Part shown: one piece after another, positions 1-64,000 of the stretch | Numbering within the stretch: the stretch's first letter is position 1 | Layout of the letters: the number at the start of each line of letters is the position of its first letter | Assembly: GCF_055900595.2 (NCBI RefSeq) | Contig: NZ_CM148325.1 | DNA length: 64,000 bases | Strand: one strand, 5' to 3' | Made by a program: the position numbers and the translations under genes | Notes under the pieces: generated by a model | Database searches by the model: none | Told to the model about the DNA's origin: nothing | Seen by the model: the letters and a program-made list of their open reading frames with translations, nothing else

Positions 1-9423: not shown

Positions 9424-10728
9424 ATGCACGCACGTTCAGCGAGAGAGATTAATCAATGCTACCGGACATTACGTCCGCGATTGCTGATGTGCATGATTAT
9501 TGGCTACGCCGCATTTTATCTGACGCGAAAAAGCGTGAATTACGTCCTTCCGGCGCTGCAAACCGACCTCGGACTGGATAAAGGCGACATTGGCCTGCTG
9601 GGTTCGCTGTTTTATCTCAGCTACGGATTGTCGAAATTTACCGCCGGACTGTGGCATGACAGCCACGGACAACGCGGTTTTATGGGCGTCGGCTTGTTCG
9701 CCACTGGGCTATTGAACATGGTGTTTGCCTTTGGCGAATCACTTACGCTTCTGCTTGTGGTCTGGACACTGAACGGTTTTTTTCAGGGCTGGGGATGGCC
9801 ACCGTGTGCCCGCTTACTGACCCATTGGTACTCCCGTAATGAACGTGGTTTCTGGTGGGGCTGCTGGAATATGTCGATCAACATTGGCGGAGCGATTATT
9901 CCGCTGATTAGCGCCTTTGCCGCCCACTGGTGGGGCTGGCAGGCCGCGATGCTGACACCGGGGATTATCAGCATGGCATTAGGGATCTGGTTAACGCTAC
10001 AGCTTAAAGGCACACCCCAGGAAGAGGGATTACCGACGGTGGGTCAGTGGCGTCACGATCCGCTGGAATTACGTCAGGAACAACAAAGTCCGCCGATGGG
10101 GCTGTGGCAAATGTTGCGAACCACAATGCTGCAAAATCCGATGATCTGGCTGCTGGGTGTCTCTTATGTACTGGTTTATGTGATCCGGATTGCGCTAAAC
10201 GACTGGGGCAATATCTGGCTGACGGAAAGCCACGGCGTCAACCTACTCAGCGCCAACGCCACGGTAATGCTGTTTGAAGTGGGCGGCTTACTCGGCGCGT
10301 TATTTGCCGGATGGGGTTCGGATTTGCTGTTTAGCGGGCAGCGAGCCCCCATGATTTTGCTGTTTACCCTTGGGTTGATGGTTTCGGTCGCTGCACTCTG
10401 GTTGGCACCGGTTCATCACTATGCCCTTCTGGCTGTGTGCTTTTTTACTGTGGGCTTTTTTGTCTTTGGCCCGCAAATGCTGATTGGACTTGCGGCAGTG
10501 GAATGTGGACACAAAGCTGCGGCGGGTTCAATTACCGGATTTCTCGGCCTGTTCGCCTATCTCGGTGCGGCGCTGGCAGGCTGGCCGTTGTCGCTGGTTA
10601 TCGAACGCTACGGCTGGTCAGGAATGTTCAGTTTACTCTCGGTCGCCGCAGTACTTATGGGTTTACTGCTGATGCCGTTACTGATGGCGGGCATCACCAC
10701 CACTCACGCTCGAAGGATAAAACAATGA
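9424..10728 (+). CDS. MFS-family sugar-phosphate sensor/transporter homologue, UhpC-like
   Basis: ORF 9412-10728; strong similarity to UhpC (e.g. FGPQMLIGLAAVECGHKAAAGSITGFLGLFAYLGA); start set at ATG 9424 which has a GGAGA SD, 9412 is the alternative. Confidence 0.8.
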   Translation: MHARSAREINQCYRTLRPRLLMCMIIGYAAFYLTRKSVNYVLPALQTDLGLDKGDIGLLGSLFYLSYGLSKFTAGLWHDSHGQRGFMGVGLFATGLLNMVFAFGESLTLLLVVWTLNGFFQGWGWPPCARLLTHWYSRNERGFWWGCWNMSINIGGAIIPLISAFAAHWWGWQAAMLTPGIISMALGIWLTLQLKGTPQEEGLPTVGQWRHDPLELRQEQQSPPMGLWQMLRTTMLQNPMIWLLGVSYVLVYVIRIALNDWGNIWLTESHGVNLLSANATVMLFEVGGLLGALFAGWGSDLLFSGQRAPMILLFTLGLMVSVAALWLAPVHHYALLAVCFFTVGFFVFGPQMLIGLAAVECGHKAAAGSITGFLGLFAYLGAALAGWPLSLVIERYGWSGMFSLLSVAAVLMGLLLMPLLMAGITTTHARRIKQ

Positions 10729-11756
10729 AAATGCCCCTTACCTCTACTCTGATTGCTTCTGCCGTTGCGCTGGCAACCTTAACGGGTGCCGCACAAGCGA
10801 AAGGTCGACTGGTGGTCTATTGCAGCGCCACTAATGAAATGTGTGAGACCGAAACCAAAGCGTTTGGCGAGAAATATGATGTGAAAACCTCGTTTATCCG
10901 CAACGGCTCCGGTAGCACCCTGGCAAAAGTCGATGCTGAAAAGAAAAACCCACAGGCTGACGTCTGGTACGGCGGCACCTTAGACCCGCAGTCGCAGGCC
11001 GGCGAGATGGGCCTGTTACAGGCATATAAATCGCCTAACCTTGAACAGATCATGGAAAAATTCCGCGATCCGGCAAAAGTGAAAGGAAACCTTTCCTCCG
11101 CCGTTTATGTGGGGATCCTCGGGTTTGGCGTCAACACAGAGCGTCTGAAAGAGAAAAACCTGCCTGTGCCGAAGTGCTGGAAAGATCTCACCAAACCTGA
11201 ATATAAAGGCGAAATTCAGATTGCCGATCCACAAAGTTCCGGTACCGCCTACACCGCGCTGGCTACCTTTGCGCAGCTGTGGGGGGAAGATCAGGCCTTT
11301 GATTATCTAAAACAACTTAACACCAACGTCTCCCAGTACACCAAATCAGGCATTGCCCCGGCACGTAACGCCGCCCGCGGCGAAACGGCGATTGGTATTG
11401 GCTTCCTGCATGACTACTCGCTGGAAAAAGAACAGGGTGCGCCGCTGGAGTTGATTTCCCCGTGTGAAGGTACGGGCTACGAAATTGGCGGCGTCAGCAT
11501 TCTGAAAGGCGCGCGCAACCTCGACAACGCCAAACTGTTTGTGGACTGGGTATTATCAAAAGAAGCTCAGGAACTGGCGTGGAAGAAAGGGAAGTCTTAT
11601 CAGATCCTGACCAATACCACCGCCGAAACGTCGCCAAATTCGCTGAAGCTCGACGACCTGAAATTAATCAACTACGACATGGATAAATACGGTTCCACGG
11701 ATGTTCGTAAGGCATTGATTAATAAATGGGTCAGCGAAGTGAAGATGGGTAAATAA
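10725..11756 (+). CDS. afuA: ABC transporter periplasmic binding protein, AfuA/FbpA family
   Basis: 344 aa with signal peptide MKMPLTSTLIASAVALATLTGAAQA; AAGGA SD upstream; ATGA overlap with the UhpC-like stop; the track's longer ORF from 10437 is a frame extension. Confidence 0.8.
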   Translation: MKMPLTSTLIASAVALATLTGAAQAKGRLVVYCSATNEMCETETKAFGEKYDVKTSFIRNGSGSTLAKVDAEKKNPQADVWYGGTLDPQSQAGEMGLLQAYKSPNLEQIMEKFRDPAKVKGNLSSAVYVGILGFGVNTERLKEKNLPVPKCWKDLTKPEYKGEIQIADPQSSGTAYTALATFAQLWGEDQAFDYLKQLNTNVSQYTKSGIAPARNAARGETAIGIGFLHDYSLEKEQGAPLELISPCEGTGYEIGGVSILKGARNLDNAKLFVDWVLSKEAQELAWKKGKSYQILTNTTAETSPNSLKLDDLKLINYDMDKYGSTDVRKALINKWVSEVKMGK

Positions 11757-11824
11757 ACCCGCATTGCGTGCATTTGCCGGGCGCAGCACAAACGCCTGCC
11801 CCGGCCAACCATACCGGAACTGCT

Positions 11825-13903
11825 ATGTCACAGACACTTGCACTCCATCCCGTGAAAAAGCGGGATGCGATTTTCCTTTGGGTTTTGCTGGGCTGGCTGG
11901 CATTTATCCTGTTGCCGAGCTGGAGCCTCGATTATGGCCTGCTGGAGTCCACGAGTGATGAGATCCTCGAGGCTTATGGCTGGTCGCATTTTAATATCAG
12001 CTGGCTGTGGTATTTATTACCGAGTCTGTTGCTGGTTCGTCCGTTTCGTGAGGCCACACGCGAACAGCGTAGTCGTCATTATTTTGATGCCAGTTGGGCA
12101 TTGCTCTGTATGGCGTTTATCGTCATCAGCGCCACCGTGGCTGGACGCGGTTTAGGCTACGCCGCCATCGTGCTGTTTATCGAATTAAGCGCGATAATGA
12201 CGCTGGCCTTAACCCGCCTCGAATGGCTGGGTGGCGACCGCTTTGTGATCGGCTCGCTGATTGCGATTGTGGCGCTGATTGGCATTTTTATCGTCTGGCC
12301 GAGCATCGCCATTTTTATCCCGATGTTCACCAACGACGCGGGAGAGTTCGCCCCACTGGCGTTTATGAATGTGCTCTCGCAGGCCCATATCATTCAGGTG
12401 ATCGTCAACTCTATCGTCTTATCGATAGCGGTGGGTATTGGCTGTACTTTCTTCGGTCTGGTGCTGGCGATATATACCACGCGCATCGCTAAACGCAGCG
12501 CCGTAATCGGCCGCATCTTTTCCATTCTGCCAATTGTCACGCCACCGTTTGTGGTCGGCTTAGGCGTTACGCTCATGATGGGGCGCTCCGGCTACATAAC
12601 GGAATTTATGGTGGAGTGGTTTGGGCTGACCAACACCAACTGGCTGTATGGTTTTACCGGGATCTGGCTGGCACAGGTCCTGGCATTTACGCCAATGGCT
12701 TTTATGATCCTCGATGGGGCCATTAAAACCATTCATCCCTCGCTGGAAGAAGCCTCCTACACCCTGCGCGCCAGCCGCTGGCAAACCTTTAACGGTGTGT
12801 TTGTGCCGTTGTTAAAGCCCGCGCTTGCCAATGCCTTTTTAATCGTTGTGGTGCAGTCACTGGCTGACTTCAGTAACCCGCTGGTGCTTGGCGGCAACTT
12901 CGACGTACTGGCGACGCAAATTTACTTCTACATTACCGGCTCGCAGCTGGATTATCAGGCCGCCAGCACCCTTGGCGCTTTCCTGCTGCTGTTCTCGCTA
13001 CTGGTGTTCTGCGTCCAGTATATGTGGATTGGTAAACGCTCTTACGTCACGGTTTCCGGAAAGTCCTACCGCGGCGATGTCCAGCCACTACCGGTCACCC
13101 TGGTGTGGAGCGTGGTCGCCATACTTGCGATATGGATTGCCTTTAACGCCCTGCTCTATGGCAGCATTTTCTACGGCAGCTTCACTGTGAACTGGGGCGT
13201 TGACTACACCCTGACGCTGGATAACTTTATCAAGTTATTTGGTCAGGGGATGAGCGACGGCGCGTGGCCTTCACTGTTAGATACCTTGCTCTACGCCGGG
13301 ATTGCCGCCCCCATTACCGCTATCTTTGGCCTGCTCATCGCCTGGGTGGTGGTGCGCCAACAATTCAAAGGCAAAAAGACCATAGAGTTCACCACCATGT
13401 TGTGCTTTGCCGTACCGGGTACAGTGGCGGGTGTCTCGTATATTCTTGCCTTTAATAGCGCCCCGGTCTATCTCACCGGAACGGCAGCAATTGTGATTAT
13501 TTCGATGGTGATGCGCAACGTTCCGGTGGGTATTCGCGCCGGGATTGCAGGTCTGGGGCAGATCGACAAATCGCTGGATGAAGCCTCACTTAGCCTGCGT
13601 GCGGGTTCCCTGCGAACCATTACGCACATTTTACTGCCGTTGTTACGCCCAGCTATTCTCTCGGCCCTGATTTACAGCTTTGTGCGGGCTATCACGACGG
13701 TCAGCGCCATCGTCTTTCTCGTCACGCCGGACACACGCGTGGCAACCGCCTACATCCTTAACCGCGTAGAAGACGGCGAATATGGCGTAGCCATCGCCTA
13801 CGGTTCGATTCTGATCGTGGTGATGCTGGCGATTATTTTCCTCTTTGACTGGCTGATCGGTGAAGCACGTATTTCCCGTTCTAAAGCCAAAAACCAGGCG
13901 TAA
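11825..13903 (+). CDS. afuB: ABC transporter permease with two fused permease domains, AfuB/FbpB family
   Basis: About 692 aa polytopic protein; start chosen at ATG 11825 (MSQTLALHP), GTG 11768 is the alternative. Confidence 0.75.
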
Positions 13904-14961
13904 TGGAGCGCACTATGAGTCAGAAAAATTTTGTGGAACTGCGCAACGTCACTAAACGATTCGGCAGTAATAGGGTTATCGACAATATCAATCTCACCAT
14001 CCCACAAGGGCAAATGGTGACGCTGCTCGGTCCTTCCGGATGCGGCAAAACCACCATTCTGCGTCTGGTTGCCGGGCTGGAAAAACCGAGCGAAGGGCAA
14101 ATTTTTATAGATGGCGAAGATGTCACGCATCGTTCCATTCAGCAACGCGATATCTGCATGGTGTTTCAGTCATACGCTCTGTTCCCACATATGTCGCTGG
14201 GCGAAAACGTTGGCTATGGGCTGAAAATGCTTGGCGTGTCGCGTAGTGAAGTGAAGCAGCGGGTGAAAGATGCGCTAGCAATGGTGGATCTGGAAGGATT
14301 CGAAGACCGCTATGTCGACCAGATTTCCGGTGGTCAGCAACAGCGTGTGGCTCTGGCCCGTGCGTTGATCCTTAAGCCTAAAGTGCTGCTGTTTGATGAG
14401 CCGTTAAGTAACCTCGATGCCAACCTGCGTCGCAGCATGCGCGATAAAATCCGCGAGCTGCAAAAGCAATTTAACATCACTTCGCTCTATGTGACTCACG
14501 ATCAAAGTGAAGCTTTCGCGGTGTCCGACACCGTGTTGGTGATGAATAAAGGTCACATCATGCAGATTGGTTCACCGCAGGATCTCTATCGTCAGCCCGC
14601 CTCCCGCTTTATGGCAAGTTTTATGGGCGACGCCAACCTGTTCCCGGCGAACTTTAGCGAAGAGTATGTCGATATCTACGGTTATCGCCTGCCGCGCGCG
14701 GCGCATTTCCCGGCGCAAGGTAGCGGCACCGTCGGCGTTCGCCCGGAAGCCATCACCTTAAGCAATCACGGCGAAGAGAGTCAGCGTTGTGTTATTCGCC
14801 ATGTCGCCTACATGGGGCCGCAGTACGAAGTGACCGTAGAATGGCATGGTCAGGAGATTTTATTGCAAGTCAACGCCACCCGTTTACAGCCCGATATTGG
14901 TGAGCACTATTACCTCGAAATCCATCCTTACGGGATGTTTGTTTTAGCGGATGCGGCATAA
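13903..14961 (+). CDS. afuC: ABC transporter ATP-binding protein, AfuC/FbpC family
   Basis: 352 aa; Walker [10 protein letters not shown], signature [15 protein letters not shown], Walker B LLFDEP; TAATG overlap with afuB. Confidence 0.85.
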
Positions 14962-14973
14962 AAATAGCACATA

Positions 14974-15010
14974 AACGGTCCCAACCTGTCTTGAGGGACC
15001 GTTCACCTGT
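14974..15010 (+). terminator. Hairpin after afuC (AACGGTCCC / GGGACCGTT, 12-nt loop) followed by CACCTGTTT
   Basis: 9-bp perfect stem 13 bp after the afuC stop. Confidence 0.45.
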
Positions 15011-15045
15011 TTAGACGTCGGACAACAATTATTCTCAGGTGTTAT

Positions 15046-15094
15046 ATACTATAGGGGGGTATGCATTGACATATAGCATACCCCCCTATAGTAT
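15046..15094. promoter_or_regulatory. frmR operator/promoter: 19-bp perfect inverted repeat with G6/C6 tracts around TTGACA
   Basis: ATACTATAGGGGGGTATGC-N11-GCATACCCCCCTATAGTAT; centre holds consensus -35 TTGACA; lies 27 bp upstream of frmR ATG. Confidence 0.7.
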
Positions 15095-15120
15095 ATTGCG
15101 TGCAGATGATGAGGTGCGAA

Positions 15121-15396
15121 ATGCCCAGTACTCCGGAAGAGAAGAAAAAGGTCCTTACTCGAGTTCGTCGTATTCGGGGGCAAATTGATGCTCTGGAACG
15201 GTCGCTGGAGGGTGATGCCGAATGCCGTGCCATACTCCAACAGATCGCTGCCGTTCGGGGCGCGGCTAACGGGCTGATGGCAGAAGTGCTTGAAAGCCAT
15301 ATCCGGGAAACGTTTGACCGAAATGACTGCTACAGCCGCGAAGTCAGCCAATCCGTTGACGACACTATTGAACTGGTTCGTGCCTATCTTAAATAG
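15121..15396 (+). CDS. frmR: Formaldehyde-responsive transcriptional repressor (CsoR/RcnR family)
   Basis: 91 aa [31 protein letters not shown]...; the track ORF from GTG 15100 adds a 7-aa extension I do not use. Confidence 0.92.
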
Positions 15397-15400
15397 CTGA

Positions 15401-16540
<1,140 letters not shown>

Positions 16541-16632
16541 TTTCCCGCAGGTTTTACCCCGTCCAGTTCAGGCGGGGTTATTAATACTCTCCCCGGGCAG
16601 CCGTCCGGGGATTAACCATGAGATAATGACTG

Positions 16633-17466
16633 ATGGAACTCATTGAAAAACATGCCAGCTTTGGCGGCTGGCAAAATGTGTATCGGCATTATTCCCAATT
16701 ACTGAAATGTGAAATGAATGTCGGCGTCTATCTCCCACTAAAAGCCGGGAATGAAAAATTGCCGGTACTGTACTGGCTTTCGGGCCTGACCTGTAACGAG
16801 CAGAATTTCATTACTAAATCGGGGATGCAACGTTACGCGGCTGAGCACAACATTATTGTTGTTGCGCCAGACACCAGTCCGCGAGGCAGTCATGTCGCAG
16901 ATGCCGACCGTTATGATCTCGGGCAAGGTGCCGGGTTTTACCTGAACGCAACGCAAGCGCCGTGGAATGAACATTACAAAATGTATGATTATATCCACAA
17001 CGAGCTGCCGGATTTAGTGATGCAACATTTTCCGGCAACGGAAAGAAAGTCAATCGCGGGTCATTCAATGGGCGGCCTGGGCGCGCTGGTGCTGGCGTTA
17101 CGTAACCCAGATGAATATGTCAGCGTCTCGGCATTTTCGCCCATTGTCTCCCCATCGCAAGTACCGTGGGGACAGCAAGCCTTTGCCGCGTATCTTGGTG
17201 AAAATAAAGAAACCTGGATGGATTACGATCCGGTGAGCCTTATTTCACAAGGTCAACGCGTTGCGGAAATCATGGTTGATCAAGGATTGAGTGATGATTT
17301 TTACGCAGAACAGCTGCGGACTCCAAATCTTGAAAAGATCTGCCAGGAGATGAATATCAAAACGTTAATCCGTTATCACGAGGGTTATGATCACAGCTAT
17401 TATTTTGTCTCCAGTTTTATTGGCGAGCATATTGCCTACCACGCCAATAAACTGAATATGCGTTGA
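16633..17466 (+). CDS. frmB: S-formylglutathione hydrolase (esterase)
   Basis: 277 aa with GHSMGG serine-hydrolase motif. Confidence 0.92.
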   Translation: MELIEKHASFGGWQNVYRHYSQLLKCEMNVGVYLPLKAGNEKLPVLYWLSGLTCNEQNFITKSGMQRYAAEHNIIVVAPDTSPRGSHVADADRYDLGQGAGFYLNATQAPWNEHYKMYDYIHNELPDLVMQHFPATERKSIAGHSMGGLGALVLALRNPDEYVSVSAFSPIVSPSQVPWGQQAFAAYLGENKETWMDYDPVSLISQGQRVAEIMVDQGLSDDFYAEQLRTPNLEKICQEMNIKTLIRYHEGYDHSYYFVSSFIGEHIAYHANKLNMR

Positions 17467-17467
17467 G

Positions 17468-17785
17468 CATCCGCGCACGCCAGCCGGATGCGGCGTGAAC
17501 GCCTTATCCGCCTACATTTCGCCCATAAACCGTAGGCATGATAAGACGCGCATAGCGTCGCATCAGGCATCTGCGCACAGCTGCCGGATGCGGCGTGAAC
17601 GCCTTATCCGCCTACATTTCGCCCATAAACCGTAGGCATGATAAGACGCGCATAGCGTCGCATCAGGCATCTGCGCACAACTGCCGGATGCGGCGTGAAC
17701 GCCTTATCCGGCCTACATTTCGCCCATGAGCCGTAGGCATGATAAGACGCGTCAGCGTCGCATCAGGCATCTGTGCACGGCTTAT
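17468..17785. repeat. BIME cluster: three tandem ~102-bp units of REP palindromes
   Basis: Unit GCCGGATGCGGCGTGAACGCCTTATCCG...GCATCAGGCATCTGCGCAC repeated three times with point differences. Confidence 0.85.
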
Positions 17786-17791
17786 CGATGA

Positions 17792-18331
17792 TTACCACAT
17801 CAAATCATCAGGCACTTTAAAGTCGGCATACGGATCGTCTTCATCCTGCTCTTCGGCGCTGAGCGCGCTGTGCAACACAATACTGCTGGCATCACGCTGA
17901 GCAATTTTATCGGCAACGCTGGCGGGAATAATGGCGTATTCACCTTCGCTATTGTTATCGACCAACAAGCGGGCAATCGCCAGACGACCATTAATCAACT
18001 GCGCTTGCGTGAGCTTATCGACAAAGATTTTCTTAATCAGATTACCGTCAATGAAGTTAAAACCAATATCGCCATTAGCAATGGTGATCCGGTTCATTTC
18101 AATGAGCTGCTTCACCTGGGCTTTATATTCTTTCGCCAACGCCGCTTGTTTTTGCTGCTCGCTAAGCTGTTTATCACGCTCAAGCTGTGCCTTTTTATTT
18201 TCTTCTACCGCCGCCCGAGCTTCACGCGCCTGAACGCGCGATTTTTTCGCCGTTCTCTCGACCTTCGCCGCTTTTTTGCTGGTGACTAATCCTGCTTTGA
18301 GCAACTGCTCTTGTAAGGTAAGTTTTGCCAT
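17792..18331 (-). CDS. yaiL: DUF2058-family nucleoprotein/polynucleotide-associated protein
   Basis: ORF 17792-18343; lysine- and alanine-rich N-terminus MAKLTLQEQLLKAGLVTSKK...; start at internal ATG gives 179 aa. Confidence 0.8.
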   Translation of the reverse strand: MAKLTLQEQLLKAGLVTSKKAAKVERTAKKSRVQAREARAAVEENKKAQLERDKQLSEQQKQAALAKEYKAQVKQLIEMNRITIANGDIGFNFIDGNLIKKIFVDKLTQAQLINGRLAIARLLVDNNSEGEYAIIPASVADKIAQRDASSIVLHSALSAEEQDEDDPYADFKVPDDLMW

Positions 18332-18432
18332 CTTTGTTTCCAAACCCGCTGAATAATTTTTAGCGAGTATACCTGTAAACGCCGTAGGTGTATTGGGGGC
18401 AAGTCCCTTTCGCCCCTACCTAATAAGGCGCG

Positions 18433-19644
18433 TCAGGCATCGGCGCACGGCTGCATTCGTGATTTTCGACTCATCAAAATAAACACCGCTAATCCAGCAA
18501 CAAGAATACCCGGCGCAGATGCGGCCATTACGCCAACCGTGCCAGTGCCTAATGCCAGCATTTTCCCTGCCAGCAACGGGCCGCTCATGGCACCCAGACG
18601 CCCAATCGCCACGGCGGTTCCCACGCCGGTTGCGCGGATCTGCGAACTGTAAAACAACGGAGCCAATGCATACAAAACGCTTTGCCCACCTGTTGCAAAC
18701 AACCCTGCGACGAATCCCGCCAGCAACATACCGTTAAATGATGACACTGTTCCCAGCGCTAACAGCGAAGCTAACATACCGCTATAAATCAGTAGCGACA
18801 TGGTCATTGGACGCAGTTTATCCATCAGTGCGCCCAATATTAACGTCCCGCTTGCCGCCCCCATTTGTAGTGCAAACATCACCCCTGCCGCCTGCGATGG
18901 CTGGAATCCTTGTTCCACTAAAAGCAGCGGTAGCCAGTTGATCAACATGTAGACCACCAGCAAAGTGAAGAAATAACACAACCACAGCAGCAGCGTTGCG
19001 GTTGCCGTGTCGGGCGCAAATAACGCACGCAGCGGCGGCGCAGCCTGTTTTTCGCCAGCGAACACCATCGACTCCGGCAGCCAGCGCATTAACAGCGGCA
19101 CCAGAATCAACGGCACCACACCACCTACCCAAAACACCGTTTGCCAGGCTAAGTTTGCCCCCGCGAAACCCAGTGTCGCCGCCAGCGCCGCGCCAATGGG
19201 AACACCGCAATACATCAGGCTCACTGCCCTCCCACGAAAACGTGGACCCGCGGCTTCAGACGTCAGGGCGATAAGATTCGGCAACGCCGCCCCCAGCCCG
19301 ACACCGGTCATCAGCCGCGCAAAGACCAGTGAGGGGAAATCCCAGGCAATCGCCGTTGCCAGTGAGAACAAACCAAACAGCGCAACTGAGCCAATCAAAA
19401 TGCGCTTGCGACCATAACGGTCCGCCAGCATTCCACCAACCAACGCGCCGGGTAGCAAACCGAGTATTCCGGCGCTGAATATCCAACCCATTTGCATTTT
19501 ATCGAGTGCAAAAGCCTGGGCGATGCCACCCGCCGCAATGCCAGCCGCCTGAAGATCCAGTCCTTCCATCAGAGCGACCAAAAAACAAAGCCCGATGGTC
19601 AGCATCAGGCGGGATGAAGATGATGAAGGGGTACGAGTCGACAT
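18433..19644 (-). CDS. mhpT: 3-hydroxyphenylpropionate MFS transporter
   Basis: ORF 18433-19713; start set at MSTRTPSSSSSRLMLT... giving 403 aa; 12-TM MFS. Confidence 0.88.
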   Translation of the reverse strand: MSTRTPSSSSSRLMLTIGLCFLVALMEGLDLQAAGIAAGGIAQAFALDKMQMGWIFSAGILGLLPGALVGGMLADRYGRKRILIGSVALFGLFSLATAIAWDFPSLVFARLMTGVGLGAALPNLIALTSEAAGPRFRGRAVSLMYCGVPIGAALAATLGFAGANLAWQTVFWVGGVVPLILVPLLMRWLPESMVFAGEKQAAPPLRALFAPDTATATLLLWLCYFFTLLVVYMLINWLPLLLVEQGFQPSQAAGVMFALQMGAASGTLILGALMDKLRPMTMSLLIYSGMLASLLALGTVSSFNGMLLAGFVAGLFATGGQSVLYALAPLFYSSQIRATGVGTAVAIGRLGAMSGPLLAGKMLALGTGTVGVMAASAPGILVAGLAVFILMSRKSRMQPCADA

Positions 19645-19724
19645 AAGATGAACCTCGTTGCGAATGCAGGTGAATCGCGGCTGATACATTGCCAGCCGCG
19701 TAATCAAAACCATTTAATGACTGC

Positions 19725-19818
<94 letters not shown>

Positions 19819-19843
19819 GGATGGGTATACAAAATGCACGTTG

Positions 19844-20865
19844 TCAGCAGTCACATGATTTGTTGTTGCGCAGATCCAGCGCCACGTCGACGATCATATC
19901 CTCCTGGCCGCCGACCATCCGGCGTTTACCCAGCTCAACGAGAATATCCACCGCGCTTAAACCATAACGCGCCGCCGCCGTTTCACAGTGACGCAAAAAG
20001 CTTGAGTAAACACCAGCGTATCCCAGCGCCAGCGTTTCGCGGTCGACACGTACCGGACGATCCTGCAACGGACGCACCAGGTCGTCAGCGGCATCCATTA
20101 ACGCATAGAGATCGGTCCCATGCTGCCAGCCCAGTTTATCCGCGGCGGCAATAAACACTTCCAGCGGTGCGTTACCTGCACCCGCGCCCATCCCCGCGAG
20201 GCTAGCGTCGATGCGGTCACAGCCCTCTTCCACCGCCGCGATAGAGTTCGCCACACCAAGACTCAGGTTATGGTGAGCATGCATGCCAGTTTGCGTTTCC
20301 GGTTTGAGCACCGCTTTCAGGGCGCGGAAACGGTCGCGGATATCGCTCATGTTCATCGCACCGCCAGAATCCACCACATAAATACAGGTCGCACCGTAGC
20401 CTTCCATCAGCTTTGCCTGCTTTGCGAGATTCTCCGGCGTGGTCATGTGGCTCATCATCAGAAAGCCAACGGTATCCATTCCGAGTTCGCGGGCATACTG
20501 AATATGCTGAGCGGAAACATCAGCTTCGGTGCAGTGCGTAGCCACACGCACCACCCGCGCGCCAGCCTGCCAGGCATTTTTCAGATCGTGAATAGTGCCA
20601 ATTCCTGGCAGCAACAACGTCGCGATTTTGGCGTGCTTCACCACATCCGCCGCCGCTTCAATCCATTCAAGGTCGCTATGTGCGCCGAAACCATAGTTAA
20701 AGCTGGAACCCTGCAAACCATCGCCATGGGCCACTTCAATCGAATCCACGCGGGCATCATCCAGTGCTTTGGCAATCTGGCGGACATTTTCAAGTGAATA
20801 CTGATGACGAATGGCGTGCATACCGTCACGCAACGTGACGTCTGAAATATAAAGTTTTTTACCGT

Positions 20866-20869
<4 letters not shown>
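19844..20869 (-). CDS. mhpE: 4-hydroxy-2-oxovalerate aldolase
   Basis: 341 aa [25 protein letters not shown]...; DmpG/MhpE family. Confidence 0.92.
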
Positions 20870-22631
<1,762 letters not shown>

Positions 22632-23498
22632 TTAAGGACGTGCGAGGAAATTCAGTACCAGTTGATTGAAAGCGTCGGCATGTTCCCACTGAGCCCAGTG
22701 ACCACAGTCGCGGAAGATATGCAGCTCAGAACCGGCGATGCCAGAAAGCAGACGCAGCCCTGCGTCCATCGGCACAAAACGGTCGTTACGCCCCCAGACA
22801 ATCAGAGTTTGCGCTTTGATTTCCGCCAGACGTGGGCCAAAATCCGGGAACTGTTTCGGATTGGCTTCCAGGCTCTTAACGAAGTTTTCCAGGTGATCGC
22901 GACGCGACAGCATATTATTCAGGCGCGCTTCAAACAGGGCGTCAGTCAAATCGCTGGTATCGAAAACGAAGATATCCATCATCAGCTTCAGATTTTCGAT
23001 AGTCGGCTGGCGATAAAGCTGATTCAGTCGCTTAATGCCTTCAGTTGGCATCGGCGTAAACAAACTCATGCCACCTGTACCGCCGCCCATCAGCACCAGT
23101 TTGCCGACGCGCTCCGGCCAGTTAAGGGTGAACGCCACAGAACTGTGGCCGCCCATCGAGTTGCCCAGCAGGTGGATTTTGGCGATATCCAGTTGATCCA
23201 CCACGCTTTTCAGGATGCGCGCATTGAGATCCGATCGCGAACCACTGTTAACGATCGAATCGCTCTTACCCCAACCAGGACAATCCAGCAGGATCACCCG
23301 ATAACCCGCTTCTACCAGCGGATCGATATTGCGGCTGAAGTTCGCCCAGCCCGTAGCCCCCGGGCCGGAGCCGTGCAGCAGGACAACGGTTTCGTCGCCT
23401 TGACCGCAGTCATTAAAATGGATGCGCAGCGTTTTACCCGCTTCTTCTACATTTAGAAAACGGCTGGTGGCGGCTTCGGTTTGTGGCTGATAACTCAT
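22632..23498 (-). CDS. mhpC: 2-hydroxy-6-ketonona-2,4-dienedioate hydrolase (alpha/beta hydrolase)
   Basis: ORF 22632-23561; start set at [14 protein letters not shown]... giving 288 aa; GNSMGG nucleophile motif. Confidence 0.88.
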
Positions 23499-23515
23499 CA
23501 TCTTCTCCTGCATAT

Positions 23516-24460
23516 TCAGTTCTCTGTTCTGGCGCTTAACGAGCCAAATCCGGCAATCCACTCCGGGATCGGGCGGTAATAACGCCCTTCGCTACGCCAG
23601 TTGCCAAACGCAGAAATAGCGGCAAAAGCAGCGACCCAGGTTTTGATTTCATGTGTCGACTTTCCTGCAATGGCGGAAAGCTCTTCGTTACTGACGGCAT
23701 CCAGTTCCTGTATGCGTCCCTGCTCCAGCAAAGACATGAACTGGTTATCCCAAATCGGGTTGAGCGGATGCAGAGTTCTCTGATCCTCAACAAACCTCTC
23801 AGCGGCGCTAATCACCCGTTGCTGGCGCATTTCGCGCTCATTGGCGGGCAAATCTTTCCCGCTACCCAACAGACGATCGCGCATATGGGCATCCGCTTTC
23901 GCCAGTTCTGGCACTGGCGGCTGATGGGAAAGCCCACCGGAACCCAGGAACAGCACGCGCTTATTCAGCGTGCTGGTGAAACGTCCAATGGCTTCACCCA
24001 ACATGCGGGTACGCTGAAAACCAGGTAGCGGCGTGGCGACACCGTTGATGAATACAGGTAGGACCGGCACCTTATCCAGCCCACCGAGCAAGAACTCCAG
24101 CGGCTGGGCGAACCCATGATCCACCTGCATACAGTAAGAAACGGCAAGATCAATCCCGCTCTTCATGACGGCATGTGCACAATCCTCCGCCAACTCCACA
24201 GGCACAGGAAGCTCTCCTGCCGCACTGCCGAAATCGCCAATTGCCGTCGCCCCAACGCCTAAACAGAAGGGTGGCATCACGTCATAGAAAAAACCGTTGT
24301 AATGATCTGGCGCAAACAGCACCACCAGTTCAGGGGAGAAGGCCGCAATACGCTCGCGGGCACTGGCAATCACGCCATTGACCTCATCGAGTATCTCTTG
24401 CGCCGGGTCGACATACCCTACCAGCGGCGAGTGGGAAAGACAGTGAAGATAAGCGTGCAT
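23516..24460 (-). CDS. mhpB: 3-(2,3-dihydroxyphenyl)propionate extradiol dioxygenase
   Basis: 314 aa [19 protein letters not shown]... Confidence 0.92.
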
Positions 24461-24461
24461 A

Positions 24462-26126
24462 TCAGGCTACCTTTTCGACAGAAACGTCGACATCAGGGCG
24501 GTTGAGTGTCATCACGGACGCCAGTTTATTCAGCGTATTACCCAGAGTTTGCGGAATGGCGATGGCGGCAACAAAGCGATCCGGGCGCATCACCACTAGC
24601 GAAGCATTATGTTGTGCGAACCAGCTACGCATGCGACCTTGCGTATCGCCCACGCGCAGCACGCCGTCGTAGTTATCCTGCGCGGTATGAATTTGCACAT
24701 CCGGCACCACCTGAATGAAGCGAGTACCCAGCGCGCGCCATTGCTGGATTTGCTCATCGCTCATCCCCCACAGTGGATTGCATCCCCAGCCAATTACCGC
24801 GAAGTTCGCGCCGATCGCGTTATCGAGCAACGTCACGTCGCCGTTTTCCAGCGTAACTTTCGGCTGAATAAACATCTTGCCGACCGGAGAGTGTTTCGCT
24901 TCGCCTTCACGCACCAGCGCACCGGCGTAATATTGCGGCATCGGCTTGAAGCGCATTTCGAGAAAGTAGCGTTTTACTGGCGGCAGATAATTCAGCAGCC
25001 AGGAAACACCGTCACGTAACGTACCCTGCCAGCGTTTCGGCGGAGCCAGTACGTTGCCCGCCGTCACCGACAGATCAATCATCGCTTTGGCGTGATCGCG
25101 ACGTTCTTGTTGATAGGTATCGAGCAGCGCATCGCGAGCTTTCCCCTGGATAACCAACGCCAGTTTCCAGGCGAGGTTAAAGGCGTCGCGCATACCACTG
25201 TTATAGCCCTGCCCCTGCCACACCGGCATGATATGTGCGGCATCGCCCGCCAGCAGTACGCGGTCAATACGAAAACGTTGTGCCAGTCGCGCGTTGTGGG
25301 TGTAGACACGCTGGCGAATCAACTCGACGTTGTCCGGATTAGGCAGCACTTTGCTTAACAGCTTGCGCATATTTTGCGGCTCGCGGAGCTGTTCTTCGGT
25401 TTCGCCCGGCATCACCATAAATTCAAAGCGACGTACCGCATGAGGCAGAGCCGCAGAAACATACGGGCGCACCGGATCGCAACACAAATAGATATGCGGC
25501 GTACTTAACGGATCGTTGGCGATATCCACCACAATCCACTGATTTGGTGCGGTTTTACCTTCAAACGGCACATTCAGGGTGCGCCGGACAAAACTTGCTC
25601 CACCGTCACAGGCTACCAGCCACTGGGCTTTGACCGTTTCCCGCTGCCCTTCTGCCGTTTTCAGATACAAGGTCACTTCGTCATCTTGCTGGCTGAAGGC
25701 CTCCAGCTCGCGGGAAAACAGGCAGCGCACATTCGGAAACCGCGACAACCCTTCCAGCATCACCGCATCGACCTGCGGCTGAATAAAGGCGTTACGACGC
25801 GGCCAGCCAAATTCATCGGTCATTGGCTGAATATCAGCAAAACAGCGGCCTTTTGGGGTAAGAAAACGCATCGCATGCCACGGCGTAGTGTGCGGCAGAA
25901 CATTATCGACAAGGTCAACCGACTGCATGGTGCGCAGCGCCTCGTCATCAATTCCAATCGCGCGTGGATAGTCGATCAACTTATCGAGTTTCTCCACCAC
26001 CAGCACGTCAATGCCCATCTGGCCGAGATAGTTCGCCATCATCAGCCCGACCGGACCGGCACCAGCGATCGCCACCTGAACGCAATGGTTAATAGCAGGC
26101 TGGATGTCAGGGTGTTGTATTGCCAT
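24462..26126 (-). CDS. mhpA: 3-(3-hydroxyphenyl)propionate hydroxylase (FAD monooxygenase)
   Basis: 554 aa with N-terminal GAGPVG FAD-binding fold. Confidence 0.92.
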
Positions 26127-26267
26127 TTCAGTACCTCACGACTCGGAAAAAATGCCGTTGCGCGCACAGTTCAACGCAACTTATTTTGTTAAAAACATGT
26201 AAATGATTTTTTATTGTGCGCTCAGTATAGGAAGGGTGTTTTCGGCTACAATCAAAACATGCCTGAG

Positions 26268-26284
26268 TGTGCACCAGGTGCACA
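26268..26284. promoter_or_regulatory. 17-bp perfect palindrome TGTGCACC-A-GGTGCACA in the mhpR-mhpA divergent region, candidate MhpR (IclR-type) operator
   Basis: Perfect 8-bp arms around a central base, 33 bp upstream of the mhpR ATG. Confidence 0.55.
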
Positions 26285-26316
26285 ACGTTGTTTTAAATAT
26301 AGAAATGTCAATTAAT

Positions 26317-27150
26317 ATGCAGAAAGATGAGCAGACGGAATACAAAACCGTGCGCGGCTTAACCCGCGGTCTAATGTTATTAAATATGTTAAATAAACTC
26401 GATGGCGGTGCCAGCGTCGGGCTGCTGGCGGAGCTCAGCGGCCTGCATCGCACCACTGTGCGGCGACTGCTGGAAACGCTGCAGGAAGAGGGATATGTCC
26501 GGCGCAGTACCTCCGATGACAGTTTTCGTCTGACCATCAAAGTGCGGCAATTAAGCGAAGGATTTCGTGACGAACAATGGATTTCTGCACTGGCAGCCCC
26601 GCTGCTGGGCGATCTGTTGCGCGAAGTGGTATGGCCGACAGATGTGTCCACGCTGGATGTTGATGCAATGGTGGTACGCGAAACCACCCACCGTTTCAGC
26701 CGTTTATCTTTTCACCGGGCAATGGTCGGACGGCGTTTACCGCTCCTGAAAACCGCCTCGGGACTGACCTGGCTGGCCTTTTGCCCGGAACAAGAACGCA
26801 AGGAGTTAATCGAAATGTTAGCCGCCCGCCCCGGTGATGACTATCAACTGGCACGGGAACCGTTAAAGCTGGAAGCCATTCTGGCGCGCGCACGCAAAGA
26901 GGGTTACGGACAGAACTACCGTGGCTGGGATCAGGAAGAGAAGATCGCCTCCATTGCCGTGCCCCTACGCAGTGAACAACGGGTGATTGGCTGTCTGAAT
27001 CTGGTGTATATGGCAAGCGCAATGACCATCGAACAGGCAGCGGAAAAGCATCTTCCGGCGCTACAACGGGTAGCAAAACAGATCGAAGAAGGGGTTGAAT
27101 CGCAGGCTATTCTGGTGGCCGGACGGCGAAGCGGCGTGCATTTACGCTAG
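26317..27150 (+). CDS. mhpR: IclR-family transcriptional activator of the mhp operon
   Basis: ORF 26203-27150; start set at MQKDEQTEYKTVRGLTRGL... giving 277 aa. Confidence 0.88.
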   Translation: MQKDEQTEYKTVRGLTRGLMLLNMLNKLDGGASVGLLAELSGLHRTTVRRLLETLQEEGYVRRSTSDDSFRLTIKVRQLSEGFRDEQWISALAAPLLGDLLREVVWPTDVSTLDVDAMVVRETTHRFSRLSFHRAMVGRRLPLLKTASGLTWLAFCPEQERKELIEMLAARPGDDYQLAREPLKLEAILARARKEGYGQNYRGWDQEEKIASIAVPLRSEQRVIGCLNLVYMASAMTIEQAAEKHLPALQRVAKQIEEGVESQAILVAGRRSGVHLR

Positions 27151-27252
27151 TTGCGCCAATGTGTAATTTGGCCCATTCTCATCGTTATTCGCCCATTTGC
27201 CCACATGCACAGTACGGGCTGCACGCTACGCTAATGCCATCAATACTGTGAT

Positions 27253-28041
27253 GTGGAGCAAATCATGAAAATTACTCAAATTCGTAATGCCACCCAAATT
27301 ATCCAATACGCTGGCAAAACATTTCTTATTGACCCGTTACTCGCGCCTAAAGGAAGTTATCCGGGTTTTGCCGGAACGGCACGCGCAGAAATCCGCAATC
27401 CAACGGTAGAATTACCGTGCGATTTAACAACGTTACTCAACGTTGACGCCCTAATAGTGACCCATTTGCATGAAGATCATTGGGACGAAACAGCCTCCCG
27501 CGTCGTCCCCAAAGATAAACAGATTTATGTGCAAAATGAGCAAGATGCTGAATCACTGCATAAACAAGGATTTACGCATCTTACCGTACTTGCCGACGAG
27601 ACTAAATTTGGCGATATTACTCTGCATAAAACGACAGGGCAGCACGGCTCCGATCGCACCTATGCAGACCCGGCTATGGCGAAGCGTTTAGGCGCAGCCT
27701 GCGGCGTTGTTTTCCAGCACCCGACAGAGAAAACGCTCTATCTGGCTGGCGATACCCTCTGGCGTGATGACGTCGAGGCTACAATGCTAACTTTCCAACC
27801 AGAAGTGGTGGTGTTGAATGCCGGATTTGCGCATGTTCTGGGGCATGGCGCGATAATTATGGGAGCTGAAGATATTCTCAAAACACATTTTACCCTGCCA
27901 GAAGCGCAAATTGTCGCGACACATATGGAGGCCGTAAACCACTGTTTGCTGACGCGTGATGCGCTCAAGGAATACGCCAGAGATAATCAAATTATCGAAT
28001 TTGTGAACGTACCAGAAGATGGTGAAACGTTGACATTCTAA
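27253..28041 (+). CDS. MBL-fold metallo-hydrolase
   Basis: 262 aa with the HxHxDH signature THLHEDH; start could be ATG 27265 (MKITQ). Confidence 0.75.
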   Translation: MEQIMKITQIRNATQIIQYAGKTFLIDPLLAPKGSYPGFAGTARAEIRNPTVELPCDLTTLLNVDALIVTHLHEDHWDETASRVVPKDKQIYVQNEQDAESLHKQGFTHLTVLADETKFGDITLHKTTGQHGSDRTYADPAMAKRLGAACGVVFQHPTEKTLYLAGDTLWRDDVEATMLTFQPEVVVLNAGFAHVLGHGAIIMGAEDILKTHFTLPEAQIVATHMEAVNHCLLTRDALKEYARDNQIIEFVNVPEDGETLTF

Positions 28042-28060
28042 TTCGGAGATAAAGAGTGTT

Positions 28061-29014
28061 ATGCGCCCGCTAACTGTTGCCATTATCGCCGTTGCCGGTT
28101 TTAGTCCTTTTCACCTTTCCGTACCGTTTATCGTGTTTAGCGAAAAAATGGCGGAGAAAAAACGCTTTCATGTAATTATCTGCGCTGAAAAGCCGGGAAA
28201 TGTGGACTCTGCCGATGGGTTTTCCGTAACCGCCACCCATGACTATACGGCAGTCATCCAGGCGGATATTGTGATAATTCCTTACTGGGGAACAATTACA
28301 CAAAAACCGCCACAAAAACTGCTGGAAGCCTTAACGATCGCACGAGATAACGGGGCACAGATTGTCGGGCTTTGCCTGGGCACGTTTGTGCTCGGCTATG
28401 CAGGTTTACTGAACAATAAGCGTGCTGCCACGCACTGGGAGTTCGAGCGTGAATTTCAGGCACGTTTTCCACAAACACATCTGGATATTAACGCGTTGTA
28501 TGTAGACGATGATGGCATTATTACCTCTGCCGGTACTGCCGCGGCGCTGGATTGCTGTTTGTATATTGTTCGGCAACATTTTGGCAGCGACTATGCTAAC
28601 CATATTGCCCGACGGATGGTCGTACCGCCATATCGCACCGGCGGTCAGGCGCAGTTTATAGAGCAACCGGTGCCGAAAAATACCCATGATGAACGCATTA
28701 ACCTCCTGCTGGATTACCTGCGGCAAAACATTGCGCAACAGCATGATCTCGACTCGCTGGCTCAGCGAGTAATGATGAGTCGCCGCACACTAACCCGTCA
28801 TTTTATGAAAGCGACCGGTTCGAGTATCGCCGAATGGCTCATCACTGAACGCTTACGCCGTAGCCAGGAACTGTTGGGATCCAGTCAGTTGCCCGTTGAG
28901 CGGATAGCGGCTGAGGTGGGTTTTCTCTCACCTGTGACCTGGCGTCAGCATTTTAAATCTCACTTCGGCGTCAGCCCCGCAGAATGGCGCAAAACCTTTC
29001 GTGGTATGGCATGA
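28061..29014 (+). CDS. GlxA-type transcriptional regulator (DJ-1/PfpI-like N-domain plus AraC-family HTH)
   Basis: 317 aa; C-terminal AraC-type HTH region (SRRTLTRHFMKATGSSIAEWLITERL...); 3' end overlaps the lacI promoter. Confidence 0.75.
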   Translation: MRPLTVAIIAVAGFSPFHLSVPFIVFSEKMAEKKRFHVIICAEKPGNVDSADGFSVTATHDYTAVIQADIVIIPYWGTITQKPPQKLLEALTIARDNGAQIVGLCLGTFVLGYAGLLNNKRAATHWEFEREFQARFPQTHLDINALYVDDDGIITSAGTAAALDCCLYIVRQHFGSDYANHIARRMVVPPYRTGGQAQFIEQPVPKNTHDERINLLLDYLRQNIAQQHDLDSLAQRVMMSRRTLTRHFMKATGSSIAEWLITERLRRSQELLGSSQLPVERIAAEVGFLSPVTWRQHFKSHFGVSPAEWRKTFRGMA

Positions 29015-29015
29015 T
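28987..29015 (+). promoter_or_regulatory. lacI promoter: -35 GCGCAA at 28987-28992 and -10 CATGAT at 29010-29015
   Basis: Matches the canonical lacI promoter sequence GAATGGCGCAAAACCTTTCG-GGTATGGCATGATAGCGCC; here it lies inside the last 10 codons of the upstream ORF. Confidence 0.75.
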
Positions 29016-29050
29016 AGCGCCCGGAAGAAAGTCAATTCAGGGTGGTGAAT

Positions 29051-30126
29051 GTGAAACCAGTAACGCTATACGATGTCGCGGAGTATGCCGGTGTCTCTTA
29101 TCAGACCGTTTCCCGCGTGGTGAATCAGGCCAGCCACGTTTCAGCGAAAACGCGGGAAAAAGTGGAAGCGGCGATGGCGGAGCTAAATTACATTCCCAAC
29201 CGCGTAGCACAACAGTTAGCGGGCAAACAGTCGTTGCTGATTGGCGTTGCCACCTCCAGTCTGGCCCTGCACGCACCGTCGCAAATTGTCGCGGCGATTA
29301 AATCTCGCGCCGATCAACTGGGTGCCAGCGTGGTGGTGTCGATGGTAGAAAGAAGCGGTGTCGAAGCCTGTAAAGCGGCAGTACACAATCTTCTCGCGCA
29401 ACGCGTAAGTGGTCTGATCATCAACTATCCGCTGGATGACCAGGATGCCATTGCTGTGGAGGCAGCCTGCGCTAATGTTCCGGCGCTATTTCTTGATGTC
29501 TCTGACCAGACTCCCATCAACAGTATTATTTTTTCCCATGAAGACGGTACGCGGCTGGGCGTAGAGCATTTGGTCGCATTGGGTCACCAGCAAATCGCGC
29601 TGTTAGCGGGCCCATTAAGTTCTGTCTCGGCGCGTCTGCGTCTGGCGGGCTGGCATAAATATCTTAAACACAATCAAATTCAACCGATAGCGGAACGGGA
29701 AGGCGACTGGAGCGCCATGTCCGGTTTTCATCAAACCATGCAGATGCTGAATGAGGGCATCATTCCTACCGCGATGCTGGTTGCCAACGATCAGATGGCG
29801 CTGGGTGCAATGCGCGCCATTACCGAGTTCGGGCTGCGCGTCGGCGCGGATATCTCGGTAGTGGGATACGACGATACCGAAGACAGCTCGTGTTATATCC
29901 CGCCATTAACGACCATCAAACAGGATTTTCGCCTGCTTGGGCAAACCAGCGTGGACCGCTTGCTGCAACTCTCTCAGGGCCAGGCGGTGAAGGGCAATCA
30001 GCTGTTGCCCGTCTCACTGGTGAAACGAAAAACCACCCTGCCACCCAATACGCAAACCGCTTCTCCCCAGGCGTTGGCTGATTCCTTAATGCAGCTGGCG
30101 CGACAAATTTCCCGACTGGAAAGCGA

Positions 30127-30133
<7 letters not shown>
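29051..30133 (+). CDS. lacI: Lactose operon repressor
   Basis: GTG start at 29051 (MKPVTLYDVAEYAGVSYQTVSRVVNQ...), 360 aa; the track ORF begins 9 bp earlier. Confidence 0.96.
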
Positions 30134-33330
<3,197 letters not shown>

Positions 33331-33336
33331 TAATAA

Positions 33337-34635
<1,299 letters not shown>

Positions 34636-34644
34636 GCAATCAAT

Positions 34645-34675
34645 GTCGGATGCGGCGCGAGCGCCTTATCCGACC
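34645..34675. repeat. REP element between lacY and lacA
   Basis: GTCGGATGCGGCGCGAGCGCCTTATCCGAC palindrome. Confidence 0.7.
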
Positions 34676-34700
34676 AACATATCAGGACGGAATGATCAAA

Positions 34701-35312
34701 ATGAACATGTCGATGACAGAAAGAATAAAAGCAGGAAAGCTATTTACCGATATGTGCGAAGGCTTACCTGAAAAAAGACTTCGTGGGAAAACATTAATGT
34801 ATGAGTTTAATCACTCGCATCCAGCGGAAGTTGAAAAAAGAGAAAGCCTGCTTAAAGAAATGTTTGCCACGGTAGGGGAAAACGCCTGGGTTGAACCACC
34901 TGTCTATTTCTCTTACGGCTCCAACATCCATATAGGCCGCAATTTTTATGCAAATTTCAATTTAACCATTGTCGATGATTACACGGTAACGATCGGTGAT
35001 AACGTACTGGTTGCCCCCAACGTTACCATTTCCGTTACGGGACACCCTGTACACCATGAATTAAGAAAAAACGGAGAGATGTACTCTTTTGCGATAACGA
35101 TTGGTAATAACGTCTGGATCGGCAGCCATGTGGTCATTAATCCAGGCGTCACCATCGGGGATAATTCTGTTATTGGCGCGGGAAGTGTCGTCACAAAAGA
35201 CATTCCACCAAACGTCGTAGCTGCTGGCATTCCTTGTCGGGTTATTCGCGAAATAAACGATCGGGATAAGCAATATTATTTCAAAGATTTTAAAGTTGAA
35301 TCGTCAGTTTAA
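34701..35312 (+). CDS. lacA: Galactoside O-acetyltransferase (hexapeptide-repeat)
   Basis: ORF 34650-35312; start set at MNMSMTERIKAGKLFTDM... giving 203 aa. Confidence 0.93.
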   Translation: MNMSMTERIKAGKLFTDMCEGLPEKRLRGKTLMYEFNHSHPAEVEKRESLLKEMFATVGENAWVEPPVYFSYGSNIHIGRNFYANFNLTIVDDYTVTIGDNVLVAPNVTISVTGHPVHHELRKNGEMYSFAITIGNNVWIGSHVVINPGVTIGDNSVIGAGSVVTKDIPPNVVAAGIPCRVIREINDRDKQYYFKDFKVESSV

Positions 35313-35324
35313 ATAAGCAAAATT

Positions 35325-35400
35325 GCCTGATGCGCTCCGCTTATCAGGCCTATAAGTTCAGTGATCTACGTAGGCCGCATCCGGCGTAAACAAAGCGCAG
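35325..35400. repeat. REP/BIME between lacA and cynX
   Basis: GCCTGATGCGCTCCGCTTATCAGGCC and GTAGGCCGCATCCGGCG units. Confidence 0.75.
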
Positions 35401-35414
35401 GAACGAGCGTCGCA

Positions 35415-36569
35415 TCATGCCTCTTTGACCCACAGCTGCGGAAAACGTGCTGGTGCAAAACGCAGGGTTATGATCATCAGCCCAACGACGCACAGCGCAT
35501 GAAACGCCCAGTCCATCAGGTAATTGCCACTGATACTACGCAGCACACCAGAAAACCACGGAGCAAGCCCGGCAATGATAAAACCGATCCCCTGCATAAA
35601 CGCCACCAGTTTGCCAGCAATAGCGGGTTGCGCAGAGTGATCGAGCGCCAGCAGCAAACAGAGCGGAAATGCGACACCCAGACCTAACCCACACACCATT
35701 GCCCACAATACCGGCAATTGCAGCGGCAGCCAGATAAAGCCGCAGAAACCCACCAGTTGTAACGCCAGTGCCAGCATTAATAGTTTGCGCCGATCCTGAT
35801 GGCGAGCCATAGCAGGCATCAGCAATGCCCCTGCGGCTTGACCAAGCGTCATCAACGCCAGCAAGGAACCGCTGTACTGCGTGCTGGCACCGATCTCAAT
35901 ATAGAAGGCGGGTAACCAGGCAATCAGACTGGCGTAACCGCCGTTAATCAGACCGAAGTAAACACCCAGCGTCCAGGCGCGGGGAGTGAAGACTACGCGA
36001 ACCGGAGTGGTTGTTGTCTTGTGGGAAGATACGACCTCGCGGGAGCTTTGCCACCACCAGGCAAAGAGCGCAATAATGGCAGGCAGCGCCCACCAGGCGA
36101 GAGTCTGGAACCAAATCTCGCTGTGTTGAACTAACCAGGGCGTCAGGGCGGCACCAAGTCCACCGCCGCCCATCAGAGCCGCAGACCACAGCCCCATCAC
36201 CAGTGGCGTGCGCTGCTGAAACCGCCGTTTAATCACCGAAGGCATCACCGCCTGAATGATGCCGACCCCCACTCCACCGAGCAGTGCGCTGCTAAGCAGC
36301 AGCACACTTTGAGGGTAAAGCTCTCGCATCAATGCGCCGACGGCTATCAACAACAAACTGATGGCGACGCTGCGACGTTCGCTGACATGCTGATGAAGCC
36401 AGCTTCCGACCAGCGCCAGCCCGCCCATGGTGACCACCGGCAGAGCGGTCAACAGGGCAGCCACGCTAAAGCTCATTCCGCTCGCCTGGCGCAATTGCGG
36501 TAGCAGTGGCCCGACGGAGGTGAGCAGTGGTCGCATATTAAGACCAATCAGCACCAGAACCAGCAGCAT
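35415..36569 (-). CDS. cynX: Cyanate MFS transporter
   Basis: ORF 35415-36596; start set at MLLVLVLIGLNMRPL... giving 384 aa. Confidence 0.88.
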   Translation of the reverse strand: MLLVLVLIGLNMRPLLTSVGPLLPQLRQASGMSFSVAALLTALPVVTMGGLALVGSWLHQHVSERRSVAISLLLIAVGALMRELYPQSVLLLSSALLGGVGVGIIQAVMPSVIKRRFQQRTPLVMGLWSAALMGGGGLGAALTPWLVQHSEIWFQTLAWWALPAIIALFAWWWQSSREVVSSHKTTTTPVRVVFTPRAWTLGVYFGLINGGYASLIAWLPAFYIEIGASTQYSGSLLALMTLGQAAGALLMPAMARHQDRRKLLMLALALQLVGFCGFIWLPLQLPVLWAMVCGLGLGVAFPLCLLLALDHSAQPAIAGKLVAFMQGIGFIIAGLAPWFSGVLRSISGNYLMDWAFHALCVVGLMIITLRFAPARFPQLWVKEA

Positions 36570-36601
36570 CGTGAACGTCTTTTGATGGTCGCGCATGGCT
36601 G

Positions 36602-37090
<489 letters not shown>

Positions 37091-37102
37091 TTAAAAATAA
37101 GG

Positions 37103-37762
37103 TTACGCTGCGGCCGGCTGGCGTAGCGGTATGGCACAAACGCAAGGATTAGCGGCCAGTGGCACAAACTGGCGGGTTGCGCCGTCAAAGGCTGCGATAC
37201 TTCCGCTTTCAATGTCGTAGACCCAGCCGTGCAGAGCGATCCGCCCCTCTTCGAGCGCCAGGCGCACCGATGGATGAGTTTGCAAATTAGCCAACTGAGC
37301 AATGACGTTTTCACGTACCATCGCCGCAGCTTTTGACGCTAAATCGGAATGCGGGCGCGCCTCATTAACGACGCGAGCTGAATCGGCATAACGCAGCCAG
37401 TGGGAAACAGCTGGCATATGGTCCATGCACTGACAGCTGGCAATGGCAGTCATCGCGCCACAGTTGGAATGACCGCAAATCACAATGTCAGATACCCGAA
37501 GCGCAGCGACGGCATACTCCACCGAAGCAGAAACGCCACCAGGTTCCGGTCCGTAGGAAGGGACGATATTGCCCGCGTTGCGAATCACGAACAGATCGCT
37601 AGGTTCGCGTTGCGTCACCAGCTCAGGGACCAGACGGCTGTCGGAGCAGGAGATAAAAAGTGTGCGCGGGCTTTGCTGTGTCGCCAGCTGTTTAAACAAG
37701 GCTTCCCGCTTCGGAAATGCCTCGCGCTGGAATTTAAGGAATCCATCAATAATCTCTTTCAC
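37103..37762 (-). CDS. cynT: Beta-class carbonic anhydrase
   Basis: 219 aa [43 protein letters not shown]... Confidence 0.94.
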
Positions 37763-37871
37763 CGTTAACCTCTGTCTGTCTCTGGAATGAGAGGCAGACT
37801 ACTCGCCGATTGCCATAAGGTAAAAGACTCATTTATGATTAGTTCTATTGGATTTACTTATAGGTTGGCGA

Positions 37872-38771
37872 ATGCTCTCTCGACATATCAATTACTTTCT
37901 TGCCGTGGCTGAACATGGCAGCTTCACCCGTGCCGCCAGTGCGTTGCATATCTCCCAGCCTGCGCTTTCCCAGCAGATTCGCCAGTTAGAAGAGAGTTTG
38001 GGCGTACCGCTGTTTGACCGTAGCGGGCGAACGATTCGTCTCACCGATGCGGGAGAAGTCTGGCGACAGTACGCCAGCCGTGCGTTACAGGAACTGGGGG
38101 CGGGTAAACGGGCGATTCATGATGTTGCCGATTTGACGCGAGGATCGCTGCGCATCGCCGTCACCCCCACCTTCACGAGCTACTTTATCGGCCCTTTAAT
38201 GGCGGATTTCTATGCGCGTTATCCCGGCATCACGCTCCAGCTACAGGAAATGTCACAGGAGAAAATCGAAGATCTGCTTTGCCGCGACGAGCTGGATGTT
38301 GGGATTGCCTTCGCGCCGGTGCATTCGCCGGAACTGGAGGCAATACCTTTACTGACAGAAAGTTTAGCGTTAGTCGTGGCGCAACATCATCCACTGGCAG
38401 CCCATGAACAGGTGGCGTTGAGTCGCTTGCATGATGAAAAACTGGTACTGCTCAGCGCGGAATTTGCCACCAGAGAGCAAATTGACCACTACTGCGAGAA
38501 AGCGGGGCTACATCCACAGGTGGTGATAGAGGCGAACTCAATTAGCGCAGTTCTGGCGCTGATTCGCCGCACTTCCCTTTCCACATTGTTGCCAGCAGCG
38601 ATTGCCACACAACATGACGGGCTTAAAGCTATTTCTCTTGCCCCACCGTTACTGGAGAGAACGGCGGTTTTGTTGCGGCGGAAAAATAGCGGGCAGACAG
38701 CCGCCGCAAAGGCATTTTTGCAAATGGCGTTGGATGAATGTGCGGTTGTTGGCGGGAATGAATCACGGTAG
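37872..38771 (+). CDS. cynR: LysR-family regulator of the cyn operon
   Basis: ORF 37848-38771; start set at [34 protein letters not shown]... giving 299 aa. Confidence 0.9.
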
Positions 38772-38792
38772 CCGCTGACACAGGTCAGCGGC
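38771..38792 (+). terminator. Hairpin GCCGCTGAC-ACAG-GTCAGCGGC at the cynR stop
   Basis: 9-bp perfect stem, 4-nt loop, overlapping the stop codon; no clear T-tract. Confidence 0.35.
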
Positions 38793-38799
38793 TGGAATT

Positions 38800-38866
38800 G
38801 CCTGATGCGCGACGCTTATCAGGCCTACGAGTTCAGTGCAAGGCGTTCAAGCCGCATCCGGCATAA
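38800..38866. repeat. REP element between cynR and codA
   Basis: GCCTGATGCGCGACGCTTATCAGGCCTAC ... GCCGCATCCGGCAT. Confidence 0.75.
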
Positions 38867-38891
38867 ACTACGCTCGCTGCAACCCAGCCGA

Positions 38892-40175
38892 TTACCGTTT
38901 GTAATCGATGGCTTCCGGCTGCTCCAGATACACGGTGGTTTGTGCCGGTTGCGTGGTGGCAATCACCTTACCACCACGTACCGAATAGCGTACCGGAACC
39001 TGACGGCGCAGCGCATCAAACCCATTTTCAGCCGGCAGGATAATCAGGTTAGCGCTGTTTCCGGCGACTATGCCGTAATCCTGCAAATTCAACGTCCTGG
39101 CGCTATGGTGGGTGATTAAATTCAGGCCGTCGTTAATCTGCCCGTAGCCCATCAACTGACAAACATGCAGCCCCATATGCAGCACTTGCAGCATATTCGC
39201 CGTTCCCAGTGGATACCACGGATCGAAGACATCATCGTGACCAAAGCAGACGTTAATGCCGGACTCCAGCATCTCTTTAACGCGCGTAATACCGCGACGT
39301 TTTGGATACGTATCGAAACGCCCTTGTAGATGAATATTGACCAGCGGGTTGGCGACAAAGTTAATACCGGACATTTTCAGCAAACGGAACAGGCGCGAGG
39401 TATACGCCCCGTTATAGGAGTGCATTGCCGTGGTGTGGCTGGCGGTGACTCGCGCGCCCATGCCTTCACGGTGAGCCAGGGCGGCAACGGTTTCGACAAA
39501 GCGCGACTGTTCGTCATCGATCTCATCACAGTGAACATCGATGAGACGGTCGTATTTTTGCGCCAGGGCGAAGGTTTTATGCAGCGACTCCACGCCATAT
39601 TCACGGGTAAATTCAAAATGCGGAATCGCCCCCACTACGTCAGCCCCTAAGCGTAACGCCTCTTCCAGCAACGCTTCACCGTTGGGATACGACAAAATCC
39701 CTTCCTGCGGGAAGGCGACGATTTGCAGATCAATCCACGGCGCGACTTCCTGCTTCACTTCCAGCATCGCTTTTAGCGCAGTCAGGGTTGCATCCGAAAC
39801 ATCGACATGGGTACGCACATGCTGAATGCCGTTGGCAATCTGCCATTTCAGCGTTTGCCATGCGCGTTGTTTCACATCGTCATGGGTTAATAACGCTTTG
39901 CGCTCGGCCCAGCGTTCAATGCCTTCAAACAGCGTGCCGGACTGATTCCAGTTCGGTTGCCCGGCGGTTTGCGTGGTATCCAGGTGAATATGCGGCTCCA
40001 CAAACGGCGGTAAAACTAAACCTTGCTCGGCATCCAGGCTGTTTTCTGTTACGGGCATCACGCCGGATTGCGCATCAATGGCGCTGATTTTTCCGTCCTG
40101 CAGATGAATCTGCCACAGCCCCTCTTTGCCAGGTAACCGGGCGTTAATAATTGTTTGTAAAGCGTTATTCGACAC
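38892..40175 (-). CDS. codA: Cytosine deaminase
   Basis: ORF 38892-40190; GTG start at [25 protein letters not shown]... giving 427 aa; 11-bp overlap with codB. Confidence 0.93.
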
Positions 40176-41424
40176 TGTTAGCCTCCACATGCGTCATTGC
40201 TGCTGTCGTTTTACGATTCAAAATCGGGTTAAGGATCAGATAGCTCAGCGCACCACCTAATACCGCGTTGACAGGAACAATACCCGGTAACCAGTGGCCT
40301 GCGGCAATCCCCAGCGCGACCGCCAGAATCGCCACCCAATTGACACTCATCATACGCGTGGTCGCAAAGTGCTCATAGCGGCGACGGTTCATCAGATAGT
40401 CGGCGATGATCACGCCACCCACCGGAGGAATAGCAGCCGAAAGGAAGGTTAGCCAGCCGACAAAATTGTTATACAGCCATAGTGCGCAGACCGTGCCGAT
40501 AATACCGTTGATTACTGAAAGAGTTTTGCTCGACATACCGGTAATGTTGGCGAAACCTAAACCCGACGCATAGAGTGCGTTATCGTTGGTGGTCCAGATA
40601 TTCAGCCCCAGCACCACAATCGCAGGCAGCAGCAGGCCCTGAGCAATCATCACATCAGAGATATCCGCCATCCCCAGTGCTGCAGCGCCCGCTGCACCGA
40701 AAATAAACATCAACGAGTTGCCGAGGAAAAAGGCCACCATCGCCACCAGCACCGCCAGTTTGGCATTGCGACCAAAGCGGACAAAGTCAGCGGTGAGCGT
40801 GCCCGCGCTGATAAATGACCCCACAACCAGCGCCAGCGCGACATTGAAATCTAACGGTTGTGCGGGAACGACCGCTTTTAATGCGTCCAGGCCGCCCATG
40901 CCGTTAACGGCCAGCCACACGGAATAACCGCCAAGACAGGCGATAGCCGGAACCGCAATCACCGAAAGAACTGTCAGCGCCGAAATGCCAAAGAAGACGG
41001 TGACGGTCATCAGTAAACCGGAAACGGCAATCAGCAAATTAATATCCAGCCCGGTTGCCTTGCCCACCGGAATAGCAAACATCGCCACGCCAACGCCAAA
41101 CCAGCCAACCTGAGTGCCGCCCAGCAGCAGTGAAGGCAACCATGAGCCTTTAACACCAAACGAGAAGCGAGCAAGAAGATGAGTGGTCAGGCCGGTTTTT
41201 GCGCCAATGTAACCAAGAAATGAAGTGTAAATACCGAGGAGAAGATTACCGATGAGGACTGCGAGGAAGAAATCATGATAGCTAAGACCGGTTCCGAGAG
41301 TGCCGCCGGTCCACATACTGGCGGAAAAGAAGGTTAATCCCAGCATGACGAACGTCAATGCCAATACCCCTTTCCGCGCCGACTGCGGGACTGGCCCCTG
41401 GCTAAAGTTGTTATCTTGCGACAC
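40165..41424 (-). CDS. codB: Cytosine permease
   Basis: 419 aa [30 protein letters not shown]... Confidence 0.94.
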
Positions 41425-41584
41425 GAAATTCCCCCTTTTTGCTGTTTGAAACCCAAAAAATCCGCCGCATTCTATTCATCTGAAGATAAAAAGCAATCGT
41501 TTTCGTGGGGGAATATATTTTTTATATGAATGAGTGCAAAAAGGTGGGGGAAAAATTATCGGTGTAAAAACAGTGGGTAGGCAT

Positions 41585-41658
41585 AATAAGACGCGGTAAG
41601 CGTCGCATCAGGCATCGGCGCATGGTGTCGGATGCGCCACACGACACATCCGACAATA
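41585..41658. repeat. REP-like palindromes downstream of prpE
   Basis: GCGTCGCATCAGGCATCGGCGCA and GTGTCGGATG...CATCCGACA hairpin just 3' of the prpE stop. Confidence 0.6.
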
Positions 41659-41660
41659 CC

Positions 41661-43547
41661 TTACTCTTCCATCGCCTGGCGGATCTGATCCAACGACGCA
41701 GGATCATCAATAGTCGTCAGATCTCCCGGATCGCGTCCTTCACAAATCGCCTGGATCGTGCGGCGCAGCATTTTTCCGGATCGCGTTTTCGGTAATTGCG
41801 AGACAAACCAGACGTGCGCCGGGCGACCAAAGTTGCCAATCTGGCTGTCTACCAGCGCCATAATCGCCTTCTCTTGCGAGTGCGCCACCTCACGGTCTTC
41901 AAGACTGTCGCTTTCTTTCGGAATGACAAACGCCACCGCCACCTGCCCTTTCAGCGCATCTTTCACCCCAACCACCGCCACTTCAGCAACGTCCGGATGA
42001 CTGGAGATACTCTCTTCAATCTCGCGTGTGCCAAGCCGATGCCCGGCAACATTAATCACATCGTCAGTGCGCCCGAGAATAAAGTGATAACCGTCAGCAT
42101 CGCGGATGCCCCAGTCAAAGGTGGCGTACACCGGACGGGAAAACAGCGACCAGTACGTCTTCACAAAACGGTCGTCGTCGCCCCAGATGGTCTGAATACA
42201 GCCCGGCGGCAATGGCCCTTCCACCACCAACATCCCTTTCTCATTGACGCCGCACGGTTCGCCGGTGACTTCATTGAGCAACTGCACGTTGTATCCATAC
42301 ATCGGCACGCCGGGGCTTCCCAGACGTGTCGGCCTGTCGTCCAGACCGCGAGCAATCGCCATAATCGGCCAGCCGGATTCGGTCTGCCAGTAGTTGTCGA
42401 TGACCGGCACATCCAGCGTATTGCTCACCCAACTGGCAGTCGGCTCATCCAGCGGTTCTCCCGCCAGATAGAGCACTTCCAGCGACGAGAGATCGTGTTT
42501 GCGAATTTCAGCGGTAGGGAATTTTTTCAGCACGCGGATGGCGGTCGGCGCTGAGAACATCCGGCTCACCTGATATTTCTCGACGATTTTCCACCACACA
42601 CCGCAGTCAGGATAAGTCGGCAATCCTTCGTAAACGATAGTCGCCATCCCCGCCAGCAGCGGCGCGTAGACGATATACGAATGCCCAACTACCCAGCCGA
42701 TATCCGACGCACAGAAGAACACACCGCCCGCTTTACCGCCAAAAATGGTGTCCATTGAGGTCGCCAGCGCCACCGCATAACCGCCGACGTCACGCTGTAC
42801 ACCTTTTGGTTTGCCGGTCGTGCCGGAGGTGTAGAGAATGCAGGAGGTTTCGTTGGATTCCAGCCACGCCACCGGTACCCGCGCACCGATGTGTTGATGG
42901 CGCAACGACGCGAAATCGACATCCCGCCCGCTGACGCGCGCCATTTTCGCCAGCCCGCGATCCACCAGCAAAACATGGCGCGGTTGATGCTGCGCCTGGC
43001 TTATCGCATCGTCGAGCAATTTTTTATAGGGAATGATTTTGCCACCGCGCGCTCCGGCATCTGCCGAGACAATCAGCACCGGTTTAGCGTCATCAATCCG
43101 CGCAGCCACGCTGTGCGAGGCAAATCCACCAAACACTACCGAGTGAATAGCGCCAATGCGCGCGCAGGCCAGCAGGGTAATATGCGCTTCGGCAATCATC
43201 GGCATATACACCAGCACCCGATCGCCACGCCGTACGCCCAGTGAGCGCAGCATTGACGCCACCGCGTTCACTTCGTCATGCAACTGGCGAAAGGTAAAGA
43301 TGCGCTCTTCTTCTGTTTCCGAAGAGACGGCAATTAATGCCAGCGCCTCTGGCTGTTTCTCCAGCCAGCGGTCGATGGCGTTGTGGCACAAATTGGTTCG
43401 GCCTTCACAAAACCAACGGGCAAACGGCGGATTGCTGTGATCGAGCGTTTGCGTAAAGGGCGTCTGCCAGTCAATACGCCGGGCCTGCTCGGCCCAGAAT
43501 TGCTCCGGTTCGTTAATCGAACGCTGATAAAATTCGCTAAAAGACAT
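41661..43547 (-). CDS. prpE: Propionyl-CoA synthetase
   Basis: 628 aa acyl-CoA synthetase MSFSEFYQRSINEPEQFWAEQARRIDWQTPF... Confidence 0.93.
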   Translation of the reverse strand: MSFSEFYQRSINEPEQFWAEQARRIDWQTPFTQTLDHSNPPFARWFCEGRTNLCHNAIDRWLEKQPEALALIAVSSETEEERIFTFRQLHDEVNAVASMLRSLGVRRGDRVLVYMPMIAEAHITLLACARIGAIHSVVFGGFASHSVAARIDDAKPVLIVSADAGARGGKIIPYKKLLDDAISQAQHQPRHVLLVDRGLAKMARVSGRDVDFASLRHQHIGARVPVAWLESNETSCILYTSGTTGKPKGVQRDVGGYAVALATSMDTIFGGKAGGVFFCASDIGWVVGHSYIVYAPLLAGMATIVYEGLPTYPDCGVWWKIVEKYQVSRMFSAPTAIRVLKKFPTAEIRKHDLSSLEVLYLAGEPLDEPTASWVSNTLDVPVIDNYWQTESGWPIMAIARGLDDRPTRLGSPGVPMYGYNVQLLNEVTGEPCGVNEKGMLVVEGPLPPGCIQTIWGDDDRFVKTYWSLFSRPVYATFDWGIRDADGYHFILGRTDDVINVAGHRLGTREIEESISSHPDVAEVAVVGVKDALKGQVAVAFVIPKESDSLEDREVAHSQEKAIMALVDSQIGNFGRPAHVWFVSQLPKTRSGKMLRRTIQAICEGRDPGDLTTIDDPASLDQIRQAMEE

Positions 43548-43586
43548 AATGCTCTCCTGTTGAACTTACGCCTTACCGCCGTTTAC

Positions 43587-45038
43587 TTAAATGACGTACA
43601 GGTCGAGATACTCATTGACCGGCATCTGTTCCAGGCGAGCTCTGTCGAGAGAAACCTCCAGAATGCGCTGCTGTTGGCGAGTCGGGAACTGGCGCGCGAG
43701 ATTGATTTTGAATTTATCCACCAGTTTTGGAATACCATCCTGACGGCGGCGAGCATGACCAATTGGGTACTCCACCACCACTTCTTCAAATCGCGTGCCG
43801 TCGGTGAACTCAAGGGTTATGGCATTGGCGATGGCGCGTTTTTCCGGGTCGTGGTAGTCAGCGGTAAATGCCGGATCTTCAAAGCAATTGATCTTCTCGC
43901 GCAGGGCGTCGATGCGTTTATCTTGCGCAACGTTGTCTTCGTAATCTGCCGCCGTTAAGCGCCCGAATAACAGCGGGATCGCCACCATGTACTGAATGCA
44001 GTGGTCGCGGTCAGCCGGGTTATTGAGCGGCCCTTTTTTGTCGATGATGCGAATACAGGCTTCGTGGGTGCGAATGGTCACTTTTTCGATATCCGCCGCC
44101 GTTTTGCCTGCTGCCTGCATCTGTTCATAGAGCGTCATCGCCGCTTCAACTGCCGTCTGAGAGTGGAACTCCGCCGGGAAGGAGATTTTGAACAGCACAT
44201 TCTCCATGACGTAAGAACCGTACGGACGCTGGAAGCGGAACGATTCACCTTTAAAGGAGACGTCGTAGAAGCCCCATACCGGCGCGGTCAGGGCTGACGG
44301 GTAACCCATTTCGCCCGTTTTCGCCATCAGTGCCAGACGTACCGCGCGGGACGTGGCATCGCCCGCCGCCCAGGATTTACGCGTGCCGGTGTTCGGCGCA
44401 TGGCGATAGGTGCGCAGCGACTGACCGTCCACCCACGCCAGCGAAACAGCGTTGAGAATTTCCTCGCGGGTCAGGCCAAGCATTTCGGCGACCACGGCGG
44501 TGGAAGCCACTTTCACTAACAGAACGTGGTCGAGGCCAACGCGGTTAAAGGAGTTTTCCAGCGCGATGCAGCCCTGAATTTCATGGGCTTTGATCATTCC
44601 GGTTAGCACCTGTTTCATGGTCAACGGCGCTTTGCCGCTGGCGACCGCGTTGCGCGAAAGCCAGTCCGCCGTTGCCAGAATGCCGCCGAGGTTGTCGGAA
44701 GGATGGCCCCACTCCGCCGCCAGCCAGGTATCGTTGAAATCGAGCCAGCGGATCATCGCGCCAATGTTAAATGCCGCCTGGACGGGGTCGAGCTGGAACT
44801 GAGTTCCGGGAACGCGCACGCCGTTAGGTACGACGATGCCAGGAACAATTGGCCCCAGCAGTTTTTTACAGGCCGGGTATTCGAGAGCTTCAAGACCGCA
44901 GCCGAGGGTGTCGAGCAGGCAGTAATGTGCGGTGTCGTAGGCTACTTTGGAGCTAATTTCGTAGTTCATGACGTAATCGACAATATCAATAATTTCGCGG
45001 TCGAATTCCGGGCGGATGTTGTTGATTTGAGCTGACAT
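43587..45038 (-). CDS. prpD: 2-methylcitrate dehydratase
   Basis: 483 aa [23 protein letters not shown]... Confidence 0.93.
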
Positions 45039-45071
45039 TGGGTACGTTTCCTTCTTGTTATTCGTAGAGGT

Positions 45072-46241
45072 TTACTGGCGCTTATCCAGCGCGACAAACT
45101 GGCGGTCTTCAGGGCCAACATAATTGGCGGAAGGACGGATAATTTTGTTGTCCTGACGTTGTTCGATAATGTGCGCCGCCCAGCCGGTGACGCGGGCGAT
45201 AACAAACAGTGGCGTGAACATCTCGGTGGGAACGCCCATCATGTTGTAGGAAACAGCGGAGAACCAGTCGAGATTGGGAAACATTTTTTTGCTCTCCCAC
45301 ATCACCGTTTCCAGGCGATCGGCGATGTTGTACATCTTCAGCGAGCCGCCTTCCTGCGAGAGCTGCTTCGCCACACGTTTGATCACCTGATGACGCGGGT
45401 CGGCGATGGTATAAACCGGATGGCCAAAACCAATCACCACTTCTTTGTTTTCAACCCGCTTGCGGATATCGGCTTCGGCTTCGTCCGGCGTTTCGTAGCG
45501 TTGCTGGATCTCCAGCGACACTTCATTCGCCCCGCCGTGCTTCGGCCCGCGCAGTGCACCAATCGCGCCAATAATCGCGGAATACATATCAGAGCCGGTG
45601 CCCGCAATCACCCGGCTGGTAAAGGTGGAGGCGTTAAACTCGTGTTCGGCGTACAGCACCAGCGAAATATGCATCGCCTTTTCCCAGCTTTGCGACGGCT
45701 TTTCGCCATGCAGCAGATGCAGGAAGTGACCGCCGATGGAATCGTCATCGGTTTCCGGCTGGATGCGTTCGCCGTTGTGGCTGTAGTGATACCAGTAGAG
45801 AAGAATCGAGCTCAGCGACGCTAATAATTTGTCGGCAATATCCCGCGCGCCAGAGACGGTATGCCCCTCTTTTTCTGGCAGCGTGCAGCCGAGCGCGGAA
45901 ACGCCGGTGCGCATGACATCCATCGGATGCGACGCCGCTGGTAAGGCTTCCAGCACGGTACGCACGTTAGCCGGTAAACCGCGCAGGGCTTTCAGTTTTG
46001 TTTTGTAGGCGGCGAGTTCGTCACGGGTCGGCAGTTTGCCGTGGATCAGCAGATGCGCCACTTCTTCAAATTCGCAATGTTCCGCCAGGTCAAGAATATC
46101 GTAGCCGCGGTAATGCAGGTCATTGCCACTTTTACCCACGGTGCAGAGCGCCGTATTGCCCGCCGGAACGCCAGAAAGTGCCACAGATTTTTTCGGTTTA
46201 ATGACATGGGTACTGTTTTGCAGGATCGTTGTGTCGCTCAT
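45072..46241 (-). CDS. prpC: 2-methylcitrate synthase
   Basis: 389 aa citrate-synthase-family protein. Confidence 0.93.
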
Positions 46242-46285
46242 GTTGTCCTCGTCATTTGTAGGGTCGAGATATTTTTCGTTGTGTT

Positions 46286-47176
46286 TTATTTCGTCTGGCT
46301 ACGGGCAAACAGGTCGTCGAGCTTTTCTTCGTACTGGTAGTAGTTAATGCTTTCATACAGCTCGTTGCGGGTCTGCATGGTGTCGATGACGCTTTTCTGC
46401 GTGCCTTCCTGGCGCAGGACGTTGTAGACATGTTCAGCGGCGCGGTTCATTGCGCGGAAAGCAGAAAGGGGATACAGCGCCATTGCGACATGGGCGCTGC
46501 GTAATTCGTCGGTGGTAAACAGCGGCGTGGCACCAAATTCAGTAATGTTGGCAAGGATCGGCACCTGCACCGCATCGGCAAACTGGCGGTACATGGCGAG
46601 TTCGGTAATTGCTTCCGGGAACAACATCTCGGCACCCGCTTCAACATAGGCCTGCGCACGCTCGATCGCCGCATCCAGCCCCTCTACCGCCAGCGCATCG
46701 GTGCGCGCCATGATCACAAAATCAGGATCGGTTTTCGCATCCACCGCCGCGCGGATCCGATCCACCATCTCTTCTTTCGAGACGATCGCTTTGTTCGGGC
46801 GATGACCGCAGCGTTTTGCTCCAACCTGATCTTCAATATGTAAGCCCGCCGCACCGGCTTTAATCATCGATTTCACGGTGCGGGCAACGTTAAAGGCCGA
46901 AGAGCCAAAACCGATATCCGCATCCACCAGCAGCGGCAGCGAGCAGACGTCGGTGATACGACGAATATCAGTCAACACATCATCAAGAGTAGAAATACCG
47001 AGATCCGGCAACCCCAGCGAACCTGCCGCCACACCACCGCCGGAGAGATAAATCGCCTGATATCCGGCACGCTGCGCCAGCAGCGCATGGTTGGCGTTAA
47101 TGGTGCCGACAATCTGCAATGGATTTTCTTTAGACAGTGCAGCGCGAAACGCTTTACCTGGAGAGTGTAGAGACAT
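46286..47176 (-). CDS. prpB: 2-methylisocitrate lyase
   Basis: 296 aa [28 protein letters not shown]... Confidence 0.93.
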
Positions 47177-47222
47177 AGCCCATCCTTTGTTATCAACTTG
47201 TTATTTACGTTGATAAACTCAA

Positions 47223-47238
47223 AGCAAGGGGTGTGCCA
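47223..47238 (-). promoter_or_regulatory. sigma54 promoter for prpBCDE: TGGCAC-ACCCC-TTGCT on the minus strand
   Basis: Perfect match to the -24/-12 consensus TGGCAC-N5-TTGCW, about 47 bp upstream of the prpB ATG. Confidence 0.8.
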
Positions 47239-47313
47239 CAATTACCTGGATGAAATTAAATGTTATATTTCAATTTGTTATAGATAAAGCCATGAAGTAA
47301 TCCGCAAATATGC

Positions 47314-47371
47314 GTTTCAGTTAACGTTTCAGGCAATGTTTCACTGCGTTTCATTGCAACAATTATGAAAC
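47314..47371. promoter_or_regulatory. Array of GTTTCA hexamers (four direct, one inverted as TGAAAC): candidate PrpR enhancer
   Basis: GTTTCA at about 47314, 47326, 47338, 47348 with 10-12 bp spacing and TGAAAC at 47366; sits 75-135 bp upstream of the sigma54 promoter. Confidence 0.4.
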
Positions 47372-47414
47372 AAGACTAAACCCAATATTCGGTTTCTTAA
47401 CTTTGCGGTGCGCT

Positions 47415-49001
47415 ATGGCACATCCACCACGGCTGAATGACGACAAACCGGTTATCTGGACGGTATCTGTAACGCGGCTGTTCGAGCTGTTTCGCGATAT
47501 CAGTCTCGAGTTTGATCACCTGGCGAATATCACCCCTATTCAGCTTGGCTTTGAAAAAGCGGTGACCTACATCCGCAAAAAACTGGCCAGCGAACGCTGC
47601 GACGCCATCATTGCCGCTGGCTCTAACGGTGCGTACCTGAAAAGCCGCCTGTCGGTACCGGTGATTCTGATAAAACCGAGTGGCTACGATGTGTTACAGG
47701 CGCTGGCAAAAGCCGGAAAACTCACCTCTTCTATCGGCGTTGTCACCTATCAGGAAACCATTCCGGCACTGGTAGCGTTTCAAAAAACCTTTAATTTGCG
47801 CCTCGACCAACGTAGCTACATTACCGAAGAAGACGCACGCGGGCAGATTAACGAGCTAAAAGCTAACGGCACCGAAGCGGTGGTCGGTGCGGGGCTGATT
47901 ACCGATCTGGCAGAAGAAGCCGGAATGACCGGAATTTTTATTTATTCCGCCGCCACCGTGCGCCAGGCGTTCAGCGATGCGCTGGATATGACGCGCATGT
48001 CGTTACGCCATAACACTCACGATGCCACCCGCAACGCCCTGCGTACTCGTTACGTGCTGGGCGATATGCTCGGTCAATCACCACAGATGGAACAGGTACG
48101 GCAGACTATTTTGCTGTATGCCCGCTCCAGTGCGGCGGTGTTGATTGAAGGGGAAACGGGGACGGGCAAAGAGCTGGCGGCCCAGGCGATTCATCGGGAA
48201 TATTTTGCCCGCCACGATGCGCGACAGGGCAAAAAGTCGCATCCGTTTGTTGCCGTCAACTGCGGGGCGATTGCTGAATCTCTGCTGGAAGCGGAGCTGT
48301 TTGGCTATGAGGAAGGAGCGTTTACCGGCTCGCGACGCGGAGGACGCGCCGGGCTGTTTGAAATCGCCCACGGTGGCACGCTGTTTCTTGACGAGATAGG
48401 CGAAATGCCGCTGCCGTTGCAGACCCGGCTACTGCGGGTGCTGGAAGAAAAAGAGGTCACTCGCGTCGGCGGGCATCAGCCTGTTCCGGTGGATGTGCGG
48501 GTTATTAGCGCCACTCACTGCAATCTCGAAGAGGATATGCAGCAAGGGCGTTTTCGCCGTGATCTGTTTTATCGACTGAGTATTTTGCGTCTGCAATTGC
48601 CGCCGCTACGCGAGCGGGTGGCGGATATTCTGCCGCTGGCGGAAAGCTTTTTGAAAGTGTCACTGGCGGCACTTACTGCGCCTTTTTCTTCCGCGTTACG
48701 TCAGGGATTACAGGCAAGTGAAACTGTGCTATTGCGCTACAACTGGCCGGGAAATATTCGTGAACTGCGCAATATGATGGAACGACTGGCGCTATTTTTA
48801 AGTGTGGAACCAACGCCGGATTTAACGCCGCAATTTTTGCAGTTGCTACTGCCGGAACTGGCGCGCGAGTCGGAGGAAACTCCCGCTCCACGTTTACTGA
48901 CGCCACAACAGGCACTGGAGAAATTTAATGGCGATAAAACTGCCGCGGCCAATTATTTAGGTATCAGCCGAACGACATTCTGGCGGCGGCTGAAAAACTG
49001 A
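47415..49001 (+). CDS. prpR: Sigma54-dependent transcriptional activator of the prp operon
   Basis: ORF 47403-49001; start set at [22 protein letters not shown]... giving 528 aa; AAA+ sigma54-interaction domain ([14 protein letters not shown]) and C-terminal HTH. Confidence 0.92.
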
Positions 49002-49004
49002 AAT

Positions 49005-49036
49005 GCCGAATCCAGCGCGAACGCCTTATCCGGCAT
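49005..49036. repeat. REP element between prpR and yahO
   Basis: GCCGAATCCAGCGCGAACGCCTTATCCGGCAT. Confidence 0.7.
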
Positions 49037-49098
49037 AAATTTCAATAGATGATCACCGATAAACTTACGCATCGGGCATGTTTACATGGGGTGCAGAA

Positions 49099-49374
49099 TT
49101 ATTTCTTCTTATAAATATTTGCCGTGCCGTGGATCTTATTGTCAGTTTGACCAGAGGTCAGCACCAACACATCTGCCCCTTTTTCATCCGCTTTTTTGAT
49201 CAGATCTTCTTTCGCATCTGCAGTCGACATTTCATTACTGGTTGAAATATCACCTATTTTTTCGTACTGCGATGCAACTTTTTCAAATTCCGCTTTGGTC
49301 ATTAATTCTGCGGCATAAACGTTGGTAACGGCAAACGCTAACGCACCGATTAACATTTTAGAGATTATTTTCAT
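49099..49374 (-). CDS. yahO: DUF1471-family periplasmic protein
   Basis: 91 aa with signal peptide [21 protein letters not shown]. Confidence 0.85.
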
Positions 49375-49558
49375 ATTACGGCTCCAGAGTTGTTATCAAA
49401 CTATCACCCACCCATATTATTGGGTTGATTAATAATTAGTTCAGTCAGGGCATAAACGCCAGTAACCGGAAATAAGACACTTTGTGATCTCTCTCGCATC
49501 CGATTACTTTTTGTAGAAATATGATGAAGTTACTTCACTTATTTATGGATCAAATCAC

Positions 49559-50191
49559 ATGGATCCCTTGCACGCCGTTTACCTGACCGTAGGACTGTTC
49601 GTGATGACTTTTTTTAATCCGGGAGCCAATCTTTTTGTGGTGGTACAAACCAGCCTGGCTTCCGGTCGACGCGCAGGAGTGCTGACCGGGTTGGGCGTGG
49701 CACTGGGCGATGCGTTTTATTCCGGGTTGGGTTTGTATGGTCTTGCGACACTCATTACGCAGTGTGAGGAGATTTTTTCGCTTATCAGAATCGTAGGCGG
49801 CGCTTATCTCTTATGGTTTGCGTGGTGCAGCATGCGCCGCCAGTCAACACCGCAAATAAGCACACTACAACAACCGATTAGCGCCCCCTGGTATGTCTTT
49901 TTTCGCCGTGGATTAATTACCGATCTCTCTAATCCACAGACCGTTTTATTTTTTATCAGTATTTTCTCAGTAACGTTAAATGCTGAAACACCAACTTGGG
50001 CACGTTTAATGGCCTGGACGGGAATTGTGTTCGCATCAATTATCTGGCGAGTCTTTCTTAGTCAGGCGTTTTCTTTGCCCGCTGTGCGTCGTGCTTATGG
50101 GCGTATGCAACGCGTTGCCAGTCGGGTTATTGGTGCAATTATTGGTGTATTCGCGCTACGCCTGATTTACGAAGGAGTAACACAGCGGTGA
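49559..50191 (+). CDS. yahN: LysE/RhtB-family amino-acid exporter
   Basis: 210 aa polytopic protein MDPLHAVYLTVGLFVMTFFNPGANLFVVVQTSLA... Confidence 0.85.
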   Translation: MDPLHAVYLTVGLFVMTFFNPGANLFVVVQTSLASGRRAGVLTGLGVALGDAFYSGLGLYGLATLITQCEEIFSLIRIVGGAYLLWFAWCSMRRQSTPQISTLQQPISAPWYVFFRRGLITDLSNPQTVLFFISIFSVTLNAETPTWARLMAWTGIVFASIIWRVFLSQAFSLPAVRRAYGRMQRVASRVIGAIIGVFALRLIYEGVTQR

Positions 50192-50316
50192 GCAGATAAT
50201 TTACTCTCTACGTAATCAACCTGATTTGCCGAATCCCGCTCATCGGCGATGATACCCCCCGTAATGCGTGGTCCTTATTTCCGATAAGTTTACTTGAGTC
50301 TTTAGCTTCCCATTTC

Positions 50317-50346
50317 AGCCCACTCTCCCCTGTGTGGGCTTTTTTC
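50317..50346 (+). terminator. Rho-independent terminator-like hairpin AGCCCAC-N10-GTGGGCT followed by TTTTTT
   Basis: 7-bp GC-rich stem plus T6 run on the plus strand, about 125 bp after the yahN stop. Confidence 0.5.
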
Positions 50347-50417
50347 ATTTGTCTGCTTCAGTGAGTAGCTGGCCATGCTCCATCCACTCTGCAAGGATGA
50401 TAATAAGAGGATCTGAT

Positions 50418-50600
50418 TCAGAAGAGTTTTGAAAAATTGGACCGCCATCGAGGCCTCGAACCCCGTACCATACAACAATCCTGGTTGTCGTCTGCTCTTC
50501 CTGATGAGCTAATGGCGGTTTGTGATATGAGCCTTACAGCATATTGTCTGTCAGGCTTGAGTGCGATGCGTAAGATACAGAAAAGACCCCACACAAACAT
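50418..50600 (-). CDS. Hypothetical small protein (60 aa) in a low-GC intergenic stretch
   Basis: Track ORF only; no recognisable motif; may correspond to the yahM position or be spurious. Confidence 0.2.
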   Translation of the reverse strand: MFVWGLFCILRIALKPDRQYAVRLISQTAISSSGRADDNQDCCMVRGSRPRWRSNFSKLF

Positions 50601-50820
50601 GATGGAATTATGATTTTTTTCATATGAATGTCAACCAACACATTCATAAAACACTCGCACAAGTTCACTTTTTAAGCAACATGACGCCGATCACAACAAA
50701 ATATCGGCGAAAAAGGAGGGTAAATGCCATTTGACGTAGAGATAAGCAGATGAAATGATTACCCGCTTTGCGATTCACTCTCTGATGGAATAACAAATTG
50801 GAGATGGAAAAGTTTCTAAA

Positions 50821-51636
50821 CTAAAGAGTGTAGCGTATTTTAACGTGCTTATTTACAGGATAATATTTGTCACCTAATTCCTGCACTCTATTAGATACCC
50901 ATTGATTTAATCGTGCATCATCTCTGTATGTTTTCACGTTCAGAACGGAGAGCAATAACATCACTAGCGATTCAGGAAAAACAGGGTAAATATTTTTTAA
51001 GTGCAATAATAATTCATACGCAAGCGCCTGCTTAATAGGTGCGTCTGCATCCGGAATGCGCGACATTTCGCGAAGCCATTTTTCTACATGCTCACATTCT
51101 TTCCCTTCACGGAAAAGTCTCAACAAAGGCATATGGTGCTCAAGAAGAATGCATTTGCAATCTGTTCGTACTGAATCGATAAACTGCACTAATTTCTTAA
51201 GTCCGGTGAAGCGTCCGGCATGGATATTCTCTTTAATATCAAGAAACACGTCATCCTGATCATATACCCAAACGGTCCCTTTTTGATTTTCAAGTATCCG
51301 AAAAACAAACTTAATCGGGTAATCAGGGTAATCCACCCAGTCATAAACTCCAGGGAAATCATTAAACTGCACATTTATGGTAAGCGCATTGTCGGCTGCC
51401 CACTCGCAATCTCGTACGGCAGCCATGAGATAAATGAGTTTATCATCATCGACTAAATCATCACGACAATCATAAGGATAATCATAGTATTGTTTAATCA
51501 AAACCTTGAATATATCGACACAAGAAACCAGTGTACTTCTGATATCTTCAGGTAACTGATTGTTTTTAAACGTATTGTGTACGCTTTGTTTCGTATATAG
51601 CAACAAATTATTGTGCGGCGCTTTTAATGGTATCAT
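50821..51636 (-). CDS. yahL: Uncharacterised protein YahL
   Basis: 271 aa ORF in an AT-rich stretch; no domain recognised by eye; synteny between yahN and yahK. Confidence 0.75.
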   Translation of the reverse strand: MIPLKAPHNNLLLYTKQSVHNTFKNNQLPEDIRSTLVSCVDIFKVLIKQYYDYPYDCRDDLVDDDKLIYLMAAVRDCEWAADNALTINVQFNDFPGVYDWVDYPDYPIKFVFRILENQKGTVWVYDQDDVFLDIKENIHAGRFTGLKKLVQFIDSVRTDCKCILLEHHMPLLRLFREGKECEHVEKWLREMSRIPDADAPIKQALAYELLLHLKNIYPVFPESLVMLLLSVLNVKTYRDDARLNQWVSNRVQELGDKYYPVNKHVKIRYTL

Positions 51637-51805
51637 TGCGATCTCTCTTAAATAAAAATAAACGTCGCAGATAATAAAGCCCTGATTAAACCAGGCACTA
51701 TCAGAAATCGCTCATAACTAACGAGTGAAGTATTGTGTACTGGAGGGAGTTATTTTAACAATTTGAATTTACGTTATAGGTTTTACCGCTACTTTGATAT
51801 TATTT

Positions 51806-51839
51806 CGCTCTCCTTAACTAAAAAGTTAAGTGGAGAGCG
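51806..51839 (-). terminator. Hairpin CGCTCTCCTTAACT-AAAAA-GTTAAG-TGGAGAGCG downstream of yahK
   Basis: About 13-bp imperfect stem, 40 bp 3' of the yahK stop on the minus strand. Confidence 0.4.
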
Positions 51840-51878
51840 AAGTTAATATGTTAAACCACAGGGTATTTATTAATTGTT

Positions 51879-52928
51879 TCAGTCTGTTAGTGTGCGATTA
51901 TCGATAACAAAACGATATTTCACATCTCCTCGCAGCATTCGCTCATAGGCTTCATTAATTTGATCGGCCCGAATCATCTCTATATCAGCCACGATGCCAT
52001 GTTCGGCGCAAAAATCGAGCATCTCCTGTGTTTCTGGAATGCCGCCAATCATAGAGCCGGCTATCGCGCGGCGTTTCATGATCAGGTTGAAAACTTCCGG
52101 CGATTTATGCGGTGTCGCAGGCGCACCAACCAGCGTCATGGTGCCATCGCGCTTCAGCAAGGTGGTAAAATCGTCGAGATTATGTGGCGCAGCTACGGTA
52201 TTCAAAATGAAATCGAAACTCTTCACATGAGCCGCCATCTCATCGGCATTGCGCGAGTTAACAACTTCATCGGCCCCAAGGGCTTTTGCCGCTTCGCGTT
52301 TTGACTCAGACGTGGTAAACGCCACTACATGCGCCCCCATCGAGTGGGCCAGCTTTATCCCCATATGCCCCAGACCGCCAATGCCGACCACTCCCACTTT
52401 TTTACCCGGCCCGGCCTGCCAGTGACGCAGCGGCGAGTACGTGGTGATCCCTGCACACAATAAAGGCGCCACCGCCGCCAGTTGCGCTTGCGGGTGACGA
52501 ATACGCAGAACATATCGCTCGTGAACGACAATCTGTTGTGAGTAGCCGCCCAGCGTATGGCCCGGTTCGTCCGGCGTCGGCGAGTTATAGGTGCCGGTCA
52601 TGTGATCACAGTAGTTTTCCAGCCCGTCTTCACACTCTTCGCAATGTTTACAACTGTCGACAATGCAGCCGACACCGACCAGATCGCCCGGCGCATATTT
52701 TTCTACCTGATCACCAACGGCTACCACGCGCCCTACAATTTCATGGCCCGGCACGCAGGGATAAACCGTCCCCGCCCACTCGGAACGGACCTGGTGGATA
52801 TCGGAATGGCAGACGCCACAGTAAGCGATTTCAATTTTGACATCATGCGGTCCCGGTTCACGCCGGGTAATATCCATCGGTTCCAGCGGTTGTTTAGCGG
52901 AATATGCACCAACAGCTTTGATCTTCAT
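51879..52928 (-). CDS. yahK: Zinc-dependent NADPH aldehyde reductase
   Basis: 349 aa MKIKAVGAYSAKQPLEPMDITRREPGPHDVKIEIAYCGVCHSD... with GHEIVG zinc-ADH motifs. Confidence 0.9.
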   Translation of the reverse strand: MKIKAVGAYSAKQPLEPMDITRREPGPHDVKIEIAYCGVCHSDIHQVRSEWAGTVYPCVPGHEIVGRVVAVGDQVEKYAPGDLVGVGCIVDSCKHCEECEDGLENYCDHMTGTYNSPTPDEPGHTLGGYSQQIVVHERYVLRIRHPQAQLAAVAPLLCAGITTYSPLRHWQAGPGKKVGVVGIGGLGHMGIKLAHSMGAHVVAFTTSESKREAAKALGADEVVNSRNADEMAAHVKSFDFILNTVAAPHNLDDFTTLLKRDGTMTLVGAPATPHKSPEVFNLIMKRRAIAGSMIGGIPETQEMLDFCAEHGIVADIEMIRADQINEAYERMLRGDVKYRFVIDNRTLTD

Positions 52929-53014
52929 TGTGTTTACTCCTGATTAGCTATATGTATTTGGCGATGACTGAAATGCCATCGCAGCAAAACGCGTCCATTG
53001 AATATAGCCAATAT

Positions 53015-54001
53015 TTAAACCACCCGATCCAGTCCCAACATGCCGCGAGCCTGAATGAAACAGAGCAGCAACGTTCCCCATAAGGCCATCGTCAGGTAGG
53101 GGCTTATCCCGAGAATATTGAAGCCGCTTTCAATAATTTGCAGAAGAAACAGCGCCAGCACCATACCAATTATCCGCCCGCTGCCGCCGTCCGGATTAAC
53201 CCCGCCGAGTACTGCCGCGAGGATTGACACCAGCAAGTACGATTCGCCATAAGAGGCCTTAGCCGAGTTGAGTTTCGACATCATCAAAAATGCCGCTACC
53301 GCACAAAGCAAGGCGGAAATGACATACACCCATATCAGCACCCGACGCGTGTTAATACCGGAGTAAAGTGTTGCTCGTTCGTTAGAACCAATCAGATAAA
53401 TGGATTTACCGAGCGGCGTTTTCTCCAGCAATATCCACAGCCCCAGCGCCACTGCGGTAAACAACCACATCGGTAGCGGAATACCGAACCACTGTGCATG
53501 ATTCAACCACAGCACCCATGAGGGATAATTGGCAATGGCGCTACCGCCTGTCACCAGAATATTTACCCCTTTGAGCAACGTCATCATCCCAAGCGTTGCA
53601 AGAATTGGCGACACTCGAATACCGGCAATCAATACGCCATTACATAAACCAATTATCACCGCCGCACCAGCGCCCGCCAGCAGCGTAGCGACAACCGTAG
53701 TAATACCCGGCGGATACTGAGTCGCCACCCACGCCATCACCAGTGAACAGGCGTTAGCGGTAGCAATAATTGACAAGTTAATGCCGCCACAAAGCATGGT
53801 CACCGCCATAGCCAACGCCAGAATGCCCAGCACGGGCATTTGCGAAGCGACAGACTGGAAGTTACTTATCGACCAGAAAATCTCCGGCATAGTAATGCTG
53901 AACGCGGCAACAGTTAGCACCAGCAGGCCGATCAAATAAAACTCAACGTTATTACGCCACGATTTTTTCATAGCAGACTCCGGTTCTGATGCTGACTCCA
54001 C
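53015..54001 (-). CDS. Sugar ABC transporter permease (CUT2/ribose-like family)
   Basis: 328 aa polytopic protein; 34-bp overlap with the upstream permease. Confidence 0.8.
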   Translation of the reverse strand: MESASEPESAMKKSWRNNVEFYLIGLLVLTVAAFSITMPEIFWSISNFQSVASQMPVLGILALAMAVTMLCGGINLSIIATANACSLVMAWVATQYPPGITTVVATLLAGAGAAVIIGLCNGVLIAGIRVSPILATLGMMTLLKGVNILVTGGSAIANYPSWVLWLNHAQWFGIPLPMWLFTAVALGLWILLEKTPLGKSIYLIGSNERATLYSGINTRRVLIWVYVISALLCAVAAFLMMSKLNSAKASYGESYLLVSILAAVLGGVNPDGGSGRIIGMVLALFLLQIIESGFNILGISPYLTMALWGTLLLCFIQARGMLGLDRVV

Positions 54002-54939
54002 GCCGTGGCGCTAATGCTGGCAACGATGATGATGCCTGTGATCAATGTTTGCCAGTAAGACGAGACTCCCAATAAATTTAGCCCGTTTTGCATCACTGCC
54101 AACAACACCACGCCGAGCAAAGTACCGGTTAACGTGCCGCGCCCGCCGAGCAAACTAGTGCCGCCAAGCACCACCGCAGCCAGTACTGTCAGCTCATAAC
54201 CCAGAAGAGAATCGGGGGCGACAGTCATCACCGTCCACGACTGCACTACACCCGCAGCACCAGACATCAATCCCATATAGCCGTAAACGAAAAGTTGCAG
54301 TTTCAGCACGCTAAAGCCGATGCGACTGGCTGATTCACGGTTCCCGCCAAGGGCATAAATTTTGCGCCCTACACTGGTGAAATTCATGATAAACGCTGTC
54401 AGCAGCACCACCGTAATCATGGCGATCAGCGGCAGACCAAGGCCATAGTCATAGCCGTCAGCATCGGTGTACTTGAACAACATTACCCCCTGCTCAAACC
54501 ACGGCGGAAAGTCGTACAGCCACACACCTTTACTCAACCATAACAGCAGGCCATAGAAAATATTCAGCGTCGAAATGGTGATGATGATAGAAGGCACCCG
54601 TAGGCGATTAACCAGTAAGGCGTTTATTAAGCCAAGTAAAATGCCGATGCCGCCCGCCAGGGCAAACGCGACAGCAAAGTTGCCACCCATTTTTTGTAGC
54701 AACAGCACCATGCCGTATTGCGCAATGATGGTCATTGCCGGAAACGAAATATCAATTCCACCGGAAATTAACACCACAAACAAACCACAGGCGAGAATAG
54801 TCAACATGGCATAGTTATTGGCGAGATCGTACAAATTACCGAATGTCAGAAACTCGTCGCTGCGCCAGGCAAGGCCAACAAACAGCACTATAATCAGTAA
54901 TGCCAGCCAGAATTCATGGCGTTTTTTCAGTTCAGCCAT
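53968..54939 (-). CDS. Sugar ABC transporter permease (CUT2/ribose-like family)
   Basis: 323 aa polytopic protein; overlaps the ATPase gene by 8 bp. Confidence 0.8.
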   Translation of the reverse strand: MAELKKRHEFWLALLIIVLFVGLAWRSDEFLTFGNLYDLANNYAMLTILACGLFVVLISGGIDISFPAMTIIAQYGMVLLLQKMGGNFAVAFALAGGIGILLGLINALLVNRLRVPSIIITISTLNIFYGLLLWLSKGVWLYDFPPWFEQGVMLFKYTDADGYDYGLGLPLIAMITVVLLTAFIMNFTSVGRKIYALGGNRESASRIGFSVLKLQLFVYGYMGLMSGAAGVVQSWTVMTVAPDSLLGYELTVLAAVVLGGTSLLGGRGTLTGTLLGVVLLAVMQNGLNLLGVSSYWQTLITGIIIVASISATAWSQHQNRSLL

Positions 54940-56431
54940 TTACCACCTCCGCAATCCTGGCCTGAGAACTGCTGTCAGGCAGGAAGCTATGGGTGATCTG
55001 ACCTTTTTGCATTACCAAAATCCGGTGGCTTTGATACCACGCTTCTTCAATTTCATCGCAGATCATCAATACCGCAATGCCATGAGCCGCCAGATCGCTG
55101 ATAATGCCGTATATTCCTGCTTTGTTGGCGATATCAACACCGACAGTCGGGCTATCGAGAATCAACAGTCGTGGCCCAATCGCCAGCCATTTGGCGATCG
55201 ATACTCGCTGCGCGTTACCCCCGGAAAGCGTATTCACCGGGAGATGTGGGTCAGAGACTTTGATGGTCAATGCCTTAATTAGCCTGTCCACCAGGTCACG
55301 CACTTTAGCTTCACTCAGAAAGCCGAAGCGATCTTTTACCTTGTGAAAAACAGTGCTAATGATGTTGTCTTCAATAGATTGCGCCATCACCAAACCGCGC
55401 GACATGCGATCTTCCGAAACATAACCAATACCGTGGCGGATGGCGTCCTGGTTACTATGCAGTGTAACCGGCTGACCGTTGATGAGGATCTCACCAGCAT
55501 CCGGTCGGGTCATACCAAACAGACTCAGACATAATTCCGTGCGCCCCGCACCAAGCAGGCCAACAATCGACACCACTTCGCCCGCTTCCACCCGCAAGTT
55601 AATATTTTGATATTCCCCATGACGACTTAAATTACGCACCTCCAGCACTGGGGTGCTGGATTTTCCCTGCCACAACTCTCGCACCTGATATTCAAACTCC
55701 TGGCCGGTCATCAGGAAACCGAGTTGTTTTGTGGTCATCTCTGCAGCCGGAAAGGTCCCGACCAGCTCACCATCTTTCAACACTGAAATACGGTCGGAAA
55801 CTTCCATCACCTCTTCCAGACGATGACTGACGAAGACCACGCAGATCCCGCGTTCCCGCAATTGATGCACCACCTGTAATAACCCTTGCACTTCCTGATG
55901 GGTCAGCGAAGCGGTTGGTTCATCCATCACGATCAACCGTGCGTCCTGCGCCAGTGCACGGCAAATTGCCACCAGCTGACAGCGGGCAATTGAAAGCTCA
56001 GAAACGAGCGTATCCAGTGGCAATGTGACGTTAATACTGGTCATTGCCGCCTGCGCCACCTCACGCAGACGACGTCGGTTAACAAACAGTCCGTGGTGAT
56101 AGTGATTCACGGCGATATTCTCCCAGACACTCAGGTTAGGAAATAAAGAGAGGTCCTGATAAATCACCTGAATCCCCTGCGCCACCGAAGCGGCGGGTGT
56201 CAGCTTTGACCAGTTTTTCCCACCAAGCGTAATTTCCGCCCCCTCATCCGGGCGATAAACACCGGACATAATTTTAATCAACGTCGATTTACCACAGCCG
56301 TTTTGCCCGGCAAGGCAGTGCACCTCACCCGACATAAAGTCGAGAGAAACATCGCGCAGCGCTCGCGTGGCATGAAACGTTTTGTTGATATGACGAAGGG
56401 AAAGGAAGGTTTCCATAGCATCCCCTGGCAA
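54932..56431 (-). CDS. Sugar ABC transporter ATP-binding protein with two nucleotide-binding domains
   Basis: 499 aa; two Walker A motifs (GQNGCGKST and GLLGAGRTE), signature LSGGNAQR; start may be METFLSL at 56416. Confidence 0.85.
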   Translation of the reverse strand: MPGDAMETFLSLRHINKTFHATRALRDVSLDFMSGEVHCLAGQNGCGKSTLIKIMSGVYRPDEGAEITLGGKNWSKLTPAASVAQGIQVIYQDLSLFPNLSVWENIAVNHYHHGLFVNRRRLREVAQAAMTSINVTLPLDTLVSELSIARCQLVAICRALAQDARLIVMDEPTASLTHQEVQGLLQVVHQLRERGICVVFVSHRLEEVMEVSDRISVLKDGELVGTFPAAEMTTKQLGFLMTGQEFEYQVRELWQGKSSTPVLEVRNLSRHGEYQNINLRVEAGEVVSIVGLLGAGRTELCLSLFGMTRPDAGEILINGQPVTLHSNQDAIRHGIGYVSEDRMSRGLVMAQSIEDNIISTVFHKVKDRFGFLSEAKVRDLVDRLIKALTIKVSDPHLPVNTLSGGNAQRVSIAKWLAIGPRLLILDSPTVGVDIANKAGIYGIISDLAAHGIAVLMICDEIEEAWYQSHRILVMQKGQITHSFLPDSSSQARIAEVVNG

Positions 56432-56464
56432 TAAGAATCGGGGCTTTCGCCCCGAAGAAATGGA

Positions 56465-57451
56465 TTAATAAAGTGAGTCAATATTGTCTTTGTTGACCAG
56501 TAATACCTTATGGAAACGGATAATTCGCTTATCCATATCTACGTCGGCCTTACCGAGATTCTCCATTTCTAATCCAGGTTTGATCTCTTCACCCTTCAGC
56601 AACGTGCTGGCGACGGCCGCGAGTGCGTAACCTGCAGAGGCCGGATCGTAAGTAATCCCTTCGGTGATATCACCACTTTTAATCAATGATGCCGCCTGTG
56701 AAGGGATCATCATGCCATAGACTGCGACTTTATTTTTCGCCCGTTTCTCTTTCACCGCACGTCCCGCGCCAATCGGACCGTTTGAACCAAAGGAGACAAC
56801 CGCTTTCAAGTCAGGATAGGTTTTCATCAGGTCCAGTGTGGTACGACGTGAGTCATCCACACTCTCGGCAACCGGCATGCGGCGGGTAACTTCATGCATA
56901 TCCGGGTAATGCTCTTTCTGGTATTTCACCAGCAAGTCAGCCCATAAGTTATGCTGCGGCACGGTCAAACTACCCACATAAATCACATAGCCGCCCTTGC
57001 CACCCATGCGTTTCGCCATATGTTCAACATATTCAGCGGCAAATTTTTCGTTATCAATGATTTCGATATCCCAGTTAGCACTTGGCTGACCGGGGGATTC
57101 GTTGGTCAGAACCACAATTCCGGCATCTCGCGCTTTTTTGAATACCGGTTCTAGCACGTTGGCATCGTTTGGCACGATAGTAATTGCGTTAACCTTACGA
57201 GCGATTAAATCCTCAATAATTTTAACCTGTTGCGGAGCATCAGTACTTGAAGGTCCCACCTGTGACGCATTAACCCCAAAGGCTTTACCTGCCTCGACCA
57301 CACCTTCGCCCATGCGATTAAACCACGGCATACCATCGACTTTAGAGATATTCACCACGACTTTTTCCGCTGCCTGGAGCGGCGAGGAAATTAGCGCAGC
57401 GCCTAATAACAGCGAAGACACCATATTGATAACAAAACGTTTATTCATCAT
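56465..57451 (-). CDS. Periplasmic sugar-binding protein (CUT2 family)
   Basis: 328 aa with signal peptide MMNKRFVINMVSSLLLGAALISSPLQA. Confidence 0.8.
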   Translation of the reverse strand: MMNKRFVINMVSSLLLGAALISSPLQAAEKVVVNISKVDGMPWFNRMGEGVVEAGKAFGVNASQVGPSSTDAPQQVKIIEDLIARKVNAITIVPNDANVLEPVFKKARDAGIVVLTNESPGQPSANWDIEIIDNEKFAAEYVEHMAKRMGGKGGYVIYVGSLTVPQHNLWADLLVKYQKEHYPDMHEVTRRMPVAESVDDSRRTTLDLMKTYPDLKAVVSFGSNGPIGAGRAVKEKRAKNKVAVYGMMIPSQAASLIKSGDITEGITYDPASAGYALAAVASTLLKGEEIKPGLEMENLGKADVDMDKRIIRFHKVLLVNKDNIDSLY

Positions 57452-57701
57452 TTCAGCCTCATTGCAGGGTAGTCAGGAAGTGTTCGCCCAAATTAGCGCG
57501 CTGGAGAGAATAAGAATTTTCGAATATTTTTATGCAGAATAAACAGCCCTATTTCAGGCAGCTATTAAAAATTTGGTTATAAATATGGACAAAACGGGCA
57601 GTAACAATAAGTGTGACAATCATCACGTAAAAAATAGCAAAATAAACAAAATTAGCGATACTTTATGTTTATGAGCTTATTTCGCGTAGAAAAATAGTTA
57701 T

Positions 57702-58145
57702 CTACACAATGTCAATAAGGGCATATTCTTCAAAGATAACGTCCATTTCGGGTGAATAGCATCCTTCTGCCTGGAAAAAACGACGGTGTTCATTACGCCA
57801 ATATTCAAGACTGAGGTCACCTTCACCTTCCTTACGGGCAAGCTCCGCGGTGACATCAGAAAAGCGCAGTAAATGCAGGCCAATAACTCTGATAACACAT
57901 ACAGGCTCACCACGGCTATTTTCTACAATCTTATACTCACCAATCATCGGAAATGCGTTGTCTTCAATACATCCCGCCAGCGAACCACAGGAAGCTGTTT
58001 TAACACCAGTCGCAATCAACGTTGCGAGGTGATCGGCCAACGCTTCTGAATCGCCAAAAGTACAAAAGGAAGCATGGGGATATTTTTGTGAGATTTTTTC
58101 TTTTATGGTCATGAGAATATTTTCGCGATTACGGAAAAAAATCAC
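57702..58145 (-). CDS. ASCH-domain (PUA-like) protein
   Basis: 147 aa; GVKTASCG and EYWRNEHRRFF resemble ASCH-domain motifs; start may be MTIKEK at 58112. Confidence 0.5.
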   Translation of the reverse strand: MIFFRNRENILMTIKEKISQKYPHASFCTFGDSEALADHLATLIATGVKTASCGSLAGCIEDNAFPMIGEYKIVENSRGEPVCVIRVIGLHLLRFSDVTAELARKEGEGDLSLEYWRNEHRRFFQAEGCYSPEMDVIFEEYALIDIV

Positions 58146-58408
58146 ATCTTAATTACTGTTGATAACCATCAGCAAGAGGATCATTGGTTTTTCTATGTTT
58201 AATCTTTTTTATCCGAAGCAGGTCACATTTATGGCTTGATAAATACCTTTGTTAAAACTCACTTTTGTGTATTTCTCTCAAATAATCCCCTGGAAATTAT
58301 GCCGGGAGATTATAAAGTTCAGGATCATTCATTAACAAACCATTCCCGCCCCACTCCCTGGGGCTTAAATCTCTTACTATTCACCGTTGCAGGCGTTTCA
58401 AATTCGTA

Positions 58409-59791
58409 TCAACCTGCCACACTCCCCCACACCATTTGCCCTTTATGGAACGTTGCGGTTCTCGGCGAGATACGCGCCACCGCCTCGGCGGAACAGGAGG
58501 CGTCCACCAGCACAAAGCTGGCGTCATCCTGCGCTTTAGGCCAGACGCGCTCGCCTTTTTCGTTGAGCGGCAATACATCACCAGTGGCTAAAAACAGCGA
58601 GCGGGACAAATTCTGTTCGTTAGGACGAATATAGAGCTGCGCGTACAGATTGGCTTTTTCCAGCATGTCGCCCAGGCCGTAAGGCGACCAGTGGTCGATA
58701 ACGCTGTCGGTGCCGGTCATCACTTTTACGCCTTTGTCGTGCAGCTGTTTGAGCGGCATATGCAACGTGCCAATCGGCACCGTCGAGGCGATCGAGATTT
58801 GCTGCGCCGCCATCCGGTTCGCCAGTTCATCTACTTGTTGCTCGTTGAGGGTAGCCAGCGCAAAGGCGTGGCTGATGGTCAGCTTGCCTTTTAGCTGCGG
58901 CGTTTTCTCCACTGTTTCAACCATATAATTGATGGCTGCCACGCCCGCCGGAGTGGTTTCGTGCAGATGAATATCGACGCCTTTGTCGTAGTCCAGCGCA
59001 ATCTGGAACATGGTGTCGAGGGATTTTTCCATCGCGCCATCAACACTGGTCGGGTCCAGCCCGCCGACGTAATGCGCGCCTGCCTGCATTGCTTCACGCA
59101 TCAAGGGTTCCGATTTCGACAGCAGCAAACCGTGCTGCGGGAAGGCGACGATTTCACACTCGAAGCCCGCCTGACGTCGCGCCAGCACCGCCTGCAAATT
59201 TTGCAGATTTTTCAGGCCGGAAACCGGTTCGATATTGCAGTGGCTGCGGGCAATGGTGGTGCCTTTCGACTGCAATAAATCGATCAGTTTTTCTGCCCGC
59301 TCCTGCGTGTAGGGTTGCAGTTCCGGCAGCATTTTTTGCTCGAGTTTGATCATGTCCTGGATAGTGGTGCCTGCCGGGCGATTGAGCGAGCGCCACGGCC
59401 CACCGTAAAAGGTTTTGTCGAGATGAATATGCATGTCGCGGGTGGTGGGCAGCATCAGCTTACCGCCAGCGTCATAGTGCGGCAGCGTGGCGTCCGGATG
59501 CTGCTTGTTCTCGCGCAGCGCGACAATTTTGCCGTCCTGAATCTCCACGGTCTGGCGCGCCGTGCGGGTCTGCACCGCCACGCCATTTTCATAGTCAAAA
59601 CCGGTTTCCAGCAGCACGTTGTCGAGATAGTAGTGCGGGTCAGTGATTTTCATGGTGTTATTCGCGTCGCAGTGGGTGGTGCCAGAGACCTCCGCATGGG
59701 CGAATGGCACAGAGGTACCAAACAGCGCGGCGGCGGTGACCATCTTACCGCTCTGGCTCAAAAACTCACGACGGCTATTGTTTTCTTTCAT
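58409..59791 (-). CDS. yahJ: Amidohydrolase-family deaminase with twin-arginine (Tat) signal peptide
   Basis: 460 aa; N-terminus MKENNSRREFLSQSGKMVTAAALFGTSVPFAHA carries an SRREFL Tat motif. Confidence 0.8.
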   Translation of the reverse strand: MKENNSRREFLSQSGKMVTAAALFGTSVPFAHAEVSGTTHCDANNTMKITDPHYYLDNVLLETGFDYENGVAVQTRTARQTVEIQDGKIVALRENKQHPDATLPHYDAGGKLMLPTTRDMHIHLDKTFYGGPWRSLNRPAGTTIQDMIKLEQKMLPELQPYTQERAEKLIDLLQSKGTTIARSHCNIEPVSGLKNLQNLQAVLARRQAGFECEIVAFPQHGLLLSKSEPLMREAMQAGAHYVGGLDPTSVDGAMEKSLDTMFQIALDYDKGVDIHLHETTPAGVAAINYMVETVEKTPQLKGKLTISHAFALATLNEQQVDELANRMAAQQISIASTVPIGTLHMPLKQLHDKGVKVMTGTDSVIDHWSPYGLGDMLEKANLYAQLYIRPNEQNLSRSLFLATGDVLPLNEKGERVWPKAQDDASFVLVDASCSAEAVARISPRTATFHKGQMVWGSVAG

Positions 59792-59800
59792 CTTACGTCC

Positions 59801-60751
59801 TTACGTTTTAATAATATGGGTGCCCGTCTCGCCACGCAGCGCCGCGGGCAGGCATTCCGGCGTGGTGATAATCACTTCTTTGCCGCCCTGTTCTAAAAAT
59901 GTCAGGCTGGCGATGATTTTTGGCAACATGCTGCCAGGCGGGAAATGCCCTTCCTGCATATAGCGGGTCATGGTGGCAATATCCACCCGATCCAGCGCCT
60001 GCTGCTGCGGTTTGCCAAAATGAATACAGACTTTTTCCACGCCGGTGGTGATCACCAGAATGTCGGCGTGAATTTCGCGGGCCAGCAGCGCGGTGGAGAG
60101 ATCTTTGTCGATAACCGCGTCCACGCTTTGGTAATCTCCCGCGTCAGTACGCACCACCGGAATTCCGCCACCGCCCGCACCAATCACCACAAACCCTTGT
60201 TGGATCAGCGCTTTAATGGCAGGTGCTTCAACAATACGTTTCGGTTCCGGCGAGGCGACCACGCGGCGATAGCCGCGTCCGGCATCTTCAACAAAACGCC
60301 AGTCAGGGTTTGCCTTTTGTAATTCGTTACGCTGGCTTTCACTGAAGAATGCGCCAATGGGCTTGGTGGGGTGAGCAAACCCCGGATCGTTTTTATCCAC
60401 TTCCACCTGAGTCACCACAGTGACGGCTTTTTTCTCGCCGTGGCGCGCCAGCCGATTGTTCAGCGCCTGTTGGATCAAGTAGCCAATGCCGCCTTGCGTA
60501 TCTGCCACACAGTTCGCCAGCGGCGTTAAGGGCAGCCCTTCGCGCTCGTGGGCAATCTCCGCACGGCGTAGATCCAGCCCAACCTGCGGCCCGTTGCCGT
60601 GGGTCAGCACAATGTCGTAATCGGAAGCCAGCATTTCCAGCACCGTCTCGGCGACGGCCTTCACCGCCTCCGCCTGATGCTCAATCGACTGGCTGGCGTT
60701 ATCTTTGATAATGCTGTTGCCACCAATGGCAACGACCACAAGTTCTTTCAT
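59801..60751 (-). CDS. yahI: Carbamate kinase-like protein
   Basis: 316 aa MKELVVVAIGGNSIIKDNASQS... amino-acid-kinase fold. Confidence 0.85.
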   Translation of the reverse strand: MKELVVVAIGGNSIIKDNASQSIEHQAEAVKAVAETVLEMLASDYDIVLTHGNGPQVGLDLRRAEIAHEREGLPLTPLANCVADTQGGIGYLIQQALNNRLARHGEKKAVTVVTQVEVDKNDPGFAHPTKPIGAFFSESQRNELQKANPDWRFVEDAGRGYRRVVASPEPKRIVEAPAIKALIQQGFVVIGAGGGGIPVVRTDAGDYQSVDAVIDKDLSTALLAREIHADILVITTGVEKVCIHFGKPQQQALDRVDIATMTRYMQEGHFPPGSMLPKIIASLTFLEQGGKEVIITTPECLPAALRGETGTHIIKT

Positions 60752-60801
60752 GTTGTTATGTCCGCTACAGAGGGTGATGGGGTTATGACCAACGCCAGAC
60801 A

Positions 60802-61160
60802 GCCTGATGCGCTACGCTTATCAGGCCTACAGATTCTTGTGCCATTCGTAGGCCGGATAAGGCGTCCACGCCGCATCCGGCAATGGTGACAAATGCCTGA
60901 TGCGCTACGCTTATCAGGCCTACAGATTCTCGCGCCACTCGTAGGCCGGATAAGGCGTTCACGCCACAACCGGCAATGGTGACAAATGCCTGATGCGCTA
61001 CGCTTATCAGGCCTACAGATTCTTGCGCCACTCGTAGGCTGGATAAGGCGTTCACGCCGCATCCGGCAATCGTGACAAATGCCTGATGCGCTACGCTTAT
61101 CAGGCCTACAGATTCTTGCGCCACTCGTAGGCCGGATAAGGCGTTCACGCCGCATCCGGC
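60802..61160. repeat. BIME cluster: four tandem ~92-bp units
   Basis: Unit GCCTGATGCGCTACGCTTATCAGGCCTACAGATTCTTGCGCCACTCGTAGGCCGGATAAGGCGTTCACGCCGCATCCGGCAA repeated four times; track ORFs 60748-61263 and 60783-61205 run through it. Confidence 0.88.
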
Positions 61161-61183
61161 AGAGACAACGCGCACTTTGCAGG

Positions 61184-64000: not shown

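What the first reader, a model, noticed from the sequence alone, without database searches (positions are those of the whole stretch)
10725..10728. UhpC-like sensor gene and afuA overlap by ATGA, implying co-transcription of sensor and transporter
In the classical uhp system the sensor genes uhpABC form one operon and the transporter gene uhpT has its own UhpA-dependent promoter. Here the UhpC-like stop overlaps the afuA start (ATGA), and afuB/afuC also overlap, so the sensor homologue appears translationally coupled to the importer. The regulator and kinase overlap too (TAATG). The whole 7.8-kb block could therefore be one or two autoregulated transcripts.
Basis: seen in the sequence. Interest (0 to 1): 0.3.

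Follow-up and report, generated by a model that had tools for sequence, protein, structure and literature searches.

The report
Sugar-phosphate sensor gene joined to importer operon
The four-base overlap is real and is the ordinary joint of an operon in which a UhpC-type sugar-phosphate receptor gene is transcribed with the AfuABC sugar-phosphate importer, apparently from a uhpT-like promoter; this is the E. coli "OI-20 / FusKR" island, so the published "fucose sensor" looks like the control arm of that importer.

Summary
The ATGA at 10725-10728 is real. TGA ends the UhpC-like gene (9424-10728) and ATG starts afuA (10725-11756). The afuA start and its AAGGA ribosome site are kept in all 80 related Enterobacterales loci. 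The overlap itself is clade-specific: 22 loci have ATGA, 9 have TAATG and 46 have gaps of 0-60 nt without terminators. The stable feature is tight linkage.

The window is E. coli, and the block is O-island 20 of EHEC: FusR, FusK, Z0461 and AfuABC, at 95-99% protein identity to the Sakai strain. The six-gene order held in every fetched locus with enough flank.

The only conserved gap, about 84 nt between the kinase and uhpC', carries a promoter laid out like K-12 PuhpT:
- a CRP-like box inside the kinase 3' end, the same 91 nt from the -10 as the K-12 site;
- a CCAGG/CCTGG palindrome;
- TCTCA, 27 nt before the -10 in both promoters.

The best model is therefore two units: regulator-kinase, then uhpC'-afuABC, which puts the co-receptor inside the operon it controls. 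No transcript was mapped here. The overlap is ordinary; the inferred regulatory link is moderately interesting.

The parts
7078..7095 (+). Conserved upstream element TGTTAC-N8-CATA ahead of the regulator promoter (possible weak CRP-like site; function unknown)
   Evidence: Conserved in the alignment of 76 regulator-upstream regions although the upstream neighbour genes differ between genera.
7111..7138 (+). Sigma-70-like promoter of the regulator-kinase unit: TTGCCA, 16-nt spacer, CATGAT
   Evidence: Found by the consensus scan. Both hexamers are conserved across genera as aTtgCca ... GCAT.AT.
7169..7798 (+). Response regulator (FusR / UhpA paralogue): receiver domain plus GerE-type helix-turn-helix
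   Evidence: Pfam Response_reg and GerE. Best NCBIfam hit is UhpA at 193 bits, below the 258 cut-off. 96% identical to Sakai ECs_0418 and 49% to K-12 UhpA.
7798..9339 (+). MASE1 histidine kinase (FusK / UhpB paralogue); its start overlaps the regulator stop by 1 nt (TAATG)
   Evidence: Pfam MASE1, HisKA_3 and HATPase_c. UhpB model 373 bits, below the 408 cut-off. 95% identical to Sakai ECs_0417 and 33% to K-12 UhpB. Overlap seen.
9300..9315 (+). CRP-like box TGTTAACCTGCCCACA inside the kinase 3' end; predicted centre about -103.5 from the inferred start of transcription
   Evidence: Its centre lies 91 nt from the -10, exactly as for the K-12 PuhpT CAP site, whose centre near -103 is published (PMC5352689). 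It is the strongest synonymous-site constraint in the whole kinase gene: 0.92 against a mean of 0.65. It is the only match to TGTKA-N6-YCACA in the 64-kb window.
9340..9356 (+). Putative regulator-binding palindrome CCAGGAA-AAA-GTCTTAG, immediately after the kinase stop codon
   Evidence: Conserved in all aligned loci. It is a perfect AACCAGGAAT-A-ATTCCTGGTT palindrome in Buttiauxella, and the halves change symmetrically to CTAGG...CCTAG in Rahnella, Ewingella and Brenneria. Unique in the window, with 0.11 matches expected by chance. It resembles CCAGG-N5-CCTGG in K-12 PuhpT.
9372..9379 (+). Near-invariant TCTCATCC element near -35, possibly a promoter-proximal weak regulator site
   Evidence: Invariant in nearly all loci. 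TCTCA lies 27 nt before the -10 in both this promoter and K-12 PuhpT.
9399..9404 (+). Predicted -10 hexamer TATAGT; inferred start of transcription near 9411
   Evidence: The pattern TA-A-T (TAYANT) is conserved across genera. The promoter scan missed it because there is no -35 match, as expected for an activator-dependent promoter.
9424..10728 (+). UhpC-type MFS receptor gene (Z0461 orthologue), with Shine-Dalgarno GGAG at 9414-9417. The ATG at 9412 is E. coli-specific and probably not the start.
   Evidence: NCBIfam UhpC model 588 bits, above the 564 cut-off. 99% identical to Sakai ECs_0416, 53% to K-12 UhpC and 29% to UhpT. Equivalents of UhpT R46, K82 and R275 are kept, and the D388/K391 positions are UhpC-like. 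Conserved start and Shine-Dalgarno seen; PGAP start.
10713..10717 (+). Shine-Dalgarno AAGGA of afuA, inside the end of the uhpC' coding sequence
   Evidence: Conserved in all 80 loci whether the junction is an overlap or a gap. The region is not sequestered in RNA structure (z = +1.09).
10725..10728 (+). ATGA stop/start overlap between uhpC' and afuA (the finding)
   Evidence: The junction class across 79 loci is given.
10725..11756 (+). afuA, the periplasmic sugar-phosphate-binding protein; signal peptide of about 24 residues
   Evidence: E = 3e-170 to PDB 4R72-4R75, A. pleuropneumoniae AfuA. H229, D230 and E253 are invariant; with an inferred offset of +24 for the signal peptide they correspond to the paper's ligand residues H205, D206 and E229. 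98.5% identical to Sakai AfuA.
11776..11805 (+). REP-like G+C-rich hairpin in the 68-nt afuA-afuB spacer; possibly stabilises the upstream mRNA
   Evidence: Predicted stem GCCGGG.GCAGG/CCUGCCCCGGC. A weak, sub-threshold Rfam match to the naRNA4 family at 11733-11806 (E = 0.98). The resemblance to REP elements is by eye.
11825..13903 (+). afuB, a fused double permease
   Evidence: Two BPD_transp_1 stretches. PGAP start. 98% identical to Sakai ECs_0414.
13915..14961 (+). afuC, the ATPase with a TOBE domain, with Shine-Dalgarno GGAG at 13905-13908; 11-nt spacer after afuB
   Evidence: The NCBIfam profile begins at the methionine of 13915. PGAP uses this start. This start and Shine-Dalgarno are conserved, while the ATG at 13903 is clade-specific.
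14974..15003 (+). 9-bp G+C-rich hairpin after afuC; likely end of the operon but a weak terminator with no clear T run
   Evidence: Fold. It is followed by the frmR promoter at 15066-15094.

Best explanation
The ATGA is the first internal joint of a four-gene operon, uhpC' (Z0461)-afuA-afuB-afuC. This operon belongs to a six-gene module that is conserved across Enterobacterales and corresponds to O-island 20 of EHEC.

Proposed mechanism:
1. The regulator (FusR, a UhpA paralogue) and the MASE1 kinase (FusK, a UhpB paralogue) are made from their own sigma-70-like promoter at 7111-7138.
2. A second promoter lies in the ~84-nt kinase-uhpC' spacer and is laid out like the classical uhpT promoter. 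It has a CRP-like box centred near -103.5 (9300-9315), a CCAGG/CCTGG-type palindrome for the regulator (9340-9356), a TCTCA element 27 nt before the -10, and a -10 TATAGT with no -35.
3. This promoter drives uhpC'-afuABC when the regulator is phosphorylated and cAMP-CRP is present.
4. Ribosomes ending uhpC' at TGA stand on the afuA ATG, 7 nt downstream of a conserved AAGGA. Translation of afuA can therefore be coupled to uhpC' as well as started independently.
5. Because the UhpC-type co-receptor is inside the operon it helps to switch on, induction should feed back positively on sensor sensitivity. Read-through from the kinase gene, where no terminator was found, would supply the basal receptor.

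Shown here: gene boundaries, orthology, conserved synteny, junction geometry, the conserved promoter-like elements and their spacing relative to K-12 PuhpT, and published co-expression of Z0461 and afuA.

Inferred: the transcription start, binding of the regulator and of CRP, activation rather than repression, sugar phosphate as the signal, translational coupling, and the feedback loop.
For: Boundaries and overlap.

Identity of the island: 95-99% protein identity to Sakai ECs_0413-0418, at the same site between tauA and frmR. Sit et al. place afuABC on OI-20 together with the FusKR system (PMC4546632).

Family assignments:
- UhpC model passes its cut-off, and UhpT R46/K82/R275 equivalents are kept.
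- The kinase has the MASE1 architecture of UhpB.
- AfuA matches 4R72-75 at E = 3e-170, with its ligand residues invariant.

Synteny and spacing in 80 loci from many genera:
- All loci with enough flank have the order regulator-kinase-UhpC'-AfuA-B-C.
- The uhpC'/afuA junction is -4 to +60 nt in 77 of 79 loci.
- The kinase-uhpC' gap is 72-96 nt in all but a few (median 85).

Promoter in the kinase-uhpC' spacer:
- The palindrome, TCTCATCC, -10, Shine-Dalgarno and start codon are conserved.
- CRP-box centre to -10 is 91 nt, and TCTCA to -10 is 27 nt, in both this spacer and K-12 PuhpT. The K-12 CAP site centre near -103, upstream of the UhpA sites, is published (PMC5352689).
- Codons in the CRP-like box are almost fixed (0.95-1.0), and this is the top synonymous-constraint window of the kinase gene.

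Nothing separates uhpC' from afuA:
- No synonymous constraint in the uhpC' 3' end.
- No promoter- or terminator-like hit at the junction.
- No terminators in the larger gaps of other genera.
- The afuA ribosome-binding region is unstructured.

Expression:
- ECs0416 and ECs0415 fall in the same cluster and are induced at glucose exhaustion, by log2 3.55 and 5.21 (PMC2241611). This fits cAMP-CRP control.
- Z0461 and afuA each appear in four differential-expression lists with similar fold changes in bovine gut contents (PMC6199705 supplement).
- Z0463 alone is listed as RpoS-dependent (PMC2907692), which fits a separate regulator promoter.
Against: No transcript, transcription start or protein-DNA contact was measured here. 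All promoter elements are predictions, and I chose them by eye before measuring the spacings.

The palindrome differs from the K-12 element. Its CCAGG/CCTGG cores are 7 nt apart rather than 5, and it lies 11 nt further from the TCTCA element.

The published model says FusK senses L-fucose and that FusKR represses z0461. I have this from Pacheco et al. 2012 as reported in PMC6199705 and PMC11644481; the original paper was not readable here. Repression is the opposite sign from a UhpA-like activator.

afuA signal exceeds Z0461 signal in both transcriptomes: base mean 261 against 178, and 37-fold against about 12-fold. An extra afuA promoter could explain this as well as differential mRNA stability or processing could.

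The 4-nt overlap itself is not conserved, so coupling by overlap cannot be essential to the module.

A metagenome contig encoding a 73%-identical AfuA (L085, organism not determined) has afuA without any uhp-like genes nearby.
Confidence: 0.72

Rival explanations
1. There is one 7.8-kb transcript. All six genes are read from the promoter upstream of the regulator, and the 84-nt kinase-uhpC' spacer has no promoter of its own. Its conservation would then reflect something else, such as RNA processing or translation signals.
For: No terminator-like site lies between the kinase gene and uhpC', so read-through is likely to occur at some level. All six genes rise in some of the bovine-content conditions.
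Against: The spacer carries a -10, a palindrome and a CRP-like box with PuhpT-like spacing, plus DNA-level constraint reaching into the kinase coding sequence. The genes behave differently: Z0463 alone is listed as RpoS-dependent. ECs0416 and ECs0415 appear among the genes induced at glucose exhaustion, while the kinase tag ECs0417 had no occurrence in that paper; the regulator tag ECs0418 was not searched.
Confidence: 0.1
2. The overlap does not mean co-transcription. afuABC would mainly be expressed from its own promoter buried in the 3' part of uhpC', and the ATGA would be only compact packing.
For: afuA signal is higher than Z0461 signal in two data sets. A 73%-identical afuA occurs without uhp-like neighbours on a metagenome contig, so afuABC can work as a self-standing operon; A. 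pleuropneumoniae afuABC cloned alone is also functional.
Against: No sigma-70-like match on the + strand lies in 9424-10725. The last codons of uhpC' show no synonymous-site constraint (0.46-0.96, average about 0.69), unlike the CRP box in the kinase gene. Junctions of 0-20 nt in 34 loci leave no room for a regulated promoter. The REP-like hairpin after afuA offers another reason for higher afuA mRNA.
Confidence: 0.08
3. This is the published OI-20 model. FusK senses L-fucose directly and FusR is a repressor of ler, z0461 and the fuc genes. Z0461 is a fucose importer. afuABC is a functionally separate neighbour that happens to share the transcript.
For: The experimental claims of Pacheco et al. 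2012 as summarised in PMC6199705 and PMC11644481. The proteins here are 95-99% identical to the EHEC ones.
Against: Z0461 passes the curated UhpC model and keeps the sugar-phosphate-binding arginines. The kinase is a MASE1 protein like UhpB; from my own knowledge, not tested here, UhpB depends on UhpC for sensing. The six genes travel together in all fetched loci with enough flank (78 with the kinase, 75 also with the regulator), out of 438 species-level AfuA hits. These include genera known mainly from plants and insects, such as Rahnella, Erwinia, Brenneria, Pantoea and Buttiauxella; whether they carry the LEE was not checked. The target promoter has the layout of an activated PuhpT, not of a repressed promoter. 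None of this disproves the fucose experiments.
Confidence: 0.15

Closest known systems
Classical E. coli K-12 uhpABC-uhpT hexose-phosphate sensing and uptake system
   Same: - A NarL-type regulator, a MASE1 kinase and a UhpC-type MFS receptor, in the same gene order.
- The same 1-nt TAATG overlap between regulator and kinase.
- A target promoter with a CRP site 91 nt before the -10, a CCAGG/CCTGG repeat, TCTCA 27 nt before the -10, and no -35.
- The substrate class of the target transporter is sugar phosphates.
   Different: - Paralogues, not orthologues: 49%, 33% and 53% identity. The regulator and kinase score below the curated UhpA and UhpB cut-offs.
- The regulated promoter sits between the kinase and uhpC' (gap about 84 nt), not between uhpC and the transporter gene. 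In K-12 the uhpB-uhpC gap is 9 nt and the uhpC-uhpT gap is 137 nt. The receptor gene is therefore inside the regulated operon.
- The target is an ATP-driven ABC importer rather than the UhpT antiporter.
- The palindrome cores are 7 nt apart instead of 5.
AfuABC sugar-phosphate ABC importer (A. pleuropneumoniae and C. rodentium; Sit et al. 2015, PMC4546632)
   Same: AfuA matches the solved structures at E = 3e-170 and keeps the three sugar-coordinating residues. The permease is a fused double domain and the ATPase has a TOBE domain. The C. rodentium orthologue from the same island was shown to bind glucose-6-phosphate and to rescue a uhpT mutant.
   Different: That paper treated afuABC as the operon and did not discuss the UhpC homologue upstream or how the operon is regulated. 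A metagenome contig with a 73%-identical AfuA has no uhp-like neighbours.
FusKR 'fucose-sensing' two-component system and Z0461 of EHEC O-island 20 (Pacheco et al. 2012)
   Same: Orthologous genes at 95-99% identity at the same chromosomal site.
   Different: The published signal is fucose, the regulator acts as a repressor, and Z0461 is called a fucose importer. The sequence evidence here points instead to a Uhp-like activator circuit for a sugar-phosphate importer. The locus is also far more widespread than 'EHEC O157:H7 only': 518 of 5426 complete E. coli genomes and many genera.
Translationally coupled operon junctions with ATGA overlap (for example tauC/tauD and mhpD/mhpF/mhpE in this same window)
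   Same: A 4-nt stop/start overlap with the Shine-Dalgarno inside the upstream gene.
   Different: Nothing unusual. Here the overlap joins a signalling component to a transporter component, and it is replaced by short gaps in related genera.

Membership tests
Uhp-type three-component sugar-phosphate sensor (UhpA/UhpB/UhpC) | MFS (organophosphate:phosphate antiporter family) receptor of the UhpC subfamily | tested here: met
   NCBIfam NF008661 scores 588.1 bits against a cut-off of 564. 53% identical to K-12 UhpC against 29% to UhpT. Equivalents of R46, K82 and R275 are kept, and the residues at UhpT D388/K391 are UhpC-like.
Uhp-type three-component sugar-phosphate sensor (UhpA/UhpB/UhpC) | MASE1-HisKA_3-HATPase kinase equivalent to UhpB | tested here: inconclusive
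   The domain architecture is identical. The UhpB equivalog model scores 373 bits, below its 408 cut-off, and identity is 33%. This is a paralogue, not an equivalog.
Uhp-type three-component sugar-phosphate sensor (UhpA/UhpB/UhpC) | NarL/FixJ-type regulator equivalent to UhpA | tested here: inconclusive
   Receiver plus GerE domains. UhpA is the best model, but at 193 bits it is below the 258 cut-off, and identity is 49%.
Uhp-type three-component sugar-phosphate sensor (UhpA/UhpB/UhpC) | Sensor genes form one constitutive operon, and the transporter gene has its own UhpA- and CAP-dependent promoter downstream of uhpC | tested here: not met
   uhpC' overlaps the transporter gene afuA by 4 nt. 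The PuhpT-like promoter lies upstream of uhpC'.
Uhp-type three-component sugar-phosphate sensor (UhpA/UhpB/UhpC) | Induction by external glucose-6-phosphate through UhpC | not testable with these tools
   This needs reporter or phosphorylation assays. The published signal for the EHEC orthologue is fucose.
AfuABC sugar-phosphate ABC importer | Binding protein with the sugar-coordinating His-Asp...Glu motif (H205, D206, E229 in the paper's numbering) | tested here: met
   H229, D230 and E253 are invariant in 13 genera. I equate them with the paper's residues by an inferred +24 offset for the signal peptide. Match to 4R72-75 at E = 3e-170. The motif is defined in PMC4546632.
AfuABC sugar-phosphate ABC importer | Fused two-domain permease and a TOBE-domain ATPase encoded downstream of afuA | tested here: met
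   Two BPD_transp_1 stretches in the 692-residue AfuB, and ABC_tran plus TOBE_2 in AfuC.
AfuABC sugar-phosphate ABC importer | Transport of glucose-6-phosphate, fructose-6-phosphate or sedoheptulose-7-phosphate | not testable with these tools
   This was shown for the A. pleuropneumoniae and C. rodentium systems. It is inferred here from 98-99% identity to the EHEC proteins and from the ligand-binding motif.
EHEC O-island 20 (FusR-FusK-Z0461-AfuABC) | Orthologous six genes between tauA and frmR | tested here: met
   Same flanking genes and order as Sakai ECs_0413-0418, with 95-99% protein identity.
EHEC O-island 20 (FusR-FusK-Z0461-AfuABC) | Fucose-dependent kinase autophosphorylation and repression of ler and z0461 | not testable with these tools
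   Known to me only through secondary reports. The original paper is not held.
Translationally coupled gene pair | Stop/start overlap with the Shine-Dalgarno inside the upstream gene | tested here: met
   ATGA at 10725-10728 and AAGGA at 10713-10717.
Translationally coupled gene pair | Downstream translation depends on translation of the upstream gene | not testable with these tools
   The ribosome-binding region is predicted to be unstructured, so independent initiation is also possible. A nonsense-mutation experiment is needed.

The most novel reading that the evidence does not exclude
The 'fucose-sensing' FusKR system of EHEC would in fact be the regulator-kinase pair of a Uhp-like three-component sugar-phosphate sensor that needs Z0461 (UhpC') as its receptor. 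Its ancestral and primary job would be to activate, together with cAMP-CRP, a uhpC'-afuABC operon, with the receptor under positive feedback. Control of the LEE and of fucose use in EHEC would be a secondary, lineage-specific add-on, or an indirect effect.
Probability: 0.35. Interest if true: 0.6.

Novelty: new variant of a known kind. Interest (0 to 1): 0.4.

Why it matters
The overlap alone is routine. What it points to has more consequence.

AfuABC is a colonisation factor in the C. rodentium model, and how it is regulated has not been described in the literature I could search. Its neighbours are cited as a fucose sensor that times EHEC virulence. If the six genes form one Uhp-like module, then:
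- sugar phosphates from damaged host or microbial cells could be a signal feeding into the FusKR pathway;
- the module would be a general Enterobacterales nutrient-uptake device rather than an O157-specific virulence island;
- it would be a natural example of a co-receptor placed inside its own target operon, which predicts positive feedback and possibly hysteresis.

All of this can be tested directly with simple reporter fusions.

Tried and rejected
- **Original FusKR paper.** Pacheco et al. 2012 could not be read, either as PMC3518558 or as PubMed 23160491. Olekhnovich & Kadner 2002 (PMC135017) could not be read either. Details of FusR/z0461 regulation and of the UhpA consensus therefore rest on secondary sources or my memory.
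- **Promoter and terminator scan of 6800-15200.** It gave no more hits than shuffled sequence and nothing at the junction. This is useful as a negative, but the scan cannot see activator-dependent promoters.
- **Rfam scan.** Only sub-threshold chance-level hits.
- **Folding of the afuA ribosome-binding region.** I looked for a structure that would enforce translational coupling and found none (z = +1.09).
- **Folding of the afuA-afuB spacer and the post-afuC region.** Both have hairpins, but their energies are not significant against shuffles.
- **Regulator palindrome upstream of the regulator gene.** I searched for it as a test of autoregulation and did not find it.
- **Search of 50%-identity representatives, to look beyond Enterobacterales.** The contigs returned were too short to be informative. 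One had afuA without uhp genes and the other was only 2 kb. The Vibrio arrangement I recall from memory could not be checked.
- **ATG at 9412 as the uhpC' start.** Rejected: it is present only in E. coli.
- **ATG at 10731 as the afuA start.** Rejected: it is not conserved.
- **ATG at 13903 as the afuC start.** Rejected: it is clade-specific.
Full report
**1. The observation**

The window reads aaacaATGAaaatg at 10720-10733. The TGA at 10726-10728 ends a 434/438-codon ORF, and the ATG at 10725-10727 opens a 343-codon ORF. RefSeq annotation of a 100%-identical E. coli genome uses exactly these boundaries, and so does E. coli O157:H7 Sakai (ECs_0416/ECs_0415).

In 80 related loci the ATG at 10725 and an AAGGA-type Shine-Dalgarno 7 nt upstream are always present. 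The second ATG at 10731 is not conserved. The overlap is therefore real.

It is not unusual. By my hand count from the annotation tables, 6 of about 44 co-directional neighbour pairs in this window have a 4-nt overlap. The other five are inside the tau, mhp and an ABC-transporter operon.

- The TAATG overlap of regulator and kinase is correct. It is the same as in K-12 uhpA/uhpB.
- The afuB/afuC overlap is not supported. The ATG at 13903 occurs in only one clade. The start that is conserved, preceded by GGAG, matched by the NCBIfam profile and used by PGAP, is 13915, which leaves 11 nt.

**2. What the block is**

The window is E. coli chromosome. The six genes lie between tauA and frmR, the same site as ECs_0413-0418 in Sakai. 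Protein identities to Sakai are 96, 95, 99, 98.5, 98 and 99%.

This is O-island 20, which has two separate literatures:
- afuABC encodes an ABC importer for glucose-6-phosphate, fructose-6-phosphate and sedoheptulose-7-phosphate, and it aids gut colonisation by C. rodentium (PMC4546632).
- The regulator and kinase are FusR and FusK, reported to sense fucose and to repress ler, z0461 and the fuc genes. Z0461 is called a fucose importer (Pacheco 2012, as summarised in PMC6199705 and PMC11644481).

What the sequences say:
- The MFS protein passes NCBI's curated UhpC model at 588 bits against a cut-off of 564. It is 53% identical to K-12 UhpC and 29% to UhpT. It keeps the equivalents of UhpT R46, K82 and R275, and it is UhpC-like at UhpT positions D388 and K391.
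- The kinase has the MASE1-HisKA_3-HATPase architecture of UhpB, and the regulator is a receiver-GerE protein whose best model is UhpA. Both score below the equivalog cut-offs, so they are paralogues.
- AfuA matches the solved A. pleuropneumoniae structures at E = 3e-170. Its three sugar-coordinating residues are invariant in 13 genera.

**3. Comparative anatomy**

A scan of one genome per species found AfuA relatives in 438 species. I analysed the 80 best loci, which come from Citrobacter, Klebsiella, Raoultella, Enterobacter, Lelliottia, Leclercia, Serratia, Buttiauxella, Rahnella, Erwinia, Pantoea, Brenneria, Yersinia and other genera. Every locus with enough flanking sequence has the order regulator-kinase-UhpC'-AfuA-AfuB-AfuC.

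Junctions:

| Junction | Result in the fetched loci |
|---|---|
| Regulator/kinase | Overlap of 1 nt, or 0 to -13 nt |
| Kinase/uhpC' | Gap of 72-96 nt in all but a few (median 85) |
| uhpC'/afuA | 22 loci -4 (ATGA), 9 loci -1 (TAATG), 34 loci +0 to +20, 12 loci +21 to +60, 2 larger |
| afuA/afuB | Median gap 69 nt |
| afuB/afuC | Gap 4-15 nt in most |

One of the two large uhpC'/afuA values looks like a disrupted uhpC' in C. youngae. The larger gaps contain no hairpin followed by a T run.

The conserved property is therefore tight linkage of uhpC' to afuA, not the overlap itself. The one spacer of conserved length lies between the kinase gene and uhpC'.

**4. The spacer looks like a uhpT promoter**

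Aligning 77 kinase-uhpC' spacers shows several conserved elements:
- Directly after the kinase stop there is a palindrome. It reads CCAGGAAAAAGTCTTAG in this window (9340-9356) and is a perfect AACCAGGAAT-A-ATTCCTGGTT in Buttiauxella. Both halves change symmetrically to CTAGG...CCTAG in Rahnella, Ewingella and Brenneria.
- TCTCATCC (9372-9379) is nearly invariant.
- TATAGT (9399-9404) fits a -10 of the form TAYANT.
- GGAG and the ATG at 9424 follow.

The palindrome is unique in the 64-kb window, where 0.11 matches are expected by chance.

Upstream, within the last codons of the kinase gene, lies TGTTAACCTGCCCACA (9300-9315). It differs from the CRP consensus TGTGA-N6-TCACA at two positions.

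I measured the same landmarks in K-12 PuhpT:

| Distance to the start of the -10 | This window | K-12 PuhpT |
|---|---|---|
| From the centre of the CRP/CAP box | 91 nt | 91 nt |
| From TCTCA | 27 nt | 27 nt |
| From the start of the CCAGG repeat | 59 nt | 48 nt |

The K-12 CAP site centre near -103, upstream of the UhpA sites, is published (PMC5352689). That validates the K-12 landmark.

For scale, my own arithmetic gives about 4e-4 as the chance that a 16-mer at one fixed position has two or fewer mismatches in the ten specified CRP positions.

An independent test was synonymous-codon constraint:
- The seven codons VIVNLPT that carry the box use one codon in 95-100% of 77 loci, except the Leu codon. 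Neighbouring four-fold codons are at 40-80%.
- A scan of all 213 informative codons of the kinase gene ranks 9295-9315 first, at 0.92 against a mean of 0.65.
- The same scan finds no such constraint in the last codons of uhpC'.
- The consensus scan finds no promoter-like site there either.

Upstream of the regulator gene there is a separate conserved sigma-70-like promoter, TTGCCA-N16-CATGAT at 7111-7138. It has a further conserved element (TGTTAC...CATA) but no copy of the palindrome.

**5. Expression data from the literature**

- In Sakai, ECs0416 and ECs0415 belong to the same expression cluster. They rise by log2 3.55 and 5.21 as glucose runs out (PMC2241611). A CRP-assisted promoter predicts this.
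- In EDL933 grown in bovine gut contents, Z0461 and afuA each appear in four differential-expression lists, with fold changes of 2.3-2.7 and 2.7-3.3. afuB and afuC are also up (PMC6199705 supplement).
- Z0463 alone is listed as strongly RpoS-dependent (PMC2907692).

These data fit two units, but they are not transcript maps.

**6. Model**

Two transcription units give the best fit.
- Unit 1 is regulator-kinase.
- Unit 2 is uhpC'-afuABC, driven by an activator- and CRP-dependent promoter of the uhpT type.

Within unit 2:
- The ATGA lets terminating ribosomes restart on afuA. The open, Shine-Dalgarno-bearing site also allows independent initiation.
- A REP-like hairpin after afuA could raise the amount of binding-protein mRNA relative to the membrane components.

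Compared with classical uhp, the regulated promoter has in effect moved from the uhpC-transporter spacer to the kinase-uhpC spacer. K-12 has a 9-nt uhpB-uhpC gap and a 137-nt uhpC-uhpT gap. The co-receptor is therefore induced together with the importer, which is a positive-feedback design. Read-through from the kinase gene probably supplies basal receptor. These last steps are inference.

**7. Conflict with the published picture**

The reported fucose signal, repressor action and 'fucose importer' role of Z0461 are not what the sequence families, the synteny in plant- and insect-associated genera, and the PuhpT-like promoter suggest.

I could not read the original paper, and nothing here disproves its experiments. 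The two views could coexist, for example if EHEC recruited the regulator for extra targets.

In the searchable literature only Sit et al. 2015 mentions FusK together with UhpB or UhpC, and that paper does not link them. The statement that FusKR is confined to O157:H7 (PMC11644481) is contradicted by its presence in 518 of 5426 complete E. coli genomes and in many genera.

**8. Verdict**

The interpretation of co-transcription is well supported indirectly, and two transcripts are more likely than one. One side claim, the afuB/afuC overlap, is wrong. The locus is a known island, but its reading as a Uhp-like circuit with the receptor inside the target operon appears not to have been described. 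I rate it a new variant of a known kind, of moderate interest.

Noticed in passing
window 11776-11805 (afuA-afuB spacer): A G+C-rich, REP-like hairpin sits in the 68-nt spacer after afuA. There is a weak, sub-threshold Rfam match to the naRNA4 family at 11733-11806 on the minus strand. The spacer is 53-139 nt in most related loci. It might stabilise the afuA part of the mRNA, as reported for some other binding-protein genes.
   Followed up: partly
window 15041-15097 (upstream of frmR): A long, near-perfect inverted repeat, ATATACTATAGGGGGGTATGC ... GCATACCCCCCTATAGTATAT, spans the frmR promoter (TTGACA-17-TAGTAT at 15066-15094). It looks like an operator of the G-tract type used by RcnR/FrmR-family repressors. 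It also produced a spurious microRNA hit in Rfam.
   Followed up: no
window 7078-7095: A conserved TGTTAC-N8-CATA element lies about 30 nt upstream of the -35 of the regulator promoter. It is kept across genera although the upstream neighbour genes differ. It could be a weak CRP-like or other regulator site.
   Followed up: partly
window 6900-15100, compared with 5426 complete E. coli genomes: The whole FusR-FusK-Z0461-AfuABC block is present in 518 of 5426 complete E. coli genomes, including dog and human isolates whose pathotype I did not check, and in dozens of other genera. A recent review states that FusKR is present in EHEC O157:H7, as an example of systems confined to a few hypervirulent serotypes.
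   Followed up: partly
window 9412-9423: An in-frame ATG lies 12 nt upstream of the annotated uhpC' start. It occurs only in E. coli (other genera have AAACGGAG there) and would sit at or next to the predicted start of transcription. It is probably not used.
   Followed up: yes
L012 (Citrobacter youngae ATCC 29220), uhpC' homologue: The reading frame of the UhpC' homologue hits a stop about 1 kb before afuA, although the junction sequence is intact. This could be a pseudogene or a sequencing error.
   Followed up: no
L085 (metagenome contig, AfuA 73% identical): Here afuA is followed by a second, paralogous binding-protein gene. It is preceded by divergently oriented genes whose Pfam hits are PRK (uridine-kinase-like) and DCD (dCTP-deaminase-like), with no uhp-like genes nearby. 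The linkage to a Uhp-type sensor is therefore not universal.
   Followed up: partly
window 41282-41298 (minus strand): This is the only other near-match (one mismatch) to the regulator palindrome pattern in the window: CTCGGAACCGGTCTTAG. It is probably chance; 3 of 100 shuffles gave two matches.
   Followed up: no

Follow-up and report, generated by a model that had tools for sequence, protein, structure and literature searches.

A 53-bp perfect palindrome upstream of Escherichia coli frmR corresponds to the two-site FrmR operator of the frmRAB promoter

What is the role of the long, perfect palindrome that surrounds the −35 hexamer in front of frmR? It could be a single operator, two operators, a structure-forming element, a terminator or a dispersed repeat, and we addressed these readings in a window of the E. 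coli chromosome (the whole stretch of DNA analysed, 64,000 nt). The palindrome is the published double FrmR site of the E. coli frmRAB promoter, an element that is already known and no discovery of ours. We consider it very probable that these 53 bp act as a two-site FrmR operator of the sigma-70 frmRAB promoter, with repression relieved by formaldehyde. The anatomy of the element, the gene identities, the conservation of the sites and the dispensability of the symmetry come from the present analysis; binding, release and chemistry come from the literature.

A repeat finder and an exhaustive inverted-repeat scan placed the two arms at 15044–15064 (ATATACTATAGGGGGGTATGC) and 15076–15096 (GCATACCCCCCTATAGTATAT), each of 21 nt, 100% complementary and 11 nt apart. 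The whole element therefore spans 53 bp (15044–15096) and reads ATATACTATAGGGGGGTATGC-ATTGACATATA-GCATACCCCCCTATAGTATAT, and in the exhaustive scan complementarity ended on the outside at GTT/TGC and on the inside at A/A. The first-pass annotation had described 19-bp arms in a 49-bp element: the sequence ATACTATAGGGGGGTATGC (15046–15064) and its exact reverse complement (15076–15094) are indeed present, but the arms had been drawn two bases short on their outer sides. It had correctly read the 11-bp centre (ATTGACATATA, 15065–15075, plus strand), which holds a consensus TTGACA at 15066–15071, as well as the G6 (15054–15059) and C6 (15081–15086) tracts. Its impression that such perfection is unusual was also sound, since the exhaustive scan of all 64 kb, with loops of up to 20 nt allowed, found the runner-up among perfect inverted repeats to have arms of just 10 nt. 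The naive chance expectation for a 21-nt perfect inverted repeat is about 3e-7 (64000 x 21 x 4^-21, for 64 kb and 21 loop sizes), and the palindrome is thus far beyond chance. Folded as single-stranded DNA, it forms a 21-bp hairpin of −21.5 kcal/mol (z = −7.25 against shuffles), a stability that follows trivially from the inverted repeat.

Each arm contains one 17-bp unit, ATACTATAGGGGGGTAT at 15046–15062 and ATACCCCCCTATAGTAT at 15078–15094. The distal one, ATAC-TATAGGGGG-GTAT, carries the G6 tract and lies directly upstream of the −35 hexamer, and the proximal one, ATAC-CCCCCTATA-GTAT, carries the C6 tract and fills the promoter spacer. Within each unit, a short inverted repeat surrounds the G/C tract, and in Escherichia the two cores match at 17/17 positions in mirror orientation. 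By our count the site centres are 32 bp apart (15054 to 15086), the published value being 31 (Denby 2016). A type I operator is defined by ATAC-N9-GTAT around a G/C tract (Denby 2016; PMC11127321), which we found at both sites in the form of a 6-bp homopolymeric G or C tract, and the operator overlaps the core promoter of the operon that encodes its cognate DUF156 repressor, with FrmR as the first gene. Judged by their sequence, both 17-bp units thus fit the type I operator of the CsoR/RcnR (DUF156) family. The 2017 sort-seq work on this promoter reportedly defined two sites of 19 bp for the repressor, the first located ahead of the −35 and the second overlapping the −10.

A promoter scan of 14900–15500 predicted a single sigma-70-like promoter on the plus strand, with TTGACA at 15066–15071, a 17-nt spacer and TAGTAT at 15089–15094 (10/12 matches); an alternative −10, TATAGT at 15087–15092, would leave a spacer of 15 nt. 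The −35 falls in the middle of the palindrome, and the final 6 nt of the proximal 17-bp site, inside the right arm, make up the −10. Hence the earlier description of an element wrapped around the frmR −35 is right as far as the central hexamer goes, but it leaves out the −10, which is covered as well by the end of the right site. The predicted transcription start falls at about 15099–15101. Counting 29 nt from the repeat centre (15070), in keeping with the −29 of Denby 2016, leads to 15099, 5 nt past the predicted −10, the start itself being a prediction.

The first gene downstream, frmR (15121–15396, plus strand), is preceded by a Shine-Dalgarno GAGG at 15111–15114 and encodes the 91-aa formaldehyde-responsive repressor of the DUF156/CsoR-RcnR family (RefSeq WP_001141271.1). 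Its product matches the NCBIfam equivalog NF008464 at 189 bits (cut-off 133) and Pfam PF02583, and is identical to the crystallised EcFrmR (PDB 5LBM; E = 4e-55 across residues 1–91), with only 68 bits on the RcnR model (cut-off 138). The co-transcribed targets follow on the same strand: frmA, for S-(hydroxymethyl)glutathione dehydrogenase (15431–16540; TIGR02818 at 743 bits), and frmB/fghA, for S-formylglutathione hydrolase (16633–17466; TIGR02821 at 395.6 bits). The RefSeq annotation is consistent with all three assignments.

For the E. coli protein, binding to this promoter has been demonstrated. EcFrmR binds a Pfrm PCR fragment specifically, with a Kd of ~220 nM and no binding to PydhY, and formaldehyde enhances its dissociation from Pfrm via Pro2-Cys35 methylene bridges (Denby 2016, PMC5146963). 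The same study describes a "large inverted repeat centred at -29", numbered relative to the predicted start, as tandem type I FrmR sites (Fig. 6a) and models two tetramers on it. With frmR directly downstream, the demonstrated binding and release support the core proposal of the first-pass annotation, an FrmR operator that overlaps the promoter of frmR itself; a single operator for the FrmR tetramer, as it was then worded, does not fit a palindrome made of two 17-bp sites and modelled with two tetramers.

Further support comes from engineered promoters. When a pair of ATAC-N9-GTAT sites was transplanted into J23100, a constitutive promoter, with the first site ahead of the −35 and the second within the spacer and overlapping the −10, expression of FrmR repressed the promoter completely and an aldehyde lifted the repression (PMC11127321, a biosensor study of 2024). 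According to a review (PMC8601185), sort-seq identified critical repressor binding sites in the frm promoter (Rohlhill 2017). In one report, a truncated PfrmR that kept both sites lost repression, for which the authors also blame titration of FrmR by the multicopy plasmid, a shortage of repressor to which they largely ascribe their null results; upstream or flanking DNA may contribute to repression, as in the wrapping by RcnR. No nucleotide-resolution footprint of EcFrmR on the frm promoter was found in the literature examined (the word "footprint" occurs 0 times in Denby 2016), and therefore the assignment of the sites rests on motif logic, modelling, sort-seq and transplants.

The closest known system is E. 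coli K-12 Pfrm itself (Denby 2016, Sci Rep 6:38879), which is the same locus, with 52/53 bases identical, the same spacing to the frmR ATG, the same FrmR (WP_001141271.1), the same G/C tracts flanked by ATAC and GTAT, and the −35 and −10 in the same arrangement with them. The difference is an A at window position 15077, where the present sequence has C and the repeat is perfect over 21 nt. In Salmonella Typhimurium, the frmRA operator-promoter (frmRAPro) has a C6 tract and a T/A-rich inverted repeat; FrmR binds there, depends on the flanking repeat for doing so and comes off with formaldehyde. A 33-bp probe in which the C6 tract is flanked by this repeat takes up two tetramers of Salmonella FrmR on its single site, and binding is lost when one flank is mutated (Osman 2015/2016, PMC4528141, PMC5016687). 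The published text on frmRAPro thus describes a single C6-tract site with two tetramers, whereas E. coli has two mirror sites, and the two repressors have diverged (90 bits between them against 186 bits for the E. coli protein with itself). The E. coli RcnR operator between rcnR and rcnA, as quoted in Denby 2016 from Iwig & Chivers 2009, belongs to the same repressor family and consists of tandem TACT-G6-N-AGTA, with two sites per promoter and one tetramer per site. Its inner spacing of 7 nt is that of frm (TACT-N7-AGTA for RcnR, ATACT-N7-AGTAT for frm), but its centres are 19 bp apart instead of 32 bp and its effector is Ni/Co, not formaldehyde.

How general this architecture is was assessed by scanning one genome per species with FrmR, which gave 80 loci from alpha-, beta- and gammaproteobacteria. 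Salmonella is absent from this set because its FrmR is too diverged, and its operator is known here from the text of the papers alone. We counted exact ATAC-N9-GTAT motifs within 130 nt upstream of the frmR start, with 2145 windows of 130 nt from the same loci as controls, and did not require a G/C run (≥3) within the N9, since such a filter drops interrupted tracts such as GTGGAG. The motif was present in 65/80 species, against 5/2145 control windows. The consensus of the sites is ATACTCCCC(T/C)ATAGTAT, with the 7-nt inner spacing of the RcnR motif TACT-G6-N-AGTA, and in every case the sites overlap or abut TTGAC-like and TATAGT-like promoter elements.

The two sites are unequally distributed. 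The proximal one is near-universal, whereas the distal one, which together with it flanks a TTGAC-like −35, occurs at 17/80 frmR loci. In the one-site architecture, the site begins at or just after TTGACA and extends into the −10 region, as seen in Tatumella, Pasteurellaceae, Brucella/Ochrobactrum, other alphaproteobacteria, Pseudorhodoferax, Xenophilus and Variovorax. Two sites that bracket the −35 are 32 bp apart in Escherichia and Deefgea and 33–35 bp apart in Erwinia, Pantoea, Providencia, Edwardsiella, Serratia, Aeromonas and a cassette shared by an Edwardsiella plasmid, Enterobacter and Morganella. In that plasmid-type cassette the mirror sites again match at 17/17 positions, with GTGGAG/CTCCAC replacing G6/C6, and in several other genera the mirror match is just 13–15/17. 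In Erwinia endophytica the sites (ATACTGGGATATAGTAT and ATACTGGTGTATAGTAT, at −79 and −46 from the frmR start) are direct repeats, with 15/17 matches in direct and 10/17 in inverted orientation. This species is a natural control, and shows that the large palindrome is not obligatory. In FrmR regulation the conserved core is therefore the proximal site, to which some lineages have added the distal site and the large palindrome.

Near-identical frmR genes and promoter regions were also found in unrelated genera, namely a Citrobacter MAG, Klebsiella grimontii and Maribrevibacterium, in which the spacer of the distal site is 10 nt rather than 9. A second such set comprises the Edwardsiella anguillarum plasmid, Enterobacter and Morganella, with GTGGAG/CTCCAC tracts and sites 34 bp apart. 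Going by sequence, these sets indicate that frm cassettes move horizontally together with their own two-site operator.

The same comparison bears on how the two sites are occupied. Denby 2016 (PMC5146963) also suggested that one tetramer might bridge both E. coli sites by its two faces, the sites being farther apart than the 19-bp-spaced rcnR-rcnA sites. A single D2-symmetric FrmR tetramer would then grip both sites and loop or wrap the ~15 bp around the −35, and both orientation and spacing would be needed. The centre-to-centre distance of 32 bp, about three helical turns, would suit such an arrangement, and so would the concerted change of the arms, which carry G6/C6 in Escherichia and GTGGAG/CTCCAC in the Edwardsiella-plasmid/Enterobacter/Morganella cassette with fully inverted cores (17/17) in both lineages. 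However, spacing ranges from 32 to 35 bp among two-site promoters and helical phase is not conserved, the direct sites of Erwinia endophytica lack the orientation in question, and the proximal site alone suffices in most taxa. Moreover, a 15-bp loop between faces ~3 nm apart would probably need extreme bending, and the Salmonella probe loads two tetramers (PMC4528141, PMC5016687). We therefore regard bridging by one tetramer as unlikely, and occupation of the two sites by separate tetramers remains the preferred reading.

Variation within Escherichia tells which part of the element is kept. The 53-mer was found in 5134/5426 complete E. coli genomes, adjoining frmR in all records inspected. It is perfect in 3554 of the 5135 matching records, and the other 1581 (~31%), K-12 included, carry 1–3 mismatches. 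The K-12 allele, with C>A at 15077 immediately next to the proximal core, accounts for 1033 records and 15076 G>T for 120; both positions belong to the inner end of the right arm, outside the 17-bp core. In the six variant sequences that we read, the changes lay outside the 17-bp cores except in one rare strain, which has three changes, all in the left arm. In other species of Escherichia the arms stay perfect and the variation falls in the centre (TTGACAC); in E. albertii it affects the inner left end and a single C of the tract. Thus, most E. coli carry the perfect 21-nt form and not the K-12 sequence, and the cores are the part kept across E. coli variants. As alleles with 1–3 mismatches are common, perfect symmetry is not required.

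These data also weigh against a role for the palindrome as a DNA structure. The first-pass annotation had pointed to a potential cruciform, which in its fullest form would be extruded under negative supercoiling, aided by the G6/C6 tracts, and would destroy or mask the −35 and −10, making the promoter sensitive to supercoiling with or without FrmR. The perfect 21-bp arms do give each strand a stable hairpin, with the folding energy and z-score quoted above, and the centre is AT-rich. Yet an 11-nt unpaired centre raises the barrier to cruciform extrusion, nearly a third of the E. coli records have imperfect arms, a single site, or a pair of directly repeated ones, is all that many taxa possess, and no cruciform at Pfrm is reported in the literature that we found. 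With the large palindrome dispensable in other lineages, the suggestion is left without support and we hold it to be very improbable.

The context of the locus separates the palindrome from the upstream gene. E. coli strain Z0117EC0005 has the entire 160-nt intergenic stretch at 100% identity, and the right-hand 93 nt of this stretch are matched in 5391/5426 complete E. coli genomes, beside frmR every time. The upstream gene, which encodes an fbpC-like ABC ATPase and ends at 14961, is replaced by yaiO in K-12, and between strains with differing upstream genes homology restarts at ~15029, 15 bp ahead of the palindrome. Therefore, the palindrome belongs with frmR and not with the upstream gene. 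A terminator or insulator hairpin against read-through from that gene (fbpC-like here, yaiO in K-12) into frmRAB, for which a long GC-containing stem 83 nt past the upstream stop codon might speak, is hard to reconcile with an element that travels with frmR. In addition, no T-run follows the stem on either strand (TTGCGTGC on the plus strand, AACACCTG on the minus strand), the terminator scan did not call the palindrome and called another hairpin at 14923–14937, and relatives with a single site lack the hairpin. We give this reading even less credence than the cruciform.

The flank itself showed several features. The fbpC-like gene is part of an ABC-transporter island (~11768–15029) upstream of the frm operator, together with genes for a substrate-binding protein and a 711-aa permease. 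In the matching RefSeq strain the island comes after a uhpC-like gene and a MASE1 sensor kinase gene, and at this position K-12 has yaiO and neighbouring genes. The island flank is common to only 449/5426 complete E. coli genomes, with its junction ~15 bp upstream of the palindrome. Just past the fbpC-like stop codon, at 14974–15003, a perfect stem of 9 bp (AACGGTCCC / GGGACCGTT) closes a loop of 12 nt, and the hairpin at 14923–14937, which is short and terminator-like, lies within the 3' end of the fbpC-like gene. It is possible that these two hairpins are terminators of the upstream operon.

Finally, the notion that the element is one copy of a REP/BIME- or MITE-like dispersed palindrome and came to lie near frmR by chance has the palindromic, intergenic nature of the element and the nearby REP arrays (17467–17782) in its favour, but is next to negligible given one copy per E. 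coli genome (median 1, highest 2), no second copy in the window, no Rfam match at the element at gathering thresholds where naRNA4/REP matches occur elsewhere in the window, and a motif tied to frmR across three proteobacterial classes. The copy number just given refers to places per genome; two of the ~5135 matches to the 53-mer were on plasmids, and at least one genome had two copies. One apparent orphan copy, a match to the palindrome only with no feature beneath it, turned out to be a normal frm locus; it had looked orphaned because the self-complementary palindrome was aligned on the opposite strand by BLAST.

The REP sequences of the window are ordinary E. coli arrays. In the frmB-yaiL intergenic region (17467–17782), three REP/BIME-type units of ~100 bp each are arranged in tandem; two match Rfam naRNA4 (RF02564) on the minus strand, and four more naRNA4 matches lie elsewhere in the window. 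Sequence of the same type is found at 19740–19816 and 60851–61106. The units also produce spurious, near-identical small ORFs at 17495–17635 and 17595–17729.

Taken as a two-site FrmR operator, the palindrome would work as follows. When formaldehyde is absent, both sites would be filled by FrmR, most likely with a tetramer on each, as suggested by the geometry, the modelling and the transplant experiment; the two tetramers loaded on the single-site Salmonella probe speak against this stoichiometry. Bound FrmR would cover the flank of the −35, the spacer and the −10 and would thereby probably exclude RNA polymerase sterically, with the result that frmR is autorepressed and frmA and frmB are repressed too. 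Formaldehyde would form the Pro2-Cys35 methylene bridges in FrmR and move the DNA-contacting basic residues apart, and the modified FrmR would leave the DNA, allowing frmRAB to be transcribed. The large perfect palindrome would then be a by-product of two near-identical inverted sites, with no functional unit of its own.

Primary papers already describe the element, its anatomy and its role (Denby 2016; Osman 2015/2016; Rohlhill 2017), and the frm operator is a synthetic-biology part in routine use, with biosensors for formaldehyde and methylglyoxal built on it. What the present analysis adds is comparative: a conserved proximal core, a lineage-specific distal site and palindrome, and the perfect form as the majority allele of E. 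coli. One lead remains in the symmetry, which extends past the 17-bp cores in most E. coli, and in the arms, which differ in concert between lineages (G6/C6 versus GTGGAG/CTCCAC). Mirror symmetry might be upheld beyond independent selection on the sites, either by hairpin-templated (quasi-palindrome) correction in replication or by a single-tetramer sandwich that loops the −35. We think this unlikely, a shade more so than bridging by one tetramer considered by itself; if true, Pfrm would offer a natural system in which to study how palindromes are homogenised or how the CsoR/RcnR fold binds DNA with two faces. Among the solved structures of the CsoR/RcnR family returned by our sequence search there was no complex with DNA, and the frm operator would be a good substrate for settling how a tetramer of this family grips DNA.

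Follow-up and report, generated by a model that had tools for sequence, protein, structure and literature searches.

A three-unit BIME-2 array of variable unit number between the convergent genes frmB and yaiL of Escherichia coli

The window analyzed here is a 64,000-nucleotide stretch of contig NZ_CM148325.1 (NCBI RefSeq assembly GCF_055900595.2). Within it, a tandem repeat occupies the space between two convergent genes, frmB on the plus strand and yaiL on the minus strand. A preliminary description, made from the letters of the sequence, had given the genes these names, and RefSeq annotation of the matching E. coli loci agrees: fghA/frmB encodes S-formylglutathione hydrolase and yaiL a DUF2058 protein, the yaiL coding sequence ending at the same place in the annotated genomes. 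frmB is the last gene of frmRAB, which is induced by formaldehyde, and the array lies in the 3' region common to frmB and yaiL. Tandem Repeats Finder places it at 17467–17782 (period 100, 3.2 copies, 93% matches, no indels, score 539), and only one other array in the 64-kb window reaches a score of at least 80. A repeat search finds in-register copies at 17467–17566, 17567–17666, and 17667–17766. Unit periods are 100, 100, and 101 bp, the third unit being longer because of one extra G (CCGGCCTAC versus CCGCCTAC), and a partial fourth unit of 16 nt closes the array at 17782. The array begins at the very next base after the frmB open reading frame (16633–17466, plus strand, translation end ...HANKLNMR and stop), and repeat homology ends 9 nt short of the yaiL stop codon; with both of its ends between the two stop codons, the array is entirely extragenic. 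This periodicity bears out the three tandem units of the preliminary description, as well as their placement against the frmB stop and just short of the yaiL stop. The unit length of about 102 bp given there is corrected to the measured 100–101 bp, and the limits (17468 and 17785) move by one to three bases at each end. The K-12 RefSeq record carries no repeat feature at the frmB-yaiL locus.

What is the array made of? Each unit combines a Y-type REP with a Z2-type REP in inverse orientation, for a total of three Y and three Z2 elements and thus six hairpins (Table 1), spaced by linkers of 16 nt where the REPs stand head to head and 13 nt where they stand tail to tail. The six REPs measure 33–38 nt, and each has a GTAGG/CCTAC foot and an internal mismatch. 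Folded singly, on either strand, they have free energies of −14.5 to −21.3 kcal/mol. The first Z2-type REP carries the variant GTAGGCATGAT, which produces one stem mismatch. The left flank and the start of the first Y REP can also pair with each other, forming a hairpin at 17467–17491 (−13.7 kcal/mol) directly after the frmB stop. Relative to shuffled sequence, the fold of the whole array has z-scores of −8.2 (plus strand) and −8.9 (minus strand). The global minimum-free-energy folds turn the entire array into one long hairpin, and with the pairing span held to 50 nt or less the lowest-energy fold joins neighboring REP arms across the linkers, and in the window allele it contains the hairpin at 17467–17491; both are thermodynamic alternatives and not evidence of structure in vivo.

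Table 1. Features of the frmB-yaiL array and its surroundings, in window coordinates; energies are for single REPs on the two strands.
Feature	Position	Strand	Basis or remark
yaiL-sense 3' ends of K-12, window equivalent	17305–17307	−	160–162 nt inside antisense frmB; exact sequence match
frmB (fghA) stop codon TGA	17464–17466	+	ORF 16633–17466; array adjoins directly
Left flank, GCATCCGCGCACGCCA	17467–17482		Resembles internal tail-to-tail linker plus last bases of a Z2 REP
Y-type REP no. 1, 1-nt stem deletion (CCGCCTAC)	17483–17515	− (GTAG foot)	Regular expression and folding, −14.5/−15.3 kcal/mol
Head-to-head linker, 16 nt, ATTTCGCCCATAAACC	17516–17531		
Z2-type REP no. 1	17532–17569	+ (GTAG foot)	−15.2/−14.7 kcal/mol; aligned to Z2 half of Rfam naRNA4 model
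Tail-to-tail linker, 13 nt, TCTGCGCACAGCT	17570–17582		
Y-type REP no. 2, identical to no. 1	17583–17615	−	In 100-bp unit absent from closest relatives; naRNA4 hit 17535–17613
Head-to-head linker, 16 nt	17616–17631		
Z2-type REP no. 2	17632–17669	+	Regular expression and folding
Tail-to-tail linker, 13 nt, TCTGCGCACAACT	17670–17682		
Y-type REP no. 3, full canonical stem (CCGGCCTAC), most stable hairpin	17683–17716	−	−21.3/−19.5 kcal/mol; naRNA4 hit 17635–17713
Head-to-head linker, 16 nt, ATTTCGCCCATGAGCC	17717–17732		
Z2-type REP no. 3, last hairpin for frmB-sense RNA	17733–17769	+	Regular expression and folding
Right flank, TCTGTGCACGGCT, linker-like partial fourth unit	17770–17782		
yaiL stop codon TAA	17792–17794	−	ORF list; same CDS end in annotated genomes

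REPs and BIMEs form the commonest family of intergenic palindromic repeats in E. coli and have been described since 1984. A REP is defined as an imperfect palindrome of 30–40 nt with a conserved GTAG beside the foot of the stem and a mismatch within the stem (PMC3333891). Two classes of paired REPs are distinguished: BIME-1, a single pair of Y and Z1 with a long linker that binds IHF, and BIME-2, in which Y and Z2 occur in tandem copies with short linkers (Ton-Hoang et al., PMC3333891). Named motifs (S; s, l or r) are used to classify the linkers of BIME-2 elements. Judged by its sequence, we assign the frmB-yaiL array, with its six REP palindromes in alternating orientation and short linkers, to BIME-2, because it combines tandem copies of Y and Z2 with short linkers and contains no IHF consensus; a search of 17467–17791 for the consensus WATCAANNNNTTR returned no match. 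The alternating inverted Y and Z2 REPs also justify the label of BIME array in the preliminary description. Membership in BIME-1 or RIP is ruled out by the 13–16-nt linkers, the Z2 form, the tandem arrangement, and the missing IHF consensus. Like the array, BIME-1, RIP, and RIB elements place inverted REPs in pairs at transcription-unit 3' ends, but they join Y to Z1 across a long L linker in single copy, whereas Y and Z2 here alternate in tandem across short linkers. The inverted REP doublets, GTAG foot, and stem mismatch of the REPIN and RAYT (TnpA-REP) repeats are present in the window array as well, and TnpA-REP binding requires both the GTAG and the stem mismatch (PMC3333891). The Y-REP 17-mer occurs eight times in the window against 0.01 expected, and a query containing the array finds a median of at least 30 matching places per E. 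coli genome. The frmB-yaiL array is an ordinary member of a long-known kind of element.

REP325 of K-12, at yjdM-yjdN, consists of alternating Y and Z2 units and is the source of naRNA4 (PMC4550694); the same description as a Y/Z2 array is given by Harris (2026, bioRxiv 10.64898/2026.03.23.713779). Window units agree with those of REP325 (naRNA1-6) at 34 of 35 positions in Y and 36 of 38 in Z2, and the two arrays have in common a 100-bp period, short linkers, and a position in a 3' UTR. They differ in size (six units and 12 hairpins in REP325, three units and six hairpins here), in linker sequence, the linkers here matching neither the l linker nor the spacer of REP325, and in setting, since REP325 lies inside a tandem operon and the present array between convergent genes. 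Unlike those of REP325, the Z2 copies in the window have lost one stem pair to a C-to-A change. The Rfam model of naRNA4 (RF02564, gathering score 59.5) matches the minus strand of the array at 17635–17713 (75.8 bits) and 17535–17613 (66.8 bits).

Could the array then be a source of naRNA4-like nucleoid-associated RNAs that condense the chromosome together with HU? By analogy with REP325, from which the model was built (PMC4550694), the two yaiL-sense matches that exceed the gathering score would speak for such a role. The alignment reveals, however, that the model is simply the Y REP, l linker, and Z2 REP of REP325; it recognizes any Y-linker-Z2 pair, and four more hits occur elsewhere in the window. 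In addition, REP325 and naRNA4 had no measurable effect on nucleoid compaction (Harris 2026, bioRxiv 10.64898/2026.03.23.713779). We regard a nucleoid function of the array as extremely improbable.

Does the array end transcripts from both sides? Term-seq and bicyclomycin (BCM) data in the supplements of Adams et al. (2021, PMC7815308) bear on this question for K-12 MG1655, which carries a two-unit allele and is not the window strain. Three reported Term-seq flanking sequences match the K-12 record exactly, and the positions were then mapped to the window. At 377325(−), K-12 has a strong frmB-sense 3' end (100,650 reads on average in LB at OD600 2.0; PMC7815308), which corresponds to window position 17778, 9 nt past the last Z2 hairpin. 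On the other strand, yaiL-sense 3' ends at 377694/377696(+) were recorded in LB at OD600 0.4 and 2.0 with read counts of about 1,400–1,550, and the bicyclomycin experiment placed the peak of a Rho termination region at 378012(+) (Rho score 5.8, p = 1.7e-10; PMC7815308), which lies 478 nt inside frmB, at about 16989 in the window. K-12 Term-seq contains no curated yaiL-sense 3' end in or at the array (PMC7815308), a weak negative because reads from REPs may be lost to multi-mapping filters. A consensus scan of 17467–17791 on both strands detected no hairpin-plus-U-tract terminator. Downstream of the array the C/G ratio is mildly above 1 in both directions, a value that does not decide on a Rho loading site. 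Taken together, the lack of an intrinsic terminator and the positions of the K-12 ends suggest that the array marks and protects RNA ends and does not behave as a symmetric terminator. The bidirectional transcript end of the preliminary description, set against the published 3'-end mapping in K-12, thus survives in the frmB direction, where a strong end sits at the array edge, and finds no support in the yaiL direction, where the ends lie 160–162 nt beyond the array, in frmB.

In K-12, yaiL-sense antisense transcription covers the 3' part of frmB (window about 16989–17307, minus strand) and ends at the Rho-dependent region. Such transcription across frmB could interfere with frmRAB expression. 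The abundant end at 377325(−) was obtained in LB at OD600 2.0 without formaldehyde and may represent a stable decay fragment.

Beyond the observed anatomy, family membership, hairpin stability on both strands, copy-number variation, and lack of an intrinsic terminator, we think it probable that the array is a 3'-end hairpin stabilizer and partial attenuator that acts unequally in the two directions. In the frmB direction, the transcribed array would fold into a row of stable hairpins without RNA polymerase being halted there by a canonical terminator; RNA running past the array would be terminated farther on, in part at least through Rho, and then trimmed by 3'-to-5' exonucleases as far as the outermost hairpin, which would leave the frmB-sense RNA with a protected 3' terminus about 9 nt beyond the last Z2 REP. 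Trimming by 3' exonucleases to a stable hairpin would be expected to leave the frmB-sense end at the array's outer edge, where K-12 has it. In the yaiL direction, the array would be leaky: RNA would enter antisense frmB, where Rho would terminate it. Changes among one, two, and three units would come about through slippage or unequal recombination involving the 100-bp repeats, or possibly through RAYT/TnpA-REP activity. REPs have been hypothesized to shield Rho-terminated RNAs from exonucleases, and trimming has been shown more generally for Rho-terminated RNAs (PMC6061677). REP325 acts both as an mRNA stabilizer and as a partial, length-dependent, Rho-dependent attenuator, although two to four of its hairpins are insufficient for Rho dependence; against the stabilizer reading, the half-lives of REP-terminal mRNAs are not longer genome-wide (Harris 2026, bioRxiv 10.64898/2026.03.23.713779). 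In the supplement of the same study, yaiL appears as a differential-expression row.

How do other explanations compare with a directional stabilizer and attenuator? A symmetric bidirectional terminator of the frmRAB and yaiL transcripts would be in keeping with the strong 3' end of frmB-sense RNA that K-12 shows at the edge of the array, with the presence of REPs between about 30% of convergent gene pairs, and with the 78 REPs found in 306 sequence-identified bidirectional terminators, nearly 40% of the REPs between convergent genes (Harris 2026); convergent gene pairs with REPs are also more highly expressed (Harris 2026, bioRxiv 10.64898/2026.03.23.713779). We nevertheless consider it unlikely. 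Neither strand has a hairpin followed by a U-tract, yaiL-sense RNA of K-12 crosses the array to end 160 nt beyond it, with the Rho-dependent region 478 nt beyond, and REP325 with two to four hairpins shows no detectable Rho dependence (Harris 2026). The convergence of frmB and yaiL also fits a different function, in which the array would be a BIME-2 site for gyrase binding and cleavage that relieves positive supercoiling between frmRAB and yaiL. BIME-2 elements as a class are enriched for in vivo gyrase cleavage sites, mostly at Y REPs and independently of transcription, but only a subset of them contains such sites, and the frmB-yaiL locus was not found in the supplementary tables of the Topo-seq paper (PMC6379681). 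By this analogy with the class, a gyrase site at this locus has a low probability.

The closeness of the first hairpin to the frmB stop raises one more alternative, namely that the array would lower frmB translation by stalling the terminating ribosome, with mRNA cleavage and tmRNA tagging as the consequence. Liang, Rudd, and Deutscher reportedly described in 2015 that a REP close to a stop codon has this effect, through ribosome stalling followed by mRNA cleavage and tmRNA tagging. The rule for translation-regulating REPs attributed to Liang et al. (2015), as quoted in PMC12306157, is a hairpin less than 16 nt after the stop codon. The Y REP of K-12, which begins 13 nt after the TGA, falls within this distance, and the alternative hairpin of the window (17467–17491, −13.7 kcal/mol) begins right after the stop. 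The canonical Y REP of the window, by contrast, begins 16 nt after the stop, with its first paired base at 18 nt, and thus lies just outside the rule. An effect on frmB translation, drawn by analogy from these other REPs, is in our estimation quite unlikely.

Strain-to-strain variation in copy number is a known property of BIME-2 elements (PMC3333891). Over 12 kb around the array, the window is 99.8–99.9% identical to the eight closest complete E. coli genomes, and all eight are exactly 100 bp shorter. From this comparison of sequences, the third unit appears to be a recent gain specific to the window strain, although it could in principle be an assembly error. Removing the second unit from the window gives the nearest two-unit allele, that of strain E200086. 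For a population sample, the query consisted of the two flanks only, and genomes were taken evenly down the ranking; among the 58 sampled genomes, all with both flanks intact, 33 have one unit, 24 have two, one has three, and none has zero or four. An earlier sample had given 20 genomes with one unit, 16 with two, and two with three. In the strains compared, intergenic lengths fall into three groups: 124–125 bp (E. coli C, O157:H7, ES1), 223–226 bp (K-12, NRG 857C, E200086), and 323–326 bp (the window, EC42405, 2020CK-00188, AH21). The AH21 allele is K-12-like with its first unit doubled, and in EC42405 the second unit is doubled. Because different units are duplicated in different three-unit alleles, these alleles must have arisen independently.

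The array of K-12 MG1655 is orthologous to that of the window, with the flanks, the Y/Z2 organization, and the right boundary in common. K-12 has two units in a 223-bp intergenic region, in contrast to three in the window, and its Z2 copies carry the canonical GGCCTGAT in place of the window's variant. The left boundary also differs, reading TGA-TAATAGCACGACT in K-12 and TGA-GCATCCGCGCACGCCA in the window. Across strains, the 13–16 nt from the frmB stop to the first REP exist in at least three unrelated versions: GCATCCGCGCACGCCA, TCATCTGCGCACAGCT, and TAATAG(TG)CACGACT, the last being that of K-12, E. coli C, and O157. GCATCCGCGCACGCCA and TCATCTGCGCACAGCT resemble the internal linker as if copied from it, a sign that recombination may have occurred at the edge of the array. 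In strain ES1, the frmB stop codon is TAA and not TGA. The strain-specific third unit and this variable boundary beside the frmB stop are the only points in which the array is locally distinctive.

An insertion is found at the locus in E. coli PEC199 (NZ_CM168016.1; 2000–3503 of the locus compared), where IS621, an IS110-like element, interrupts the first Z2 REP immediately behind its GTAG foot; the two-unit array is otherwise intact. REPs are known targets of IS621. In the genome named E. coli SCPM-O-B-8794, a GTDB representative whose FrmB is 94% identical to that of the window, the site holds a one-unit BIME with a head-to-head linker of about 7 nt and other sequence beside the yaiL stop. 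A scan with the conserved yaiL 3' end, one genome per species, returned at least 120 loci; among the loci listed, frmB stands beside yaiL with a BIME only at the E. coli locus, E. coli being the one Escherichia species in the sample.

Is the array kept for a function at all? There is about an even chance, in our estimate, that it is a selfish or neutral repeat whose persistence and changing size are due to recombination, slippage, or the RAYT (TnpA-REP) nuclease, any effect on RNA ends being incidental. The spread from one to three units among strains, the independent origin of three-unit alleles, the difference of one unit from closest relatives that are 99.8–99.9% identical, the boundary sequences that differ between alleles, and the IS621 copy inside the PEC199 array all point in this direction; strain-variable BIME-2 copy number is known, and TnpA-REP cleaves BIMEs in vitro (PMC3333891). 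The variable unit number and boundary, together with a tolerated IS621 insertion, fit little or no selected local function. Yet none of the 58 sampled genomes, all with both flanks intact, lacks a unit, the divergent E. coli-named genome with a 94% identical FrmB also has one at the site, and in K-12 the element measurably affects RNA 3' ends at the molecular level. The selfish or neutral reading and the hairpin-stabilizer explanation are compatible with each other. A look-up of frmB and yaiL in the supplements of Ton-Hoang (2012) and of Dar and Sorek (2018) found nothing.

At the opposite extreme, the unit number might be a natural expression dial, each Y/Z2 pair raising both hairpin protection and Rho-dependent attenuation, with the repeated three-unit expansions selected and not products of drift. 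We strongly doubt this; if it were true, the third unit would measurably alter frmRAB mRNA stability, read-through into antisense yaiL, or yaiL-driven antisense transcription across frmB. The locus could offer a natural allelic series of one, two, and three units plus an IS621-interrupted allele, with which the proposal that hairpin number tunes 3'-UTR stability and read-through (Harris 2026) could be tested. The general significance of the array is small, as REP/BIME elements occur in about 30% of E. coli convergent intergenic regions (Harris 2026) and differences in BIME-2 copy number among strains have been documented (PMC3333891).

The window contains further REP sites. A second tandem REP array lies at 60802–61161 (period 93, 3.9 copies, 95% identity), between minus-strand open reading frames at 59801–60751 and 61184–62602. 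Besides Y REPs it contains a shorter form of Z (GCCTGATGCGCTACGCTTATCAGGCCTAC), probably Z1, in which case the array would count as an "atypical" BIME, and it gives three Rfam naRNA4 hits of 70–75.8 bits on the plus strand. The best naRNA4 hit of the window (78.1 bits) belongs to a single Y-linker-Z2 BIME at 19737–19816 on the plus strand, just past the start-codon end of the minus-strand mhpT open reading frame (18433–19713). Two degenerate Y-REP matches, with two mismatches each, are found on the minus strand at 34662–34678 and 49022–49038.

Follow-up and report, generated by a model that had tools for sequence, protein, structure and literature searches.

The locus examined here raises the question of what purpose is served by a perfect inverted repeat placed between two genes that are read in opposite directions. 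It lies in a 64,000-nucleotide stretch of DNA, which was analysed as a whole and is referred to below as the window. In this window the genes mhpA and mhpR are separated by a divergent spacer of 190 bp (26127-26316). The original prediction had placed a 17-bp perfect palindrome within 26258-26290, 33 bp upstream of mhpR and about 140 bp from mhpA, and had proposed that it is an IclR-type operator for MhpR. As judged from comparison of sequences, the palindrome is very probably the operator of MhpR, the IclR-family activator encoded next door. The features on which the analysis draws are as follows.

24462-26126, minus strand: mhpA, first gene of the divergent mhpABCDFE operon and regulated target (annotation, Pfam FAD_binding_3).
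26224-26229, minus strand: predicted -10 box of the mhpA promoter Pa, TATACT, at a distance of 47-52 bp from the centre of the operator (AGTATA invariant among 18 Enterobacterales; function predicted).
26246-26251, minus strand: predicted -35 box of Pa, TTGTAG, with a 16-bp spacer to the -10 box (CTACAAT is kept in Enterobacterales; function predicted).
26247-26252, plus strand: TACAAT, a possible -10 box of mhpR, overlapping the predicted -35 box of Pa.
26268-26284, no strand: very probable MhpR operator, a 17-bp perfect palindrome (sequence, K-12 orthologue, and PMC8222616, Table 1).
26269-26274, no strand: left core half-site GTGCAC, self-complementary (17-mer positions 2-7, kept in 75-78 of 78 sequences).
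26278-26283, no strand: right core half-site GTGCAC (17-mer positions 11-16, kept in 75-78 of 78 sequences).
26288-26295, no strand: conserved block TTGTTTTA, directly on the mhpR side of the operator (alignment).
26306-26321, no strand: candidate weak CRP site TGTCA-N6-ATGCA, read by eye, with 6 of 10 core positions.
26317-27150, plus strand: mhpR, IclR-family activator of 277 aa (annotation, Pfam, K-12 identity, NF007341).

The palindrome, TGTGCACC-A-GGTGCACA, can be read directly from the sequence at 26268-26284. The repeat finder returned arms at 26268-26275 and 26277-26284, each of 8 nt, 100% complementary and separated by 1 nt, while in the pattern search TGTGCACCAGGTGCACA at 26268-26284 was the single match in the 64-kb window at up to 3 mismatches. 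Sequence reading, repeat finder, and pattern search agree that the proposed palindrome is real, and the range originally given for it brackets this exact span. Its surroundings in the window read cctgagTGTGCACCAGGTGCACAacgttg, and in the direction of mhpA the palindrome itself reads TGTGCACCTGGTGCACA. Within it, the two GTGCAC half-sites are spaced 9 bp from start to start. The last base is located 33 bp upstream of the A of the mhpR ATG (26317) and the gap to the start of mhpA (26126, minus strand) is 141 bp, so that the two distances proposed beforehand are correct by annotation. The gene starts were those of the RefSeq annotation of strain Z0117EC0005, the spacer of which is 100% identical to that of the window. 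A 315-aa open reading frame from 26203 was rejected as an over-extension of mhpR; it would wrongly put the palindrome within a gene.

Palindrome symmetry alone is without significance in the window. Perfect palindromes with 8-nt arms and a spacer of 0-3 nt were found 4 times in the 64 kb, against 5.3 ± 2.7 expected from 100 dinucleotide-preserving shuffles of the window, and the subset with a 1-nt spacer was represented by 1 case, against 1.24 expected from the same shuffles. Inside the 190-bp spacer between mhpA and mhpR, arithmetic from the shuffle counts gives an expectation of about 0.016 palindromes with 8-nt arms. Because perfect 8-N-8 palindromes are not rare in 64 kb, the case for an operator rests on position and conservation. 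The appeal to symmetry in the original prediction needs two minor amendments: the palindrome is perfect here, but the K-12 reference site is imperfect, and symmetry taken by itself is not significant.

The strongest indication of function is obtained from Escherichia coli K-12. Pairwise alignment of the K-12 and window spacers places the orthologous site of MG1655 at GGTGCACCTGGTGCACA, read in the mhpA direction. In Table 1 of PMC8222616, GGTGCACCTGGTGCACA is given as the MhpR operator and credited to Torres et al. 2003 (Torres, Porras, Garcia and Diaz, J Biol Chem 278:27575), and the K-12 site is letter for letter the motif tabulated there. The window operator shares 16 of 17 bases with the published sequence. 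The difference is confined to the outermost base on the mhpR side, which is A at window position 26284 and C in K-12; because of this single base the 17-mer of the window is a perfect palindrome, whereas that of K-12 is imperfect. The published MhpR site, in the form of the motif from PMC8222616, therefore coincides with the palindrome and is not mapped elsewhere, and the proposal of an IclR-type operator for MhpR is supported, as the K-12 operator aligns with it base for base except for one outermost substitution. The element is already known: it is the MhpR operator of Pa in another E. coli lineage. Likeness to the operator of the K-12 mhp Pa promoter also extends to the orthologous position in the mhpR-mhpA spacer, to conserved flanking promoter elements in common, and to the adjoining regulator. 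The one-base difference from K-12 probably leaves the mechanism unchanged.

The regulator itself gives a consistent picture. The mhpR product carries the HTH_IclR and IclR_C domains of Pfam, reaches 346 bits with NCBIfam NF007341 (cutoff 269), and is 98% identical to K-12 MhpR, with residues 5-64, helix-turn-helix included, being identical. Its nearest solved relatives are all IclR-family regulators. The earlier description of MhpR as an IclR-type regulator adjoining the site is borne out by these domains and by the identity to the K-12 protein. By annotation of both Z0117EC0005 and K-12, the operator sits between mhpR and the divergent mhpABCDFE operon. An inverted repeat of the size of IclR operators (about 15-19 bp), with 8-nt arms and a 1-nt spacer, is found near the regulator gene. 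The motif lengths of other IclR-family operators are listed in PMC8222616. As in the aromatic-catabolism operators of PcaU, PobR, PcaR, HmgR, and TphR described there, a 15-19 bp inverted repeat lies between the regulator and a divergent catabolic operon, and as in the IclR-family regulators of the same source the protein combines an N-terminal winged helix-turn-helix with a C-terminal effector domain. The mhp operator differs from the other operators of the family in that its half-site GTGCAC is self-complementary, by which the element is both an inverted repeat and a 9-bp direct repeat. It also differs from the operators of PcaU and PobR: no extra external half-site was recognised at mhp, and the conserved TTGTTTTA is unlike the half-site.

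Conservation was followed through 80 loci, one genome per species, that were found with MhpR at 55-98% protein identity and that cover Escherichia, Citrobacter, Kluyvera, Pluralibacter, Edaphovirga, Shimwellia, Pseudomonas, Azotobacter, Azomonas, Marinobacterium, Zobellella, Nitrincola, Oceanospirillum, Xanthobacter, Plasticicumulans, and Vibrio. When up to 1 mismatch is allowed, the core GTGCAC-N3-GTGCAC is present within 450 bp upstream of the mhpR homologue in 78 of the 80 species loci. Exact cores number 73 in 447 kb of loci, while each shuffled set yields 0-1 (about 0.1 on average). It can be observed that the 12 core positions are kept in 75-78 of the 78 sequences (96-100%) and that the flanks vary. 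Position 1 of the 17-mer is T in 52 of 78 and position 17 is A in 58 of 78. Symmetry of the inner pair 8/10 is kept in 51 of the 78 sequences (T:A in 37, C:G in 14), and the bases of the outermost pair, 1/17, are complementary in no more than 43 of 78. The core is thus conserved from Escherichia to Pseudomonas, Azotobacter, Marinobacterium, and a Xanthobacter. Upstream of the MhpR homologues of Vibrio cincinnatiensis (L023) and V. furnissii (L032), no GTGCAC-N3-GTGCAC was found, and no mhpA is located nearby. These two MhpR homologues, at 69-74% identity, are the only ones of the 80 without the core; the upstream genes of L023 resemble trpB and trpA. The two homologues may be orphaned regulators or proteins of changed function.

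Independent support comes from rearranged clusters, in which the motif follows the regulated promoters and not mhpR as such. In most loci, as found by tblastn, the gene on the divergent side of the operator is mhpA, and in four sampled loci without mhpA it is mhpB (3-carboxyethylcatechol 2,3-dioxygenase) or mhpD (2-keto-4-pentenoate hydratase). A second exact core was detected just downstream of mhpR in L042 (2671-2685), L050 (3301-3315), L056 (3323-3337), and L081 (3343-3357), which belong to Marinobacterium and one Pseudomonas. These second copies have a layout similar to that of the primary site, the operator being followed by TTG and then by a -10-like box, which reads TATACA in L042 and is weaker in the others. 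They are directed toward the gene that comes next, which in L081 encodes an alpha/beta hydrolase and in the other three loci is mhpB. A further copy in L070 (3047-3061), with 1 mismatch, lies inside the mhpR homologue and looks like chance. In rearranged mhp clusters, the motif could serve to locate promoters under MhpR control.

The relation of the operator to the promoter was analysed by anchoring the loci on the operator centre without gaps. In this arrangement (T/C)ATACT appears 47-52 bp and TTGT about 25-30 bp from the operator centre, always on the side of the catabolic gene. The layout is seen in Enterobacterales, Pseudomonas, Azotobacter, and Marinobacterium, and in the large majority of non-enteric loci. 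In 18 aligned Enterobacterales spacers, AGTATA (26224-26229) and CTACAAT (26246-26252) are invariant blocks. On the other side of the operator, toward mhpR, TTGTTTT is invariant in Enterobacterales, and Pseudomonas and others have TTG(T/A)TTTA at that offset. TGTTA-N6-TGTNAA (26187-26202), which falls within the predicted mhpA leader, is also conserved in Enterobacterales. If TATACT is taken as the -10 box, mhpA transcription, on the minus strand, is predicted to start near 26217-26218, and the centre of the operator (26276) would lie at about -58/-59. In the work of Torres et al. 2003, the MhpR footprint is reportedly centred at -58 and a CRP site at -95.5. The predicted position of the operator centre appears to agree with the former value. 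In the consensus promoter scan, no sigma-70 promoter was found in the spacer, an outcome that would be expected of an activator-dependent promoter but that lends it no positive support. The exact promoter positions given for the window strain are to be read as predictions.

The candidate CRP site overlaps the mhpR ATG, and its centre is displaced by 37.5 bp from that of the operator toward mhpR; its position would fit the -95.5 mentioned above. A search for the CRP consensus TGTGA-N6-TCACA at up to 3 mismatches gave 196 matches in the window and none in 26127-26316, and the palindrome as a CRP site was accordingly rejected. Elsewhere in the window, the same pattern scan picked out the CRP site of the lac promoter at 30149-30164, which reads TGTGAGTCAGCTCACT, and also matched part of the lac operator O1 (GGATAACAATTTCACA) at 30228-30243. 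The lac CRP site is one base off the K-12 sequence, TGTGAGTTAGCTCACT. According to PMC12132413, CRP is annotated at -38 to -59 of mhpRp2; inspection by eye gave no convincing match to this site in the window spacer. The supplements of PMC5772556 and PMC12132413 contain no mhpR.

The roles of the proteins can be drawn by analogy from the literature on K-12, from which MhpR binding and the parts played by inducer and CRP are taken. There, Pa is activated by MhpR in dependence on 3HPP, and CRP binding requires MhpR (PMC8753852); the K-12 operator is bound by MhpR with binding enhanced by 3HPP (PMC11237407). In the window strain, MhpR would bind both GTGCAC half-sites symmetrically. Pa, the presumed sigma-70 promoter of mhpABCDFE on the minus strand, would start about 58-59 bp downstream of the operator centre. 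Binding would be strengthened by 3-hydroxyphenylpropionate (and phenylpropionate), and with the inducer CRP could bind the weak site located further upstream. MhpR and CRP would then jointly activate transcription of the catabolic operon, with expression of mhpR probably constitutive with respect to the inducer.

The other explanations of the palindrome are weak. The most plausible among them concerns mhpR itself, as operators common to two divergent promoters are frequent in the IclR family. The palindrome might mainly or additionally be autoregulatory, with MhpR bound at about +10 to +26 of the putative mhpR start repressing or modulating mhpR. The putative -10 box TACAAT (26247-26252) and the mhpR ATG flank the operator, which is located 16 bp downstream of the CTACAAT block invariant in Enterobacterales and 33 bp upstream of the ATG. 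This geometry is a guess, the position of the mhpR start being predicted, and the corresponding block in the P. fluorescens group reads GACAAC, which is no -10 hexamer yet fits the divergent -35 box TTGT. Furthermore, in agreement with Torres 2003, an mhpR promoter-lux fusion was expressed constitutively whether or not 3HPP or PP was present (PMC11237407), and an autoregulatory role is accordingly judged unlikely. Recognition by a different regulator, NtrC, which would tie mhp expression to nitrogen status, draws on a genomic-SELEX peak (88%) in the K-12 mhpR/mhpA spacer and on the NtrC box consensus TGCACCAnnnTGGTGCA (both PMC8743547). The centre of the palindrome, TGCACC-A-GGTGCA, does hold both arms of the box TGCACCAnnnTGGTGCA, TGCACC and GGTGCA, but only 1 bp separates them, 4 bp less than the 5 bp of the box, and a search of the spacer that allowed up to 3 mismatches gave no match to the 17-bp NtrC box. 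The SELEX peak is low in positional resolution, in vitro only, and was not followed up at mhp in PMC8743547. Across taxa and gene arrangements, moreover, the motif tracks mhp genes and not nitrogen genes. Binding by NtrC as the explanation of the palindrome is therefore highly unlikely, and the NtrC signal is possibly in-vitro cross-recognition.

A role at the level of RNA is more improbable again. In such a case the inverted repeat would fold, within the mhpR leader or an antisense transcript, into a hairpin that acts as an intrinsic terminator, as an attenuator, or as a stabilising stem. A loose terminator-like scan does flag 26268-26284 on the plus strand, with 7 pairs and a 3-nt loop followed by ACGTTGTTTT. 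Nevertheless, the z-scores of the folding energy (0.06 for the plus strand and -0.71 for the minus strand) show no advantage over shuffled sequence, the T run is not adjacent to the stem but begins 6 nt past it, and a terminator just upstream of an expressed regulator gene makes little sense. Over the 78 species, 12 stem positions are fixed in sequence with no compensatory changes, and outermost pair 1/17 is complementary in only the 43 of 78 mentioned above. A fixed stem sequence without compensatory change indicates protein recognition, not RNA structure. An intrinsic terminator, consisting of a GC-rich hairpin and an immediate T run, was rejected on the z-scores, the offset of the T run, and the pattern of conservation, and a hairpin of any of these kinds is extremely improbable. 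The least credible reading is that the palindrome is a product of chance, or just two ApaLI-type GTGCAC hexamers without function. The frequency of palindromes in the window indeed matches the shuffles (4 against 5.3 ± 2.7). The core, however, is kept in 78 of 80 species in the same place relative to mhpR, where about 0.1 exact cores would be expected, and the K-12 orthologue is identical to the published MhpR operator. Chance is excluded by this conservation across species together with the identity to the published operator.

With the palindrome taken as the MhpR operator, its variation within E. coli can be described. Alleles were counted by means of a 30-mer starting at the palindrome and carrying the A of the window at 17-mer position 17, and the K-12 version with C was counted likewise. 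The window allele was found in at least 3070 of 5426 complete E. coli genomes and the K-12 allele in at least 1503 of the 5426; the spacer is present in 4896 E. coli genomes. The perfect palindrome is thus the commoner allele of E. coli, and the K-12 site is a minority, less symmetric allele. The window allele also agrees with the cross-species consensus, which has T at position 1 and A at position 17. The imperfect K-12 allele, on which all biochemistry was done, is probably the derived one. It is unlikely, although a small chance should be allowed for, that the A/C base alters the affinity of MhpR, so that lineages differ in basal 3HPP catabolism or in its inducibility, or that NtrC also touches the site. 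If true, a contact with NtrC would couple the breakdown of aromatic acids to nitrogen status. A link between MhpR and gut colonisation by EHEC has been described (PMC6550539), and natural variants of the operator are of possible interest for work on that subject.

The element is nothing new in kind: it is an activator operator in a divergent promoter region, and it was correctly recognised from sequence. The additions made here are minor and comprise the allele frequencies, the delimitation of the GTGCAC-N3-GTGCAC core, the rigid spacing of operator and promoter across Gammaproteobacteria, and the second operators.

Two further observations concern the strain and the neighbourhood of mhpR. The region 26100-26340 of the window is at least 99% identical to only 10 of 4900 E. 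coli records and about 96% identical to most, K-12 included. From these spacer identities, the window belongs to an E. coli lineage that has been sampled less, and it comes nearest to the dog isolate Z0117EC0005. Between mhpR and lacI, at 27253-29014, the window carries two genes that are absent from K-12, an MBL-fold metallo-hydrolase (27253-28041) and a GlxA/AraC-type regulator with a DJ-1/PfpI domain (28061-29014). The latter is annotated in an O157-type genome as ovrA, an OI-19-encoded virulence regulator. The insert parts mhpR from lacI, which in K-12 are listed as a single operon in PMC8743547, and it was found in full in 435 of 5426 complete E. coli genomes.

Follow-up and report, generated by a model that had tools for sequence, protein, structure and literature searches.

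The closest described counterpart of the locus considered here is O-island 19 (OI-19) of EHEC O157:H7 strain EDL933, a segment of 1834 bp that consists of z0442 (ovrA) and z0443 and is catalogued as absent from K-12 (PMC8565820). For O157, experiments have established that OvrA, the product of z0442, binds the LEE1 promoter and activates ler; its published LEE1 motif is GACATTTAATGATAATG (PMC8565820, PMC10877973). According to reviews, deletion of z0443 gave no virulence phenotype and the gene is one of unknown function (PMC8565820). The EHEC literature presents OI-19 as an O157-specific island with z0443 as a hypothetical gene. Genes of a related kind are the sax genes of Pseudomonas syringae and Pectobacterium, in which saxA is paired with the regulator saxC (PMC12903958); functional SaxA proteins share as little as 44.9% identity (PMC7036374). 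The third point of reference is the K-12 lacI promoter, whose −35 and −10 hexamers were assigned in the K-12 literature (Calos 1978, as cited in PMC4217526 and PMC7049694). An engineered NheI site, which changes A to C in the −10, fits the assigned hexamers, and the descriptions of lacIq, which alters the −35 GCGCAA, and of lacIq1 agree with them.

The window, i.e., the whole stretch of 64,000 nucleotides analysed here, derives from a divergent non-O157 dog isolate and carries a two-gene segment that corresponds to OI-19 in locus, gene number, size and position between mhpR and lacI. The features of this region are as follows.

26317..27150, plus strand: mhpR (from the ORF list, RefSeq annotation of the O157 and K-12 loci, and alignments)
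27151..27264, plus strand: mhpR–hydrolase intergenic region, absent from K-12
27265..28041, plus strand: MBL-fold hydrolase gene, orthologue of z0443, 258 aa counted from the ATG of the RefSeq annotation
28061..29014, plus strand: ovrA, orthologue of z0442, GlxA/AraC regulator of 317 aa with the C-terminus ...SPAEWRKTFRGMA before the stop
28987..28992, plus strand: lacI promoter −35, GCGCAA, within ovrA codons W309, R310 and K311, the same in K-12
29010..29015, plus strand: lacI promoter −10, CATGAT, holding the ovrA TGA stop (29012-29014), the same in K-12
29051..30133, plus strand: lacI with a GTG start, the ovrA stop lying 36 nt upstream

The four genes are co-directional, with 114, 19 and 36 nt between them. 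The regulator is 99.4% identical in amino acids to the O157:H7 z0442 protein and occupies the same site between the MBL gene and lacI, and the name ovrA is already used in some RefSeq records; the hydrolase is 98.5% identical to the z0443 protein. The preliminary description had regarded the pair as uncharacterised, which does not stand, since the pair is OI-19 and z0442 encodes the published LEE activator OvrA; z0443, a SaxA homologue, is the member that is uncharacterised in E. coli.

The hydrolase contains a Pfam Lactamase_B_2 domain, and its HxHxDH motif, THLHEDHWDE, aligns with THTHTDHWDE of the crystallised SaxA, PDB 6BRM, to which the protein is 53.7% identical over 259 columns and full length (E = 2.8e-87). 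Such a distance is no greater than that between proven SaxA enzymes, which differ from each other by up to 55%, and by its sequence the protein is a clear SaxA-family homologue, that is, a predicted isothiocyanate hydrolase. Like saxA of Pseudomonas syringae and Pectobacterium it lies beside a transcription factor gene, but unlike there no saxB or efflux genes adjoin it in the window. OvrA shares with GlxA-family regulators, e.g., GbdR and the FtrA model, the two-domain DJ-1/PfpI plus AraC architecture (Pfam DJ-1_PfpI at residues 6-171, 3.8e-11; HTH_18 at 233-311, 3.4e-19). Its best NCBIfam match is FtrA (NF006902), full length at 323.2 bits, which is below the equivalog cutoff of 425 and does not make it an FtrA orthologue; orthology to GbdR was likewise rejected, the match being far under the NCBIfam cutoff.

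The 3′ end of ovrA is also a promoter. Direct reading of the window gives GAATGGCGCAAAACCTTTCGTGGTATGGCATGATAG at 28982-29017, where the last ovrA codons, E-W-R-K-T-F-R-G-M-A-stop, overlap both lacI hexamers, just as had been proposed from the sequence before this analysis (GCGCAA in the EWRK codons, TGA within CATGAT). The hexamers are separated by 17 nt, the spacer length of K-12, and one spacer base differs from K-12. The assignment of the promoter here follows the K-12 literature and not a prediction tool. In the generic consensus scan the lacI promoter, which is known to be weak, stayed below threshold and was not flagged, a failure that is attributed to the −35 matching TTGACA at 2 of 6 positions. 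What sets the window apart from K-12 is that its promoter still lies within a live gene, so that the promoter sequence is also constrained by the OvrA protein. The match to K-12 is contiguous homology and not chance.

In K-12 MG1655, the mhpR–lacI spacer is just 76 nt long and holds neither the hydrolase nor the regulator gene, as the preliminary description had it. Homology restarts at ovrA codon 308, six bases 5′ of the −35, and from there the K-12 sequence upstream of lacI follows the regulator's C-terminus in frame.

28982..29014, plus strand: 33-nt ovrA stub, codons 308-317 and the stop, which survives in K-12 and aligns in frame
27150..28981, no strand assigned: interval of ~1.83 kb missing from K-12-type genomes, according to alignments

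K-12 and the intact O157 locus are identical base for base from the C before GAATGG onward, and K-12 differs from the window at three positions only: that C (A at 28981 in the window), one spacer base and one base of the 5′-UTR. The left edge of the missing interval falls at or adjoining the mhpR stop codon, which is TAG in the window, TGA in K-12 and TAA in strain KS-NP019. In place of the interval, K-12 carries 8-10 nt of junction sequence (GACACCAT) that is polymorphic and aligns to neither flank, hence the edges are placed approximately. The filler TGACACCATCG has no template in the window, where its match with one mismatch at 835 is at chance level, and a microhomology model that pairs GCGCCAATG at 27155 with CGCCGAATG at 28977 gives the right junction length but does not reproduce the junction sequence.

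Taken with the observed sequence relationships, counts and synteny, this junction leads to the reading favoured here, to which we assign a probability of about 0.9: the K-12 lacI promoter is the surviving 3′ end of ovrA after a deletion from an ancestral mhpR–hydrolase–ovrA–lacI order. According to this reading, the ancestral arrangement was probably mhpR, the saxA-like hydrolase gene, ovrA, lacI and lacZYA, an order still present in the window strain, among O157:H7 and related strains, and in Citrobacter sedlakii. In this order the lacI promoter, a weak constitutive sigma-70 promoter, is embedded in the last eleven ovrA codons, with the −35 in the codons for W-R-K, conserved residues of the last AraC-domain helix, and the −10 over the stop codon. 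The K-12 lineage and 82% of sequenced E. coli would then have lost ~1.83 kb, bounded by the mhpR stop codon on one side and ovrA codon 307 on the other. Deletions would have persisted only where the promoter was spared, so that what remains, as "the lacI promoter", is a 33-nt piece of coding sequence. The embedded promoter may already drive lacI in intact strains, and selection for LacI expression may set where the breakpoints fall.

A survey of 5426 complete E. coli genomes, of a kind that the preliminary description had suggested for Escherichia as a check, gave 435 intact loci (8%), 4462 K-12 junctions (82%) and 487 B2-type junctions, so that three locus states together account for 5384 of the genomes. 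The B2-type genomes, i.e., those with the junction of SF-166 and ATCC 11775, which are taken here to be phylogroup B2, bear a separate deletion that extends from yaiL into ovrA. Two further stubs were recognised.

28916..29014, plus strand: 99-nt ovrA stub at the SF-166/ATCC 11775 junction, from junction alignments
28929..29014, plus strand: ~86-nt decayed, frame-broken ovrA stub on plasmids, upstream of lacI

The former adjoins yaiL and is labelled by PGAP as a partial GlxA-family pseudogene; the latter is present on ~1280 plasmids, mostly of Klebsiella, with both hexamers intact. The same filter would also have shaped two or more further truncations of independent origin, including those of the B2-type chromosomes (99 nt) and of the Klebsiella-type plasmid lac region (~86 nt).

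Outside E. coli, the hydrolase and the regulator lie upstream of lacI–lacZ in 14 Citrobacter species. In Citrobacter sedlakii the order mhpR–MBL–GlxA–lacI–lacZ is that of the window and the promoter is within the regulator 3′ end (GCGAAA ... CATGAT), and in the 13 other species the pair is at the same site with an extra insertion. The motif encoded by the retained codons, SPxEWR[KR]TF, lies where the Pfam HTH_18 match (residues 233-311) ends and is conserved in 80 homologues without an accompanying lacI, which come from Citrobacter, Kluyvera, Erwinia, Aeromonas, Geomonas, Marinobacter and Burkholderiales; this contradicts the idea that EWRKTF is a dispensable add-on missing from homologues. 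Among species-representative genomes, OvrA relatives were found in no other Escherichia species, and the best outside E. coli were those of Citrobacter (76-80%). Since no such representative is among the OvrA relatives, the intact state is undocumented in E. fergusonii, E. albertii, E. marmotae etc., which counts against the deletion reading.

These data bear on the opposite polarity, in which the pair is a horizontally acquired island that inserted into a K-12-like mhpR–lacI spacer, its regulator ORF running on into a lacI promoter that already existed. In its favour, the O-island is catalogued as absent from K-12 (PMC8565820) and was absent from representative genomes of other Escherichia species, only 8% of E. 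coli genomes carry the pair, and its GC content (47.6% and 51.0%) is somewhat under that of mhpR, lacI and lacZ (~55-56%; whole window 52.5%), the last of which may also count against an ancestral segment that was deleted. However, the supposed run-on codons are the conserved terminal AraC-domain motif of 80 homologues unrelated to lac, Citrobacter has the pair at the syntenic outgroup site with the same overlap, and the 99-nt (B2-type) and ~86-nt (plasmid) stubs exceed that of K-12, which insertion into a K-12-like site cannot give. Moreover, the segment contains neither an integrase nor an IS or tRNA, and no repeats flank it; it holds just two ORFs with metabolic or regulatory domains. Insertion is therefore very improbable and already effectively refuted. 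Outgroup synteny, the conservation of the C-terminal motif and the independent stubs that differ in length settle the polarity as deletion, and the earlier proposal that the K-12 lacI promoter is a fossil of the regulator's 3′ end has gained, besides the 33 nt in frame, support from synteny and from these stubs.

A different question is whether the embedded promoter works in intact strains. Their lacI could be expressed mainly by read-through from hydrolase–ovrA (or from mhpR), the hexamers having become a functional promoter only after the deletion. The genes are co-directional, their gaps of 114, 19 and 36 nt contain no terminator-like sites, and the lacI −35 is very poor, all of which would suit such an arrangement. 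By the ORF list and the generic scan, there are neither mobility genes nor a terminator-like site between ovrA and lacI, and none of the latter in any of the three gaps from mhpR to lacI; all terminator-like sites from the scan lie inside ovrA, at chance frequency. The consensus scan of the mhpR–hydrolase gap (27151..27264) also gave no promoter and no terminator. Yet, no independent stub, not even the frame-broken relic on plasmids, departs from either hexamer or from their 17-nt spacing, and in Citrobacter the −10 block TGGCAT[G/C]ATAGCGC stays beside lacI despite a 770-bp insertion that splits it from ovrA. Both observations point to selection on the promoter itself, and expression mainly by read-through is unlikely.

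The deletion reading leaves room for more than one history of the intact copies. The deletion may be ancient and near-fixed in E. coli proper, the module of phylogroup E (O157:H7, O145:H28, O55:H7) having been re-imported from a divergent Escherichia lineage by homologous recombination via the mhpR and lacI flanks, with a donor such as the window lineage. In that case the promoter is still a fossil, and OI-19 of EHEC is a genuine, though homologous, acquisition. The window and O157 diverge by ~2.2% over 27001-29200 as against ~5-6% in mhpA, mhpR 5′, lacI 3′ and lacZ, which suggests that some intact copies may be re-imported and not vertically retained, although reduced divergence could partly reflect constraint. 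Flank identity to K-12 is 98.4-98.7% for O157 and 94.6-95.5% for the window, at two other loci the window lineage differs from almost all E. coli by ~6%, and its module allele (at least 99%) occurs in 18 genomes as against 9-10 for its other regions at that level. Re-import is a serious, if still tentative, possibility. The view of OI-19 as an O157-specific acquisition is corrected, because the segment is shared with Citrobacter: in the window, the pair appears to be an ancestral segment whose 3′ edge is the lacI promoter.

As to what was lost, the module may have been an isothiocyanate-detoxification unit, a SaxA-type hydrolase with its cognate regulator, later co-opted by EHEC for LEE control. 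In 64 of the 80 loci outside Escherichia, the hydrolase gene adjoins that of the regulator. The hypothetical z0443 hereby gets a predicted function that can be tested, isothiocyanate hydrolysis, and isothiocyanates thereby become a candidate class of natural ligands for OvrA, the virulence regulator. A bolder version, in which OI-19 is a diet-sensing module whose circuit was lost by most E. coli save its last 33 nt, the lacI promoter, is considered doubtful. OvrA would then sense electrophilic isothiocyanates, e.g., via modification of Cys105, the elbow cysteine of the DJ-1/PfpI domain that is invariant in 82 sequences, and its native job would be to switch on the adjacent SaxA-type hydrolase gene. 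The published LEE1 motif of OvrA is absent near the module, and the whole window has a single match with three mismatches, inside lacZ, at chance level (16 of 100 shuffles). Were the diet-sensing version true, crucifer isothiocyanates from gut or produce would tune attaching-and-effacing virulence of EHEC via the LEE and, as no terminator precedes lacI, might also modulate Lac repressor by read-through.

The origin of the promoter is an evolutionary footnote and not a new kind of system. No account of the lacI promoter as a gene remnant was found in the literature searched, and since many subscription papers were outside that search this is weak evidence of novelty. The textbook lacI promoter would gain an origin in the coding sequence of an AraC-family gene, and a simple reason may be offered for its poor −35, namely that its bases encode Trp-Arg-Lys within a conserved helix. 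The lacI-proximal stub can serve as a lineage marker for lac regions, both chromosomal and plasmid. The K-12 sequence upstream of the promoter would be a deletion scar, and the scar supplies the consensus TTGACA used by the widely employed lacIq1 allele; this TTGACA, which lacIq1 brings into register, occurs only at the K-12-type deletion junction and is absent from the intact form.

The DNA belongs to Escherichia coli, with 100% identity to dog isolate Z0117EC0005, and carries two genes between mhpR and lacI, one for an MBL-fold hydrolase and one for a GlxA/AraC regulator (ovrA).

Features of the mhpR-lacI interval, from sequence reading and the ORF list
26317-27150, plus strand, mhpR
27265-28041, plus strand, hydrolase ORF, 258 aa
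28061-29014, plus strand, regulator ORF (ovrA), 317 aa
28987-28992, plus strand, -35 hexamer GCGCAA, within regulator codons W309-R310-K311
29010-29015, plus strand, -10 hexamer CATGAT, 17 bases after GCGCAA, with the regulator TGA stop inside
29051, plus strand, lacI, GTG start
30256, plus strand, lacZ

The regulator ends, by direct reading, in SPAEWRKTFRGMA-stop, and the preliminary description, which placed the promoter hexamers inside its last codons and the TGA within the -10, was exact. GCGCAA and CATGAT are named the lacI promoter on the basis of K-12 literature (Calos, 1978, as relayed in PMC4217526 and PMC7049694). According to PMC4217526, the lacIq allele carries one CG-to-TA change in the -35, and in lacIq1 a 15-bp deletion creates a TTGACA at 18 bp from the -10; an NheI site engineered over the -10 requires an A-to-C change there (PMC7049694), consistent with CATGAT followed by AGC. 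In intact strains this promoter sequence forms part of the ovrA ORF.

In K-12 MG1655 the mhpR-lacI gap is 76 nt long and contains no genes. In the alignment, left homology stops in the last codon or stop of mhpR (...CGC TAG in the window, ...CGT TGA in K-12), about 8 bases of junction filler, GACACCAT, match neither flank, and right homology restarts at (C)GAATGGCGC, at ovrA codon 308, which lies six bases upstream of the -35. Relative to the window, K-12 lacks about 1.83 kb, in agreement with the 1834 bp given for O-island 19 in PMC8565820, and the 33 nt kept upstream of lacI align in frame with the regulator C-terminus.

It was proposed earlier that the K-12 promoter is a relic of the regulator 3' end after a deletion, and this proposal is well supported by four lines of evidence, which argue that the pair was lost by deletion, not gained by insertion. 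The first is the conserved C-terminus: among 80 loci with regulator homologues (48-80% identity; contigs, one bacterial genome per species), it was readable in 78, all with SPxEWR[KR]TF or a close variant, including Citrobacter, Kluyvera, Erwinia, Aeromonas, Geomonas, Marinobacter, Burkholderiales and others. Since the HTH_18 Pfam match also extends to regulator residue 311, the K-12 -35 region encodes a conserved protein motif. The second is synteny in Citrobacter, where hydrolase and regulator lie upstream of the lac genes in 14 species (lacI detected in 13 of them); outside this genus none of the 80 loci examined has lacI adjoining the regulator homologue. C. sedlakii has the order mhpR-hydrolase-regulator-lacI-lacZ, a regulator-lacI gap of about 36 nt and the same regulator/promoter overlap as the window, GAATGGCGAAAAACCTTTCGCGGTATGGCATGATAG. 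In the C. freundii complex an insertion of ~770 bp (L004 6955-7735, equivalents in L006-L015 and L017), containing an opposite-strand ORF of 202 aa read as a putative methyltransferase, parts the stop of the intact regulator from lacI, and directly upstream of lacI lies a second, decayed promoter block or regulator 3' end (AAAACC...TGGCAT[G/C]ATAGCGC). The regulator C-terminus of this complex is slightly altered (RGD, RGV, RGA), and in C. youngae ATCC 29220 only about 112 nt of the insertion remain.

The third line comes from independent ovrA stubs. SF-166, the type strain ATCC 11775 and similar strains, which we take to be phylogroup B2, have a separate, larger deletion that starts beside yaiL, spans the entire mhp cluster and ends in ovrA, leaving a 99-nt stub labelled by PGAP as a partial GlxA-family pseudogene. 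About 1280 plasmids, mostly of Klebsiella, carry lacI with ~86 nt of the ovrA 3' end upstream, thus the plasmid lac region derives from an ovrA-lacI chromosome; here a 1-nt deletion and several substitutions have broken the frame, with GCGCAA and CATGAT unchanged. All three kinds of truncated lac region (K-12-type, B2-type and plasmid) have kept the promoter. The mobile stub-bearing lac region was seen on Klebsiella, Enterobacter and Raoultella plasmids, e.g., K. pneumoniae Kp52.145 plasmid II (L088 2500-2620; ~92% identity to E. coli). Fourth, no integrase, IS, tRNA or repeats were found at the edges of the pair by ORF list and sequence search of the window.

The embedded promoter would function in intact strains too, and every truncation would end upstream of it because of selection for LacI; both steps are supported by the two exact hexamers in the frame-decayed plasmid stub. 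Read-through from ovrA may add to lacI expression, as a terminator scan of the window found no terminator-like site between the two genes. The genes of the pair were already known. No description of the lacI promoter as a gene remnant was found in the searchable literature; the case is of a familiar kind, in which a promoter lies within an upstream gene and outlives the deletion of that gene.

In a survey of 5426 complete E. coli genomes, the intact pair was present in 435, the K-12-type junction in 4462 and the B2-type junction in 487 (together 5384). The intact state is all-or-none, the whole pair being covered in 435/435 matches; 417 of these (O157:H7, O145:H28 and relatives) are ~97.6% identical to the window over the pair and 18 at least 99%. 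A search of one representative genome per species gave no OvrA orthologue in other Escherichia, and E. coli is to date the only member of the genus in which the intact state is documented. The lacI-lacZ (29051-33330) and yahK-yahN (50000-54000) regions have 93-94% identity to more than 5000 complete E. coli genomes and at least 99% to only about 9-10; the lineage of the window, labelled E. coli, is deeply divergent and may be cryptic-clade-like. Compared with O157:H7, divergence is ~2.2% over the module (27001-29200) versus ~5-6% in mhpA/mhpR (25601-27000) and lacI/lacZ (29201-30600), therefore the common ancestry of the module is more recent than that of its surroundings. This recombination-tract-like signature suggests that homologous recombination moved the module between lineages, and phylogroup E may have re-imported the pair instead of simply retaining it. 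Such re-import would leave the origin of the K-12 promoter as a remnant unaffected.

In EDL933 the pair is known as O-island 19. The preliminary description called it uncharacterised, which was wrong for the regulator: in PMC8565820 and PMC10877973, z0442 is OvrA, an AraC-type protein that reportedly binds GACATTTAATGATAATG within the LEE1 promoter and switches on ler, and z0443 is called hypothetical, its deletion having no virulence phenotype. OvrA consists of DJ-1/PfpI and HTH_18 domains (Pfam); FtrA, its top NCBIfam model, was rejected at 323 bits, below the cutoff of 425. Cys105 (28373-28375; VGLCLG, the DJ-1/PfpI nucleophile elbow) is invariant in 82/82 OvrA-like regulators, whether or not a SaxA-like gene adjoins, which is compatible with ligand or electrophile sensing and is not specific evidence for it.

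The z0443 orthologue looks like a SaxA-type hydrolase: it matches Pfam Lactamase_B_2, retains the HxHxDH motif and aligns over its full length, at 54% identity (E = 2.8e-87), with PDB 6BRM, titled 'putative metal-dependent isothiocyanate hydrolase SaxA'. SaxA converts isothiocyanates to amines and carbonyl sulfide, members at only 44.9% mutual identity are both functional, and activity was reported for five of five family clusters (PMC7036374, PMC7303113). Like Pseudomonas saxA with its companion regulator saxC (PMC12903958), the E. coli gene adjoins a regulator gene. Among the 80 loci outside Escherichia, 64 show this adjacency (38 co-directional, 26 divergent), which argues for a functional unit far older than LEE. 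We infer that OvrA may control the detoxification of isothiocyanates or related electrophiles by this module, and of the leads here the connection of z0443 and OvrA with SaxA offers the most for experiments. About 16/80 OvrA-like regulators, including all Pseudomonas ones found, have no adjoining SaxA-like hydrolase (L046, L050, L052, L057, L067 and L083 of Pseudomonas and about 10 others); their C-terminal motif becomes S(S/A)YRQSF or AWRQTF, and they may be a subgroup of paralogues that act on another target.

The K-12 junction itself (L001 2080-2092, minus strand; replacing window 27150-28981) reads CGT TGA CAC C and gives a perfect TTGACA, to which the mhpR stop codon contributes; CATGAT follows 33 nt downstream. 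The 33-nt distance, the 15-bp deletion and the 18-bp spacing add up, so lacIq1 appears to owe its consensus -35 to this ancient scar. TTGACA is missing from the intact form (CTAGTT) and the KS-NP019 allele (TTAATG). The junction is polymorphic: most K-12-type strains compared (L001, L085, L086, L087) have CGT TGA CACCATC GAATGG; KS-NP019 (L084 about 195-215) has CGT TAA TGCCGCC GAATGG, of equal length with five transitions in 10 nt, which lengthens the ovrA match by four bases (CCGCCGAATGG). The mhpR stop is TAG, TAA or TGA at one position across alleles.

The lac control region (30134-30262) also departs from K-12 at several classic sites: the CAP site (TGTGAGTCAGCTCACT in the window vs TTAGCTCACT in K-12), the promoter spacer with five substitutions (CCTGATGTGTCCGACTCG vs CTTTATGCTTCCGGCTCG), the bases immediately 5' of an unaltered O1 (GTATGAAATTG vs GTGTGGAATTG) and the lacZ Shine-Dalgarno region (AGGATACAGCT vs AGGAAACAGCT).

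Follow-up and report, generated by a model that had tools for sequence, protein, structure and literature searches.

Anatomy of the probable prpR/prpBCDE control region of Escherichia coli: a sigma-54 promoter, an upstream hexamer array and a leader repeat

Positions 47177–47414 of the DNA analysed here (a stretch of 64,000 nucleotides, hereafter the window) are, with high probability, the divergent prpR/prpBCDE control region of Escherichia coli, which has been characterised previously. The region is already known, and our readings of its promoter and of its enhancer match the established literature. As prpR-PprpB is a textbook example of a sigma-54 system and already serves as a tool, its rediscovery adds nothing categorical; the layout of the E. 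coli hexamers, their lineage-variable orientation and the hypervariable spacer that separates them from the promoter are minor points of possible use in promoter engineering and modelling.

Identity of the Locus

The region is bounded on one side by prpB (46286–47176, minus strand), which encodes 2-methylisocitrate lyase and is the first gene of prpBCDE, and on the other by prpR (47415–49001, plus strand), which encodes a sigma-54 enhancer-binding protein of 528 amino acids. Both genes were assigned from the list of open reading frames and from annotated E. coli genomes matching the locus, and prpR also from its Pfam domains, comprising a PrpR_N sensor, a Sigma54_activat AAA+ domain and an HTH_8 domain. 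The two genes diverge from starts at 47176 (prpB) and 47415 (prpR), leaving an intervening spacer of 238 bp with 36% GC. A 401-bp query across the region found matches in 5218 of 5426 complete E. coli genomes and no match in the other 208; every match listed for this query carries the prpR/prpB annotation, and the locus is 100% identical to annotated E. coli genomes.

In K-12 MG1655 all of the hexamers, the promoter core and the leader repeat discussed below are present and identical to those of the window. The window differs from K-12 PprpB by 11 substitutions, 8 of which fall between the hexamers and the promoter. The K-12 version of PprpB is the promoter of the propionate-inducible pPro vectors (Lee and Keasling 2005), and the E. 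coli prpR/PprpB region is reported in the literature to underlie both these vectors and propionate biosensors.

Several further features of the locus were observed. The spacer between prpB and prpC is 44 bp in the window (46242–46285) versus 439 bp in K-12 MG1655. E. coli SCPM-O-B-9504 (L086 419–2467) carries a rearranged fragment between two IS1 copies, and a truncated prpR pseudogene adjoins prpB there. In the prpR leader or promoter area, a repeat search found the palindrome AAACCCAATATTCGGTTT (47378–47395, 20–37 nt upstream of the prpR ATG), which is kept in Escherichia and Citrobacter and could be an element of either. A scan of 47100–47500 for sigma-70 promoters and terminators found none, and the prpR promoter was not placed by it. 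An Rfam scan of 47000–47600 gave no family at the gathering threshold; its sole match, the Drosophila element HLE, scored 23.9 bits where the gathering score is 60 and was judged spurious.

The Sigma-54 Promoter

A first-pass annotation of this DNA had described a "perfect" sigma-54 promoter for prpBCDE. A motif scan places the −24/−12 core, TGGCACACCCCTTGCT, at 47223–47238 on the minus strand, where it is the only zero-mismatch occurrence of TGGCAC-N5-TTGCW in 64 kb and has its GG and GC doublets exactly 10 bp apart. The word "perfect" therefore suits the core, which is exact and unique, but not the extended consensus, which has a G after TGGCAC where the window has an A. In an alignment of 16 Enterobacteriaceae relatives, TGGCA[CT]-N5-TTGCT is invariant. 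Apart from this site, the window has a single near match to the core, TGGCACTGGCGTTACA (35758–35773, minus strand), with one mismatch.

Published binding data bear directly on this site. The 17-mer GTGGCACACCCCTTGCT upstream of prpB, identical in the window and in K-12, is the E. coli sigma-54 ChIP-seq peak OS01, for which a distance of 36 nt to the gene is tabulated (PMC4591121), and the prpR/prpB spacer was also selected by RpoN holoenzyme in genomic SELEX, where it appears as a gSELEX peak (PMC8743547). By way of the 17-mer identity with K-12, these data support the predicted binding of sigma-54 holoenzyme at the core in the window, and they bear out the assignment of the promoter to prpBCDE. 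Genetic data from Salmonella point the same way: papers citing Palacios and Escalante-Semerena (2000) report that expression of prpBCDE needs prpR, rpoN and ihf, and the wild type expressed the operon 45-fold more strongly than an rpoN deletion mutant did (PMC3844500).

The promoter is widespread. A scan for PrpB, with one genome per species, yielded 80 prpB loci from the Enterobacterales and Burkholderiales, 73 of which have a sigma-54 promoter (pattern TGGCA[CT]-N5-[TC]TGC[ATC]). It lies mostly 54–105 nt before the prpB ATG, and at ~205 nt in two Providencia loci. Setting the C of the −12 GC as position −12 predicts a transcription start at 47212 (minus strand) and hence a leader of 36 nt, which agrees with the distance given in PMC4591121 if, as we read it, the column concerned runs from the predicted start to the gene start.

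The Hexamer Array

Upstream of the promoter, plus-strand copies of GTTTCA begin at 47314, 47326, 47338 and 47348, with start-to-start spacings of 12, 12 and 10, and a single inverted copy lies on the minus strand at 47366–47371. The five hexamers (47314–47371) sit 76–133 bp upstream of TGGCAC, and the four direct copies and one inverted copy that had been noted 75–135 bp upstream are all where they were said to be. The whole window has 40 copies of GTTTCA over both strands, approximately one per 1.6 kb, and a cluster of five in 60 bp was reached in none of 300 first-order Markov simulations, in which the maximum was three.

The array can be divided into a proximal and a distal part. The proximal activator part (47314–47343, minus strand) comprises three direct copies that read TGAAAC in the prpB sense (47343–47338, 47331–47326 and 47319–47314), and in alignment the published enhancer of Salmonella and Citrobacter falls here. 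The distal part is a dyad, GTTTCAT-N10-ATGAAAC (47348–47371, minus strand; arms at 47348–47354 and 47365–47371), which was recognised by repeat search and conservation; it joins the inverted hexamer (47366–47371) to the first direct one, with a degenerate GTTGCA at 47355–47360. In orientation, the E. coli array has one exact and one degenerate left-facing copy and four that face right.

PrpR is said to have two dyad-symmetric sites. The PrpR enhancer consensus, CGTTTCATGAAACG, is quoted in Table 1 of PMC4987338 from a 2004 footprinting paper on Salmonella, and it consists of two hexamers of the kind found here. Together with the clusters kept upstream of the prpB promoters in 73 loci, this upholds the earlier suggestion that the hexamers form a PrpR enhancer. 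Set against the published sites, the half-site GTTTCA/TGAAAC is present in five exact copies, but the abutting palindrome CGTTTCATGAAACG is absent from E. coli, which has ATTGCCTGAAACG at the aligned position; for this reason we put forward the occupancy of the E. coli hexamers as a prediction.

Across the prpB loci, exact GTTTCA/TGAAAC is concentrated 80–220 bp upstream of the promoter and is almost absent elsewhere in the 600 bp. A 160-bp zone (70–230 bp upstream of the promoter) contains 2–7 exact hexamers, most often four, in 72 of the 73 promoter-bearing loci, compared with 0–1 in a prpB coding control, and the flanks extend the element to A-TGAAAC-R. The preferred start-to-start spacings are 17–18 for inverted copies, 6 for the abutting palindrome, and 11–12 and 21–22 for direct copies. 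In the alignment of 16 Enterobacteriaceae, Escherichia, Citrobacter, Kluyvera, Pluralibacter and Salmonella share the distal dyad GTTTCAT-N10-ATGAAAC; across all 16 sequences the block TGAAACGTTA(A/G)CTG hardly varies, and the middle proximal hexamer (TGAAACG) is invariant. In relatives, the promoter-proximal hexamer (47314–47319) reads TGACAC (Citrobacter and Salmonella among them), TGAAGC or TGGCGC, so that its exact form is specific to Escherichia. Citrobacter, Pluralibacter and S. arizonae carry the abutting palindrome CGTTTCATGAAACG, in whose place Escherichia, Pseudocitrobacter and Shimwellia have TGAAAC-N6-TGAAAC. The mix of orientations also differs elsewhere, with two copies facing each way in Shimwellia and Photorhabdus and four left-facing copies only in an Oxalobacteraceae MAG.

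Two observations on these loci stand apart from the array itself. In 24 loci the leader itself, downstream of the promoter, has one more exact hexamer (GTTTCA or TGAAAC), which precedes the ATG by 29 nt in Xenorhabdus/Photorhabdus and by 40 nt in Janthinobacterium. In addition, tblastn for PrpR found no prpR within 2.5 kb upstream of prpB in either the Janthinobacterium loci or X. kozodoii (L022, L040–L042, L046–L048, L050, L053, L054, L057 and L059), so a divergent prpR is not universal. These loci have the hexamer array and the sigma-54 promoter despite having no upstream prpR, and the place upstream of prpB is taken by genes for a metallo-beta-lactamase-fold protein and a chorismate-binding enzyme.

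It is very improbable, in our view, that the hexamers serve mainly the global carbon regulators Cra and/or CRP instead of PrpR. The idea has some basis, as the Cra consensus half-site is TGAAAC, and ACTGAAACGCATAT and CCTGAAACGTTAAC fit the Cra consensus RSTGAAWCSNTHHW with one and two mismatches, respectively. A Cra site in the prpB regulatory region is listed by Shimada 2011, as cited in PMC5829826, but a gel shift of Cra on prpB DNA was negative (PMC5829826), and prpB did not come up when the literature search covered the Cra ChIP-exo paper. As regards CRP, Lee 2005 is reported in PMC9452892 as having found that CRP activates both promoters, that its site overlaps the PrpR operator, and that mutation of this site abolished PrpR regulation. 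With up to three mismatches allowed, the CRP consensus has no match inside the hexamer array; the only match (47407–47422) lies over the prpR start codon, so that the scan did not pinpoint the published CRP site. The hexamer, moreover, is part of the PrpR enhancer consensus as published (PMC4987338), and hexamer clusters accompany prpB sigma-54 promoters into the Burkholderiales, which argues for PrpR as the primary reader of the hexamers.

The Activator-Promoter Spacer and Candidate IHF Sites

From one E. coli record to another, the spacer that separates the activator sites from the promoter is hypervariable, whereas the activator sites are nearly invariant. Of 5220 E. coli records, 5215 show at least 95% identity over a 76-bp hexamer block; over the adjacent 66-bp spacer (47239–47304), 4957 of 5197 records share only 80–90% identity with the window, and the spacer allele of the window is itself rare (at least 99% identity in 8 of 5197). 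These counts fit a strong constraint on the hexamers and a weak one on most of the spacer.

A consensus scan of this spacer gave an IHF-like core, TTTCAATTTGTTA (47268–47280, plus strand), which is one mismatch away from WATCAANNNNTTR and spans about −57 to −69 relative to the predicted start. IHF-like sites oriented in the same way recur at −68 to −80 in Citrobacter, Kluyvera, Pluralibacter, Providencia and others. The putative spacer site lies where an IHF bend would be expected at a sigma-54 promoter and fits the genetic requirement for ihf. An exact match to the IHF core consensus, TATCAACTTGTTA (47191–47203, plus strand), lies at +9 to +21, where it overlaps the leader repeat in its 3' arm and loop. 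Since the spacer candidate has one mismatch and the leader candidate is exact, any assignment of the functional IHF site is provisional.

The prpB Leader and Its Inverted Repeat

The prpB leader contains the Shine-Dalgarno sequence AAGGA (47183–47187, minus strand), preceded by a widely conserved ATAACAA. A repeat search also recovered the inverted repeat TTATCAAC-N11-GTTGATAA (47190–47216, minus strand; arms at 47216–47209 and 47197–47190). The arms (47190–47197 and 47209–47216) pair perfectly over 8 bp around an 11-nt loop, which confirms the repeat as first described except for a ninth base that had been counted in the arms and is unpaired. Perfect 8-bp inverted repeats with loops of 3–20 nt arise in 12% of Markov-1 versions of the 238-bp spacer, and the repeat is therefore not significant alone.

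The first-pass annotation had suggested an RNA hairpin as one possible role for the repeat, and the evidence speaks against it. A 5'-terminal hairpin in prpB mRNA that affects stability or translation is, we think, improbable. The 33-nt element would fold at −6.8 kcal/mol (z = −3.9, in isolation) if it were fully transcribed, but the predicted start at 47212 cuts the 5' arm (47216–47209), so the transcript would not contain both arms: from this start only CAAC/GUUG pairs, giving 4 bp at −2.0 kcal/mol (z = 0.15), and the full hairpin needs a start at least 4–6 nt further upstream. Conservation gives the hairpin some encouragement, in that the 6-bp arm core is kept in Escherichia, Citrobacter and Kluyvera (the two outer pairs mainly in Escherichia) among 19 leaders, and that a C to T change in the 5' arm of the E. 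coli variant CE0021a would keep a G-U pair. Yet the same 19 aligned leaders show no compensatory change and three uncompensated ones, including arm changes in Pluralibacter and Citrobacter R56. Departures from pairing are mostly via unpaired cells, and the single double change occurs in Salmonella, in which the helix is otherwise broken. Nor are prpB leaders structured as a family: 62 distinct leaders fold no better than their shuffles (mean z = 0.06), and no Rfam family matches. As a conserved RNA structure, we reject the leader hairpin on the predicted start geometry, the lack of covariation and the unstructured leaders of other clades.

A protein-binding DNA site in the leader, most plausibly a second IHF site at +9 to +21 or else a dimer operator with arms 19 bp apart, is a possibility that we regard as rather unlikely. 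In its favour, TATCAACTTGTTA matches WATCAANNNNTTR exactly, and because exact matches number only six in 64 kb over both strands, ~0.02 would be expected in this spacer. The leader sequence was also found by repeat search to be a 92%-identical direct repeat of the IHF-like site in the spacer. Its core is exact in Escherichia, Citrobacter and Kluyvera, has one mismatch in Pluralibacter and S. arizonae, and recurs exactly at +7 in a distant Enterobacteriaceae MAG. This conservation can also be explained, however, by the broadly conserved ATAACAA before the ribosome-binding sequence, which is kept in Enterobacterales leaders without the inverted repeat as well, and an IHF bend at +15 would have no obvious activating role at a sigma-54 promoter.

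Most likely, then, the leader repeat is not a separate device. We read it as the overlap of two conserved elements, with the initiation region supplying the 5' arm and a TAACAA-rich, IHF-like stretch beside the ribosome-binding site supplying the 3' arm. This reading without a separate function explains the conservation of the arms in Escherichia, Citrobacter and Kluyvera only indirectly, and a role at the DNA level is conceivable because the 3' half coincides with the exact candidate IHF core.

The sequence (G/A)TAACAA is itself a recurrent feature of prpB leaders. In most of those from the Enterobacterales (leaders L022–L079, for example L044 2397–2500), it immediately precedes the ribosome-binding sequence, often with another occurrence at the predicted start, and the X. 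mauleonii leader contains four copies of GTAACAA.

Proposed Mechanism of Regulation

We propose that PrpR, encoded immediately to the right of the control region, acts as an enhancer-binding protein activated by 2-methylcitrate. It would bind the A-TGAAAC-R array, which spans roughly −102 to −159 relative to the predicted start and comprises the distal dyad GTTTCAT-N10-ATGAAAC and three more right-facing copies 10–12 bp apart. The AT-rich spacer would be bent by IHF at about −57 to −69, allowing the PrpR oligomer to contact sigma-54 holoenzyme held in a closed complex on TGGCAC-N5-TTGCT. ATP hydrolysis would then open the promoter, with transcription beginning near 47212 and yielding a short, unstructured leader of 36 nt with AAGGA for ribosome binding, and cAMP-CRP would add catabolite control. 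In this proposal the PrpR half-site, sigma-54 binding and the dependence on PrpR, IHF and CRP are drawn from the literature, and the sequence features, their statistics and their conservation from the present analysis. From these together we infer the occupancy of the E. coli hexamers, the start of the transcript and the status of the leader repeat.

More speculatively, the PrpR enhancer might be organised not as two palindromes but as a helically phased array of 4–8 A-TGAAAC-R elements whose orientation can flip between lineages, with a putative second, downstream IHF site (+9 to +21) modulating the promoter. We consider this rather unlikely. If the array were of this phased and flippable kind, each PrpR protomer would dock independently and the array would template the assembly of the ring.

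Comparison with Known Systems

The closest counterpart is the control region of Salmonella enterica (Palacios and Escalante-Semerena 2000, 2004), which shares with that of E. coli the divergent prpR, TGGCA[CT]-N5-TTGCT (~63 nt before the prpB ATG), the distal dyad, the TGAAACGTTA(A/G)CTG block and an AT-rich spacer. In place of the palindrome CGTTTCATGAAACG of Salmonella and Citrobacter, E. coli has the direct repeats TGAAAC-N6-TGAAAC-N6-TGAAAC, and its spacer is ~25 bp shorter than that of Salmonella, which also lacks the leader inverted repeat.

The region also resembles the classical promoters that combine sigma-54, an enhancer-binding protein and IHF, such as Pseudomonas Pu with XylR, glnHp2 with NtrC and nifH with NifA. 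Like these, it has activator sites at approximately −100 to −160, a candidate IHF bend site between the activator sites and the −24/−12 element, and an AAA+ activator with a C-terminal helix-turn-helix. It departs from them in its activator sites, which in the classical promoters are two fixed palindromes and here appear as a phased array of 4–8 short elements with a lineage-dependent mix of orientations.

Follow-up and report, generated by a model that had tools for sequence, protein, structure and literature searches.

In the window, by which we mean the whole 64,000-nt stretch of DNA analysed here, the 5' end of yahN lacks a single T relative to Escherichia coli K-12. The missing T is a genuine, inherited and rare E. 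coli yahN allele, and we consider it likely that the deletion lies in the 5' untranslated region (UTR) of an intact yahN whose true start is the ATG at 49559, the 223-residue start annotated in K-12 being over-extended. In the explanation that we favor, the 49559 ATG would be the start codon in the window strain, and most likely in K-12 too, giving a protein of 210 aa, and the K-12 annotation would probably reflect the choice of the longest open reading frame (ORF). The upstream ATGATG would belong to TATGAT, the -10 element of a class II CRP-dependent promoter, and would lie outside the mRNA made from that promoter. This mRNA would begin near 49532, leaving a 5' UTR of ~27 nt in which the deletion falls between a GGA motif and the ATG, with little or no effect on the protein. 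The features to which we refer are as follows.

49099-49374, minus strand: yahO, DUF1471 periplasmic protein, divergent neighbor of yahN (ORF listing and annotation)
49483-49498, no strand assigned: CRP-binding site TGTGATCTCTCTCGCA, centered at 49490.5 in the yahO-yahN intergenic region; the same 16-mer is found in ETEC ChIP-seq data
49520-49525, plus strand: candidate -10 hexamer TATGAT, 21 nt after the CRP site, holding the first ATG of ATGATG
49521-49586, plus strand: 21-codon ORF MMKLLHLFMDQITWIPCTPFT (ORF listing), most likely not a gene
49532, plus strand: predicted transcription start, +1 (about +/-1 nt), 7 nt from the -10 hexamer and placing the CRP site at -41.5
49547-49549, plus strand: weak Shine-Dalgarno motif GGA serving the 49559 ATG, 8 nt from it, with an anti-Shine-Dalgarno pairing energy of -3.1 kcal/mol
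49558-49559, plus strand: junction left by the missing T (1-nt deletion) in comparison with K-12, BL21 and Escherichia outgroups (alignments)
49559-50191, plus strand: yahN coding sequence, 210 aa, LysE/RhtB family, intact (ORF listing and profile match)

The missing T and the conservation of the ATG at 49559

The ORF opened by the ATGATG at 49521 ends at 49586 and is offset by one base from the yahN frame at 49559-50191, exactly as the original prediction had described it. In K-12 MG1655, yahN (b0328, NP_414862.1) is annotated with 672 nt and 223 aa and the N-terminus MMQLVHLFMDEITMDPLH, in agreement with the earlier arithmetic of 13 upstream codons plus 210. Alignment to K-12 and BL21 revealed that exactly one base is absent from the window, a T between C49558 and A49559: the junction reads ATCACTATGGATCC in K-12 and BL21 and ATCAC-ATGGATCC in the window, that is, ATCAC[T]ATGGATCC with the T gone. 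The 1-base indel suspected near 49557-49559 is thereby confirmed, and it is the loss of this T that splits ATGATG from the main frame. The first 13 codons of the 21-codon ORF correspond by homology to the N-terminal extension annotated in K-12, which spans 39 nt, or 13 codons, and gives the long form the N-terminal peptide MMQLVHLFMDEIT. K-12 yahN is thus an orthologue in the same yahO-yahN-yahM-yahL setting, whose annotated start lies 39 nt farther upstream and is out of frame in the window through the missing T.

To place the two candidate starts in a broader context, we compared 37 orthologous yahN loci from species-representative genomes of at least 10 genera, comprising Escherichia spp., many Citrobacter, Salmonella enterica arizonae/diarizonae, Edwardsiella, Trabulsiella, Yokenella, Pluralibacter, Serratia sp., Enterobacillus and Edaphovirga. 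The equivalent of the 49559 ATG, followed by (D/E)P(L/F/I)HA, was present in every one of the 37 loci, and the 13 upstream in-frame codons were open and homologous in only two, both E. coli-like. Nearly all loci outside E. coli proper carry in-frame stops in the upstream stretch, and in a few Citrobacter loci this stretch is open yet unrelated in sequence. In E. albertii and two cryptic-clade Escherichia, the interval between ATGATG and ATG is longer by one base, which places ATGATG out of frame. Because the stretch is stopped, unrelated or out of frame elsewhere, the open 13-codon extension is, on these alignments, a peculiarity of E. coli sensu stricto. The indel does not fall in demonstrably coding sequence, in that the 39-nt frame is not kept outside E. 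coli proper.

A comparison of 15 sampled yahN alleles within E. coli gave a consistent picture. In the 39-nt extension, SNPs occupy three columns, each of which falls on a first codon position and alters the amino acid (Q/K, V/L and E/Q). Two independent 1-nt deletions also occur there, namely the T missing from the window and a TTT to TT change in OSUCMP42NDM. In the 630-nt body, 44 of the 61 variable sites are at third positions, 42 codons vary only synonymously as against 16 with amino acid changes, and the only indel is one in-frame 3-nt insertion, with zero frameshifts. The substitution patterns of extension and body differ at a Fisher p of about 0.027, a value based on small numbers (three SNP sites on the extension side). 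Judged by these patterns of variation, the body is a constrained coding sequence and the extension does not behave like one. The TTT to TT deletion (locus L007, ~1664; window-equivalent ~49541-49543) occurs in an otherwise typical allele and was also seen in S6aCHROMc and possibly one further genome; PGAP annotates the OSUCMP42NDM yahN with 210 aa. The in-frame insertion, which extends the body to 211 codons, was observed in AVS0096 (L045) and A1.S1.65 (L046).

A candidate class II CRP promoter and the probable site of translation initiation

Class II CRP-dependent promoters, such as galP1, carry a CRP site that is centered at -41.5 and overlaps the -35 region. The CRP-binding site in the yahO-yahN intergenic region has a single mismatch to the two pentamers of the consensus TGTGA-N6-TCACA. 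A ChIP-seq study of ETEC H10407 reports the same sequence, TGTGATCTCTCTCGCA, among its high-confidence CRP sites and assigns it to yahN/yahO (PMC4287617), and from this identity we infer that CRP occupies 49483-49498 in the window strain. TATGAT is the only plus-strand -10-like hexamer between the CRP site and the ATG; if it is the -10 element, the CRP site is centered at exactly -41.5, in class II geometry, and yahN transcription would start near 49532. In K-12 coordinates (NC_000913.3, minus strand), 49521 and ~49532 correspond to 346337 and ~346326, respectively.

This arrangement is conserved well beyond E. coli. Applying a criterion of at most two mismatches within 95 nt of the ATG, we identified a CRP-like site ahead of yahN in 28 of the 38 sequences compared (the 37 orthologous loci and the window). 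At 27 of these 28 loci a -10-like hexamer (TATGAT, TAAGAT, TAGGAT, TATAGT, TATTAT, TATCAT or TATTCT) stands exactly 21 nt after the site, any other offset being found at no more than five loci, and the sequence of the 21-nt spacer is thoroughly diverged among the loci with a CRP-like site. The module is also present where yahO is not the neighbor, as in C. amalonaticus, C. sedlakii, Enterobacillus, Serratia sp., Pluralibacter, Yokenella and Trabulsiella, and this persistence argues that it belongs to yahN. The yahN candidate would share with class II promoters such as galP1 the -41.5 position of the CRP site; its -35 element is poor and its geometry is conserved across genera. Transcription of yahN would then depend on CRP, and the site might also serve the divergent yahO.

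The candidate TATGAT promoter was missed by a simple sigma-70 scan because a -35 element is absent, as expected of a class II promoter. The scan did recover a 9/12 match, TTATCA-16-TATTAT, at 49393-49420, with three matches against 1.7 expected, which is not significant. On the yahO side, a minus-strand AATAAT at 49416-49421 marks a possible yahO promoter, for which the CRP site would lie at ~-81.5 in a class-I-like position, and in E. coli CRP may also, or instead, act on yahO from there. Neither the Cappable-seq supplements, near the predicted coordinates, nor Kim 2012 contained an entry for a yahN transcription start.

We then considered how ribosomes would select between the two ATGs. The GGA motif pairs no better before 49559 than ~36% of random positions do, and the window shows no Shine-Dalgarno pairing ahead of 49521 (dG +0.2 kcal/mol). 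The annotated K-12 start is preceded by a weak GG with -2.8 kcal/mol, and pairing energy therefore fails to discriminate between the two starts of K-12 (-2.8 vs -3.1 kcal/mol). The sequence ATGGAT, which encodes Met9-Asp10 in the annotated K-12 protein, is replaced at the same position in other genera by AGGGGA, GAGGA, AAGGGA, AAGGA, AGGTGA or GAGGGA; the Shine-Dalgarno sequences of these genera lie 7-10 nt before the conserved ATG and reach -4 to -7.5 kcal/mol.

Direct information on initiation comes from INRI-seq, an in vitro profiling method that uses synthetic transcripts of K-12 5' regions (PMC9825163). In that study, the sole alternative yahN site is the in-frame ATG at +39 nt (Met14), classed as 'identified' with a peak of 83.8 and four replicates, and the annotated ATG has peaks of 92-128 in five of five replicates (PMC9825163). 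The two signals are comparable, and ribosomes can initiate at the 49559-equivalent ATG in vitro. This answers the question, posed with the original prediction, of whether the 49559 ATG is served by ribosomes: a weakly pairing GGA is present, and initiation occurs at the K-12 equivalent. The INRI-seq tables also quote in vivo Ribo-RET values (Meydan), and for either yahN ATG the value is 0 (PMC9825163), which we attribute to the gene being silent under standard laboratory conditions. YahN is absent from the TRAINSPOTTER N-terminomics data, and nothing was found in a search for relevant literature linking yahN with LysE or ribosome profiling.

Could YahN nevertheless start at ATGATG? Under this alternative, the true protein has 223 aa, the deletion frameshifts its first 13 codons, and translation restarts at Met14 to give a truncated but probably functional protein, with a 21-aa leader as a by-product. 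Both K-12 and PGAP annotate the long form, most E. coli genomes by far keep its frame uninterrupted, and the in vitro initiation at the annotated ATG in all five replicates (PMC9825163), the weak GG before it and the possible promoter-like match upstream at 49393-49420 are all compatible with it. The in vitro signal, which shows that ribosomes can bind the annotated ATG on an RNA that carries it, is the strongest argument for this alternative. These observations are outweighed by the stopped or out-of-frame extension in nearly all species beyond E. coli proper, including E. albertii, by the exclusively non-synonymous SNPs and two independent frameshifts within it, and by the coincidence of ATGATG with a -10-like hexamer kept at class II spacing from the CRP site. 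In addition, at 210 aa the protein is already as long as its family requires, and the INRI-seq templates, being synthetic T7 transcripts, include ATGATG wherever native transcription begins (PMC9825163). We therefore regard a native start at ATGATG as unlikely. Points against the 210-aa model are that more than 99% of E. coli genomes keep the extension open and that the Shine-Dalgarno motif before 49559 is weak.

The start at 49559 remains our preferred reading, since its ATG is found in 37 of 37 loci, the extension is unconserved, ATGATG lies within a -10-like hexamer and INRI-seq places initiation at +39. In vivo, the 49559 ATG would then be used exclusively. By the same evidence, the proposal that the deletion truncates YahN by resetting its start to an internal Met is probably wrong. 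The original prediction had allowed that a K-12 start equivalent to 49559 would speak against truncation; biologically, K-12 likely does start there, although its annotation begins upstream. The deletion shortens the distance from GGA to ATG from 9 to 8 nt, and we would expect it to be neutral or nearly so. We rejected an effect on leader RNA folding, as loss of the T leaves the predicted structure unchanged (-7.7 vs -7.6 kcal/mol, with the same fold and similar accessibility).

Should a transcript begin farther upstream, a proteoform of 223 aa could also be made. In a wider version of this idea, YahN of E. coli sensu stricto would carry a translated, lineage-specific 13-residue extension and exist as two proteoforms, of which the window lineage would have lost the long one through a second deletion and would instead translate a 21-codon upstream ORF overlapping the yahN start; we consider this improbable. 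If true, the extension would have arisen by a 1-nt deletion that brought the ATGATG of the -10 box into frame, expression would come from an additional upstream promoter, and the 21-codon upstream ORF could modulate yahN translation in the window lineage.

The 210-residue product and its family

To determine whether the 210-aa ORF represents a complete protein, we searched it against family profiles. The match to TIGR00949 (2A76) scored 230.8 bits against a cut-off of 183.95, with residues 20-202 covering positions 1-185 of the 185-position model, and residues 7-204 align with positions 4-204 of the full-length RhtC model (206 positions). The ORF thus passes the curated cut-off for LysE/RhtB membership over the full model, and its N-terminus is complete by comparison with members of 206-212 aa. 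These matches are consistent with YahN being a LysE/RhtB-family putative amino acid exporter, as the K-12 annotation words it. Relative to RhtC, RhtB and LeuE, the characterized E. coli exporters of the LysE superfamily (206-212 aa), the 210-aa YahN belongs to the same family by profile (TIGR00949, NF007591, NF008201 and NF007812) and is of normal length, but it falls far under the equivalog cut-offs (101 vs 288 for RhtC), a shortfall that marks it as a member of a distinct subfamily.

The 210-codon body is 95.4% identical to K-12 at the DNA level. It differs at 29 nt, of which 25 are at third codon positions, and by five amino acid changes, all conservative; within the deletion lineage, three of four yahN differences are at third positions. 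We found no signs of decay in the ORF, given its full profile coverage and the predominance of third-position differences from K-12.

These results bear on a further alternative, in which yahN is pseudogenizing in the deletion lineage, the frameshift having abolished expression and left the 210-codon ORF as an undecayed relic. In this lineage the neighboring yahM carries a frameshift flag, and yahN is silent under standard laboratory conditions. Moreover, AVS0096 yahN has a premature stop at codon 154 and carries a pseudogene flag, so that the gene is dispensable in at least some strains. Against this, every lineage member inspected carries an intact ORF, the divergence of this ORF from K-12 and within the lineage has the third-position bias and conservative replacements described above, and promoter, Shine-Dalgarno motif and start codon are all kept. 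We judge pseudogenization to be very unlikely.

Distribution of the deletion allele and its surroundings

We then asked how widely the deletion is shared, using a 54-nt junction-spanning query for which every 28-mer seed was forced across the deletion junction. The query hit exactly 18 of 5,426 complete E. coli genomes. All 18 share at least 99.0% identity with the window across 49380-50250, at an equal length of 871 nt, and identity over this interval is 100% in Z0117EC0005 and six other complete genomes. The remaining ~5,170 genomes are 94-96% identical to the window there, and those sampled are nearly all one base longer. Two sub-alleles of the deletion allele are distinguished at 49552, with C, as in the window, in 8 of the 18 genomes and G in 10. 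The sources span dog, human, cattle, goat, pig and food, from Korea, France, USA, China and elsewhere, and were sequenced in different projects. The T is still present in E. albertii and cryptic-clade Escherichia (AAATCACTATGGA), which indicates that the deletion is derived within the allele lineage.

In the four deletion-allele strains inspected (Z0117EC0005, EC42405, 2013C-4282 and WL297), PGAP/RefSeq annotates yahN as a 633-nt coding sequence of 210 aa from the 49559-equivalent ATG, with no pseudogene flag. The corresponding proteins, WP_032302514.1 and WP_000371335.1 ('LysE family transporter'), come from the same deletion allele and show no difference of substance from the window. The allele is thus already known, and RefSeq correctly annotates its yahN with 210 aa. 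Single-base indels are the commonest type of assembly error, and the original prediction had raised a homopolymer or sequencing error as a concern, but a base-calling or assembly error in the window's assembly is virtually excluded by the identical deletion in 18 independent complete genomes, with two sub-alleles and varied hosts, countries and projects, and by the flanking C and A, which form no homopolymer.

The surrounding sequence has features of its own. The prpR-yahO-yahN-yahM-yahL-yahK stretch (48858-52900) is 92.5% identical to K-12 over 4 kb, which is unusually diverged for E. coli and suggests a divergent or recombinant haplotype. Within it, yahL (50808-51607) is 87-92% identical to K-12, and a 40-nt gapped segment lies at ~50648-50807. 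In the deletion lineage, yahM (50208-50448, minus strand) is disrupted by a small replaced segment, especially at ~50355-50385, with a net change of -5 nt relative to K-12, and PGAP flags it as 'frameshifted' in the four lineage genomes inspected. Frameshifts in yahM also occur in two unrelated strains, AVS0096 and WGS1363, and suggest that the gene is under weak or no coding constraint. The current K-12 annotation includes, as a recent addition, the small gene xtpA (b4845, 'putative transcriptional regulator') across the yahM start (L003 2253-2435; NC_000913.3 345252-345434), corresponding to ~50430-50610 on the minus strand of the window.

The biological weight of the deletion itself is small, as it represents a natural allele of a poorly characterized and usually silent exporter gene. 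For the reference, our analysis indicates that the yahN start of K-12 is probably 13 codons too long, with an annotated start codon that overlaps the apparent -10 box of a conserved class II CRP-type promoter. A revised start would be relevant to cloning, tagging and modeling YahN, and to comparing 'truncated' alleles among strains. The locus also illustrates how, when a reference gene is annotated from its longest-ORF start, harmless 5'-UTR indels of other strains come to resemble truncating frameshifts.

Follow-up and report, generated by a model that had tools for sequence, protein, structure and literature searches.

A probable phage-derived tRNA-like gene with its own promoter beside yahN, and a later AT-rich insertion carrying yahL, in Escherichia

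The region between yahN and yahK of Escherichia probably consists of two unrelated elements, a phage-derived tRNA-like gene with its own promoter and an AT-rich insertion that carries yahL and arrived later. An initial annotation of this DNA had described an unexplained region containing an 8-bp inverted repeat (ACCGCCAT at 50441-50448 and ATGGCGGT at 50512-50519) that brackets a 10-bp palindrome (CGAGGCCTCG at 50449-50458). All three sequences are exact. They make up the acceptor stem and the T arm of a tRNA-like gene 81 nt in length, which is conserved and apparently phage-derived.

We analyzed this locus within a 64-kb stretch of DNA, referred to here as the window, whose overall GC content is 52.5%. 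In 400-nt windows between 50400 and 52000, GC falls to 0.35-0.42, compared with 0.52-0.59 for yahK and its upstream genes, which agrees with the first impression that this stretch is AT-rich relative to its neighbors. The AT-rich islet has a GC content of 37.7% and yahL 38.4%, against 54.0% for yahK and 49.4% for yahN. Positions 50192-50651 are only mildly low (44.3%), and within them the 81-nt tRNA-like segment reaches 56.8%. The features discussed below are as follows.

49559-50191, plus strand: yahN, a LysE-family amino-acid exporter gene and the convergent neighbor of the tRNA-like gene in every lineage
50208-50448, minus strand: the 'yahM' frame, frameshifted in the window strain, with its ATG within the 3' acceptor strand of the tRNA-like gene
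50318-50345, plus strand: yahN intrinsic-terminator-like hairpin (stem 50318-50339, TTTTTT 50340-50345)
50418-50600, minus strand: 60-aa ORF, a spurious translation of leader and tRNA-like sequence (from the ORF list and the overlap)
50438-50518, minus strand: tRNA-like gene, 81 nt, with C1 at 50518 and the encoded CCA ending at 50438 (from ARAGORN, fold, homology and conservation)
50519-50600, minus strand: leader, 82 nt, with the transcription start at about 50600 and first bases ATGTTTGTGTGGGG
50607-50634, minus strand: sigma-70 promoter, TTGACA-16-CATAAT, 11 of 12 consensus positions (from a promoter scan)
50652-51869, no strand: AT-rich islet with approximate boundaries (from BLAST against E1V33, E. 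albertii and yahL-less E. coli)
50821-51636, minus strand: yahL, an 816-nt ORF of 271 aa, intact in three lineages
51807-51839, minus strand: terminator-like hairpin downstream of yahK, read from the sequence

Fold and conservation of the tRNA-like gene

ARAGORN assigns a tRNA-Ser(GGA) to 50438-50518, its sole tRNA-type call in the window, and a cloverleaf is the minimum-free-energy fold of the 81 nt both alone and inside the 301-nt transcript; the centroid fold is also a cloverleaf. The elements of a canonical tRNA cloverleaf are present, namely a 7-bp acceptor stem, a D arm (4-bp stem, 8-nt loop) carrying G18 and G19, and a T-arm loop, UUCGAGG, that conforms to UUCRA. The variable region is 6 nt long, and U8, A14 and an encoded CCA can be read from the sequence alongside the two D-loop guanines.

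The third arm is where the gene departs from a tRNA. In the minimum-free-energy fold, a 7-bp stem with the 6-nt loop CCAGGA (ACGACAA-CCAGGA-UUGUUGU; the sequence given as a probe to this arm is GACGACAACCAGGAUUGUUGU) replaces the anticodon arm, and the RNA therefore cannot decode. The gene lacks the combination of a 5-bp anticodon stem, a 7-nt loop with U33 and a readable anticodon. The alternative 7-nt loop of the ARAGORN call (CAGGAUU, in the register as we interpret it) places A instead of U before the anticodon and requires five unpaired nucleotides between the D and anticodon stems. Searches with 2.7-kb and 106-nt queries returned no match to the Rfam tRNA model RF00005 (gathering threshold 29 bits) at E <= 10, and among other Rfam families the only match was a chance, terminator-like one to a Betaproteobacteria toxic sRNA, at 20 bits against a threshold of 50.

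Across K-12, the window strain, CP057162, CP056642, E1V33 and E. albertii, 0 of the 81 columns of the tRNA-like gene vary, compared with 30 of the 82 columns of the adjoining leader in the same six lineages (Fisher p = 7e-11). At the leader's rate of variation, the probability of 81 unvaried columns is about 1e-16, and the synonymous divergence (dS) of the flanking genes reaches 0.6-0.7. Of 5170 E. coli records, 4821 have the 81-nt sequence unchanged, and one substitution, T68C, which converts a G.U pair of the T stem to G-C, accounts for 301 of the 348 variant records. The pattern suggests that the 81-nt sequence is under purifying selection. Being otherwise invariant, the chromosomal copies yield no covariation among themselves, and support for the structure comes from the single G.U-to-G-C change of O157 and from comparison with the phage relatives.

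In all six lineages the tRNA-like gene faces the 3' end of yahN, and its upstream neighbor changes, being yahK, yahJ or an SNF2 helicase gene. The order in E1V33 is yahK, 287 bp, tRNA-like gene and yahN, with the yahL islet missing, and in CP056642 a distance of 42 nt separates the end of the tRNA-like gene from the stop codon of yahN. Because it sits beside yahN with differing upstream neighbors, the tRNA-like gene is independent of yahL. It is missing from Citrobacter and S. bongori, where the 3' flank of yahN is just 56-79 bp, and about 5% of E. coli genomes are without it. IS1 interrupts the gene in one strain and the reduced-genome strain DGF-298 has it deleted; the gene is dispensable in the laboratory.

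Relationship to phage tRNA genes

A BLAST search of a 2.3-Gb database aligns the tRNA-like gene with a copy in phiP27 at E = 1e-18 and 83.9% identity, and the gene is 86.8% identical to the 'tRNA-OTHER' of pHX138. Identity is 84-87% to the middle gene of the ileZ-argN-argO clusters located downstream of Q in phiP27, mEp460, TL-2011c and PhiR49_2 and to a plasmid-borne copy, and homology to the argN family is significant across the whole tRNA body. These similarities indicate that the tRNA-like gene is of phage origin, homologous to the middle (argN-position) tRNA of lambdoid/Stx-phage clusters.

In lambdoid and Stx phages, the cluster that contains argN lies between the Q antiterminator gene or a DNA methylase gene and the stx or lysis genes. 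The chromosomal gene agrees with argN in its acceptor stem (CCGCCAT/ATGGCGG), its discriminator U and encoded CCA, and its D stem and T arm, and it also has an 8-nt upstream spacer in common with the phiP27- and pHX138-type copies. Canonical argN, however, is a 77-nt tRNA-Arg(UCG) that scores 56.2 bits on RF00005, whereas the chromosomal copy is 81 nt long, does not match that model and carries a 7-bp stem and 6-nt loop in place of the anticodon arm. It is also solitary, possesses a promoter of its own and has become fixed in the chromosome of Escherichia: its neighbors are chromosomal genes, and it does not lie downstream of Q with a CAU-anticodon tRNA on one side and another tRNA (argO, or tRNA-Gly/Thr in IMG/VR clusters) on the other. 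We also asked whether the leader derives from a decayed ileZ and the sequence downstream from a decayed argO, and rejected this, as local alignments scored no better than those of shuffled sequence (p = 0.26-0.97).

The closest relatives are phage genes annotated as 'tRNA-???', with 8-nt D loops, GAGGCC T loops and 6-nt loops. Genes annotated in this way or as 'tRNA-OTHER' in IMG/VR clusters and in Yersinia phage YeP1 have the 8-nt D loop GGAAGAGC and the T loop UUCGAGG with GAGGCC, and the 3' strand of their third arm, GUUGU, is common to the chromosomal gene. Their anticodon loop is likewise nonstandard, with 6 nt in the IMG/VR copies and 7 nt without U33 in YeP1. They differ in that tRNA-Met/Ile(CAU) and tRNA-Gly/Arg genes flank them at a distance of 2-3 nt and in that their third arm is highly variable, whereas the chromosomal copy is isolated and invariant. 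Our literature search on ileZ/argN/argO and non-canonical phage tRNAs found nothing useful, and a search of IMG/VR yielded no phage copy from which the chromosomal third arm could have come.

An argN-type tRNA of the lambdoid/Stx-phage kind probably settled beside the 3' end of yahN early in the ancestry of Escherichia, once this lineage had separated from those of Salmonella and Citrobacter. The settled copy would have retained the L-shape and the features of a tRNA-enzyme substrate, comprising the acceptor stem, U8, A14, G18/G19, UUCGA, CCA and an AU-rich 3' trailer. A tRNA shape without decoding is familiar from the thrS-leader tRNA-like operator of E. coli, tRNA-Other of Bacillus cereus and the tRNA-like domain of tmRNA, and such non-decoding mimics may be recognized by tRNA-binding proteins or processing enzymes. 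To our knowledge, the chromosomal element has no sequence relationship to the thrS operator, tRNA-Other or tmRNA.

An alternative is that the element is simply a dead phage tRNA pseudogene, its identity across lineages arising from chance, a mutational cold spot or a DNA-level role as an attachment or protein-binding site. We regard this as quite improbable. The anticodon arm is destroyed, the Rfam tRNA model fails, the element is dispensable, and the related phage copies resemble decaying tRNAs with hypervariable third arms, all of which a pseudogene would explain; decay does not, however, account for the contrast in variable sites with the adjoining leader, for a sole common polymorphism (T68C) that keeps the structure, or for a promoter that is conserved too. 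Sequence just 3' of the element is replaced in several lineages, as at tRNA-linked integration sites, but no integrase, direct repeats or island is present at the 3' end in the genomes examined. Gene conversion from phage copies is excluded as the cause of the identity, because the third arm is not found in IMG/VR.

The transcript, the yahM reading frame and possible modes of action

The sigma-70 promoter is identical in K-12, CP057162, E1V33 and CP056642 and slightly changed in E. albertii. The Reg-Seq preprint reports that the yahM promoter is active and repressed by IHF and confirms the transcription start, and we found no yahM content in the Reg-Seq supplement. The cloning primer for the yahM '5' UTR' of Adams et al. 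2021 begins exactly at the start sequence, ATGTTTGTG. The consensus fold of the leader comprises two predicted hairpins with one compensatory pair.

The gene annotated on this transcript, yahM, is most likely not protein-coding, and its annotation is most likely mistaken. From the yahM ATG, the ORF extends for 81 aa in K-12, 48 in the window strain, 11 in both O157:H7 and CP057162, 31 in E. albertii and 17 in E1V33; the E. albertii and E1V33 ORFs are unrelated in sequence to K-12 YahM, and CP056642 has no room for the frame. It is broken in five of six lineages, is intact only in K-12-type E. coli and is not preserved across the lineages that share the locus. RefSeq records yahM as a frameshifted pseudogene in a 99.9%-identical strain. 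A 60-aa ORF that the initial annotation had considered doubtful is present, and we judge it spurious, as its codons are read from the leader and the tRNA-like sequence.

It is extremely unlikely that yahM is nevertheless a true small-protein gene, with the tRNA-like fold incidental or regulatory in its 5' UTR and start region. Most E. coli genomes carry the annotation 'protein YahM', and the transcript is induced in several transcriptome studies; against this, the 81-aa ORF is limited to K-12-type strains, its middle varies the most and has indels whose lengths are not multiples of three, and its conserved ends are accounted for by the tRNA-like gene and the yahN terminator. A GAGG motif precedes the ATG by 7 nt, but both are buried in the acceptor and T stems of the predicted fold. 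No protein family match was found in Pfam, PHROGs, NCBIfam or PADLOC. The data of Adams et al. 2021 place a Rho termination region inside the yahM ORF (score 6.2, p = 3e-33), and Rho termination within an ORF is typical of untranslated RNA.

On the opposite strand, the hairpin at 50318-50345 is the predicted terminator of yahN. A strong hairpin past yahN had been pointed out at the outset; it reads GCCCAC-N10-GTGGGC followed by T6 and begins 127 nt beyond the yahN stop codon. Its 6-7-bp stem, with five G-C pairs, and the T6 tract are those of an intrinsic terminator, which our terminator scan missed because of the 10-nt loop. The hairpin is kept in K-12, CP057162 and E. albertii and missing in CP056642, and published data contain no experimental 3' end that we could find for yahN.

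Inside the tRNA-like element, published Term-seq data place a single 3' end, at MG1655 345390 (about 4300 reads), which corresponds to G57 on the 5' side of the T stem; the published lists include none at the CCA (345414) and none at the RNase P site (345333, position -1). These data fit an element that acts purely in cis, as a structured leader or attenuator in which folding, or the binding of a tRNA-recognizing protein, selects between premature Rho termination and read-through that collides with or runs antisense to yahN, with no free tRNA-like RNA produced. We consider this possible but doubtful. The dominant end at G57 falls in a significant Rho region (Rho score 1.85), with a strong Rho region 170 nt downstream, and the convergent pair yahM-yahN has been catalogued as an excludon, seen in at least 50% of the RNA-seq samples of MG1655. 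The yahN-facing position has also stayed constant in six lineages while the upstream neighbor and intervening sequence were replaced, although the convergent layout may be merely the ancestral insertion site of an immobile 200-bp element. An attenuator, moreover, needs no encoded CCA, G18/G19, UUCGA T loop or invariance at 81 positions, features that fit recognition by tRNA enzymes, and yahM RNA has been recovered from a small-RNA-enriched library.

We infer the processing of the RNA, the identity of its mature species and its mode of action as follows. A transcript initiated at the IHF-repressed sigma-70 promoter would contain, in order, the leader, the tRNA-like sequence and an untranslated tail, which Rho would end before an antisense run into yahN, and the selected product would be the RNA, not the YahM protein. 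Acting in trans, a tRNA mimic freed by RNase P and 3' trimming may target a tRNA-binding factor; candidates that it would bind or titrate are synthetases, enzymes that modify or process tRNA, and toxins directed against tRNA. Acting in cis, the tRNA-shaped leader would set the amount of transcription that reads on toward yahN. We put forward, tentatively, that a phage tRNA has become, in Escherichia, a dedicated regulatory RNA that is tRNA-shaped but does not decode and that even in K-12 is concealed by the yahM annotation; it may be either a trans mimic or a tRNA-shaped sensor gating Rho-dependent read-through to yahN. The direct basis of this scheme is the sequence, its fold potential, homology, conservation and genomic contexts and the decay of yahM, with promoter activity and Rho termination taken from the literature.

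The AT-rich islet and yahL

The AT-rich islet appears to be a later insertion, separate from the tRNA-like gene, that carries yahL; about 1.2 kb of AT-rich DNA would have arrived between yahK and the promoter of the tRNA-like gene. The initial annotation had proposed horizontal acquisition of the islet as a whole. This holds for the AT-rich yahL stretch, which is absent from E1V33, E. albertii and CP056642, but not for 50192-50820, which appears to be older than yahL, is separate from the islet and is not mere spacer. A tRNA-linked genomic island was considered and rejected, since the islet lies 5' of the element's promoter and not at its 3' end, contains only yahL and has no integrase. For the hairpin at 51807-51839, downstream of yahK, MG1655 Term-seq records a 3' end, 344013(+), whose hairpin context is the same.

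The yahL gene appears to be a genuine, fast-evolving and dispensable orphan protein gene restricted to Escherichia. As first reported, the 271-aa product has no recognizable domain: nothing exceeds threshold in Pfam, PHROGs, NCBIfam or PADLOC, and there is no significant profile or structural match to a characterized family or defense system. Over three lineages, the 816 nt contain no indels and show dN/dS of 0.17-0.20 at dS of 0.31-0.67, as expected of coding sequence. YahL versions are 77-87% identical in divergent Escherichia lineages, and no homologues were found outside Escherichia among 5.8 billion clusters and 1.84 billion representatives, a taxonomic distribution that bears out the orphan status originally suggested. 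Rare strains of E. coli carry, elsewhere in the genome, a lone paralogue that is 26% identical.

Most of the query finds no match in about 1160 of 5178 E. coli records (roughly one in five), which is consistent with loss of yahL. In one inspected yahL-less strain, positions 50808-51642 are cleanly absent, which is exactly the yahL ORF, and no repeat was seen at the deletion junction. YahL has been listed with YdjO and YjfZ among the Escherichia-specific 'conserved signature proteins' (PMC11057252). Our searches agree in finding homologues only in E. coli/Shigella and close relatives, but YahL is not universal, as about one fifth of complete E. coli genomes match no more than half the query. 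Its use as a universal E. coli marker is tempered by the apparent lack of yahL in these genomes.

K-12 has the best-annotated bacterial genome, yet this locus is still represented by two uncharacterized 'y' genes. Under the name yahM, the object of study would shift from an 81-aa protein to a tRNA-shaped RNA of apparent phage origin, frozen at every one of its 81 positions throughout the genus, and the published promoter, Term-seq and Rho data for yahM gain a new reading. The locus may offer an experimentally accessible case of host takeover of a phage tRNA, and it draws attention to phage 'tRNAs' whose anticodon loops are 6 nt long, a class that has gone unstudied.

The tRNA-like element and its conservation

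This part of the window corresponds to the prpR-yahO-yahN-(yahM)-yahL-yahK region of the Escherichia chromosome in reverse orientation, with the following features:

47403-49001 (+), prpR
49099-49374 (-), yahO
49559-50191 (+), yahN
50438-50518 (-), tRNA-like element
50519-50600 (-), leader of the element
50821-51636 (-), yahL
51879-52928 (-), yahK

A sequence check found every feature described in the initial annotation where it had been placed, including the hairpin beyond yahN (GCCCAC-N10-GTGGGC, 50318-50339 (+), followed by T6, 127 nt past the yahN stop codon), the exact inverted repeat ACCGCCAT (50441-50448) / ATGGCGGT (50512-50519) and the exact palindrome CGAGGCCTCG (50449-50458). The minus strand here encodes a tRNA-shaped gene whose acceptor stem and T arm account for the repeat and palindrome. 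ARAGORN places a tRNA at 50438-50518 (-), its sole such call within the 64 kb, and the cloverleaf is both the minimum-free-energy and the centroid fold and is retained when a 301-nt transcript is folded. In this fold the acceptor stem has 7 bp, the D stem 4 bp (8-nt loop) and the third arm 7 bp (6-nt loop, CCAGGA); a 6-nt variable region precedes the T arm, whose loop reads UUCGAGG, and the gene encodes its own CCA after discriminator U. The third arm lacks the 7-nt loop bearing U33, and a 106-nt query gave no match to Rfam RF00005 even at E <= 10; the element is not a canonical tRNA.

All 81 nt are the same in the six lineages compared (K-12, the window strain, CP057162, CP056642, Escherichia sp. 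E1V33 and E. albertii NBRC 107761). The 82-nt leader differs from K-12 at 2 positions in the window, 10 in CP057162, 13 in CP056642, 16 in E1V33 and 12 in E. albertii, giving 30/82 variable columns versus 0/81 in the tRNA-like body (Fisher p = 7e-11). The element is identical in CP057162 even though YahL there is only 77% identical; synonymous divergence between K-12 and CP057162 in neighbouring genes runs from 0.41 (yahO) to 0.72, with yahK and yahN at ~0.62-0.72. Sequence 3' of the CCA is unalignable among E. coli, E. albertii and E1V33, and the distance from the CCA to the yahN stop codon is only 42 nt in CP056642. The element is present in 5168 of 5426 complete E. coli genomes, and 4821 of 5170 E. 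coli records match at 81/81 nt. T68C alone, typical of O157:H7, accounts for 301 of the 348 variant records and converts the T-stem pair G56.U68 to G-C. Such a level of identity is expected of a functional tRNA gene, and the pattern is consistent with purifying selection on the entire RNA. One strain, E. coli DETEC-S792 (NZ_CP116067; contig L020, 2501-2562), carries an IS1 insertion in the T loop; it also lacks yahL, making it a natural double knockout usable for phenotyping.

Age and phage relatives of the element

The element always faces the yahN 3' end, with an upstream neighbour that differs by lineage. E. coli and close lineages have yahL there, E1V33 has yahK, E. albertii has yahJ, and CP056642 has a gene for an SNF2-family helicase. 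At the Citrobacter and Salmonella bongori loci no tRNA-like gene follows yahN, and the next gene starts after 79 and 56 bp, respectively. From these contexts, the element arrived in an early Escherichia ancestor; it is older than, and independent of, yahL.

A megablast search returned a 'tRNA-OTHER' gene, 86.8% identical, on an E. coli plasmid, flanked by tRNA-Ile and tRNA-Arg genes, and blastn against phage genomes (E = 1e-18) found homologues in phiP27, mEp460, TL-2011c, PhiR49_2, Evi and Yersinia phages YeP1-3. At the five loci inspected, the homologue lies in a tRNA cluster downstream of the Q antiterminator/methylase gene and upstream of stx/lysis genes; E. coli phages carry it as the cluster's middle gene. 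The gene of PhiR49_2 is a canonical tRNA-Arg(UCG) of 77 nt with an RF00005 score of 56 bits; that of TL-2011c reads Pro(UGG), and those of phiP27, pHX138 and mEp460 have an aberrant anticodon arm. On the plasmid and in PhiR49_2, the sRNA STnc100 (Rfam RF02076, 140-154 bits) lies directly downstream of the cluster (contigs L003 5571-5777 and L007 3252-3451); isrC and sok also occur on the plasmid.

Two IMG/VR scans showed canonical Arg(UCG) to be the majority of phage copies. A subfamily with an 8-nt D loop, a GAGGCC T loop and a 6-nt 'anticodon' loop, labelled 'tRNA-???' with 2-nt anticodons by ARAGORN and wedged between tRNA-Met/Ile(CAU) and tRNA-Gly/Arg genes, is nearest to the chromosomal copy. 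On several IMG/VR contigs these genes are 75-78 nt long and each lies 2-3 nt from tRNA-Met/Ile(CAU) and tRNA-Gly/Arg/Thr genes; the commonest sequence occurs on at least 11 contigs, and loop variants include CAUUAA, CAUCAA, CUCGCU and CUCAAU. Copies include:

L145, 4400-4474, tRNA-???
L149, 5518-5592, tRNA-???
L142, 1693-1767, tRNA-???
L081, 1194-1271, tRNA-???
L052, 12356-12433, tRNA-???

Family-wide, conservation covers the acceptor, D and T arms, and the third arm is hypervariable; a search of IMG/VR for the chromosomal third arm found none. No significant similarity to ileZ or argO was detected on either side of the chromosomal copy. The recognisably phage-derived part is the tRNA-like body only, together with a common 8-nt upstream spacer.

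yahL and the AT-rich islet

The initial annotation's view of this stretch as AT-rich is borne out, with GC of 0.35-0.42 over 50400-52000 versus 0.52-0.59 in the flanks. Exact values are 37.7% for 50652-51869, 38.4% for yahL, 54.0% for yahK, 49.4% for yahN and 52.5% for the whole window; 50192-50651 is at 44.3% and the 81-nt tRNA-like segment at 56.8%. Further low-GC stretches lie at 47000-47600 ahead of prpR (0.43-0.44), around yahO at 49000-49600 (0.39-0.41) and near 57400-57800 (0.36).

Compared with E1V33, the window has additional sequence at ~50652-51869. A yahL-less E. coli strain is missing exactly 50808-51642, the ORF and a few adjacent bases; no repeat is evident at the junction. In addition, ~1160 of 5178 matching records span only half of the query. 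Across three lineages yahL keeps its 816 nt with no indels at a dN/dS of 0.17-0.20 (versus 0.00-0.07 for yahK, yahN and yahO); it is a real gene. Its description as an orphan also stands: no match was found in Pfam, PHROGs, NCBIfam, PADLOC or PDB sequences, and homologues occur in Escherichia only, in agreement with its publication as an E. coli/Shigella signature protein. When 1.84 billion representatives were searched exhaustively with HMMER, the hits were YahL's own fragments and one 26%-identical protein, nothing else. This relative (L018 6001-6828, GCA_009799345.1; E = 1e-11) is encoded by rare E. coli strains at another locus, with a DUF2686 (YjfZ-like) gene and an invasin/intimin-like gene of 1350 aa beside it; YjfZ has itself been published as an E. 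coli-specific signature protein and is of similar size.

YahL is a dispensable, fast-evolving, taxonomically restricted protein encoded in AT-rich DNA. The suggested horizontal acquisition holds in part: the yahL-bearing DNA is probably foreign, but the tRNA-like stretch is older and separate from it.

The 150 nt from the yahL stop codon to the promoter of the element are the most divergent of the region (22-85% identity in 60-nt windows), and the window lacks ~40 bases (AAAAAAGCACCAGTAGTGGTTTCGCAGCCATGCGGTGTA...) that K-12 and CP057162 carry in this interval (~50660-50670; alignment A1, columns 258-297). Downstream of yahK, a long hairpin at 51807-51839 (-) (CGCTCTCCACTTAAC...GTTAAGGAGAGCG) lies where published Term-seq data place an MG1655 3' end, 344013(+); at this spot E1V33 carries another hairpin, whose CGCTCTC/GAGAGCG stem is similar.

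Transcription, yahM and proposed role

A near-consensus sigma-70 promoter, TTGACA-16-CATAAT (50634-50607 (-)), lies upstream of the element, with no change in four other lineages and only a slight one in E. albertii. A Reg-Seq preprint reports the yahM promoter as active and IHF-repressed, and the yahM '5' UTR' cloned by Adams et al. 2021 (PMC7815308) begins ATGTTTGTGTGGGG, placing its start at window 50600, 7 nt past the -10 hexamer. Their Term-seq data place a 3' end at MG1655 345390 (~4300 reads; Rho score 1.85, flagged significant; intrinsic-terminator score 1.3), 14 nt ahead of the yahM ATG at G57 in the T stem, and a strong Rho termination region at 345585 within 'yahM' (score 6.2, p = 3e-33). 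The published Term-seq lists give no 3' end at the CCA or at position -1. The yahM-yahN pair is listed as a convergent excludon, and 'yahM' is among the differentially expressed RNAs of a small-RNA-enriched library. We therefore conclude that the RNA is made, that a good fraction of transcripts spans the whole element and that Rho stops the RNA before yahN; a mature 81-nt species is putative. The main text of PMC7815308 also names 'yhaM' among fusions up >2-fold in rhoR66S, and its plasmid table (supplementary file 4) lists a yahM (5' UTR + ORF) construct; the two names may be a typographical swap, in which case Rho termination within yahM is experimentally confirmed.

The yahM ATG begins at the first base of AUGGCGG, the 3' acceptor strand, and the GAGG that looks like its Shine-Dalgarno sequence belongs to the T loop. 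The ORF has 81 aa in K-12, 48 in the window (frameshifted) and 11 in both O157:H7 and CP057162, and from the same ATG runs into unrelated sequence for 31 aa in E. albertii and 17 in E1V33; RefSeq flags yahM as frameshifted in a near-identical strain. The middle of the ORF belongs to the most divergent sequence of the region, with indels, and its ends are conserved because the tRNA-like gene and the yahN 3' UTR/terminator occupy them. Rho termination within the ORF is a further point against its translation. We conclude that yahM is a mis-annotation. The doubtful 60-aa ORF (50418-50600) likewise falls away as a gene, consisting of leader and tRNA-like sequence.

The data show an RNA element that is shaped like a tRNA, derives from a phage, is transcribed independently and is under strong constraint; its mode of action is inferred. 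It retains all features required for a tRNA L shape and for being recognised by RNase P, 3' trimming enzymes and T-loop modifiers, perhaps also by EF-Tu or a synthetase, and has no decoding loop; we therefore favour a non-decoding tRNA mimic. That the mimic is a processed, trans-acting RNA is a tentative reading, against which the 3' end at G57 and the missing CCA end are the chief data. Both would fit a cis-acting, tRNA-shaped leader controlling Rho-dependent read-through toward yahN, which we think somewhat less likely; the encoded CCA, the tertiary-interaction nucleotides and the 81/81 invariance are the chief data against a simple attenuator. Our remaining belief goes to other roles or to none.

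RefSeq annotates only a CDS at the element, and no paper found in our literature search describes the locus as carrying a tRNA-like gene. Phage tRNAs are known to have given rise to tRNA-like RNAs; what is new is a solitary, genus-wide, invariant and non-decoding copy lying under a K-12 'y' gene.
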